From the NCBI GenBank assembly GCA_002104905.1, contig MCFE01000013.1, positions 1-64,000 on the forward strand: DNA of 64,000 nucleotides. Direction: 5' to 3'. The position numbers and the translations under genes were made by a program. Origin of the DNA: Basidiobolus meristosporus CBS 931.73. Lineage: Eukaryota > Fungi > Basidiobolomycota. Below are positions 1-64,000 of the stretch, piece after piece. Below the pieces are notes generated by a model. It worked only from the letters and a program-made list of their open reading frames with translations. It had not been told where the DNA came from and did no database searches. Position 1 is the first letter of the stretch; each line of letters opens with the position of its first letter.

Positions 1-384
1 CAATTCTCTCTTCTAATAGGCAAGCCTTACATCTTGGACAACCCCGCTGTGTTTCCTCCAACTCCAGCATTATTAATCAATACATCAATTCCATTCGTAG
101 CGTACTTGGATATTTCCTCCACGCTTGCCTACACATCATTCAATAAATTGATCAAAAACGCTTGGCTACGTGCATTTTCTCACCTTGATCGAGTCCTCGT
201 CGTTGACATCAAGCTTATGAACACTAAGCCGATCTCCAGCTGAGCTTTTCAACTTGTTTAGCTCGGTAGCTGATTCAGGATTTCTGCAGCATGCAACTAC
301 TTTAAACCCGTCTTTTCCCAATAATTGTCGAACAAATTCGATGCCTAATCCACGAGAAGCACCAGTAACAAGAAATGTGGTCAT
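1..384 (-). CDS. Short-chain dehydrogenase/reductase (C-factor/CsgA-like), N-terminal part; continues beyond window
   Basis: MTTFLVTGASRGLGIEFVRQLL has the TGxxxGxG motif. After a GT-AG intron (~133-183) the frame continues ASVEEISKYATNGIDVLINNAG (NNAG motif). Confidence 0.9.
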
Positions 385-787
385 ACTAGCAAAGGGAAGA
401 GTGGTGATCTTGGGCTTGTATGTTTGTGTCCCTTATATAGCAGACTGGGGCTTACGTTGCAACCCAAAAATGAATACCTGCGACTATTGGTCACCACCTA
501 TGGCGCTTTGGTACAATAAATTGGCATTACTGCATGCCATATTAGTAATCGAAGCGGATGACGCGATTGGTGGTTTGTATTGGGTAAAGGAGCATCAACC
601 AGTACGCAAGTGTGGTGTTGGCTCTCCACGGGTTATCAGGTTCGTGAATATGATATGGGCTTTCCATGGGTTGTCAGGTGAGCTCATGTTACACACTCAA
701 TGGATAAATATTCAGTTTGTATGCTTGGTAGCAACATTTTAATACAGTTTATATAATACTATATAAGCGGAGGAGAGTCTGTTGCAA

Positions 788-3108
788 CTACCACCACGAG
801 CCAGATGGCTTGGGCTGCTTGTTTTCTTCTATTCTCTTATCTACGTTGGCCGAATATTCCAAAATCTTGCTGTGTAGAATATCATCCAAATCTGAATCAG
901 TTCCAGAGACAATTCTGAGGAGGTCTTCTGTTAATGCATAGTTGCCAAGTATATCGACATGATCCGCGGTCTTAACTCCGCCCCGTAAATCGAACTTCGT
1001 TAGCTCGTGTTTGAATTCTCTCGTGGTGACCTTGATACCAGCCGGGTTGTACAGCGACTTCTTCCATCCACTTGAACACATGTACCCCAAGGAGATCAAT
1101 GGTACGGTACCATCCCTAAAAAACCTGTTTAGTGACAAACGTCTACATGCATTGAAGGTGCCTCTCACTTACCCATCTGACTCAACCACGCCAGATGAGA
1201 TGTTATAGTCGGCTTGGTGCACATTGGTATCAATGTAGATATTCGGATTTAACAGCTCTTTTGGCAGGATTTTCGACTTCGTGGACTTGTCGGCACCAGC
1301 CGCAGCAGCATTCTCAGGCTCCACTTGATCAGCAGTGTAATAGTACTGCCGTTCAGTCAGCTTACCAGCCCCGTAGAGGCAGTAGATCTTCATGTCTGGT
1401 GCATTGGGTAGCTGAGAGTCTAATGGGTTAGCCCATGTGGTAGGGTCATCGCGCTTGATTTCGGAATCGTCGCTGCTAAACCCTAAGCTATAGTGTCTTG
1501 CGAAATAGCTCCTGAAATTGTCGTCGGCTGTCTTGAAGAGCAAATCCAACGAATCTTCTAACGTCAAGTTCCGGTTCACCGATTCTCCTTGGCTGAAGGA
1601 GATAATGGGACCATAGGAGTGCTTGATATGCGGTATATCATCTGGCGCCGACTTGGCATCTCCCCAGACGTAGTTTCCTCCCTTGGGCATCATGGAGGCT
1701 ACCCCTCCCCATGTTCGAAATAAGTCTGTCCGCTCTCGACGGGAAAAGAACTGCTCTAACACGTAGTTCGCAACAGGCTGGACGGTTTCTCGCTGTTCGC
1801 CAGAGAGTAAGGAGCTAAGAGTCTTGGGCACGCCAAGCATGGGGCCAGCAATATTGACGAAAGTATGGATATGATCATTTACCCAACTGGGCCCACCATT
1901 ACCACCTTTTTCGCTTTCCACCCATTTGAGGAAGTAGTAGATGACGTTGGAGCCTTGTCAAGTACAGATTAACTACAGTTCTTTCTACATAGATTGGTTG
2001 ACATTGATTTACCCATGGAATGGCCAACAAGGACTGCTTTCTCTCCGGTATACATCTTTGCTAGCTCAATGGTGTATTTCATGCGGGTAAAATGCTGGTC
2101 GCGGACCTCTAAATCCGCAAAACCCAGACGCCAATCGTAGCCGGCGAGATGCATGTTGTTGTTGTCATAACCTATGGCAGCTAGGTTTTCGATCACTTTA
2201 CCTAGAGCGAAGTTTAGAAATGGCTCCTGCTAATTATTTGCCGTCATGCGTTACCCCAAATCCAATATCTACAAGATGCGATTAGTCGAGAGGAAAATTG
2301 CTGGATGTATGTAGAGGAGCTTTACCCGGTGATGAAATAGTCCGCCGCATCAAGACCCTGGGCCGCACGAAGTTTCACATCTGGAGGATCGAGTCCTGTA
2401 ATCGGATCCAACTTCATGTTTTGGATCCAGCACTCTTTGTCCAAGAGCACCGCACGCAACATTGCTAAATATCCATGGATGATTAACATGGAAGTCTACA
2501 TCTATGTTAAAGATGCTCACTTACTAGCTGTTCCCCAGAGCCGTTTCCTAAAGTACTTTAAAGCACAGTCTGAAGTACTCCAACTCTCCAATCCCTAAAG
2601 CATAGTTCATTTTAATCTGGAGACTTGCAAACAAACGCCATGATATGGTACGTACGGTCGAGATGATTCCTGGTACGAGGATGACAGGGTGCTTGGCTTT
2701 TACACCATCCAATACCAATTGTTTACCCGGTAAGAAATCTCCGACCTCTTGCTCCGTTTTCAACAAGCTAGTTAGATTGTTAAATATAAAGTCTGGACTG
2801 ATGTTGGAGGGAAGTAAGGTAGATAGGTCCAGATCATGGAACAGATATTCTCTGAAGGAATCTACATAAACGCCAATCTCTTGGTTCTCAACAATAGGCT
2901 TCAAACGAGCAGCTAATATCGCACCCAAGCCAAAACCTAGAGCAAATATGAACCGACGTTTGCGAGACCAGGATCTCCCGGGGTCTTTTTTCTCCTGTAC
3001 GGTTGTCTCTTCACTCTCAGGGACAACGGCTTTATTAGGATCGGCAGTTGGTTGTTTGGCCGAATCACCACTTTTCTTCGACTCGCCATGTACATTTTTG
3101 CGAGGCAT
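788..3108 (-). CDS. LRO1: Phospholipid:diacylglycerol acyltransferase (LCAT/PDAT family), multi-exon
   Basis: N-terminal TM followed by KAKHPVILVPGIIST|GLESW, ENLAAIGYDNNNMHLAGYDWRL, VLVGHSMG (lipase Ser motif), LPNAPDMKIYCLYG, ESDG|..GTVPLISLGYMC and GGVKTADHVDILGN, joined by GT-AG introns. Confidence 0.95.
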
Positions 3109-3464
3109 TTCGGTAGTGTGAATAGATTGGAGTATGTTACTGGGTTAGGGAGTGTTTTAGAGTTCAGTCGGGGTTTGTTTAAGGGCTTTAGAGTGCCTTT
3201 TGGCGAGTAGTTTGTTATGCAAAAGAGACGGAGGTTGAAAAGTGGTGTGACACAGTCGACTTATATTATATTTGATTAATATGGTATCTATCAAATCAGT
3301 GCCCTAATATGTGGCATCAAATTTGAGCGATCCCCAGGATAAACTAGAATGTTTGTAAACAGGAACAAACATGTACATGCATTATGAGATGCTAGATTGG
3401 AGCTAAACAAGTGAGGATTTATTGACACTATATTACGAGGGTATCTAACGCGACCCGCTGGGGA

Positions 3465-4871
3465 TCACTCCGTTATACTGTCCAAGGCGTTCACCACAAC
3501 CTCATAGTCCTCTTGGCTAACCTGCATCCAAATATAATTAGCTTCCAAATACAGTTGAGCCCCACACAGTCACCTACCAAAAGATAAACGGTATGATACG
3601 TGGTCAGATAAAATATCGAGATCCCCAGGTTTTTCAGCTTCTCCGTACAGTCGCGTACAATACCACATTGCTCTGGAGAACAAGAAATTAAAATGAGACG
3701 ACTTCCGACGGGTACTCTAACGGAGTTTGAAATACCAAATGCAAATGCCATGTTTTCTATCTTCAGTATTGACCAGGCCCCACCGCAGAAATTAAGACTG
3801 CCCGGTGGAAATAGAGATAGGTACGACTCGCTCAGAATCAACGATGCGCTCTCTGAGGTCCGTGTGAATGATAAGAATCCATCATTGCGTTGCCTGGCCG
3901 TCGAATCTGTTAGATTTGATCAATCAGTGCTACATAGTGGAGGCCTACCTGTCCTCACTGAAGAACAGCAGATGGATCAGTGGTATCGACATCGAGTCTT
4001 GAATTGCATCCACGCTACCAGCTAATGAGGTGACATACACTGGACAATCAGGAAACGTCACTACACGGCGTAAGTTGACGACCTCTTCTGGGTCCATGGA
4101 GGTATTGCGTTGGTATGACTCCGGGAATTCATCTATCCCGGCTCCTATACTCTCCGATTCATCAGATTCGAGAAAGTAACACAGTCTAGGTTGATATGAG
4201 GTACCGTTGTCAGATGTATGTGAAGTGCTAAGAATCTCTTCCACTAATGACCGGGATTCTTCTCGAATAACGAATGTATCAGGAATACATGATAGCGCCT
4301 TTTGTACCAGCTCTTCTGGAATCTAGGTGCACCAATGCATCAGTTTGGTGTGTGTGTGTGTGATAATAGTTTAAGCCCATACCAGTGTATAATCCGTCTC
4401 ATATGTAGATAACTGTATAATGGAGATACCATTGTCAGCCAGAGGTGCGGCAATAGAGTGCAATACTGGTACTTCAGACGTAAGAGGAGAATAATAGATA
4501 AACGAGTTCCAAACTACTGACAAGATTTCGAAGGCTTACCAGTCCCACTTTGTCCTGTTAATATTTGGAACGGAAGGAACACCGTAGGACAAACAGTGAC
4601 CTTTGCTTGAGCGGGAAAACTTGCAATAGCATTCTCGTCCATAATTAAGGAAACGTACGAAGGAGTCTCCGTGAAACTAAAGAATTCCTTCCCTCTAAAA
4701 GAAAAGGTTGAGCGTCCCAGCACGAGACTAGTATTGCCTGTCGGATAGTAATTACTCATTTGGAAACAAAAGGATTTTGATAATGGCGTGCATGCATATC
4801 GCCAGGTTTTCCTTCGCTATAGAGACAAGCTTCAGTCGGTAGGGTAGAGCACACACTTCCAAATCCGACAT
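3465..4871 (-). CDS. CASTOR/GATS-like tandem ACT-domain protein (amino-acid sensor homologue), multi-exon
   Basis: Spliced product MSDLEVCALPYRLKLVSIAKENLAICMHAIIKILLFP..EFFSFTETPSYVSLIMDE..IAAPLADNGISIIQLSTYETDYTL..GFLSFTRTSESASLILSE..AFEQCGIV..GISIFYLTTYHTVYLL parallels human CASTOR1 (KFFSLTETPEDYTLMVDE; LSTYQTDFILV; GFDECGIV). ATG at 4871, TGA at 3465. Confidence 0.85.
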
Positions 4872-5114
4872 TCTGTGAGAGGTGGGTGCGTGTTGGTCGG
4901 TATTTCAAATGATATCCACAACCACCAAAGTTAAAAGTGTATTGAAATTTTGGCACGTGACGAGCGTTTGGGGGCATTCATTTCTGAATTCAAATTCAAT
5001 GGCTTAAGTCTGCTACAAATACATTGGATCTATGATTGGATGGCGAATGGAATTCCTTTCTCCCAGACACATTTAGATTTCCCTCACGCGTGAATTATTC
5101 AGTGTGTGATAAAG

Positions 5115-5998
5115 ATGAGCAAGGAGCTTTCTCTAAAACAACTGGTCGGGGGGATCATAGAGGAATACTCTCAATTACTTGGAACTCTTTTTCGCTCGAT
5201 CGACTTAGCCTTAGAAGGGAAACTAGTTGCTGGTCAAAAAACTCCACAGGAAACGATACGAGCGATCATACTGTTGGACACGAAACTTCAGAAGGCCTAC
5301 GATGAAGGTTAGCCTCACTCCTTTCTCAGCGTAGTACTTCGCTACACACCCTTACTCATACCCGACACAACCAGTGGAGGAACATCAGAGTTACCAGCGA
5401 CGAATCACCCAAGTCGAGGACGAAATTTACGAGTACAAGCAGGCCATCAGGGAGTTGGTTGAAAAGCTTGAAAGCACCAAGGAGAGCCTGGAGTCTATGA
5501 TAGACCACTCGGAAAAGGCACTCAAGACACTTAACCAAGCTAAAGAAAGTAAGATCTTGATAGGCAGCGTGTGTACCATCGATTGCTACCTAACTCGTCG
5601 CTTGTGTATGTTTCTAGGCAAGCTTAGCTTCAAAGATATCATATCCTATTCGAACCGGCTCAGCGCGTTCACTGCTGCACCGCCAAACTACAATCCCAAC
5701 AACACGTTCATTCCGGTTGAACCACCGTATCCAGTGGAGGTAACCATGCGTGCAGGCGCACTTAGTCTGCATCACACGAAAGGAGTGGAGGCTGATGTGG
5801 CATCAGGTATGTATCAGTAACAACCCCGGCAAAACTTGTATCACCAACTAAACCGTGCCCAATGAACTCATAGAAGAATCCGAGGATGAGCAACCAAGCT
5901 ACCAAGCTTTCTCCTTCCTGGCCCAACAAGAAGAAGAGGAAGCAGCCGAATCCAACGACTTCCTTCTGGATCTGGATTTGAACCCAGACTTGGAGTGA
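5115..5998 (+). CDS. MED4: Mediator subunit 4, 4 exons
   Basis: Coiled-coil N-terminus, then IISYSNRLSAFTAAPP..PPYPVEVTMRAGAL and an acidic C-terminus DFLLDLDLNPDLE*. Three GT-AG introns. Confidence 0.85.
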
Positions 5999-6223
5999 AC
6001 AACGTCAATGTCCCACATAATACGCTATGCATCCGTAGGCAATGGAGATAGCTGGTGTACAGGTAGCCCAAAGAAGAAAATAAAAATTCGAACACCATGG
6101 CGCATTTCATGAATACTGACATTTATTCATCGTACTATCAACAACAAATTACATACTATACAACAGCTAATACTAAATGCTGGGGAAGAGTACAGAGACG
6201 GCGCTCGTTTGATCGAATCAAAA

Positions 6224-7756
6224 TTACTTGTGGTAAGGCTTGGTGAAGAATGTTGGAGGGAACACGGCTACGGGCAGCTCAGCGCCCTCGGCAAAGTCGT
6301 AGTATACATCCGCCATCACACCTTGCAATCTTGTATCGCTCATGCTACCTACTCCCTGACCCGGCAAATTAGCCACTTCAACACCCACGCATCTGATCGG
6401 CCCAACAATATTAAGCCCAGTTTTCAACATCATCAGTGGGAGGACGGAGAAGGTCAAGTGACAATACCCAAGGTCTAGGTACTTGAGCTTGTTGCCAGAA
6501 CGGAAGATGCTCTCCACCATTGTGTTGATGGAGGACGGCGGGTTCCCAACCTCATCACCCAGGTATAGTGACTCCAACTGTGGACAGCCTAGGATCAACT
6601 GAGGCACCCGATGGCAATTGTATACAGTACGACGAAGCTCCAAGTGAGCCAGCTCCACACAATACTTGGACACATTCTCCAAGGCGTTGGGGAGATTCAT
6701 TGATAAATGGTTCAGCCTCAAGGAACGCAGCCTTGGGCCCACATGTTTCAGAAGTTCGGAAAACCCTAACAATGTGACGTCGGTTCTCGATAGGTCAATG
6801 TCCTCCAGGCGAGCACATTGGGATATTTGGCCAAGCTGGGTATTGTTTACCCCTCGGCAAGACGCCAAAGAGATTTTGCTGAGCTTGGGGAACCTCGCCA
6901 GCGCCTCCAAGGGGACAAGCCTCAGATTGTATCCAATGAGATCCAGGCGGCTTAGGCTCAGTCGATGGTTGCGAAGTAAGGCGACAAGCAGAGCCTCGAT
7001 GTCTAGGGGCAAACCCTCAAGGACGATAGACTGGATTGTGTTTGTGTATGCATTTTGTAGGAAATCAACAAGCACTGATGTGAAATTGCCTTTGGAGCTG
7101 CGCACACGTATATGCAGGTCCGTGAGCTTGGGTGCCATCCGACAAACAGCCAACAGCTCTTCAGCATGAAAAGTACAGTCAGCATTGAGCCAGTCCAATT
7201 GTATGCTATTCAGGGACGAGTATGGCCTCGAGCCACCAATAAGATCATCAAGTGGAAAACAACCATTCCAGGAGAGAAGCTGTAGGTTTGTATTGGCATA
7301 TCGCTCGCGGTATATCTTCCACAGAACTCTCAGCTCAAACATTACAGGCACCCTGGGCTTGATAGACTGTGAAGTATCACCCGGCAGCAGACGATTCACA
7401 AGGTTTCCGAAAGTATTCAAATCTATGCTCTTCACCAAGCTCAAGTAATTAGTGGTCAAGCGGCCAATTGTGCTAATGTGTAATAACTCCTCCAGCTCCG
7501 GCGCAGGTAGGCTGTCTGGATAAAGGCAGGCGTACAGTGTGCGTAGAAATTGTGCAATCCGCTTACTATCTACTGCTTTGACGGACTGGGCGTGAAAGAA
7601 AGCGCAAGGGTTGCTGTACAATATGGCGGCGGACAGCTTAAACCATGCTTTGTTCACATACAAACAATGATAGAGTGTGTTCCTGTCTCCGCTCAGGAAC
7701 TTCAAGATTTCGTAGATGCACTCCGTGGGCAACATAACTCTCGTTGAACGCTTCAT
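6224..7756 (-). CDS. F-box plus LRR (RNI-like) protein, intronless, 510 aa
   Basis: F-box LPTECIYEILKFLSGDRNTLYHCLYVNKAW followed by LxxLxL repeats (LSKISLASC, LEDIDLSRT, LRSLRLNHL, LKYLDLGYC). Confidence 0.85.
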   Translation of the reverse strand: MKRSTRVMLPTECIYEILKFLSGDRNTLYHCLYVNKAWFKLSAAILYSNPCAFFHAQSVKAVDSKRIAQFLRTLYACLYPDSLPAPELEELLHISTIGRLTTNYLSLVKSIDLNTFGNLVNRLLPGDTSQSIKPRVPVMFELRVLWKIYRERYANTNLQLLSWNGCFPLDDLIGGSRPYSSLNSIQLDWLNADCTFHAEELLAVCRMAPKLTDLHIRVRSSKGNFTSVLVDFLQNAYTNTIQSIVLEGLPLDIEALLVALLRNHRLSLSRLDLIGYNLRLVPLEALARFPKLSKISLASCRGVNNTQLGQISQCARLEDIDLSRTDVTLLGFSELLKHVGPRLRSLRLNHLSMNLPNALENVSKYCVELAHLELRRTVYNCHRVPQLILGCPQLESLYLGDEVGNPPSSINTMVESIFRSGNKLKYLDLGYCHLTFSVLPLMMLKTGLNIVGPIRCVGVEVANLPGQGVGSMSDTRLQGVMADVYYDFAEGAELPVAVFPPTFFTKPYHK

Positions 7757-8354
7757 GGACGATCAAGCAGGGAGTGAAAGATAGATATAGTCAGTAAACA
7801 AGGGGGACAAGCCAGAGAAAAAGGTTATATTTACACTATTCCCAGACCCCAAGTCCTGTTTTGGCACAGATGCAGATTGTGATTTGCATCACTTCATTTC
7901 TTGTTTGAGTCAGCTGAAAGTCATATCTGTTGGGTACCACACCACTCAGCCATGAGACCTGTGTAACAGAGGACTAAAACTAGTTAGATATCACAACCTT
8001 AATGTAGGCTATGACCCACCAAGTATGACCCCCACCCCTTATACCTGTAGCACCCTTGCCCTGACCAGCGGCTGCATATTTGGAAATGATGACATGATCT
8101 ATTCCGATGATTAACCATCTTCTCAAAGTCATGGTGGGAAAGAGCGGTGTCACTGTACCTCTTCTCGATTAGTCAACTCATTTACGTAATATATAGATCG
8201 GTTTTCTTTATTTGCTCCCCCACCTGCGATATAATCTCCATTAGTACTGGCAATTTGCCGCCTCCAATTGGTGCTGGCAGGTTAGGCGTCCTCTAACGAT
8301 TGCTGACTATTTATGCCGTGTTTGTTCCTGCAATTATCCAAGATGTTAGATGGA

Positions 8355-8372
8355 CTAGGGTTAGGGTTAGGG
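8355..8372 (+). repeat. Short telomere-like repeat CTAGGG-TTAGGG-TTAGGG in the divergent F-box/HEL2 intergenic region
   Basis: Sequence reads ctagggttagggttaggg, about 140 nt upstream of the HEL2 ATG. Confidence 0.6.
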
Positions 8373-8514
8373 CTCATGCGGTGGTGGATCATAATGAAAA
8401 TGATTAGGTATTACTGTGGAAATATGATCCGTAGCAAAGCATAGTGTAAAAAAACTTGAACTACAAAATAGTATTGTTTTGCCACTTCCAAATACCACCC
8501 TACTCTAATTAACC

Positions 8515-10964
8515 ATGGCTACTCAACAATTCGAAGGTAAGAAAGCACCCGAGTCAGGCGCTCCCAAGAATAACTCAACAAATAAGTCACAACCGTTTCG
8601 GCGTCACCGGAAGCCGAAGCCAAAGAAACCTGAGGAGAGCAACAGCACTACTGCGGAAATAGAAGGAGCTTCTGCTATCGCGGGCAACGATGAGGAAGAG
8701 AATGAGGATGTTGAGCACTGTTTTATTTGTACAGAACCTATATCTTGCTACTCTGTCGGCGCTTGTAATCATCGTACCTGTCACCTTTGCTCATTACGCT
8801 TACGAGCCCTATACAAAAACAAGTCCTGCGGTTATTGTAAGGTAAGCAAACAGGTTTTCAGCTACTATTTAAATACCCTGATATTTACAGATCCCCTATC
8901 ACAAAGGCCGAACTTGACTCGGTTGTTTTTACCAAAGATCCCGAAACCCCATTTGAGGCGTTCACTTTGGCCGAATTGCCTGCGCGCGACGAAAAGACCT
9001 CAGTATATTTCCATAGTCAGGATCTTTGTGATGAGACGTTGATTATACTGCGATATAATTGTCCTGACAGTAGTTGTGATTTCCACTCCGAAAACGGCTG
9101 GAGAGGACTAAAAGAGCATGTCAGGACGGTTCATCACCGTTCTTTATGGTTAGTGGCGCGATTGGCTCTGAGGTATCCCTGATGTTTCTCACCGTTTGCC
9201 CAAAACACTAGTGACATTTGCATCAAGCACAAAAAGGTGTTTACTCACGAACACACCCTTTTCACTCGAGCTCAACTGCAAAAGCATATGTCAGTAGGCG
9301 ACTCCCAAGATCCAAACAGTACAACCGGTTTCAAAGGACACCCTGATTGCCAATTTTGCAGAGCCTCCTTTTATGACGGTGACCAGCTATTTGAGCATTG
9401 TCGTCGGAAGCATGAACAGTGTCATATATGCGTCCGTAATGGGAGTGGAAGAAACGACTACTATGCTAACTACAACACACTTGAGCAACACTTTCTCAAA
9501 GATCACTTCCTATGTACACATCAGGAGTGTCTGGACAAGAAGTTTATTGTGTTTGACTCGGACATTGATCTCAAGGCGCACTTGGTATTGGGTGTTAACC
9601 AATCTCAACAGGGACTCCCATTTTAACCCGACTTATTTCATTGTGCAAGGTTCAAGAGCATAGAGGTGTAGCCAGCCAAAGATCACAACTGCGCCAAACC
9701 AGGCAGCTCGAGGTGAATTTCACCTACTCCGACAACAATCGCAGTCGAGGCCGGAACCGGGATCAAGACAATTCCCATCGGGTAAACATGATTTCGTTTA
9801 TGATTAGTTTCTAATCCAATACTGATCATTGGCAAACAATCCCAGAGGGAAGGTCAAAACAATCGGGCAGAGGCTGGTAATAGACACAATGAGCGCAGAA
9901 AGGACTCGAAACACGGAAAGGCGAAAGAAAGGGTGCAACCGCCACCGGAGTTTGGTAGCGCTTTGTCCGAACAAACCCCTGGCCCCAGCAACACCCCCCA
10001 GGAACGCGAGAGTGTCCGAGACAAAGCCCCGGCTAACTTTGGTCGGCTTACCGACAATGGCTCTTCCACGTTGCCTTCGCCTGCTCTCGTCGACGATGAG
10101 ACATTGAGGTAAGACCACGCAAGACACGCCGATCTAGCTCCTTGGTTAACCACAGCTCTCATATTTAGCAATCACACCGCTTTTATGGAAAGATTGTCGG
10201 GATATTTGGGAAAGAACGCGGAGAGATTATCGAGCTTCAAACAGCTGATTGCCGCATATCGTCGCGATCTTATCCCAGTCTCCCAGTTTTTAGACTCCAT
10301 CAAACCCCTCGTCCCCACATCCAAAGATAGCCAGGCAATCATCGGTAAGATTGTAAATGGGCTAGTGGACTTGTTGGACGTTGAGGAAAAGAAGCAAGAG
10401 CTGCTATCGGCCTGGAGAGATAGAAAGATCCAGGTAATACAATTGCGATGCCGAGTGTCGTATTCCAATGACTTATGTGTTGACCACTAGAAAACCCAAG
10501 AATTTCCTCAATTGGTCCCAACCGGTGCTGCCAAACAGGTTTTGGTTATCAAATCGAAGACTTCCAAAGCAAACCAGCCTGGTGGTAACGGGAAAACAAG
10601 GGTTTGGGATCGTGTAGCTGCCGCAGCCCAGGGCCCGTCTGCTCGGAGCAACTCGCCAACCCTCTTCCCCGCGTTGCCTTCCGTTGCCAGACCATCCACA
10701 TCCCACACAACCACCGCCTGGTCAGGACGGTCGACACCGCATTTTGTCTCACCTGCAGCACCCAAAAAGAACCCGGCAGAGGATTTCCCATCCCTACCGG
10801 CAGCACCCAAGCCACCCAAGATCAAAGGGATCTCAAGCAGAGGGAAATCCACCGACAGTGTATGGGGAAAGCAGAAAGAGTCGCTTAGTGCAGATATGGA
10901 AAATCTAGAATTACACAACGGAAAGAAGAAAAAAGGGAAACAAGTATTGCTTCACTATGGATGA
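8515..10964 (+). CDS. HEL2: Ribosome quality-control RING/C2H2 E3 ligase (Hel2/ZNF598), 7 exons
   Basis: RING CFICTE..CNHRTCHLCSLRLRALYKNKSCGYCK; C2H2 fingers (GFKGHPDCQFC, HCRRKHEQCHIC, EQHFLKDHFLC); FPxL repeats; ends KKKKGKQVLLHYG. Confidence 0.95.
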
Positions 10965-11842
10965 GTCAAATCGCTAATTAACCCCTAATAAATCCCCACA
11001 TGTACTTAACTCTAATTGTATTCAACGTGGTCCACGTACCAGTGTGGAAATGAGTCGCACTTGTCTCCGGAGGGAAATGAGTTTGTGTCCGCCATCATTG
11101 GTTGACAATGGAGCTCGGAATAGTCCTGGGTGACTGGGGGAGGTAATCTGGTTTAGCTACGGCTACCTATCTAGATGTCATGGTTTCCTCTTCGAGCCCT
11201 GATCTCACTCGCCTGAAACTGATCTTGATGCATTATCCTTGCACCACATTGATTGCTAATGGCTATTGCGAGGTGTTGATCTTTGTACGGTTATATCGAG
11301 TGTGGAGTTTTCATTGCCTAAATTTAGCCAATTTCCGTGCCTGAGGGAGTGCTAGAGTCTAGACTCATCCTTACGAAATCCACCAACTGTCACTTCGGTC
11401 AACAAGAAACCGAATTTTTATAGTAACCCAACGCCATGCTTTGAAACTTGTCCATCATATGACACCCAGTCAAACCGTAGCTTTATTAAATTAAGGAGCA
11501 TCAGTGATCGTACAACATAGAAAATCTCCGCTATTGAGACAAGCTCATTTCGAACCAAGCATCTAACACTGGCCGAGATAACATGGCATCGAGTTCCTCT
11601 CAGCTTTGCGAATCATATTGCTGTGGTAATCAACGAGATCAACGATGAGATGAACATCTCACTGATGTTATCTCGGTAATTATCAATTGGCCCCAAGTCG
11701 ATGCAAAAGGATGGCTATGGTAGGGCGGTTACATGTGAAGTTGCGGATACAGGCTGGTGGTTGCACAGCACCGTTTTCACCAGGGTGATAAATCTGGGCC
11801 CTTCAGATTCCTATTTTTAATCCTCGTTGTACACACATCTCT

Positions 11843-11849
11843 TATAAAA
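11843..11849 (+). promoter_or_regulatory. TATA box of the truncated haemoglobin gene
   Basis: TATAAAA 59 nt upstream of the ATG at 11902. Confidence 0.55.
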
Positions 11850-11901
11850 GCCAGGTGGTTCCTCAACAAGATTTAGTCAATCTTCGCTAATCGTTCATAA
11901 A

Positions 11902-12573
11902 ATGGATTTCCTTTCGAGCATGTTCGGGTACAAGAAGTCCCCTTCCATTAGCTCCATGAACCGAAGCTATCGCTCTCGGGACAACTTAACTCGTAGGAAC
12001 ATGCCTCTGGAAAAAGCAACCATCACAGTAGACACCCTAGACTATAGCGAGAAATCATTTTCTAACCAATCCTGCCCTGTCACGGGGCATCGCGCGGACT
12101 CTGGTTACTCCGATAACTCGGAAGGATGTCCGTTCTCCAAGCCAATCGAGAACATGATGGAAATCCCGCATAGGCAGAGCGCAAATGAGGAGCCCACGAT
12201 CCTTGAGATATTAGGTGAAGATCGGGTGGAGCAGATCGTCGAGCGATTCTACCATTACAATCTCACCGACAAGAAGACCCGGTTGTTCTTCCAAGGGATC
12301 AACATTGAAAGGCTGCAGCGAATGCAAACAGTGTTTCTGGTGCATTTGCTGGGCGGCAAACCTATAAATATGCGTAAAATGCGTTCCGCCCACAAGCGTC
12401 TGCTGGATCTCAATGACGGTCACTTCGATGCGGTCATGAAGAATCTGATGAGAGCCGCAAAGGACTTGAAGGTTCCCCGTCATCTGCGCGAGAGAATCCT
12501 TGATGCTGCCGAAGTCACCAGGGATGATGTCCTGGGGCGTACGCCGGTGCATGAGCACCACGTGGGGCATTAA
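11902..12573 (+). CDS. Group I truncated (2/2) haemoglobin with ~100-aa N-terminal extension, intronless
   Basis: LGEDRVEQIVERFY (B10 Tyr), TRLFF (CD1 Phe), RLQRMQTVFLVHLLGG (E helix plus GG), MRSAHKRL (proximal F8 His) and LNDGHFDAV match the trHbN/GlbN pattern. Confidence 0.9.
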   Translation: MDFLSSMFGYKKSPSISSMNRSYRSRDNLTRRNMPLEKATITVDTLDYSEKSFSNQSCPVTGHRADSGYSDNSEGCPFSKPIENMMEIPHRQSANEEPTILEILGEDRVEQIVERFYHYNLTDKKTRLFFQGINIERLQRMQTVFLVHLLGGKPINMRKMRSAHKRLLDLNDGHFDAVMKNLMRAAKDLKVPRHLRERILDAAEVTRDDVLGRTPVHEHHVGH

Positions 12574-13304
12574 TGATGCCATACCATTCATCTATATTTT
12601 CAGCATGTAAAACTAAGCAACACCGAGTTGATTGTGTAATTACTTGATTAATCCTTAACCTATCATCCATACCCCCACCCCCCACATAGAGTTAATCCCA
12701 TCCACCTAGAATTTTGCCATTATCATCTATAGAACGCCATTTCTCTATTGTTTACTTGAATTTTCCTGGTGAAGGTTTCTTTCTTCCATATATCTTATGT
12801 ACCAGTGACAATTTATTTATTAAAAAACAAGTGTTCCATCCCAATCATTGTCGTTAGTTAGGAATCCTCGTAGTATGGCTATTGTCGTCTCCATGCAACA
12901 TGCTCCATCGTTGAGTCGTCCATTTTTCTTGTCGATTTTCTTCGCTACTCGGCTGCTCGGTGTGTGTCACGTGATTTAGTGGGTTAGATTTCATCTACCC
13001 CATATTCAAATAGTTCAATTGGGGCCCCAACGATATTTGGTAACCTAAAACGAGGCGCTAGTCAAAGTTTGTCAGGCTTGTTCAGGAAAAAGTAGACTGG
13101 AAACTCCACAGGGTACGTATAACGCATATAACTTTTCTCAGATGAGGTCAGGATGGGTCACGTTTATGTAGTTTAGTTCGTTCAGACGAAGCTTAGAGTT
13201 GAGCTGTATCATTCGAACCCCCAAACGAGTCAAGCCCCGATTCTCTCGAGCAAATTACTTATCCTCTCTTCTCGTGAATCTTTTTCTTTCAACCTAGATT
13301 CAAC

Positions 13305-13806
13305 ATGTTTCGTACCAGCACTTTACTCAACGTTGTTAAAGAGGTTCGTGGCGTAACTTGGATGCTTATTAGTGTTGGAGATATTTAACGCTTGTTGTAC
13401 AGTCCACTGGCCTCTTCGGCATAGCTGTTCATTCCAACCCTCGTCCTCACTTGATCAATGTATATAACCAGACCTTGGCTGTTTTGGATCGTCTCCCCTC
13501 CAATGCAGTTTACCGTCACGCCACTACAGCCTTGATCAAGCAAAAGTTATCTTTCGTCGAGAACACCGAAAACATTGCCGAGTTGGAGAGCAAGTTGGAT
13601 GCTGGCCAAATCGAGGAAGTAATCATGGCCGCTGAGGACGAGCTCAAGCTTGCCCAAAAGATGGAGGAGTGGAAAGCGTACGTATCAGTATTGGTTTTGC
13701 TTTATTGGTGCCAACACAGCCACTAACATTATTATTATTATTTAGTTGGGAGCCTCTTGCCGTTGAGCCTTTGGATGACCAATGGGTATATCCTGGCCGC
13801 AAGTAA
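13305..13806 (+). CDS. NDUFA5: NADH:ubiquinone oxidoreductase subunit NDUFA5 (B13), 3 exons
   Basis: MFRTSTLLNVVKE|STGLFGIAVHSNPRPHLINVY..AVYRHATTAL..GQIEEVIMAAEDELKL..WKA|WEPL. Confidence 0.95.
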
Positions 13807-14161
13807 ATCCATACTCGCCGTCTACGATACACACCAATATACATCATTTATTCACTTTCAGTCGATTCATTATTATAAAAGACTTAACCCATGTCCACAA
13901 ACATGTACATGCATCCACAACATCACCACAGTAAAGAATGATATGTGCCTGAATGGGAAAACCGCTATTTCGATTAACATGAACCCTAACCCTAGCCCTG
14001 ATCCTCCCCTTCCGTCATAAATCCATTTTTGGGGACGTGAGTTTTGGGGAGGAAGCCCAGGGTTAGGGGAAGCTGGCTTCAATTTGTGTGTCCTTGGATA
14101 TTTCAAACAAGACTCGTGGCATAGGTTGTACTAGTAAATATTTTCAAGCATACTAGGTGTG

Positions 14162-14559
14162 ATGGGTAGAGTATTTACCACCGTAGCTGGGCTTACCCTT
14201 GCGGCAGGCACTGTATATTACATCCAAAAGAGAACCGCGCGCAACCCACGGAATATTGACCAACTCGTATCGCAAGCTAAGCAGACATGGGACGAATCCT
14301 TGACCAAGTTGGACAATGTAAGCGCTCAAGTGAATGTAATGAACGTAGACCGGTATTTCTAATTACTTTAAATCAATTTCAGCTTGATGATGTACAGGCC
14401 AAACAGCCCCCCAGTACACTCTCCTTGATTCAGAACGAGGTCACCTACTTCACGAAGCAGTTTGTCCCGGATATGAAGAATTCCTGGAATCAGGGGGTTT
14501 CCCGCCTGGCCCAGCGTGCCAACAGTGTCGATGTGGACCTGAAAAGCTTGTGGAAATGA
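14162..14559 (+). CDS. Small single-TM protein, probable MICOS Mic12-like subunit, 2 exons
   Basis: MGRVFTTVAGLTLAAGTVYY N-terminal anchor and a C-terminal KNSWNQGV motif resemble fungal Mic12/Aim5. One GT-AG intron. Confidence 0.6.
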
Positions 14560-14963
14560 TAAAGACGAACTGCGGATTTTTCAAACATATGAGCCCTTCC
14601 CACCATCGTTGTAGTACACCTTTCCTCAAGCTTTGCATTAAACATAACATATATACACATGCCATATGTCCATTGATCCCCAATTGGTTTGGGAATATTC
14701 TAGCCCGCGAATATGGAATACTTCGCCACACATCTGCTGGGAATATTCTGACCTATAAAATTGGAGCAGCTGGGTGCCGAGAATGGGCGATAAATAACAA
14801 CATATAGGGCGTGCACCCCAAAAGCAACGAATAAATCTGGTCCGAGGAAGTTTCGAAATGGGAGATTTGCTAATATTGGACGATGTCATCGTTTATGCAT
14901 ATGCTTGAATTTGTATCTATTTATGTCGAGTCTGTACAAAATATACATTTCCTGGTGTTGAAG

Positions 14964-15647
14964 CTACAAATATACAAGGGGCCTTTCACGAGTGATCCTA
15001 GAATTGGTATGCAGGCGATGATGCATGTCTTCGCATTGTTGCAACAAGGCCTTTTTCCACGAATTGCGGCGGAAGAGGCCGGCGACCTTTTTCCCAGAGG
15101 ATGTCGAAGACACGGGCATAAAGAAGTCCAGTCGACACTCGAAGCTTATTGGAATAACCACACGATCGAGGCTTCGGTGAATGGTGTTGCATTCTGTCTC
15201 GTAGACGAACGTCCAATCCGATTTACTGGAGACGCTACGAACATCTATGCGACCGATGTTCAAGGAGATCGGCCTAGGGAGAACGTTGTGCCGATCGTCG
15301 TCAATAAAGATCTGGGAGATGGCAGGCTTCACCGAGCTAGAGAGTTGAAAACGAGCGATGGCACGCTTGGCCTTGAAAATGACCACTCCAGAGGCGGTGT
15401 CGAAGGAAGAGAATTCGAACTCAAAGGTCACTTTCTCGTTCACATCCTGGTTAACTACAAGCAGAAGGGTTTGTTGTTGTAGTCGACGCTCGACGATGCT
15501 GCGAACCATGTCTTGGCATTCTTGGTAGTTCCTCATGACTGATGCTAGTGTCTTGTAGTCGGCATCCTCGAGTACCTTGAATACCGCATCTCTGGAATAC
15601 TGTTGCGTGACTGGGGTAGGACGTTTGATCGAGGCGCGACGCAACAT
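14964..15647 (-). CDS. Hypothetical protein (~227 aa), no recognised family
   Basis: Open frame from the first in-frame ATG (MLRRASIKRPTP..) with globular-looking composition. It converges on the Mic12-like gene and diverges from CAF40. Confidence 0.6.
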   Translation of the reverse strand: MLRRASIKRPTPVTQQYSRDAVFKVLEDADYKTLASVMRNYQECQDMVRSIVERRLQQQTLLLVVNQDVNEKVTFEFEFSSFDTASGVVIFKAKRAIARFQLSSSVKPAISQIFIDDDRHNVLPRPISLNIGRIDVRSVSSKSDWTFVYETECNTIHRSLDRVVIPISFECRLDFFMPVSSTSSGKKVAGLFRRNSWKKALLQQCEDMHHRLHTNSRITRERPLVYL

Positions 15648-16169
15648 TTTGTGAAACTCAGTTGAATCGAAAGAGATGAATGTTTTTGCGGTTGCTGTCG
15701 GCTTATATATGTCCTTGAACAAGGGTCGCCATCCATATTAGGAACTGTTTGGTTCAAACGGTGAGTGTTAAGCAGGCTAGTCACTATTTGGTATTGCCAC
15801 TAAGCATGCGGCTAAATTAAAAAGGAATCGTTGGAGTATGTTCAAATAAAGTCCATACTTGTAATTACTGGATGTGATCTATCGAAATGCTCCGTACCCA
15901 AATGCCCTATACTCGGACGGCCCATTACGGAATAGAGCCACCAACTTTACTCCCGTGATGGATTGTAATGCACATAGTTTATGCCAACTTCCAATATAGG
16001 GGTCATTTTTCGTACCATCACAAATATATTTATTACTTTGATGAATGGCAAATGCGTAATCTAACCAACCGTCTTTATTGCTAAACCTACAATAAGCGAC
16101 AGTGAATTCAGGTCCCCGTTCTACTAAGCTTTCTTTAAACAATTCAGCTCCTCTTCCTCTCTAAAAACC

Positions 16170-17604
16170 ATGCATTCACTGGGCCAACATAGCAACAATC
16201 CTCAGCTGCAGCAGTATCTTCAGCTTCAGCAAGCTGCTGCCATGAAAAACCCTTCTGGCTTGAGTGCGCCCAATCTAGGCGGCCCAACTCCCATGTTAGG
16301 TAAACTTCCGTCTAGCTTGGGGTTTTCTAATGGCCCAAACAACCTACCTAACATATACACATATCTAGGTGACCCATACTACGGAGCCGGAGGAAATGCT
16401 GCTGGTGGTAGCCACAACAATTTACCCATGCCTTACGGTGGAGCACAGCAGCAAAGATATGCGTTGATGGAAGAGGAAGCCATATATTCCTTTATTTTGG
16501 ATCTATTTCATCCGGACTCTCGTGAGCAAGCGCTTGCCCAGCTTGCCAAAAGAAGAGAGACATTTGAGGACTTGGCTGTCGTTTTGTGGAATTCCTTTGG
16601 TAACAACCCTTTGCTTAGGCCGCACCATCCAATTTACTGACCAAGTCGAACAGGTGTCATGTCGATTTTGTTGCAAGAAATCGCAAGCGTTTATCCGCTT
16701 CTTGACTCTGAATTGACGAACTCCATCTCCAATAGAGTGTGCAACGCTTTAGCGTTGTTGCAATGCGTTGCAAGTCATAGCGAAACCAGGTTACCCTTTC
16801 TTGGAAGTAGGTTCATCCAGTTTGTCTGGCTTCGCTGATCAGAGAAGTCTAACCCTTGGTTTCGCCTCTAGCCCATTTCCCCTATTTCTTGTATCCCATG
16901 TTGAACACCACGGACAATAGCAAGCCATTCGAATACCTGCGTTTGACTGCACTTGGAGTGATCGGTGCATTGGTCAAGGTGACGAAGCAATCTGAAATTC
17001 TCCGTACCACGTCACCGTTGTTAACCCAAGTCCTCATGAACTTTAGCAAGATTGCCCGGAGGTGGTTAGCTTCCTGTTGAACACGGAGATCATCCCTATA
17101 TGCCTCCGTATTATGAACCACGGGGCCGAGCTTTCCAAAACGGTAACGGCCTCTCGAGACTGTCGAATGAGAAGTCCGGCTCTTAACCAATTCCTCGCCT
17201 ACAGGTGGCTATATTCATACTGCAGAAGATACTCCAGGACGACTACGGGCTGCTTTACATCTGCCAGACATATGAGAGGTTCTTTGCCGTCATCACCGTG
17301 CTTGAAAACATGGTGATGCACCTAATTGACACCCAGTCTTGCCGCTTGTTGAAGCATGTTGTTCGTTGCTACTTGAGACTGTGTGACAACCAAAGGTAAC
17401 CAAACCCCGGCACTTTTGCTTCGATTTGTCACTCCTTTACTCTAATGCTTTTCTCTTAGGGCTCGTGAGGCACTTCAGTCGTGCCTTCCAAACCCCTTGC
17501 GAGACGGTTCCTTCGCTCTCACACTGAAGGAGGATTTGGTGGCGAAACGGGCGCTCAATCAATTGTTGGTAATACTAACTGAGGGTATGAATCCGGGGAA
17601 TTAG
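16170..17604 (+). CDS. CAF40: CCR4-NOT subunit Caf40/Rcd1/CNOT9, 6 exons
   Basis: [18 protein letters not shown]|[69 protein letters not shown]|RAREAL. Confidence 0.97.
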
Positions 17605-18111
17605 ATTGGCACTCTCCTTCACCCCCCCAACTCGTTACTCATGGGCATGGCTGTAGTTCACCTGTAGAAATATCATTGTTTTTTAATTGTCACTCTATAA
17701 CAACTCTCTTCGGAGAACTTCCAACACAACACAAGACGGTTCTCAACTCTACCCCTTCAATGCATCCAAAAGTAATGGTCCACACAGCCCCCACTAGATT
17801 TCACTTAATCCATGTTGCTCCATTACCATCACCCTTCCTCACCCACATTTCAAATCCCAAAACCCCCTTACATTTAGATACTTGAGCATACCGCTTCTTT
17901 TTCACACAAATAAATGCCCACTGTAGTCTACTTCTCCGGCAGTGGGTGTGGTGAAGATGAAGCGCACGGGCCCACATTCTCCCCACATATTGTTCTGGTT
18001 ATGGCTGTGGCTCATCACTTTATTTACCCTTATCTTAGGAATCGGTGCACTGGGCGGGTTGCCATCAGTCTACGGGGAGAGGGGCATTGATAACCGTGTT
18101 GACGTTCAGGT

Positions 18112-18128
18112 CACACACACACACACAC
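18112..18128. repeat. (CA)n microsatellite
   Basis: cacacacacacacacac, in the region between the convergent CAF40 and YAK1 3' ends. Confidence 0.85.
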
Positions 18129-18299
18129 CCGCACACACATAGTATAGAAGTGGACATCTGGATGGGTGTGGCGAATAGTGGAGTGTTGGTGTTGGCGGCG
18201 GGAGGTGGTGGAGAGCGCTCAAAACAATTATGAATGGTATGATTTGATAGAAAAATCCTAACTCTCGATACAATGAATAGAATGAAGTCGATGCAGGTA

Positions 18300-18326
18300 G
18301 TGGTGGTGGTGGTGGTGGTGGTGGTG
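18300..18326. repeat. (GTG)9 microsatellite
   Basis: Perfect trinucleotide run downstream of the YAK1 stop codon. Confidence 0.9.
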
Positions 18327-18508
18327 AATGTGTGTGGCGGAGGAAAATGAGAGCAAAAATGAAGACGTCGATATAGGCCATTGGCGATATCTAAATAGTG
18401 TTCGGTATGTATGGGCGGGGGTTTCGGAGTCACACTCTTGTTCGTGCTTGTATTTCAAGTAAAAGTGGAAGCATTGAATGGGGCTGATCCACCCAATATT
18501 CGACTGCT

Positions 18509-22947
<4,439 letters not shown>

Positions 22948-24495
22948 ATTATCCGATACCTAGTGCTAAGATTGAATCGGGAATCAGTACTCTGGTTGTA
23001 CTCAAGAGATATGCGGGATGAGGGTATGGTGTATTCCAGGTGGGAATCTACGCAGAATGGTAAGAAGAACAAATAAGGTCTGGACCAAGATGATGTAGTG
23101 AAGAGATTTCAATCGCGTTGTAGACCGCACATATGAGCTACGGGTAGGCGAGGCTACAACATCTGTCGCACTGGCAAATGTAGACCGTAATGTGTACGCA
23201 GCTTCTAGTTAAAGGGTTGATGCAGCAACTGCAATGCTTACCTGAAAATTAACCACCAATCCCTAATGCAGAAGTGAAGGCGGGCGATCGCAAGAGATTG
23301 AATATGACCAGACGCAATATTTACTCAAGTTCGGCGTGTGAAAGACTGGACTGGCAAGCTGTAGTATACGATAGAACTCAATTCTAGAAGAAAACAAGAG
23401 CAAATTACTGAAGATAGTAAGTTGGCTCCACCCAGATAGGTCCAAGGACAGGTAAAAAATGGATTCGAGGGATGAAAGGACTGGAGGAAGACAGAATAAC
23501 TCAATGGCCAAGGTTGGCTGAATGGGTGTATGTGCTGGGACTACGAAAAGTGAAAAGGAGAGGGGAATACTTGGTTAATTATAAAGATAATTTACCGATC
23601 AATAGTAAACGTTCAATTGTAAAAAATTAAATACCAACAGCTAAACAACAAACCAACCTCAGATTAGCCTCAGTCAATCGTCTGTTACTTTTGATTATGC
23701 CACAGATATTTAACCTGGCCAGTCCTATTGAGGTATGTTACTGGATATCGCTCCATACTGGTCGATACTAGGAAGACATGGCTTGTCAAATGATCGCTGA
23801 ATCCTAATGGCCGCAACCTCAACGAAAAGCCGTCAACTAGCCACGGTCAAAACGGTGCACTGTATTACCTCAACGTTGCCCATATTTCATTATGCAACAA
23901 TTTCCATTTACCACTCAACCCGTAGAACATTAATTAGCTTTTTATGCAATAATTGTTTCTCGATGATGGGAATAATGGTTTCTCGATGATGGCAAATCAA
24001 TCTTTCTGGAATACAATGTCACTCCTATCATTCTAAATAGAGAAAACCGGATAATAACCTGGAGAGCGTTGCTGTGGAAATAATCTAGCCATGAGTGAAC
24101 CCTAAATACTGTGGCTTTTAAGAGATGTTGTAGGGTACTTGAATTCTTGCGATCATCTGTGGCTGTTAGGCGATGTTGTAGGGTGCTCCTCGACATGCCA
24201 CATGTTTATTGTAATTGATGAAAATCGTGCCATTCTCTGGCCATACAATCATCAAGGCGGGCAAGTGACAGAGTCCGGGGGGATTCGTGGGTAGGAATCC
24301 TGAGCAACCACAAATATGCCTGGCGAGGTTTTGTTTATTTGAAATCAATTGTTTTTGTCAGCATCACCAATTATTGGATAATCATCGCACAACAACTAGT
24401 GCTTAGCCATAGGTGGTTGTTTTGGTATTTCCCCTCCGAGTGATATATGTTGACAAGAAGGGCTCTTGTTATAACATACAATAAATAATTCTTGT

Positions 24496-27400
24496 ATGAG
24501 TGACGACACAGTAGAAGATGAATTGGGGATTCTTTACGCAAACCAAAACTCTATAGATAAACAATTGAGCGAAATCAAGTCACACACTTCGATTACTGTG
24601 GAGATTCCTCAAAGACCAGTGAGCTTGGAAAACTACGAGAATAATGAGCTGATCTTGGCGGAAAAAAGCACCACGCAAGAGCTGGACACGGTAATAAACA
24701 CCGGGAATGTTGAGGATTTAGAGAAGCAAATCTCAGACTTGTCTGCCGTTGCGGATACACCAAGCGCTGACACCAGTAACCCAAACATATCCAACCATCT
24801 TATTGTGCCAGAAAAACCGGCGAGTTCGGCTTTTGTGGAAGAAATTTCTACAGCTGCTGACAAGTATAAGCCAGGCGATTCTATCAACGCTCACCCTAAC
24901 GCCATACATCCTCCTTTACTACTCAACGATAGTATTCCAACTAAAATCGACGTACAAGATGGGATTAATCCAATCAACATATCGGGCGAGGATAATGAAA
25001 GGACGAGAATCGACTCCATAGAAAACAGTCAAATTCCGGATGAGTCTCCCGGCCACAACGACAATACTTCCAACGAGGCTATATCCAATGATCGGCGTGC
25101 AGTAGATGATGAGACGCAACCCAATCGTTCTCCTGAAAAGGAAACGCTGCCGGATACTTCCTCGAACTTGCTCACAAAATACCCGTTACGGAAGCGAACC
25201 GCACTATCATTGCACCCATACACAAGATTCTCTTGGACCGACCCAGAGACGCTTCCAAACGTGAGGATCGATACGAGTGTCTTGGAAGAACCGATCGAAC
25301 CCGAGGATAATGTGACAAAGGGAAAACATGATTATTACGATAGTGAGGGCGACAACGATTACACAGATACTCAGACTCGAAGGTTCGCCAGCTCCGTGGC
25401 CATAGATGAGGACATGGGATTGATTCCAGATGAAAGTGAGTTGCAAGCGCTACTTGATGATACTCTGGTGCCAAATTCACACGCCAGGGGTGGCGCTCAC
25501 CACAGAACTGTCTACAAAAGAAAGAGGAAAACCAAGTCGTTGGTCGTAAAGCTTGCGCTACCTGGATACCGTAGACAGAATGTATACTCTGACACGACCG
25601 CCACAAGCTCTAATAGCGTGGCTTTTCAACATCGAGACGAATTTTCAGATACCTTGGCCCGAGCAGACGAGTATCTCCAAGCTTTAGGCACACCAGAGTC
25701 AGTCAGCGTGGTCTCCCCGTCCAGAGCAAAGCTAGGAAGACGTCTGATGATATTAGATGACGAGGACGAAGCTAGTGCTTTGGGCAATTCACGACTTCCT
25801 GGGCCTCGTAGCGTTATTGTTGAGCCTGACGAAGCAGAGGCACTTGAGGATCAGTCAAATCGCCGTTCGAAATATCCCCCGAAATTAACAAAGAGGAATC
25901 TCGCTGGAAAATTACCAGCATCCTTCTTACGCGTTTATAACGTAGACAACACAACTCTTCAGCAGAAGCATAGTGTACAGCCAAGAAAGTCTCAGCTCGT
26001 ATCCTCTACATCAAGCTCACCTAGCCAAACCTCCCAGGTCAATTATACCGATGGCGAGCGACCATTGTCGCCAACTTCCGTGTTCTCGGATGAGATGTCC
26101 GGTGCTTCTGATCTTGAGGCACGTTCAGACAATGGATCGGAAGCAGATTTGGATGGCACAGAGGCCGTGTGGGAGAAACGGCCATATCGAAAAAGAGGAC
26201 CGTCGGGTGGAAGCCGTAAACAAAAGCCCATCAACTTTGTGGACATTTACGAACTATTACTAGAGGAGTATGCAGATGGAGAGGTTCCTATATTTCTGAG
26301 AATTGCCTGCCGACGTTTGATACAGAAGTACAACTGGGGATATGATATTTCCGATGATCCTTGGGCCAAGATGATATCCTTCGATCCCAATTTTGTTGAT
26401 GACGATGCGTACCAAGAGGACCAGTTTACTCTTTCGGAATGGCGACATGGTGGGGATTTCTGGAGAAGGAAATTGAGGCGACTGCGACGACAGCGCAACG
26501 CCCTTAAAAAGAGCCAAGAGAGTAGATCCCACCCCACGGACTCCTCCAAAATCCCACCAGAGCGATCACAATCAAATCAGCAAACCTCAAGAGGAAACCC
26601 TATCGTAAGAAAACGAAAGAGACCATCAAGGGTCGTGTCGACACACCCTACATTGCCTGATGTTGAGCCTAGAGAGTCTCAAGATAACGAGATCATTTTA
26701 CTAACTCCCGGCCAAACGGAGCATGAGCTGAAGCCAGCATTATCGCCGAAAACTCCGCCGCTCCCCGGAAAACGGAAGCGTGTACCAAAATCGAAACTTG
26801 AGCAGAAGTTGGACAAGGCGACCACTGAAGGATTCTTGTCCACCCTGAGCGCATGCAAGAAATTGAAGGGTAGTGGTGCAAAGCGCAAGAAGGTGGCCGC
26901 GTTTGTCAAAACTCTTCGGAAAAGGAAGAATGTCAAGGACGGTCTCCTTTTCGCCTCACTGGACGTTTCACGAACAGTTGCCAACACACCACCAAAGCAT
27001 GCCCTTGAAAACCCACCACCTGACTATTATCACGAAAATCAAATCCCGAGTCCTAGGGCTGTACGACCAAGCGCTCAATTGCCTTTGAAAGAGCGACCTT
27101 TTCGTTTCCTTGGTGTTCCTAGACCGATGCACGATACAAATCTATCTTTCAAAGGGAAACGACAAAGATTAGAAACCATCATCGGGAAAATTAAACGGTT
27201 ATCATTGAACACTGCTACAGTCAATGCACCATCGTCGGATTCTTTGCAGTCGCACCAAAGCCACCTTTTCAACAACAATTTGCCTAGTTATAAGCCATAT
27301 ATCACAACAAATGCACCAATCACTACTGCCAAGCCATCTTTTGTGCTCTCACCTAGAGTCTCTACTACACCATTTACTACAATGCCCCAGTCGGTGGCAG

Positions 27401-30400
27401 ACGATGGAGTTCCAGCCGACACTCCAACTAAAAATGCTCCGGCTATCTCCAAACGTAAAAGAAAGGGAATTGCTCATCGGTTGTTGCGTCCCCAAAGTCG
27501 CGAGGAAAACAAGCAAGTTTCTGGTACCGTCACAGCCACAGAAACTACTTCGTCCTATTCGAACTTAAATACTACCAGTGACCCGTTAATTGCCAAGCAA
27601 ATCTTCCATACTCAGTTGAACAGCTGGTACATGCAGAACAAAACCAGTAGATTTACGCCAAAGCCGCTGATCTCGGCTCAATGGTTCAATGAGTCTACTT
27701 TTCTAGGCAGAGGCGAGTTGAACTTGCTGCTCAAAGCATTGGATGGGAATAACACCACAAAGCCTGTTACCATGCGAGTATTTGAGATCTTCGACGCAGA
27801 TATCATGGCAACTACGACTATCGTTGAGTTTACCCGCATCATGCCTCCTTTTCTATCTCAATTCTCGGATCATATATGCAGGATATGGGAGCTGGAGAAG
27901 GCCAGTCAGAAGGTTATCTCGGGTGAAAGTGAAGCCTATGTCATCAGAAGTGTCAATGCACTGCTAGATTTTGTAACCAAGTTTCTACAAGACCATCTAC
28001 CTGTTGCCAACGAGGAGGAAAAAAGAACCGTGTTCAATGTCCTTGGGACGGAATGCACTTATCTATTGAAGCGGCTTGATTCTTTGGCCCGGGTGGAGTG
28101 GCCAGATTATTCTTCTGCGTATTGGAGCCTAAAGACTATCGGCGAAACTTACTTGCATATGATATGCTGGAGTGTTCAACTCCATTTGAGCTACCATCAG
28201 CTTGAAAGCCCCACATACCCATGCTTTAGCATAGGGGAAGTCTCGAAAAGTCTGATCAGATATCTAAGAAAGTTTCCACCGGATCAATTCAAACTGGACA
28301 CGAATGACCAAGGCTGCAGCAGCTGGGGTGGCTCGATCGTTGTGTGCTTGATCCATATTTTGGACAGGCTGTCGCAGTACACCACACAAGAAGAACTTGG
28401 CGCCAGCCATCTTGCGACTCCGCCGTTTTGGTCGATGTTTAATGAGGTGATCCTTGAGGATTCCAGGGATACCACGGAAGAGTTACAAGACTGGGATTTT
28501 CCCCCGCTTGCCGAAAAAGGAGAGGGAATCTGGAACTATCTCTTTGCCATCGTGCCCCTCTACCAATTCAACGAGAGCGGCGTATATTGCTCACAAAGGA
28601 AATGCCCATCCAACTGGTCATTGGTACAGTACCTGCTGGAAACGATGTCCGGGCTGTTGGAATTAGGGGAGAAAGCCAGTTCTGCTCAATTTTCACATCG
28701 TCAAAGCCGAATGCTGGATCAATATGTTCGGTCTCTATTTGGTCGATGCTATGAATTGTGCACCATGTGGCAGTGGGATCCCGACCAGAAAGTGCTTCTG
28801 TTGTTGTATCGATTTTACGAGAAACGCCAGTTTAAGGACCTCTCCTCCGAATCCCACCCATATTTCCCTCGTTCATTGAAAGAGTTTAGCGGCATTATCC
28901 CTCGGGAGATCCAGGTCTCGGACACGTGCTTCCACATATTGCTGAAGTTTATCTACTTCTCGCTGAATGCATGGTGCGAACGAGCGGCAAGCTTCAAGAC
29001 GGTCCCTTTGCAGGAGAAATCCAAAAGAGAAGTCCGTTCCTTCGTCTCTAGAATCTCGCCTACCCGTGTGCTCAAGTTTACCAAGTCACAAGCCACTTCG
29101 GATTACTCGCCTCTCTTGAATCACTACAACCTGATGCTCGTATTCGCGCTGACCATCCCCAGCAGCATCAGAGCACGATCAACTGTGCAGATGAAGAGTT
29201 ATCTCAATTTCGACGAGAGTGACCAGATGTCGCGTAAGATACACATAGAAGGCTTCACCTTGCTAGGACTGATCTACCAGCACCGCCGAGAGAATATTCA
29301 GCCTATCTTGGAGGTATTAAACGAGCGAATGTCCCAGGTTTCTCAAGAATTTCTAGATATAGAAAGTAAGCGAAGCACCCCTTACGTCCCGTCCATATTT
29401 GGGGAGCGGCCATCAGACGAGTGGCTTTCAGAAAGTGATAGAGTGAAGCTAGCCCAGAACCAAGCCAACGTGGCGGAATTGATTGAACTGATATTTGGTC
29501 AATATCGACGACTGGCGATCGGAGAGGACTATCTAGGCGCAGGGTTCATTAGCACCGGTAAGTGGAGGTGTTGTGACCCACATTGTGACAACTTTGAATT
29601 AACCGTTGCCATTAGCATGGTCCACCATGCTTGACCCGGCTTTAAAATTCCCACATAAAATACGGGTAAGCTGCATAGCACATGTCAATAACCTGTTGAA
29701 GGTCCGTACAGATCTCCGCGATGCCTTTAGTAAAGGGTCTGTGGCTGGTTCCACGACAGACTTGACGGTTGAGCCATCGAGGAGCAATGAAGGGTCCAAA
29801 GGGAACCACGAGTCGCCCGATGACTTTGATGATTTCGAGTTTGACGATCTAGATTTGGATCAGTTGTATGTGGTAGAACAGGAGGCGGTCAAAACGGAGA
29901 CTTTCAAAACGCACGACCAGCCGTTTGCGACGGTAAGCACCCTGCGTTGAAACTTTGCGTTGGCAGCGAGCTGAGAATCTGTGTATCTAGGCCCTTGACA
30001 AGATCAATACGGGGATACGAGAGCTGGTGTTCGCGAAATACATCATAGGTATGCGTACATTCTAATTTCACCCGGTGGACGGCTATCTAATGGCCTTGAA
30101 GATCTCAGTAGATCGGAGATGGAAGAGAAATATTCTCTACACTCCTCCGCGGTACAGAAAGCAGTGGAATGCTGGGTTGATTGCATAGCAATTTCGGTGG
30201 AGCATGGTCTAAGGGTAACTGCACATCAAACTGAGCTTCGTGACGACCACGTTGACTAACATAGAAGTGCATTTCACAGTCGTGGGACGCGTACTTTCTT
30301 TCCCAAAGCGCCGACTCGTGGACCACCGTCAATAACGCCACCGGGCGTAAAATCATTTCCCTCTATTTCGTCACGCGATGGCAAGCACTCTATCAGAACA

Positions 30401-32561
30401 CCACGGTACATTTAATTCCGAGTCGACGTTGTATGTTTCTTTCATCTGATGGGCAGTTTTAGAAATATCTGGAGCAAATCATCAACATATGGTTCCAGAC
30501 CATAGTTGAGCCCGGCTTTACGGTGCAGCATACCATGACGTCGGCGCTCTTGAACCAAGCAGTGGTACCTAAAATCTTCTATAACCTGCCGATTGCTATC
30601 CATTCCAAGCAGGCAATCACAAAAACTGAATTGGTTAGATTGCGGTCCGCCATTATCGGAGGTCAGTCATGATTTGGCCACTTTGGAGTACGTGCCTGCA
30701 GGGTTCTAACTGATTTCTAGCGGTTCTAAGTAACATGGGAGACGACTACAGCTTTACGCTAAGCTCCAATCCCGAGCTGTGCGCAGGACTAAAGAAGAAG
30801 TATCACGGTTATCTCAAAAGCATGTTGTCGTCTTTGAAGGACTGTTTCGAAGTAAGTCGTGAGGCAGTTCTTTCTGCATCATCATCGAGGCTAACCCTTC
30901 CAAGTATCTCAATTCACCTGCGTTGTTCAACGAGAAAGAAAACTACATCAAGCTCATCCACGACATTGTTGGAAACGTCATCGAACATTGCTCAGCAATC
31001 ATGTACCAATCCGACTCTTTCAGCACGCAGCTCCCAGAGCTTCGGTACTTCATGTCCAAGGATTTCCCACTTCCACCAGCGTATGTTGATCCACTTCGGC
31101 ATTGGATGTACGAATACTAATTGCTTCGTCGTAGCGACCACTTTTACATCACCCAAAGACTACGTGGATTCTCAAAACTCAACTATTCCACAGATCCTCG
31201 ACTCCAGAAATCCCTGGTGGAATTCTTCCAGACTCATCTCGAGACGATATTTGGCCAGATCGAGAGGGAGAGGCAAGATGACCAGAAGCTGAGGGCACTG
31301 GTGGCGTCTTTTCTGAATACCTCAAAGCAATCCGACAACACTGCTATATGGTAGCGGGCTAATCTCGAAACCTTATTGTTCGGACAATGGCTGATTTTCA
31401 TGTCTAGGAATACAACGGTTGCATCGTTTCGAATGTTTATCTACGGCACGATCATCAAGCGATACATCACCTGCTTCATTAGACGCTCGGAGCTTGCTAC
31501 GCTAGCTATTCCGGCCCTGAGACTCACATCTATGATACTGGATTCGCTTTCCGATGAGTATTGGAATCTCGAGGACCCAGTTCAAGGAATCACCTCTCTG
31601 CAGAAGGAGATGAGCATTCTCTTGTATCCCCTGACCAATGCGCTAACCCAGTGCCACACGGTAAACAGTTCTTATCATCACTCGTTATGAATGCAGCGCT
31701 AATGCTATCCTAGGATTCGCACTCAAACTCGGTGGTTCACAGAATCATCTCCAAATACGTCCTGCAGATATTCATCAACTGCGTGAAGATATTCCGACAT
31801 GTTCACATTGATTACCGCCACTTTTGTGAGTATTCCTACTCCAGTTCCCTTCTAGCTTGCCGCTAACCTTATCCGGCCCCTGCTAGATGCACACAACAAA
31901 GAGTGGGCCTCTCTTTTGGAACAATCGGTCAAGATCGCCTATCTCAAGAGCATCTTGATGGTTCGGGATATCCTCCCGAAGAAGAGTAGACAGGAAGCCT
32001 TCTTTCAGGATTGCCAAGACGCACTTTCTACCGAGCACATCAATGTCACGGAACTAAGCATGTTAGCACCGAACCGATACTTTTCCTTCGAACGTCAATT
32101 CCCCTCCACGCTATTGACTCGGCAAATCGGAGAGTGTTACAGCACACGGCCCATGGATGAAGTATGTGCCTGCCTGCTCAGTGTTTGGAGTTGCCTCACT
32201 AACCTTCGGTCCTAGGTCGCCCACGAGCTTCTCGCGACGATATTTGAGTTCTGGTCGCAGATCGCATCGTTCTATCCTCACATAAGGGCTTCCATCATAC
32301 AGGACTTTTCCAACATCAAACTCCATCATCTCTTCAAGTTCGTCGAGCACTCGAGGATCTCCAACCTCCATTTCAAGGTATGTAGCGAATCGTAGCTCCC
32401 CGTCGTATCGTTCCCCAGACCGGTAATGCTAACGCACAATCCTACCGAAGCATTTTTTGGAAGAGCTTCGCCCGGCCAGCACGCCGTACCTCGTTCGCTT
32501 CTGGTCCTCCCAACGACACCAGAGCGGAGCCTCTATCTGTCTAGATCTTGTAAATATTTGA
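24496..32561 (+). CDS. MMS22: Mus7/Mms22-family replication-fork repair protein; ~5-kb first exon plus many small exons
   Basis: Motifs recalled from the fungal Mus7/Mms22 family: GKLPASFLR, PIFLRIACR, WFNESTFLGRG, TCFHILLK, LLNHYNL. Exons traced to a TGA at 32559-32561. Confidence 0.75.
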
Positions 32562-33120
32562 ATGATGCTTGAGCTCCGTGGGATCCCACGGGCAATTTTG
32601 TATACTCTGTTAAAATAAAACCACCCTGCTCGTCACAGTCCAAGCATCCCCGAACATACCATATCCCCTTTGTGAGAGTGGCTTGACTCCTTTTTATTAC
32701 AAAGCTTTGAATTAAAAGTACCCAGGTAAGCTCGAGCGGGTGGGTATTTCGTGAGTGATCAGGGGTTGTCTCCGAACCGTCTCTAAATTGTGACCCGAGT
32801 ATGGAATCCACCACACCATGTCGAACGAACGACGTCCGGTTCATTTACAAAAGGATAAGAGCAAAGACTGAAAGGGTGCACCCAAAGCAGAGGAATACGA
32901 AGTCATCAGGGTCCATAAGGGGTAAAGCGCAAGTTTGGGGGATTTGTTGGCAGGCGTTCCTCTACGCAAAACACGCCCTCGTCCGATTTCGTTGTTCAAA
33001 CTGGACAATCCTAGACATGCTTCCATGTAAGATCAGCTAATAGAGACGAGTCAAATTTTGTGCAAATGAACCCGAACTACTGTTTCTACTAGAAGTAGTC
33101 GACAAAAGTAGCTCGGCAAC

Positions 33121-36100
33121 TCAACGTAATTGTGCGTATGGTGGTCGGCTATCAGGGAATCCGCTGGAGTAGAGCTTTCTATTTCTCTGGTTCCCCCTGC
33201 CTCGACCGGTCAAGTTGGTCAAGCGCACTCCTTGGTTGGCCAGGGTGTGCTCCAAAGCTTGCCGTTGGTTGGCTTCCTCTCTTTCCTCGTAGTTGAGAAC
33301 CAGCTTTTTCAGTTGCTGCTGCTCTTCACGCTCAGCCTCCTGCTTGTTGCGCGTATTGACGGCCAGTGAGCAGTCTGACGGGACCTCCACCGTTCTGATT
33401 TGTTGCTTGTTGCCACGCTTCGTGAGTAGGGTGAAGGCGACATTGGCCTGATTTTCATTCTGGCTACGTTCCGACACTCCCAGCATGCTCTGGTTGGTGA
33501 GATGCATTGGGATCGGCATGTCGAGAGTGCCCCCCTTACGTTCAAGTTTGCGCGACTCCAAACTCTCGGACATCATTTTGCTGAATTCTCTCTCGAATTC
33601 GTCTTCCTCTTCCTTCTTGAGATCCTCTTTCTTGACATTGAGAACCACCACATCCTCCTCCTCTTCCTCCTCCTCCTCCTCTTCCTCTTCTTCACCCTCA
33701 CCCTCGTCGATCAGAGACTGCGACAGAGCGGCCTCCTCCCCACTCTCCTCCTCATCCGCCTCCTTGTCTTCGACTTCTTCATCGATATCGCTGCCAGAGG
33801 AAGTGTCCGACAACTCACTCTCATCCACATTATCGTCCTGGGACTTCTCGGCGCCGGCATCTTGGAGAACCTTCGCGTTGACAAGCAACATCTCGTCTAC
33901 AGCCGAAGCAGCCTCCTCGTACGAGTGGAATAGCTTCATGTTAGGGCGCAACGCTTCAAACGTGTCATTGACCATGAACTCGACATCCATGGGCATAGGT
34001 ATCTTGGACCAAATGTACATCTGGAAGAAGATCAAAAAGGAATCCAGCCTTGCCTTGGATCTTCCCCTGTCGAAGCACATCCCGCACGTGTCCAATATGG
34101 TGCAGCAAAGTCGCACACGGAAGAAATCGTCCGGCGCGTCGATTGGAGTGAACCGGCTGGGGGAAGGGCGACCGTTCTCGTGTCCCAGGGTCAGAATGGA
34201 GTACAGGGTATCGAACACGACCGGGGAGTCGATCAACCGATAATTGTACAACTCCGCGAGATACTTCACCGTGGTGATCCGTCTTTGGTTGTGCTTGAAA
34301 ATGTTCTGCTCCAAGCCGATGCGGATATCTTCGAGGATCTGGTCCACCAGAAACACCCCGAAGTCCGAATGGTACCGATGAAGCCCGCTGGCCAGCATAG
34401 CCAGAAGATGCACATTGCTGAACTTCACTTTCCACACCTTGTGGAAGATCTTTTTGACGATCCCGTAAGCCTCGGGGTCACTCCACTGGAGTTTTCGAAG
34501 CAGGCGCAGGATCCTGTCGACCGTCTTCTTGCTGAGATCAGAATACACCAGCTTGCGGACATACAGCTCCATAGGGGTGCGAACCTTGTAGATGGTGGCG
34601 TCGCGATCGGGGGGATTGCATTGGTAGTAAGCATTCTCGATCATGAGGACCTGGCGGTTGTCCAAATGAAGGGCGTTCTTTTTCCGCATCATGATGTCAA
34701 GCATATTGCTTGTGCGCACCGCTGTTTCGGGGCTTTTGAAGAGGAATCTGCCGCAAGTCTCCAGAAGGTTGCATGCGACCTCGATGTTACTAAGTGTGAA
34801 GTCATCAAGGAGAACTTTGAGGCAATGGAATGTGAGATACAACGGAGTGATTTTGAACTTGGTAAGTTCCCCGATGAATCGGATGTTCTTGACCCTAGTC
34901 TCCATCAAGTCCTGTCCTTTTCTGGATCTCAACGATTTGAATTCGTTCTCTAGTGCGGTGACTACTCCTTGGCTAACATCGGGGAAATATGGATTCAGGG
35001 TGGCGATGAGACGCGCATAGTAGGGTAGCAGATCTAATCGGGTTCGGGGCACGCCAACAAGCGCTTGCACAAGTCTCTTGCGAGCTGCCTTGGAGTTGAG
35101 GTAGCAAAAGTCCACCGCCGCTTGATCAATCAAATCGCGATTAATCATATTTGGAAGGCGAGTCAACAGGGTTTCGATCTGGGCGGAGGTGGTGGATTTG
35201 AGGTCAGACTTGTCGTCGCTGAAGGATTTTAGGTCATTTCATGTCAAACGAAAAAGATTACAACAGAATCTTACTTTGATGGATCCTCTTTTACACTCTC
35301 CTCGCCCTCTTGTGGCGGGGCTGGCTCGTCATCCACGGCCATGGCATCGGCCGGAGCCACGGTGGCAGTTTCCTCGACGTCCAATTTGCCATCAGCACTA
35401 GCCTCTCCTTCGGCACTTTCACTTTGTTCCTCGCTCGTAGATTTCTCCTCCTTTTCGTCCTCTTTCTTCTTTTTAATCTCGAGCAGGATGCCGGGAACAA
35501 CCAGCTTCAAATCTATCATGGATTCGTAGAACAAACGGGCATCCTCGTCTGACCATATTCCATTTCCGGTATTCTCCTACGGTTCATGACGCTGTAAGTG
35601 GCCGCTCTATTTCATACACCGAGTGTATACGTACTTTATCCTCCGACACTGTGGCTACCCCCTCTTTAATCATCGACTCGCTGATCTTGGTGGTGCCTTC
35701 TTCTTCAGGCAAATCAGGGAGATCGCAGTCCAATCCATCTGCAAGACTATCGTGGAGAGATACTTCAGTAAAACGGTTCAGCATCGCCAAACATGAGTGC
35801 CTTTACCCTTGTGTGTTAAATAGGATTCTTTCGTACACCTTGGAGGCTTTTTCGTATGCCTGCTTGCTTTCATCGGACAGCTCGCCTCTAGCAATGTGCA
35901 ACTCGTGGTTTGTTTTTTCCATCTTCTTGATGTACTGTGACGCCATTGTAAGTCTGGTGAAGCTTGCCTGGCAAATCACTGATCGCTAACCTTATGCGCC
36001 TTGACCAGCTGCTTCTCTATCGAGCGGTAATAGTCTATAAATAGGTTCTTGAACAAGTCGCGTTGTTCGGGCGATATGTTCACCCCGACCAAAGTTTCCT

Positions 36101-37136
36101 CGAATGGGACGCTGTTGACCACGTCTCTAGGCGCCTCGGTCCCCTCTCCGTCGTTGCTGTGCGATTGCTGCTCTTTTTTCGGGACGATTCCAAGCAGGTC
36201 CCGGCCGAAGTATTTCACAAAAGCGACGGCCAGCGGGAGGTTCATATGACTATCCTTGTCTACCGAGAACTGCGATTTGAAAAGATCAGCCCAAGCCACT
36301 TCCGGGCGCATCCACGCGCAATACCAAACGTATCCTTACCAAATCCTTGAGAATCGAGTGGAGCACATTCCCGGTGTGTTTCATCTCTTTTCCTATCAGA
36401 ATGGTCTCTTGGTTGGCCGTCATCAGCCCAGCGATACTCTCTTTGACTTGCTTTCCTGACGCAAGTCCCTCATCGATCCCCCAAAAGAAACCCACCAACC
36501 AAAGCTCTCCGGTGATGCGGATAAATATCCGCTGCTTGGAGATCCTTGCGTTCTCTTCTTTCTCTCGCTGCTCTGAACTGAGGGAAGCCAAGTGCTGCTT
36601 GTTCGCTGGGGAAAGTGCCCTCATGAGCAGATCGGTGAATTGGGGAGTGAAGGAGTCAGGGAAACGCTGGTGAAGGTTTGATATGACCTGTGGAAGAATT
36701 GGAGAGAGCACGATGATCAATGGTTGGCACAGCATGGGAAGTCGCAGCGTCGTAAGGGGTGCATCCTAACCTCAACCGCAGCATATATATCTGAGCTTCC
36801 TTTGCATTTCAACAAACCCTCCATCAAAGCGGTCACCACTTCACTGATGTACTTTTCCAGCTTCAACGAGCGAATGTCGTTCAGAAGCTGGGTGGAGGAA
36901 TCTGCGGTCAGCATGGTTTTACATTTCTTGATGAAAGCGGTGTTTTTCTTGATGTTGGAATCAAGGTTCTTGTAAAGGGACAAATCTAGCCCGGGGTGAG
37001 GACGAAAATCCGGTTAGGTGACGAGTGTCTTTTGTAAGGAGGCTATGGGGGGATAGATACCAGGCTTGTTGTTCCACGCACTAATGTTACGTGTTCGTAG
37101 GTCCTTCTTCTTGGTTAAGCGTGTTTGGGCATCCAT
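33121..37136 (-). CDS. UPF2: Nonsense-mediated decay factor Upf2, 8 exons
   Basis: NLDSNIKKNTAFIKK, LKLEKYISEVV, RTRLDLLPYYARLIATL, KNIRFIGELTKF, NIEVACNLLETCGRFL, DDFFRVRLCCTILDTCG, acidic tract and C-terminal Upf1-binding region. Confidence 0.97.
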
Positions 37137-37481
37137 GTTGCGTACGTTCGAGGAGAGAGAAAACAAGGTAAATAGGACGTAAATATACCATTAGTCATGG
37201 AATTATCAATTAATCGGATTTTCGCTCCTACTAACCAAACCATCTATCAAAAATTTATTGATGATTCTTCGTTATTCGATGTTGGTCAAGTAGGAATGGG
37301 TGTCCACCACAGATGGTAGCTAGGTGATCATGTCGATGTCATGGCCAATTTGATTCTCGACTGTGGAAATAGATCTGTCGATTTTAACCGACGTAACATA
37401 GGGCAACTAGTCACTTACCGGACTGGCACTTCCCTCCACATTTCTCAATTCTTTCAGGCGACTCCCACCGCTAGCGATATT

Positions 37482-37849
37482 ATGAAGGCCGGTGTTAGAG
37501 AACTCTACAAACAGGTACTGAGCGACTACAGCGTGGCTCACCACACGTCATTTTACCCCAATGCACTTGACAGGTTTCCTAACCCTTTTAGCTTCTCTTT
37601 CTGGGACGCGACTATCCCGCGGGATACCCATACTTCAGAGAACGACTTAAGAAAGCGTTCCAAAAGAACTCCACTCTGGCTGACCCAAAGTCCGTGGAAC
37701 AGGCCGTGCAAAGGGGTCAGTTCGTCATCAAGGAATTGGAGGCAATGTACAAATTAAACAAGTACCGCGCACTGAAGAAGAGATACTATGACGAGCCTGA
37801 GCGGGAATTGTTGGAGTTTGAAAAGAAGCTTCACTCACCTAACCTCTAG
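37482..37849 (+). CDS. LYRM5: LYR-motif protein LYRM5/ETFRF1, 2 exons
   Basis: [11 protein letters not shown]|[49 protein letters not shown]. Confidence 0.9.
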
Positions 37850-38128
37850 GCAGCCTTTGCAACGGAAGGATAGTGATACACCTTTACCTCTACGGGCGAC
37901 AATAGCACCATGATATTCCGACCATATATGAATCATTGAATAGCACTCAATAAACTTCCAGTGTCCCCATACGGAGTGTGGTTTAAAATCCATGTGAAAT
38001 GGTGACTTGTTTACTAACTGGCTTTGTGACGTATGTTACAAAATTGGTACGAAGTATCCCAAAAGCAAAAGTGGACAAGAAATGCTCGAAAGGGCTGAAC
38101 TCCAAACTCTTGGAAAGTCCTTTATATA

Positions 38129-38968
38129 TCAGCTCTTAGCATAGATTTGGTGGGGAGTGGTGGCGGTGGTGGTGTCAGTATGGTCCTGTTTCTGTTGAGC
38201 GTACAACTGATTACGGAACTCGGATCGGAACTGAGAGCGGTGATAAGTCCCGGCACCCACAATGCTAGCGCCCAAGAGAAATACCACCCCATAGATGTAG
38301 AGCCCTACCGGAGTCGTCTGGATAGTGGTCCCATCTCCGAAGTCATTTATATCTGGAATGATGGCGTTCGGGTTAAACTGTGGTTTGGAGGCACGAATAT
38401 ATGGACCGAAGGGCACATCTGGAGTATCCGTGATCAGTGGCGCATTGGTAAAGTCCATCTGGGCGAGCAATGGGACCTCATGCTCCATGCCGTCACTAGG
38501 TTTTATTATCAAGGTGTACGAGGACGGGGTGATGAGATTAGTGACGGAATCAACATCCAATTGGTCATTGACAGCAAACTGTCCATTAAAGCAATACGAC
38601 GCGACTAATGAAGTGCTCTCTCTAACTGGGAGGATAACATAAAATCCGCTCTTGTATCTCTGCATTGTCCACTCTCCCCAGTACTCCTCGATTTTCGTAC
38701 CCTGTTGTGCAAACGAGAACTTGACAGTCCAATAGGGTGTGGGAGCAGCGAGTGTTGGCAATGCCAATGTAATATTTCCACCGAACCGACCGGCTCTCGT
38801 GTCGAGCCAGGCAATCTGATAATTGACCTTGAATCCCTGCCAGTTGTTACTGTCTGACTCCGAATCGGCTCTCTTCACGATCCTCCCGTTTCCGGCCTCT
38901 GTGTGCATGCACAGAAACCATATCCCCATACAAAAACGAAGCAGAAGCGACCAAAGCGAGTGACCCAT
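38129..38968 (-). CDS. Predicted type I membrane protein with CBM2-like beta-sandwich ectodomain, intronless
   Basis: Signal-like N-terminus, VKR (Kex2-like site), FGGNITL..YWTVKFSF..GTKIEEYWGEW pattern resembling CBM2, TM GLYIYGVVFLLGASIVGAGTY, short cytosolic tail. Confidence 0.6.
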   Translation of the reverse strand: MGHSLWSLLLRFCMGIWFLCMHTEAGNGRIVKRADSESDSNNWQGFKVNYQIAWLDTRAGRFGGNITLALPTLAAPTPYWTVKFSFAQQGTKIEEYWGEWTMQRYKSGFYVILPVRESTSLVASYCFNGQFAVNDQLDVDSVTNLITPSSYTLIIKPSDGMEHEVPLLAQMDFTNAPLITDTPDVPFGPYIRASKPQFNPNAIIPDINDFGDGTTIQTTPVGLYIYGVVFLLGASIVGAGTYHRSQFRSEFRNQLYAQQKQDHTDTTTATTPHQIYAKS

Positions 38969-39629
38969 TGTTACGTACCACGTCTATCAATAATTGTGTG
39001 TGTACTCTATGCGGAAGAAGCGAAAATGGCTTGAAAGCCTAGATACTGGGGATGGGGGATAGATGAATAGGCAAGGAGGAAAGTTCAATCAGCTGGCAAG
39101 CAATAGGATCTATAGGAGTAGTCAAAGTTACTGAGACAAATAAAGAGCTTATGTTCAGGGCTGGAGCGGGTTATATAAAGGAATCCGGTGCAGGTAAGCA
39201 GCATTTTACGAATTCATGCATATTATCTACATTGAAGACCCTTGCAACCAGATACCCTCTGAAGATCATTAGATGACTGGCAGCCACGATGCAACTACAT
39301 GATCAAGCACTACATCCGAATCGCTCCCTAACCGTTACTACACACACACAACCATCCGTTGAAAATCCCTGGAAAATCACGTTTTGCTTGCCCCTTAAAA
39401 CCATCGTCCACCATACGCTGCATCAGCGGTTAATATCTACTGTGGTGATCAACCTACCAGCACAGGGCGGTGGTTGAAATGAACGAATTCCATGGGGTTT
39501 CATGCACTCATAAAATATTATTGATTCAAGTTTTTGGTTGTTTTATACAAGCAATGTACCTCTATTTACTACCATCTCCGTCAATCCGAACAGTGGAAAG
39601 GTCACGATACAATACCTAGACAGAAGCCC

Positions 39630-42141
39630 TCAGGCCTTCAGCTCGTTCAACACCGTCATCACTAGCTTGGCACGGTGCGGAGCTCGGGTCATGATTAATA
39701 CCAACTCCTCCTCATGGGCCAAGAGGGCATTTCGCGCACTTTGTGCATGCGAGATATTGCGAAGCAAAAGACTGGTGATCAGTGGAATGCTACTAGACTC
39801 GGTAGCGCTAGGAGGAGGCTGTCTGACCGGAGTGTTTGCTACGGTCTGCGGCTGCTTTGAGGTAACTTTGGGCTTCGGGGCTCCAAGATGGGTTTTGATG
39901 TGTGCAAGGACAGTGTTGGGTGTGGGAGCAGGTTGATCGCTAAACCGAGTGCAGGTCATCCAATGACAAGACAAATCGGATGGGTCTACCAAATGGGTTT
40001 GTTCTATGTGGTTGAGAAGGTCTTCCTCCGAATTGAGAATATGCTGGCAATCGGTCCAGCGACACTGGGTCTTGTTGTGACCAGCATCTCCAGCGAGACC
40101 ACTGCTGATGGCGGCTTTCTGTTGTATGCCTTTGATGACGATGGTTTGGATGCCATCCTGTGTGGCGACGTTGGCAACTATGTTCGGGAAGGTCGAGGTC
40201 AATGCTTGCATGAACTCCATCACCTGAAGCAGCCCTGGTGTGTTCGGGCCAAAATACGTGACATAGGAGGTGTACATCTGCACTTGGGGAACAACAGAGG
40301 CCGGGTTAGGGATGAAGAAATGCCTTAACCTTTAGAAAGAGTCAGCGCCGAATGTCAAAATCCATGGGAATTAAATGCTGTTACCATTCTGATGTGCGCT
40401 GAGGCTCCGTTAACTTGGAAAAATCGGGAACAGCCGCCACGGTGGGTTCAAGGGATTCCGCATTTGCAGATTCGGAATCTGCATTGGGGGCCACAATGTG
40501 GTTGGTCGATGGTGCGGTTTGTAGCTGGGTTGGACGGTGTTGGCGAATCGTGATCTCGGGGTCCAGATTCCATGTCAGGCACTTGATCAATATGTTGATG
40601 GAACTTTTGGGCATGTGACGCACCAATTCGAGGGAGGTCTTACTGCTGAGGTTCGAATAGCAATACAAATATTCCATGACTGCCTCCACGAGCTCCTCAT
40701 CTTTGACCAGAAGAAGATCGAACATGCGCTGGATTAGCTTGTCGTCAACCACTGAGAGGATACTTTCATTGGCCTCGTTGAGAGCGAAGCGGGTCAATGA
40801 ATGAATACTGCCTAATATCAGGGCCTTGTCGGTCGTATAGAGCAAATGCTTCAGTGGCTTGATGAACCGAGCACTGCGGTTCTTCAGTAGAATGAACGGA
40901 GACAGATTCTCGAAAGTGTCCAAGCAGAGCTGTCGGAGCTCGATCTTTTTGCTGCTCGAGGGCAGCTCGATGCCTTTGGTCAGTACTTCCAGCAGAGCAT
41001 CGTGTGAGGCCAAACACTGCGCGTTGTGGCCCAAGAACGAAAGGTTGCGCGTGATGTGAGCGATCTGCAGTGACCTTTCCATCCAGATATCATTGGTGGT
41101 GGTGTTGAAGAAATCGTCAAAATTGGTTTGGTCAGCGTTCAGATTGAAATGAGAAAGCAACACATCTAAGAGACCGGGGATGCTGTCGATCCGGAACGTG
41201 TCGTCGCATCTATAGGAAAGGATGATGAGGTTATTGAAAGCCCAGTCAATTTCGTTTGGCAAGGTTGATTTCAGAGCCAAGAGGATTCTATTTTGCGGGC
41301 CAGGCTCGGTGTGAATCTCTGCGTCTACTGGTTACTACAATTCGCATTTTAACGGTATACACAATGGCAAATACCTTCGTTGGCGTATGCAGGCAAGGGG
41401 ACAGGGTAGGATGGTGTTTGTGTCGTCCCGTTCGGCAGTTGCATCGCTTCCAGTGGGTTCATCGCAGAAGGGTAGCCACGGCCACTCAGATCGACCATCT
41501 GCCTTTTAGGCTCGGGTAGGTATTGTGAGCCTGAGACACAATTGAGTATGGACATTGCTAAGGCGAGGCGAGCCTGTATTTTTCTTACCAGGTCGATGGT
41601 GATTCTTCGAAGGAGCTGGGCTCGAAGGGGTTCTTTCGCGTGGTGTGTGGGCTCTGGAAGATATCTGGGGACTTGGAATTGGCTGGCCCCAATACACCTC
41701 TTTCTCATACGCCTCCAAATACTTTGTGTACACCGATTTCATCATGTAGGCACTGTTGGTGCAAGTAGGCGGGAGGTTTAACGGGATCGTTAGATTTCTC
41801 CACCCTTTCTCTGCGGTAACCTAAGGATGAGGGAAATTAGAGGTCAGATACTAAGGTGTGGGTAACTTGACTGCGCAAATCATACCTTGTCATAACCTCC
41901 ACGTGCAACCACTGACTTGTATATCTCCAGCAAGTCGAGTTTCCGAGAACCAAGCACGGGCTCCCTCTGTAACAAAGTGCTAAAATAAGAGGCGACATTA
42001 ATCTCCGTCAAAACGGTTGTCACTCTTCAGTCGATTGCTGGCAATAGTATACCCTCTTTGTTTGTGAAATTTCTCTAGTTTCGCTATGAATTCCTCGTAT
42101 TCAGGAGTTCTGTTGATCGTGTCAATCAAATTTACCCTCAT
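39630..42141 (-). CDS. RSC9: RSC chromatin-remodelling subunit Rsc9/ARID2-like, 7 exons
   Basis: ARID (..EPVLGSRKLDLLEIYKSVVARGGYDK|V..KSVYTKYLEAYE), ALKSTLPNEIDWAFNNL, C2H2 CRWTDC..HIEQTH / CHWMTC..HIKTH, and LIASLLLRN-like end (LITSLLLRNI). Confidence 0.9.
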
Positions 42142-42702
42142 TTTCTTCTAGAGAACTCCAAGTTCTACCTGTGGAAAATATTGGAACGCGAAAACTGAAA
42201 AGTGCACAAAACACAATCTGTAGACGGAGTTGTTGTTGGGAGTTAATTTGGTTAAATCAGGGAATGCTAGACTTGATTGATTAGAAAGTGAGCAAGTTGG
42301 TTTAACCGCCGATGGATGTTAATGTCATGTATATTTGATGTTATCAAGATTGCGATTGTTCGATTCGTTACACACCGTGAAAAAGTACCATGACTGTGTT
42401 CGATTCCTTGAACTTCGAGTGATTATTATCAATCGCAGTAAGTTCTATACTCGTATTATACATTAACGGTATCTTCCTTCTACCCTTCATTCTATTTTGC
42501 ACCCCAATTTCCACAAATGATTTGATGGAAAATATAAACTCTTACAACGCTAGGAAGTGGTGAGACAGTTCTTTCTGCCATCTTCATTATTTGTAGAATA
42601 CAACTTGACGTACAACACGGTATCTAGACAAGAGGCATCACTCACGACCAGTTTGTTAAATTCGAAGATATCACTTGGTCATTCTGAGGGCAATCAATTA
42701 TT

Positions 42703-44742
42703 ATGTTGGATCGACTGACTGATTTAGACGATCACGAGTTGGACGAACAGGCGGCCATATTCCTTCATGCGAAGAAGAGCAAGAAGTCAGTCGATATGTT
42801 TTATCTTCATTTCTTGGCTTATTGACCTAACCTTATCGTACAATAGAGATCCGCAGTCCCGTTTCATTTCCAAGGGACACCGTAAAAATCAGCATAGCGA
42901 CGCAGAGAGTCTTGTCACTTCCTTTGAGGATAAATCCGGTTTCAAATTCCGACCACTTGCGGAGCCTGCCACACACGCGGAGGACAAGAGGAGGACACTC
43001 AAAGGGAAATCCTCTTTGAATACATTTCAGCCCCGAGAGTTGAGCGTTGAAACTTCGGATAGTGCCTTAAATTCTCTACGAGCCCGCAGAAGCAATGAGG
43101 TAACCCTTCACTCAACTGTTCGCTGATGAGTAAAGTGTGTTTGGGGCTAACAATAACATACCCCATTTAGTCTGATATCCCCACCTCAAATAACTCTCGG
43201 ATCTCCAAGAAGCCTTCGAAGGCTTTCAGCAACTTGGGGGAAAGCAAACGGGCCAATAGGTTATTTTCATATACTAGTGATGGAGGGGGTAAGGTATATT
43301 GTTGCGCTATTGGGGCTGAAAGTGTTTGTCTAACATACCACCAATACCACCGCAGATTCCGAGGAAGAAGAATATTTCGTGTACCCCAAGCATCGCGCCT
43401 ATCGACGAAATTCCCCCAAGCGTACGAGTAGTAGCATCTCTCTAAACGAAGCTGTAGAAAAGCAAACTCGACTGCATTCTGGAGGAAGTGGAGCGTCGAA
43501 TAACCCATCCATGATCCACTCGCGTAAAAGCGAACTGAATAAGGTCCCATCTCCTAGGATCACCAGGTCGGAATACTATCAGCAAATGGGCTCGACTGAT
43601 CAAGAACGCCGGACAGACCGGTATTATTCGCATCAACATCAACCTAGCTACATCTCAGATACAGAGGATGATATAGAATACATTTCACAGCGGAGACATG
43701 ATAAACGTACTGGACGCTTGTTGACTGTCCCTAAAGGATCGAAACAACGTGAGGAATCACTTGGGCCTAGGTCTTTCAGACGTTCGAGGCAGCAAGACCC
43801 AGCATGGAACGGGGAATCGGAGGAGGACGAAGAAACACTGCCACTCTTCTGGAAAATGAACCCGGAGACCAAAAGGCGTAAAAGGTAGGCAATCTAGAGT
43901 CGCCTTGAATTCTTGCAAGCCGTATACAAATCTGGCATTCTAGGAAGACTAAGAAGGTCAACCCGATTTTTGGGACTCTTTCGGTTTTTGTCATTCTTGT
44001 TGCGCTATGCATTCTGTATTCCTACACGACAATCCCCCTGGACGATGTTAGTCCAATAAGCTTCACCAATATATTGGCCGCCGAGAAAGAGCTGGTATTT
44101 GACCTACATCTACGTGGCCACAATTGGAACATATGGCCGGTTGAGGTGACCACCATCGACATCGGAGTGTTCGCCACCGCAAAGAAGAAGAATGAGACCT
44201 CCGTTCCATCCAATTTCACACGTGTAGCGGCCACAGGTAGATCCCATGTTCGTTACCATGATTTGATGCGCTCGTACCAACCCTCATTCGGCAGGAACCA
44301 CGCCAGCCGAGTTTCTAGGAAACGTGGACCATTTGGACGAGCCCATCGTGTTCGCCTCTGGATGGGGTTTCCAGGAAACTGTATCCACGGTGATTGCGCA
44401 ATTTCGACTTCGAAATCCAGGCAGCCCCAACGAAGAGGGGGAAAACAAATGGTAGGCTCAATGCAGACTACATTTATCTGGTGGCACAACTAACAAAAGC
44501 CCTACAGGTACTCGATTCTGCGCAACCCTTACGATTTGACCGTTCGTGGCGTTCTCAAATACAAGCTCCTATTTCGCACACATGCAATCCGAATCTGCGC
44601 CATCCAAAGCTTAGACCCCACCGGGGACGGACTGAAGTACGAGTCGCTGGTGTTGTGCGACCGAGAGAATTGGGATCCACAGCAAGATGGTTACGTTAGG
44701 CGGACCATATCCTCCCCCAGCTCGTACCCCACTCCCTTGTAG
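42703..44742 (+). CDS. VAC7: Vacuolar segregation protein Vac7 (Fab1 activator), multi-exon; start codon tentative
   Basis: TM helix then NILAAEKELVFDLHLRGHNWNIWPVEVTTIDIGVFA and PYDLTVRGVLKYKL, matching the Vac7 luminal domain. Confidence 0.75.
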
Positions 44743-45054
44743 CTCTGATCTTTTCTACCCCATAAGCCTATCCCCATAGCATTCATTTCTTTTGCTGACA
44801 AATTTTGTTCCTTCAGCCTAAAGCCAGTCTTTGCTTCAAGCCATATTGAAGTCCAAAGAGTTGTCAATACCCTTACGATGTAATATAATCTATAAGACTG
44901 CCCTTGTATAACCAACGACCAGGGCAAGCTAACCCCTTATATTAAACTACCCACCTGTAACTTTGAAATATTTGTTTTGCTGCGTGCTTTACTTGTATAC
45001 ACACTGATAGTAGTATATTATTGAAATACATATGTGACATTTATGAACGAGCGG

Positions 45055-48000
45055 TTAGCCAGCCCGGATTCTAAATTTAGCACCACCGGCTGTCATGGTG
45101 GTGGCGGTGGTATTCGCGTCAACGTGATAATTCGGCCTGCCACTCGATGGATTAGTGGTGGCAGGATACTGACTCTTGTGTGGTCCCTTATGATACACTT
45201 GCGGGGTACTCGATGGTGGATTTCTTCCTCGGGAGTGGTTTGACGAAGGAGCAGCTGTTGGATTAGGGCGGAGCTTGTTGGATGTTGGGTATGAGGGCTG
45301 AGGGCGTAAGCACGTGGATGATTTACTGGGCATTTTCATCGGGTATTTCATGTGAACCGATGTCCGAAGCTCTGGTGATGTGGTGGAGGTGATTGGGGCC
45401 TGCAGACACTGGACAAGTTCATGCCCGGATAATATTGGCGAATGCGTGGAGTCCTCAGAAATGAGATGATTCTTCAATCTACGAATGATCATCTCCAGTT
45501 CGGAGTTCGTATGGTTGAATGTGTTTGCAAAGGTGGTGGTGATTTTCTCGAGCCAAACGGTGCGCTCCCCGGCCGACTCCACGCCAAACATGAATTTCTT
45601 ACGGGATTGTCCACTGCTATCTCCTGGAAAGCCGATCTGGAAAGTGTGTTGCATGAACGGGGGCTCGACTATCACAGTCCAGGCTGGGATACTGGAGTAT
45701 TTCCGACTTCTAGCACCGAGTTTGATGAACGTCATACACTTGCGTCCCAATGAGGTGGCCTTCACCGTAAACGTTAGGGAATTGGTGTAGGTGAAATCAA
45801 GCATCGGGGTATCGCAAACCAAGCCATCACCCACAGGCTTGATTCTTAGATCTCGGTCAGCTGCAGGAATCGTGATAGTAAGACGGGTTGAAGTACCGTC
45901 GATCACAAGATGGCAATCCAACGGGAATCTGGTCTCGATGGAAAGGGCCTGGTAGTCCCTGTCGTCCAGTGCGGTTTCCAACTTGTCCTGGCGGATAGAT
46001 TGAAATATCTCGATCAGGGTGCTTTCCGGGATATCGGAATTGGCATCCATCGCACGGAAACGCTCTATGAAATCAGGGAGATCCATCTTCACTTTCGTGG
46101 GGGATTTCCGGTTGTGCAGGTCGGCGTTGAGGGCCATCATAAAGAATGCCAATTTGATCGCCGTCTCAACATCGTACTTCACATATTGTGTGTTCGCACG
46201 ATGCCAACGTCTGGCAAATGCCCCAACCAGATAATCTATCACATTACCATCGCCAGGTAGCCGGAATGAGGCCAGGAAGACTCTTAGAGCATCGTCAATA
46301 CGTATACCAGCAAACTTGAACCGATCTAAATAGGAATTGAGGATGGTGTGATTGCTTGGCATCCCAAGAAACTTCCCTATCTGCTTCCGGCTAAGCTCAG
46401 GGGTTTTATGAAGGAAGGTGGAAATACTAAGTGGATCCGCACGAAGAGCACCTTTATCAATCATATACATGATGCCTTCGTACGGATTCACATTGAAACG
46501 GCGCACTGTGCTTGCGATGAGTGGATGCAACTCGCCCATTGGATTGCGGGACGAGGAAGGCGCCTTGCCGTCTTCTATAGCTTTTCTTCCCTGACGCTCC
46601 TTTTCTCGAGAGGCGGAGAAGCTAATACTGCTCAGATCGATAATATGCTTCACCATAAACCGCGAATTCAAGGTGTAGTTATGCGAGGCTTCTCTTGAGA
46701 CTGGTTTTGCAACCACCAGCAAGTCGTTCATCAATAGTAAGTATCGGTTTTTTACTGCGTTACTATTAATGATTTGCAAGGCAAACCCTTGATAGATGAC
46801 GCTCCGCGTTTCGTTCCAAGTGGGTTTTTCGATCTCTTTTGCTTTGTTAGGGCCTCTGGAAGGGTTTTCGGAGACCGGTATTGTGACGGCCGTTGATGAC
46901 TGCTGAATGGTCGAATCCTTCCCACCATCGTGTTCGTCATTTGCCAGTTGAGGAATAGGTTTGGTATTTTTGGTTGCATGAATTCCCTTTTTAGTTGAGC
47001 TGGCTTCTTTGGGTTTTGTGGATTGATCGGCATCAGCATCAACTTCGGTCGATTCTAAACTCACATTCAAATCCTGCTTACTACCATGCCCTGGAACCCT
47101 ACTTGCATCTGGTTTATCGCGCACTTTGTTGGAGGCGGGGGTGTTTTCCGGTTTATACAAAGCATGCTCGCTGGCCGAAGTTGGAGTGGTGCTAGCGACC
47201 TCACAGTTGACTGATTCTTCGGAAGAATTATGGTTACAAGAAACAATGCTTTCATCGGATGAAATGGATTCGACCGGAACGGATTGCTGCTGTAGGAGGC
47301 TCTTCCGAGTGACATTGGTATCAATATGAAGTAGCTGTGGTGCAATTCGCCTAGATTTCCGTCGTAGCGAATTAGATTGCCCAAGGATGGAGGGCTTTTT
47401 CTTCTTTAAATGTGGCAGTATTCCTTTGACTACTCCAGCCGACTCAATCATGCTGAAACGCTTTATGTAAGGTACGCTAATTCGTGAGTTATGGATTGAC
47501 TCCGTTTTGGTTTGAGTGCGAGAAGTTGAAGAATCAACGGGCGAATCCTGGTTTTTGTCAGCTATTATGACTGATGACTCGGTAGGTATTCCATCTTCCG
47601 GTGTGGCTGGTATGCTTTTACTGGCTTCGTTACCTTCCGACGAATCCCCAGGGATAGCACAAGGCTGTAGGATAGGAGAGTCAGAGTCAAGCTCGTTTTC
47701 GCGGAGCGAAGTACTGCCTGGTGGACTAGTGCTTCGAGGAGAAGCCGATAAATCTAATCCTTCTAGGGAGAATGGTAGATTTAACCTATCGGTGAGGGCA
47801 GTCAAAAAGAAGGAAGGTCCGATGTCCGAAGGAGAGAGGGGGGACGGTGAGCGCTCATCTTGATCTGGGATTGATTTCGTTGCGGAGAGGAACGGGGAAA
47901 GTAAAGGACTAGGAGGGATTGTAACTTCTACCGCACGATGATCGTCTTTTGATTCCTGTGGGTAAACGATTTGAGGAGGCGCTTCACTTGGCATGGGTTT

Positions 48001-49324
48001 ACCGGTTGATAACTGTTTTCGCTCAGCAATGTCTTCAACGATAACCGAACAAAGTTTCTCCTTGGTTAGCCGCATCTCTAGTGAAGAGCGGGTGTTGAAT
48101 TGTACTCGAGATGCTTTGATCTCTTTGCTCGGAGGAAACAAGCCTTGATATTCATCATTTCGAAGTGAAGAATCTGACACCAGTTGCTCCGGAACTGCTG
48201 GTTGGAATAAGGCGCGCGACTCACTTGGATTCTGGATCACGATTCTGCTCACCTTTGGCTTATGAAACTTGATGGCTCCTGATGAGAGCTTTCGAGTAAT
48301 GGAAGAAATTAGATCCAATGCATCCTCTGGTGTCGATGCTTCTCCGCTATCGGAGTAAACAAGACCTAGTGAAGACGTAGGTGTGTCTGCACCTTCCGTT
48401 TTCCAGCTTTTCATGATCCCCGAGATACGGTCTCTCTTTGGCTCCTGGGTCGCATTAAACTTTTGCGAGAAAAAGCCCAGGGGCCCCTCGGAGTAGACAG
48501 TATTTGGCTCTTTCTCCCGGTATGCGTGAGATGAATAGGTACGAAGTAACTCGGCATTTCTGGTGGCTCCATTAGAGATGGCATTGAATGAACGCGATCT
48601 TCGAGCCAATGGACGTTTCGACATTTTTATTCCCAAGCTAGCGCCCATAATATCATCATGTTCACCAAATGAGCTGTCCTCGATTTCTAGGTTCAGTGAA
48701 CAAGATCAACGTTAATAAACTAGAGCGCACACACAACTTTTCTTCAAACATGATCGAACCTTGAGGGGTCTCAACGGGCGATTGTACGCACGGTACTTGA
48801 TCAGCTTGATCCTCTTCGGGTTGTTCCGGAGGCTCCAGGAGTATCCCCGAATTTAGTTCCTCATTGAATGACCTGGACCTTCTAAGATGTTTCCTTCGAT
48901 AGCTCATTTCTTTCGTATGTGATGCCTCTTGAGTTTGATCTAACGGTATGGAAACATGTTCCAAAATGGCCTCAGTGTCATTCAAGGAAAGAGATCTCCG
49001 TAAAAGTTTACTCCTTTCTTTCCGCTGCTCTTGTTTATCAACTGGTCCCTTTCTCAGACCATGACTGGGAATTTTGTTAACTCGTATGGCTGCTGCACGT
49101 CTGAGTTTGTTAGAGGTTGGGCTTATTGGACTCTCTTTGCCCCTGTCTCTGACGTCTAGGAATCCAAAGCTCTCTGAAACCGAGTTCAGCAGACTACTGT
49201 CCGTCTGGATAGTAAGCCCCTTGAACCCAGAGGGCGGACTCTGGGTAGACTGTGCATTATCGGACGGGGTGGAGCTGTCCGCAAAGAAGATGGGTAACGA
49301 AGGTGGTAATATCGAGTCTTCCAT
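45055..49324 (-). CDS. Atypical Sec7-domain (Arf-GEF-like) protein with PH elements and long disordered N-terminus, 2 exons
   Basis: RFNVNPYEGI..LSRKQIGKFLG..IDDALRVFLASFRLPGD..LAFFMMALNADLH, plus a second ORF at 48662-49324 joined by a short intron. Confidence 0.85.
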
Positions 49325-50840
49325 ACATCCAAAATTTCCCGCTCACAAAACGAGGATGTCGCGGGGCTGATAGAAAAATGGCTTTTCGCTTGTAGAAGTA
49401 ACTGTTGAAGAGACAAAGTAAGTTGAATGGTTCGAATTTTGAGAAGGAGACCCTCGCTGTTTGGATACGAAGGTTCAACGGCTCAAGGGCTACTTGGACG
49501 TAATACTGTTTGCTTGGCGGGCTATTTTACAAATACACTTGGACACGAGGGGAAAGGTATAGTGTCACGAAAATACAGTTGGGATAGATATGGTAGTTGT
49601 ATAGGCTGACTGTGTGGCGTGCAAGCGGGACGGAGAATCTTCTAAGTTGGAATCAATAAAACCTTTGGAAATCTCAAGTTGCCTTGTCACCCAAACTGGT
49701 ATTGAAGTCTGAGAAGTGAAGAGAGGTTCGAAAAGGCTAAGGTACAGATTACTGCAACGAAAAGGGAGACAAGTGGTGAAAAATACTGTGGTGTTTCAAA
49801 GTTCCAGCGAAAAATGCAATCAATAAACCCGCCCAATTAGTGCGCTAAATATACAGTATATATTGAAGGGGTAGTATATGGAGGAAATATAAACAACTCA
49901 ATAATCCAATAATAATGTGGTATCCATTTGGTGAAAACAAATTACTTTGACCAGAAATAGAATGTCATGTAACAATTCATGTATCCCTATCATATCCCGC
50001 TTCAGGACTACCTCAGTGCCTACTCATTAGTGCGAAAAAGGGACTTGACTATACTGAATGTACGTTGAAGAAACATTCATATGTTCTCTGCAGCTCTGAT
50101 CTACACTTCCTTTTCATGCGAGTGACTTGTACATTAGTAATATTGTGCGACACCAAATAAGCTGCATCATTGGGATTGGAGCAGTCCACTGTAGTGTGAA
50201 ATGTCATCCTACAGGTTCACAACGTGCTGTCCATTCTCATTATTCTGTATATTGAAATTAAGCAATTTTCTTGTGCAAGCACTTGAACTCCTGGAGCATC
50301 AATGATATGACCTTATTGGGGACCGACATACATTTTGATATCTCGATCCTATGCTGCTTCATTGATTAAGGAGCTACTCGATAAATTCGATATAAACTAG
50401 GTCTCTGGCCTATCTCTTTCGATGTAGACGAAGCGATACCAGTCTGCTTGGCAGAAGTTGTTTGCTTGCCAATCCACCAGTAGAAACGCCATTTAGAAGG
50501 CAACGACTGATAAGGCGGTTGTAGCCTAATGGAAAAGATGCACTTTTATATCTCTAGTATGTTTTGTGAGCCACGGTAGACTGGAAAATACAAGCACCAC
50601 GTGGTTGAGACAGAAGACTCTCGAACCAGTTTCAAGTGTTGTTTGCCGTAGTCGTTGGCTCTTCTAGGCATCTATGATCAAGGACCACGTAAATCAATGC
50701 ACCTAGAATGTATGCTCAATGAAATGGCGAATTTATTCATATTTACGTGAAAGTGATTTAATTATGTGAACCGGAATTTTGTAATGTCCATAATGAATTA
50801 ATTGTTTGAAGAGGTAGAATATCCTTCACTCATAAGTTAT

Positions 50841-52265
<1,425 letters not shown>

Positions 52266-53072
52266 AAACCCTTCAAAACTTGAAACAGCTCGCCATCCTT
52301 ACCAAACTCCATTCGACAAAATCACGCAATCGTTGATCGATATCCGGCATTCGGATTGACAATTGCAACATTGGTCAAAGCTCGCAATTTTCCCAATGGA
52401 TGTCCGGGGTCATGGTTATCGCTAAAGTAAAGAGAAGGGTACCAAGGGCGAAGAAACTAACCTCTTGTATAATTCCAAGTAGCTACACGCGTCGAGATAA
52501 TCACAATATGGAGCATTTGCTCCAATAACTCAACTTGAGTCACAACATCATGGTCGGTTATCTTGCTCAACATCCTTATAGGGGATTTCCATTGGAGAAT
52601 CGTAGTACAAATATGCTTTTTGGAATCGAGGAGTGGTTGAGACCCAGTGGCTTGTACCCAAAATACATATGATCATCTGATATTCGTTATGATATCAAAT
52701 GAGGAATCAAAGCATCCCTTGATGTTCCTGATTGGACTTGAACACAAAGCGTTGGAAGATCACGCAGGAGTTCCATCCGAGTGGACAGTATTAACACCGA
52801 ACCTAACTCTCTTGCTCTAACGTTTATTTATTCCAGAAAATACACTGGGCCACTATTACCATCGGAATGGAAACAGGTTAAATTATTACATACACTCGAT
52901 GTAGATTATTTTATTCGTGGCAGATAACAAACGGAATGCGAATAATGAAAAAACCGACAAGAGAACGCAGACATGAAAAATCTACACTAGAAAAAATACA
53001 ACTGTGATATGGATTGTAGAAATGACAGTAGAAAAATTACCAATGTGCAAGAACTAATATTGATACATCTCT

Positions 53073-56000
53073 TTACGACCAATAACCTTGGCTTCTACCC
53101 TGTTGAAGATGATGGTACCCTCCGCTCTGCTGCTGCTGTTGTTGCTGCTGCTGCTGCTGCTGGTGGTTTTGTTGCTGCATGTGATATGTTTGATACTGTT
53201 GCTGCGACTGTTGAGGATATTGTTGTTGATAACCACCATACATCTGTTGTTGATAGCCGCCGTATTGGCCACCTTGCATACTTTGACCATACATGCTGCT
53301 GGGATCGGCATAGCTCTTGTAAGGTGAGTTCATTTCATGAGTATTTTGTCCAGATGTATTTTTCGCCGATTCAGTTGAGCCGACTTGTTGCTGATTACCG
53401 GAGGAGCCCAAAAATCCTTGGAGAGGAAGATCAGATTTGTAACCCTTTTGGTAATCGGAAACACCACCGCCCATACCACTGTTAGCGCCACCACCCAGTG
53501 ACATATCGTCGTATCTACTGACCCCAGGGGGACCTTGAGTGTAGGATCCCTGTTGGCCAAGTGTGTTGGAAGGATACCCAGATGTAGCATATGGTGAACC
53601 TGCCCCGCTAGACCCCGGCTTGTTGGATTGTTGGTTTCCATAGAATGGATAAACATTCTTGTTCATAAATGGCTGTCCGTAACCAGATTGTTGATACGCT
53701 GGAGAGTGGAACTGGTTGGGGACATAGTAATAAGGATAGTAAGGAATACCGGTTAGCTCGGGATACGAGGGTTGTTGGAGTTGTTGAGATTGAGGCTGTG
53801 GTGAAGCCTGTGAGGTAAGAGATGTATTTTGGGCTGATTGAGTTGATGAGGGAATCGCAGAAGGATCTTGGTTGGGTAGTCTTCCATCACGTTGATAGCT
53901 TGATGGAATTTGTCCGTAAGAAGGATCAGCATAATATCCCTAAATAATAAATCATTAATGGCTGGAAGAGAGGTTCAGTTTTCGAGCAACACGTACCATG
54001 AGAGCTCTTTGAGCATCATTGCCATAGAGAGCAGCCCCGTAATCACCCATAGGGCCCATACCAAAGTTGGAGAATTGGCTTTGTGGCTGACCGGCCATAT
54101 AAGTTCCGTAAGGAGAGGAGTTCAGCAAATCAGGGTTACCAAGATGAGGCTGCTGGCCAAGATAAGGTGAGTTATGTTGGCCGTTCTGTCTGCCAAAAGC
54201 GTTCATGTTGGGCAAACCAGAGGGTTGGTTTGGATACATGGGTTGGTTTGGTACGTTGTTGCTAGTCATCTCTACTTTTTGATTCTGGGCCTGAGTTGCT
54301 TGTGGTACGCCAGTGGCATTAGCTCCGCCATTAACGTTATCAGCAGCCAACGAAACTGGCTCAGCTGGCTTTTGTTTAGCAGGCTCCTCTGCTTCTACTG
54401 GAGCAACAGGAACTGAAGCCTCCAATGGTACTGGAGCAGCATCCATCAAGGTGGAGGTAATAGAATGCTTGACTGGTTGCATCTCAGGTAGAGAGACTTC
54501 AGGTTGAACTTCTTGAGTCTCCACGATAGGCTTCTCCTCTGAAGCATCAGCCTCGGCTTCCTTGCTGTTTAGAGTATATATGAGCATACACTTCTTCCCA
54601 TTATTCACCTAAAAACAAAAATTGAACTTACTTGTCTTCCTGAGATTCCTCCTCAGAGACCTGGGCAGCAGTGGATTTCTGATCAGGAAGGGAAGAAAGC
54701 GACAAACTGCCAAATTGTACACCAATTCTTTCCAAACCAGCGCTACCACCAGGCATAACTACGGGAGAATCCTGCTTGAACTTGCGAGCATTCGCTACTC
54801 GAGCCTTGGAACCAGGGGATGATGCTTGAGCCTTGACAGGTTCGGCGTTAAGGTTGTTATTAGCATCACTCTCAACAACTTCATTCTCCTCAGCATCTGG
54901 AGCTGAGGCTGGCTCGGATTTCTCCTCCACCTCTTCCACCTTCTCTTCGACAATCTCGACGGGCTCCTCTGGTACAGCGGAGGCTTCTTCAGATATAGAT
55001 ACAGCTTCAGGTTTGGGCTCTTCCTGGGTCTCAATTTGAACATTTTCTGTTGACTTCGATTCGGATTCTGGCTCAACAGAATCTGCGGCTTGTGTGATTT
55101 CAGATGAACTATTTTCAGGAGATGTGATATGTGGCTCGGTTTCTTGTGGTTTTACAGGTGTGGAGTCGGCTTTGGTGGAGGAGGCGGGTTGTGTGGAATT
55201 TACTACTGGTCTACTATAACGATGGTAAACGGTGTGAACACTTGCTTGAAGAATCATTTCATTGGCTGGCACACTTACTTTACGATCTGCGCCCAAGATA
55301 TTTTAGGCTGTGTGACAGGTTTCGATGACGTCGTTAAAGATGGGAATTCATTCTGAGGATTTGAGGTAGGCGCTGTGTCGTTTTGACTACGTCCTTGTGG
55401 TTCGGATTTGGACTTGGATGGACCCCAAGATGGTGGTGAGAAAGCTGCTGCTGGTGTTGGGCCCCAAGAAGCTACATCAGGAACACCTTGCTTTTCGCTC
55501 TTCGTAGCGATATGTGAAAAATCAGAATCTTGAGGTAGCTTCTGAGCTTGACTAGCGAGCTGTGCGTATGTTCTAGCATTTCCTGAGAAGATAGTGATGA
55601 ATTCATTGGCCCGACGTGACGTTAGTGTACAATCAATAAATTACCTTGAGAGTCTAACATGACTGGCTTTGCGGGAGTGGGAGCCGGGGCTGGAACTTTG
55701 GGTTTCTCAACCGGTTTAGGAATGCGTGCTGCTTTCGGTTTGATTTGTGCTTCGGGATTCCAGGAAAATTTTTGCATATCAGTAAAGTGAAAGGAAATAG
55801 AGAATGATAGACGGGTCCAGTGCCAAAAAGACACATGGAACTCGGCTGAACCACATACAAGGTTTAGGGCGCTCGCTTGCTCCGGTGCTCTTGACGGAAA
55901 ACTGATATTTATCTACTGGTGGTTGAGCGTTTGCAGATCTTTCGTTATGTGGCTTTTTGGACTTTTTTCCTTTGACCTCACCCCACTGACTAGTATGACC

Positions 56001-56288
56001 TGAGAGTTCCGAAAAATGGGGAGAAAATCGACCAGATTAGTACGTCAGAGGACAATAAAGGCTTGCTACAAACTGATTTCTCTTACCCTCACTGATTCTG
56101 TCGATTGCGAGTTCTAAATCTCCGCCGGCTTCTTGTACGGCAAAAAGTAAATCTTCATCTGACCAGTCAGCAAACAGCTCTTTTAAAGTGGATAGCTGGG
56201 TAGAATGTAGCTTGCGAAGATTTTTGACTTCATCTGGTTCATCTTTATTGGATTTAGAACGAATAGAAGGGTTCACGCGTGAACTCAT
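53073..56288 (-). CDS. DEF1: Def1-like CUE-domain protein (RNA Pol II degradation factor / UBAP2-like), multi-exon, Q-rich C-terminus
   Basis: LSTLKELFADWSDEDLLFAVQEAGGDLELAIDRISEG, ARKFKQDSPVVMPG..GVQFGSL, poly-Q and QGYWS end. Confidence 0.85.
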
Positions 56289-57542
56289 TGTGTGTGGTTG
56301 ATCGCGTATGGATATTTGAAGAGAAGAGTGTGAAAGAGATAGGGTTTTAGCAAAGGAAGCCTGGATTAAATCAATGCTAGAAAGACCTTTTTCAATTGAC
56401 TCGGCTTACGAAACATCCAAAAGACACGTGCCCAATCCGATTATGATTTTACTTGAATAGTGTAGTAAATTTTCACCTTCATCCTAATAGATTTGTTTTG
56501 CTTTTTGTGAGTGTTTTTGTCAGACATATCAATTAATGTTTCCATTTCACACTGTGGCTAAGGAGGGAATGGACCATGAATTCATGTAAGCAATGTTGAA
56601 CTTTGCGTGAGTCTTGGATAAACAGTGCGGTACCAATGGTGCTCATAACTGGTACCTATCTTGGCCCCACAATTATTTGCCACTTTGATCGGCATGTAAA
56701 CTTTAAACGTTCCCCTGCTCACCAGGGAATATTTTAGGCAGTTGCTACCACTTCAAGCACAAATGATTTTATACGCTGCTTCTGGCCATCAGTTCACATC
56801 ACCACTACACAGGACAGAGATATCGAGGAAAATAGGATAATCATGCTTGTAATGGCATAAATCAACAATAAGAATGAATAAACCAGAACACTCTGATCCG
56901 CTTCACAAGTTTCCGAATACATATATATTGCCGTGTCATATCAAATCGATCTGGAAACACCTCAACAGCCCATTCCTATATAATCAAGTCCAATAGGGTC
57001 TCCAAAAGGAAGACAATGAATGTCGAGAATTCGCTCAGGTATAAATATGGTTACACGCCGTAGCTAATGTGTTGGTAAATTCTATACCCGTTATGAGGAG
57101 ACATCCCTTTGGAAATAGATTACTATTCCACTATGCTCCCACTGCCGGATTGGGTGGTTGTTAATTAATTGGGTCTTCTGGGTGTATACGTGTGATCGAA
57201 TGAACCAAACATTGAGGTCGTTCCAAAATAGGCCTCCACAGTTTGATTGGCCAATATTCGAGGGCATAGTATGAATGGTTTGATGTATGTGTAGCTCGAT
57301 TCATTCCACTGCACGTTTAACTGGTTGATCTACTCGTCATCGTTAGCACCAGAGTCATACAATATTTTTCTGGTCTCTTCTACTGATCAATTCTCGCTAA
57401 GCATGCTTAACTCAAATGTCCATTAGTTCTCGGTTAGACTAGGCATAATCAAGTCGAATTATCATCTAATTTGTAAACCAGGTGGTAAAAATTCTTACCT
57501 TTTCCAATTCAATAAGCCTGCTTGGTAACCTTCTCCACAAAC

Positions 57543-57803
57543 ATGACCGAAAAGCATCCAGTCGATCACATTGCAACACAAATAGGAACTGAAGATGGCA
57601 GAGCCGCCAAGATGGAGGCTTTACGTAAATTGCATCCAGACTATAAGCCACAGCCTCACCGCTGCAATGATCATCTCGAGGACATGCTGACTGCAGCTAG
57701 TAATTTCTCTTTCAACGAAGTATCCTCCACTTTTGGAATCTGGTGGAGTTGCATGAGGTCAAAGGAAGGCGAGGAGCCTGCCCGGTACACTTTCAAAGAG
57801 TAG
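57543..57803 (+). CDS. Small hypothetical protein (86 aa)
   Basis: ATG in ACATGA context, open frame MTEKHPVDH..FGIWWSCMRSK..YTFKE*, AATAAA about 50 nt after the stop. Confidence 0.5.
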   Translation: MTEKHPVDHIATQIGTEDGRAAKMEALRKLHPDYKPQPHRCNDHLEDMLTAASNFSFNEVSSTFGIWWSCMRSKEGEEPARYTFKE

Positions 57804-58016
57804 AATCTGTCTCATTGATGCACTTCTTAAGCATATTTTTCACTCACCGTTAATAAAGCATCCGCATATCCGCATATCGTGTATCTATCGATTTATTTCT
57901 TAATATTCAGGGATGCGTAAAAATTACAAGGAAATGGGATGTTTAGTGGTGTCTCCAACTCAAACAATATACAAATTAATGAACGACATTTCAGAAAGGC
58001 TATTTGACGTAGTGAT

Positions 58017-59609
58017 CTAACTTCTGATAATACTCTTCGCATTTACCGATCCATTAATATCATGATGCAGGTCTTCAATGCCACTATCTAGGGGCCCTCG
58101 CATTGCATCGAGAAGTACATCGTGAACTCTCAGGCAGTGATGACGTCTTCTGACAAACATTACTGGCCTAGTTGCAAGCGGGCGCGGGTGACTGTAATTA
58201 ATGGCGTCTAGAACAGTGCTGACTTCTTCGTCGGAGTCCAATACTCGGTCTTCCACCGGGCCCGCACCGTCACCAGTGCCGGAGCCCGCGATGCCATTTT
58301 TCGTTTCTGGATTCGCACCGACAGTATCTAAATAGGCTAGTTGATAACCAGAAAAGTATGGTAAATGCTAGTGAAGTACGTACTTTTCAATGGCTTGTTA
58401 AGAAGGTTTTTCGCTTGATAGGCCTGAAGTAGGATATCGTATGGCTGTGTGCGCCCGACGACTGCTCTCTTGGAGGCCATAGAGTGGTTCTTGCAAGTGA
58501 GTGATCTCGTACAAGGGGTGTTATTAGGGCCAGCAATAACACCACATTGGCGATCCAAATCCAATGGTCCTTGGTGATGTGAAGGGATCATTCAATATTG
58601 CTACGAATAAACTCATCACCAGTGAGGGTTATAAAAATACCTTTGACTCTTTTGATGGTGGCTTTCTTGGACTTCCCCTTTACCTTTTTCGATGTTGATT
58701 TGTCTTTCGTCGGATCAGTGGGAAGCCTTTTGCCAGACATCATGGTTTCGGTGTCATCTTTGGCAATATATGATGGTGTGAGTTGATATGAACAGGCAGC
58801 TAGAATGTACAATGATGATGCTGACCATCATTATTGCCCTTTCTCTTCTTCTCAGTCGATTTCTTGGTTTTCTTGGTAAGTTTCGCCAAGGCTGCCTTTC
58901 CACCTAATGGCTTGGTACATTTTTCTGTAATGTCAAATGGAATTAGCACACTGGTAAAGCTATTAAGAGTACCACTAGGATGTTACCGCTATGCTGTAAG
59001 AAATTACAAGGCAATATCGGCTTTGCACAGTTATTACATGTTACTATGGCTAAATCATTGGGAAGCCCTATGCCACCGACACTAGACATATGTACAAAGA
59101 AGTCAAGGAAAAATGAAAAATTGCCATTGTGAAAAGCGCAAGTGTATTAGCATCAAGGATATATTCGTATTGAATTTTTGTGGTGACTGGCATATCTGAG
59201 GCATCGAAAGACTCAGAGACAGCCTTTTCTTCAAGATCGACTAAATACACGTGTGTTAGTAGGTACCTCTATATTGTACAACGAAACATCACTCACTCTC
59301 GAATCGATTCAGAGTATCACTGAAACTTTCCCAAGTACCCTCTGACAGCGGAGTGTGTTCTACAACCTCTACTGAAGGAAGGCGATTCCAATCTGCTTCT
59401 TTCTTGAAAACCGTCAGCGTTGTAGGGCTCACAAACGATAGCCACGAGTTGAATGCTATTTTTGATTTGAGATAGTCATTGGAAACCTTCTCAATGTCTG
59501 GGGGAACCTTGTTTAGTTGAACTGGCTTGAAATTTTGAACTGCAACACACACCTTTTTCCAGATCTCTGACTTGGTTGAGTTTTTTGATAAGGACTTCTT
59601 TTTGCTCAT
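58017..59609 (-). CDS. SGF73: SAGA deubiquitinase-module subunit Sgf73/Ataxin-7, multi-exon, including one AT-AC intron
   Basis: N-terminal Zn finger [20 protein letters not shown]|EKC, SCA7 domain [39 protein letters not shown]-terminal DSDEEV..PRPL. Confidence 0.92.
59092..59162 (-). other. U12-type (minor spliceosome) AT-AC intron, 71 nt
   Basis: 5' site ATATCCTTG, branch site TTTTCCTTGAC (A at 59103), 3' end TTTGTAC. Removal joins GAA T|AT ATG (EYMSSVGG..) in frame into the Sgf73 Zn finger. Confidence 0.9.
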
Positions 59610-59986
59610 CTGAGAGAAGGTCCCAACCAGCTAGTAAAAAGACAAGAATATAAGTAGGAGTAGCGCTTGCAGCACTAGTGATGTAAAGAGTACAGTACGT
59701 GGTTTGCTTGAAGACATGACAAATTACCAACTGAGTTCCCCTGGTGAGTTACAACTGGATGCCTACCACAATGAACCACAATTTACACCAAAATGATTCG
59801 GCTTAAATCCAAGTCTTAAACCTCATATTCAATAGACATTGCTCAGTGATTCCAGCTGCTTGATTAATGTATGTGATTGTTTTGACATATCATCCAACTT
59901 GATCTGATCGTTGTGAGTATTTGGATATTTTCCATAAACCGAATCAATACAGGAATCCTGGTTTCCTCAAAGATTACAACTTGACC

Positions 59987-61031
59987 ATGACCCAAAGCTT
60001 CACAAATACACATCGATACTTCCTGCAAGGCTGTTTAGCTCAGAGATTTCTGAAGGAGACTGAAGCAATAAATTTACTCCGTCGTGCGTGTGAAATAAAT
60101 CAAGGTAAGTCCGTTATTATTTCAAGAATAGCTTTTGAAATGCTGACCCTCCTCACTTGCACTGTCAGAACCCTTTGACGAGAGTCTATTTGGCGAATTC
60201 ATTAACACGATAAATGAAGGCATAAATTCCCTGGATCTGGAGTTTCGAAAATCTCACGACGAGGAAACTGGCGAATCTGTGTTAGCATTGGTACTGAACG
60301 TCATTTTATCGTTATAACCGTACAGGGTTCTTGTTTTCTTATTGGGTCAACAGGTAAATACAAACGGAGACGAGATTGCTCAACTAGCCACCGACTATAC
60401 GCCAGCGGAGTTGGTTTATTTGCGTCGCATTGTAAGCCTCACGACCACACTTCGTTGTTCAGTATATGTGTTTACGAATACTTAATTCAACCCAGATAGA
60501 ATTGATAGTGACTGCAGACGACGAGTCATATTCGGTCTCTTCCTTGTTAGCATTGAGTGAGGCTGGCAAACTCAAATCTGCCTTCACAAAAAATGCTGCA
60601 GAGCAATTGCTAGACAGATTTGTTGAGGACAAGTGGTTCTCCAAAACTAGGTAGATTGGGTGCTTTGAGGATCGTAGCTCTCACTATGCTAAAAAATTAT
60701 ATGCAGCAATGGCCGGTATTATCTTACACAACGGTCAATTCTGGAACTTCAAACCTATCTCAAAGAAGAGTTCGAGGAGTATATCTTGGAGTGCACATTG
60801 TGCATGGATATTGTTACTCGGGTAAGTATGGTCGTTCTCTCGAGCTCTGATGGCCTATCTAACCCCGCACTTGACCATCCCCAGGGTGAGCGCTGTCAGG
60901 TTGGCAGCTGTAGCGGAAGACTACACCTCCACTGTGCCGAAAGATACTTTTCCGCGAGGCCTGATCGCAAGGTGTGCCCACTCTGCTCCACCGCATGGAC
61001 CTCATCGCAGAAAATTGGGCCTACTAACTAG
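59987..61031 (+). CDS. NSE1: Smc5/6 subunit Nse1, 6 exons
   Basis: HRYFLQ..; LDLEFRKSHDEETG..AL|VNTNGDEIAQLATDYTPAEL; AEQLLDRFVEDKWF; RING-like CTLCMDIVTR|GERC..LHLHC..CPLC. Confidence 0.95.
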
Positions 61032-61502
61032 CTCAGTTGTTTCGCAACAATCATATTTTCGCTGGACAAATACTTGCACTGAGAACATGCTAGTGTTTTC
61101 CATCTATGGAGATCACTGAACATAATTAGATGTAAATAAAAGACGGGAGGATTATATCGTATATTTATTAATTCATAACATTATTTCAAATAACTCGTGA
61201 GAATAAGAGTAGAGGTGCGTACTTGGGGACATCGTTGAGAAGGTAGCGTGGATAAGTCATCAGGGGTTGAATTCAAGAACTATATTTTGTAAAAGCAATA
61301 AATTATCTCATAAAACCGTACAAGATGCCAACTAGAAAAAATGGTAAGGAAAACTCAGCAAGTCACAAAAACACAAGCCAGGAATCTGGAAAGTAATAGA
61401 TGGTATGTATATGAAACAAGGTGGGAGCTAATAGGGGCGTATGAATGTTAAGTGAAGTAGACCTGTGTTAAAGGTGGAATGGTAATGAGCCAACTGAAGT
61501 GT

Positions 61503-64000
<2,498 letters not shown>

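Follow-up and report, generated by a model that had tools for sequence, protein, structure and literature searches.

The stretch 59162-59092, read on the minus strand of the window (the whole 64-kb stretch of DNA that was analysed), is very probably (with a probability of roughly 0.9) a U12-type AT-AC intron in the gene of Basidiobolus meristosporus CBS 931.73 that is orthologous to Sgf73/ATXN7. The intron is real but ordinary: it is already present in the public model of the gene, and it lies in a fungus that has already been published as rich in minor introns. The additions made here are modest and consist of an intron position that is shared with a distant fungal lineage and of corrections to the annotation of this gene and of its relatives.

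The splice signals can be read directly from the minus strand, where the boundaries are ...CAATACGAAT/ATATCCTTGATG...TTTTTCCTTGACTTCTTTGTAC/ATATGTCTAGT (a slash marks a splice junction). The whole context is CAA TAC GAA T/ATATCCTTGATGCTAATACACTTGCGCTTTTCACAATGGCAATTTTTCATTTTTCCTTGACTTCTTTGTAC/AT ATG TCT AGT, in which the middle stretch is the intron. The sequence features by which a U12-type intron is recognized are all found. Beginning with the first base of the intron, ATATCCTTG matches /[AG]TATCCTT; TCCTTGAC matches TCCTTRAY at the usual distance of about 10-15 nt from the 3' splice site, and the branch A at 59103 is 11 nt from the last intron base. Once the intron is removed, the split codon T/AT (Y) leads on into ATG TCT, and the frame is that of the exon which encodes the N-terminal zinc finger of Sgf73; the intron sits directly 5' of the codon that opens this exon. 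The frame is thus restored, the protein is colinear with its homologues, and the signals are kept in a distant relative (contig L001, described below) while the interior of the intron diverges. The first-pass annotation had proposed an AT-AC intron at 59092-59162, and its coordinates, U12 5' site, branch site 11 nt out and in-frame join are all correct in the sequence. The likeness to the catalogued U12-type introns of B. meristosporus and Rhizophagus irregularis extends to the /ATATCCTT donor, to the AT-AC termini and to TCCTTRAC placed 11-12 nt ahead of the 3' end, and no difference in kind from catalogued U12-type AT-AC introns was seen. The length of the intron is typical of the introns of the Sgf73 gene. 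The features of the gene are collected in Table 1.

Table 1. Features of the Sgf73/ATXN7 gene and of its U12-type intron, in window coordinates.
Feature	Position	Strand	Evidence
Exon 1, MSSSKP and first base of P codon; absent from public model	59699-59717	minus	Matches P0186 N-terminus
Exon 2; absent from public model	59553-59630	minus	Comparison with P0186
Exon 3; absent from public model	59297-59497	minus	P0013, BLASTP E = 9e-10; P0186 match
Exon 4, ends with T; public start ATG 59193	59163-59240	minus	Public protein, frame
U12-type AT-AC intron, 71 nt, phase 1	59092-59162	minus	Sequence, public-protein junction, homologue alignment, contig L001
5' splice site ATATCCTTG, U12 consensus /ATATCCTT	59154-59162	minus	Sequence
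Branch-site word TCCTTGAC, branch A 59103	59102-59109	minus	Sequence
3' terminal AC	59092-59093	minus	Sequence
TAG stop met on intron retention	59068-59070	minus	ORF 59068-59250
Exon 5, zinc finger	58987-59091	minus	Cys/His align with homologues; Pfam Sgf11 weak, E = 0.025
Exon 6, basic linker	58826-58924	minus	Public protein
Exon 7, basic linker	58641-58757	minus	Public protein
Exon 8, SCA7 zinc-binding domain	58384-58569	minus	PF08313, E = 2.1e-27
Exon 9 to stop codon; acceptor 58327 or 58306	58017-58327	minus	B. ranarum and public models

The chance expectation for such a set of signals was assessed by searching for a composite of ATATCCTT, 20-300 nt, TCCTTRAC, 6-14 nt and AC. The full composite occurs once in the window, and when the whole 64 kb was shuffled 300 times with the dinucleotides preserved, it was obtained in two of the shuffles (both strands), a count that precedes any demand for the coding strand, for a place between coding pieces or for a restored frame. 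The donor word alone (ATATCCTT or GTATCCTT) is not enriched, with 7 occurrences observed in the window against 4.2 expected, and at the six remaining [AG]TATCCTT sites of the window no branch site is suitably placed. The plus-strand word at 50819-50826 was tried as a U12 donor and rejected: ATATCCTT is followed by TCCTTGAT 59 nt on, with no AC or AG at the right distance. This site is antisense within a 439-residue ORF for a Cys/Met-metabolism PLP enzyme (50841-52160, minus), and its ATATCCTT is taken for a chance match.

The identification of the gene as Sgf73/ATXN7, made in the first-pass annotation, is borne out by its domains. The SCA7 domain (PF08313) reaches 95 bits, where the cutoff is 23, and homologues can be aligned to the zinc-finger exon. 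Exon 5, together with the EKC of the next exon, forms a C-x2-C-x11-H-x4-C finger that conforms to the N-terminal Sgf11/Sgf73-type pattern (C-x2-C-x11-H-x3-5-C), and in an alignment with homologues (alignment A1) its Cys and His positions vary little or not at all. The Pfam match of the lone zinc-finger exon to the Sgf11 type is weak and below threshold. A PDB sequence search gave no match for the zinc-finger exon and only noise for the ORF 59609-59298. The protein resembles yeast Sgf73 and animal ATXN7 both in its SCA7 domain and in an N-terminal C-x2-C...H...C finger that follows an M-K-T-[FY]-G-like block, and it shares an N-terminal W...TL.VF..W region with its Mucoromycota homologues. Sgf73/ATXN7 is the SAGA subunit through which the deubiquitinase module is attached to the complex, and by orthology the Basidiobolus protein would be expected to anchor a Ubp8/Sgf11/Sus1 module in the same way.

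The protein that results from AT-AC splicing aligns well with its fungal homologues. In alignment A1 it is free of gaps over the junction, where a 16-residue block of the spliced protein pairs with the homologue sequence SPVTTRLDVKDMDIFGA; an example homologue reads SPVTTRLDVKD-MDIFGAMPLEEEFVVVKCKNC over the same region. The block [ST]..L...[DE]-M-K-T-[FY]-G..P runs uninterrupted in about 100 proteins from Mucoromycota, Mortierellomycota and Basidiomycota, and a clean YYD-MKTYG join is present in the Rhizophagus models P0153, P0157 and P0160.

The intron was also found outside Basidiobolus. One metagenome scan with alignment A1 gave 13 loci. The protein encoded by one of these, contig L001, is 84% identical to R. 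irregularis Sgf73p, and the contig is therefore assigned to a glomeromycete. Its DNA reads AAT TAT TAT G/ATATCCTTTAAAC...GATTCCTTAACTACTCCTAAAC/AT ATG AAA ACG TAT GGC, and positions 258-328 (G/ATATCCTTT...TTCCTTAAC...AC/AT ATG) form an AT-AC intron that is also 71 nt long, with the branch word TCCTTAAC and a branch A 12 nt from the intron end. The intron has the same phase and the same codon position as that of B. meristosporus and lies directly before the same M codon. Between the interior sequences of these introns no convincing alignment was obtained outside the splice signals. The R. irregularis model P0153 joins ...RLNYY-D-MKTYG exactly as the splice in L001 predicts, and a related contig (L002) is continuous over the site; it represents either a transcript after splicing or a copy that has no intron. 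Judged from these sequences, the intron position is old: an AT-AC U12-type intron is common to Basidiobolus and Glomeromycotina.

The homologous intron seems to have been treated unevenly in public gene models. The Sgf73 protein of B. ranarum (P0186) carries 17 extra residues (ILQNNEITFSVSNIIVH) at about positions 128-144, exactly at the intron position. The insertion starts with IL, the translation of T/AT ATC CTT, and ends with VH, the translation of ..GT AC/AT. On the evidence of this protein model, it looks like a homologous U12 intron that was mis-annotated and read through from ATATCCTT...AC/AT. Six Glomeromycotina models (P0156, P0161, P0162, P0164, P0165 and P0168) carry an insertion at the site or skip a finger exon there: D-IL...KH-M is seen in P0161, P0164 and P0168, the D-IL start only in P0156 and P0165, and only an insertion ending in KH-M in P0162. 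These protein models suggest that the same AT-AC intron has been handled inconsistently across Glomeromycotina. The first-pass annotation had stated that standard predictors miss AT-AC introns; this does not hold for the Sgf73 gene of B. meristosporus, the public model of which (ORY06816.1) contains the junction, but seemingly does for the B. ranarum model and for several of the Glomeromycotina models.

Elsewhere the intron is absent or the evidence is of other kinds. Contig L003, a Mortierellomycotina-like genomic contig that is nearly identical to Entomortierella parvispora P0185 over the compared segment, has an intron after the finger and none at the U12 site, and contig L006 is also continuous over the site. 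The evidence on the site in Mucorales and Dikarya consists of gene-model proteins. As the U12 position is common to two deep fungal lineages and absent from the Mortierellomycotina-like contig, it offers a convenient marker for the loss of minor introns in fungi. Five further loci (L009-L013) hold an animal-like, not human, ATXN7 finger exon that includes ...DRQLFGFCPAKDNFFVVVCEIC... and ..DRQLFGFCPAKDNFFVVVCEICKLPFKPQTF.. (for example L009, 200-370). The frame and a weak alignment seem to run through the homologous site in these loci, yet an acceptor-like ttaacag/AT is found exactly there, so that the exon boundary is uncertain. No [AG]TATCCTT match is present in loci L009-L013.

The occurrence of a U12-type intron in this genome agrees with published surveys. 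With 249 minor introns (0.554%), B. meristosporus is reported to exceed in minor-intron density every other fungus known (Larue and Roy, NAR 2023, PMC10639083), and a second study reported 237 minor introns, genes for U11, U12 and U6atac, and a U4atac candidate that is divergent (Olthof et al., NAR 2024, PMC11347168). A working minor spliceosome, as proposed in the first-pass annotation, is very probable from the published introns and the U11, U12 and U6atac genes (PMC10639083, PMC11347168); since both the introns and the snRNA genes had already been published for this species, the proposal is right but not new. No snRNA gene, nor a member of any other Rfam family, was detected in the window at the gathering threshold (whole 64 kb). 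No paper came to light in which this intron is named or in which ATXN7/Sgf73 is connected with minor introns, and ATXN7 is not mentioned in those portions of the MIDB paper supplements that were accessible. The intron is probably one more well-formed example among the approximately 250 published for B. meristosporus, with little import beyond annotation.

Established knowledge of the minor spliceosome allows the likely course of splicing to be outlined. The donor ATATCCTT would be recognized by U11 and U6atac, and TCCTTGAC, the branch A of which is 11 nt away from the end of the intron, would base-pair with U12; catalysis would involve U6atac/U4atac, and splicing would join 59163 to 59091. If the intron were retained, translation would stop 92 nt further on. 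The stop near 59068 that the first-pass annotation had predicted for the retained form is indeed present, as TAG at 59070-59068 ends the ORF 59068-59250. Both zinc-binding modules, the finger and SCA7, lie downstream of this stop, and only the spliced mRNA would therefore yield a protein with both.

It could be speculated, in line with the first-pass annotation, that the intron also acts as a regulatory gate, such that the amount of full-length Sgf73, and hence the assembly of the SAGA deubiquitinase module, is limited by slow removal or by regulated retention of the intron. The premature stop ahead of the zinc finger and SCA7 would suit such a role, as would an intron position kept in two distant fungal lineages. 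In mammalian cells minor introns are reported as rate-limiting switches (PMC3728624), and in Rhizophagus the retention of minor introns varies modestly by cell type (PMC10639083). However, the same generic retention property belongs to any of the approximately 250 minor introns of B. meristosporus. Premature truncation on retention holds for most coding minor introns. Further, the published survey favours a largely neutral evolution of minor introns (PMC10639083), the effects seen in the only fungal expression study of minor introns were modest (PMC10639083), and the Mortierellomycotina-like contig L003 does without an intron at the site. We consider a gating role very unlikely. There is equally little to favour the broader proposal that the AT-AC position has been kept since before the split of Basidiobolus and Glomeromycotina for its effect on full-length Sgf73, the level of which would be set by slow or regulated splicing of the intron; this would couple the activity of the SAGA deubiquitinase to that of the minor spliceosome. 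Nothing suggests more than an ordinary constitutive minor intron.

Splicing of this region by the major spliceosome was considered by enumerating the in-frame, stop-free GT-AG, GC-AG and AT-AC pairs at the intron site and judging them against the homologue alignment. Three stop-free GT-AG pairs are in frame, namely 59212/59082 (131 nt, with the donor GTCTTT), 59087/59050 (38 nt) and 59087/59044 (44 nt). All three are weak and fit the homologues less well than the AT-AC pair, and were rejected; only 59212/59082 is to be taken seriously as a rival. The first-pass annotation had stated that no GT-AG pair restores the frame; since 59212/59082 does so, if weakly, that statement is not strictly true. 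The use of this pair by the major spliceosome, with the U12-like words being coincidental, would be in keeping with the loose donors found elsewhere in the Sgf73 gene (GTAACA, GTCAGC and GTATTT) and with a CCTTGAC that could double as a U2 branch site. Such an intron would, however, remove 21 residues, including a PVTTK..M block that is free of gaps in the homologues, and at 131 nt it would be about twice the length of the other introns of the gene (55-77 nt). The public model does not splice 59212/59082, and the glomeromycete contig L001 shows the U12 words again at this position. A GT-AG intron at this site is therefore most improbable, and a U12-type AT-AC intron remains the best reading of the sequence.

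The public record supports the AT-AC junction and also shows where the annotation of the gene can be improved. Exons were searched singly, and the junction was judged through public proteins. A protein search with the SCA7 exon only returned P0001 at 100% identity, which is ORY06816.1 of B. meristosporus CBS 931.73. Taken piecewise, ORY06816.1 corresponds to 59193-59164, the split codon TAT and 59089-58988, and its junction reads ..KIQYEY/MSSVGG.... As it matches the exons of the window including this junction, the public model already splices the AT-AC intron from 59163 to 59091. To our knowledge, ab initio predictors use only GT-AG and GC-AG boundaries; the junction thus probably reached the public model via transcript evidence, and may be regarded as indirect transcript evidence for the splice.

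The N-terminus of ORY06816.1 is a different matter. Exons 1-3 and the beginning of exon 4 are missing from the model (window 59717-59194, minus), which amounts to about 119 N-terminal residues and includes the conserved Sgf73 N-terminus. Exons 1-3 match B. ranarum P0186 nearly residue for residue, and the match of the exon 3 region by BLASTP is to P0013 of Phycomyces nitens. From comparison with P0186 and the Mucoromycota homologues, the public model is concluded to be N-terminally truncated, and the start of the gene is placed at ATG 59717. A start at ATG 59609 (ORF 59609-59298) was dropped, as this frame reads through a 55-nt GT-AG intron. Translation from a downstream ATG, either 59193 (the start of the public model) or 59089, would turn the upstream exons and the intron into a 5' leader, and several gene models (P0021, P0024 and P0151) do begin exactly at the M after the intron, but the conserved N-terminus encoded upstream (P0013; near-identity with P0186) and a public model that itself spans the AT-AC junction make this exceedingly unlikely.

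The last intron of the gene (window 58383-58307, minus) has two in-frame acceptors 21 nt apart, ..tttag/ATACTG at 58327 and ..tccag/AAACGA at 58306. The later acceptor (58306) is used in the public model and the earlier one (58327) in the B. ranarum model; from the sequence, the pair may represent alternative 3' splice-site use. For the annotation of these genomes, the useful points are the gap of about 119 residues at the N-terminus of ORY06816.1 and the apparent mis-handling of the homologous intron in the models of B. ranarum and several Glomeromycotina.

Several other observations were made in the course of the analysis. The neighbourhood of the Sgf73 gene includes a Sec7-domain GEF encoded by a single 1197-residue ORF (45055-48648, minus), an Nse1-like RING-finger gene oriented divergently from Sgf73 (60300-61100, plus) and a protein with three WW domains (62812-63942, minus). 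The search with the SCA7 exon also returned proteins with an unusual multi-SCA7 architecture, in which three to six separate SCA7-like stretches are present in each of P0002, P0030 and P0035 (1892-2026 residues) and in each of P0003, P0014, P0026, P0042 and P0097.
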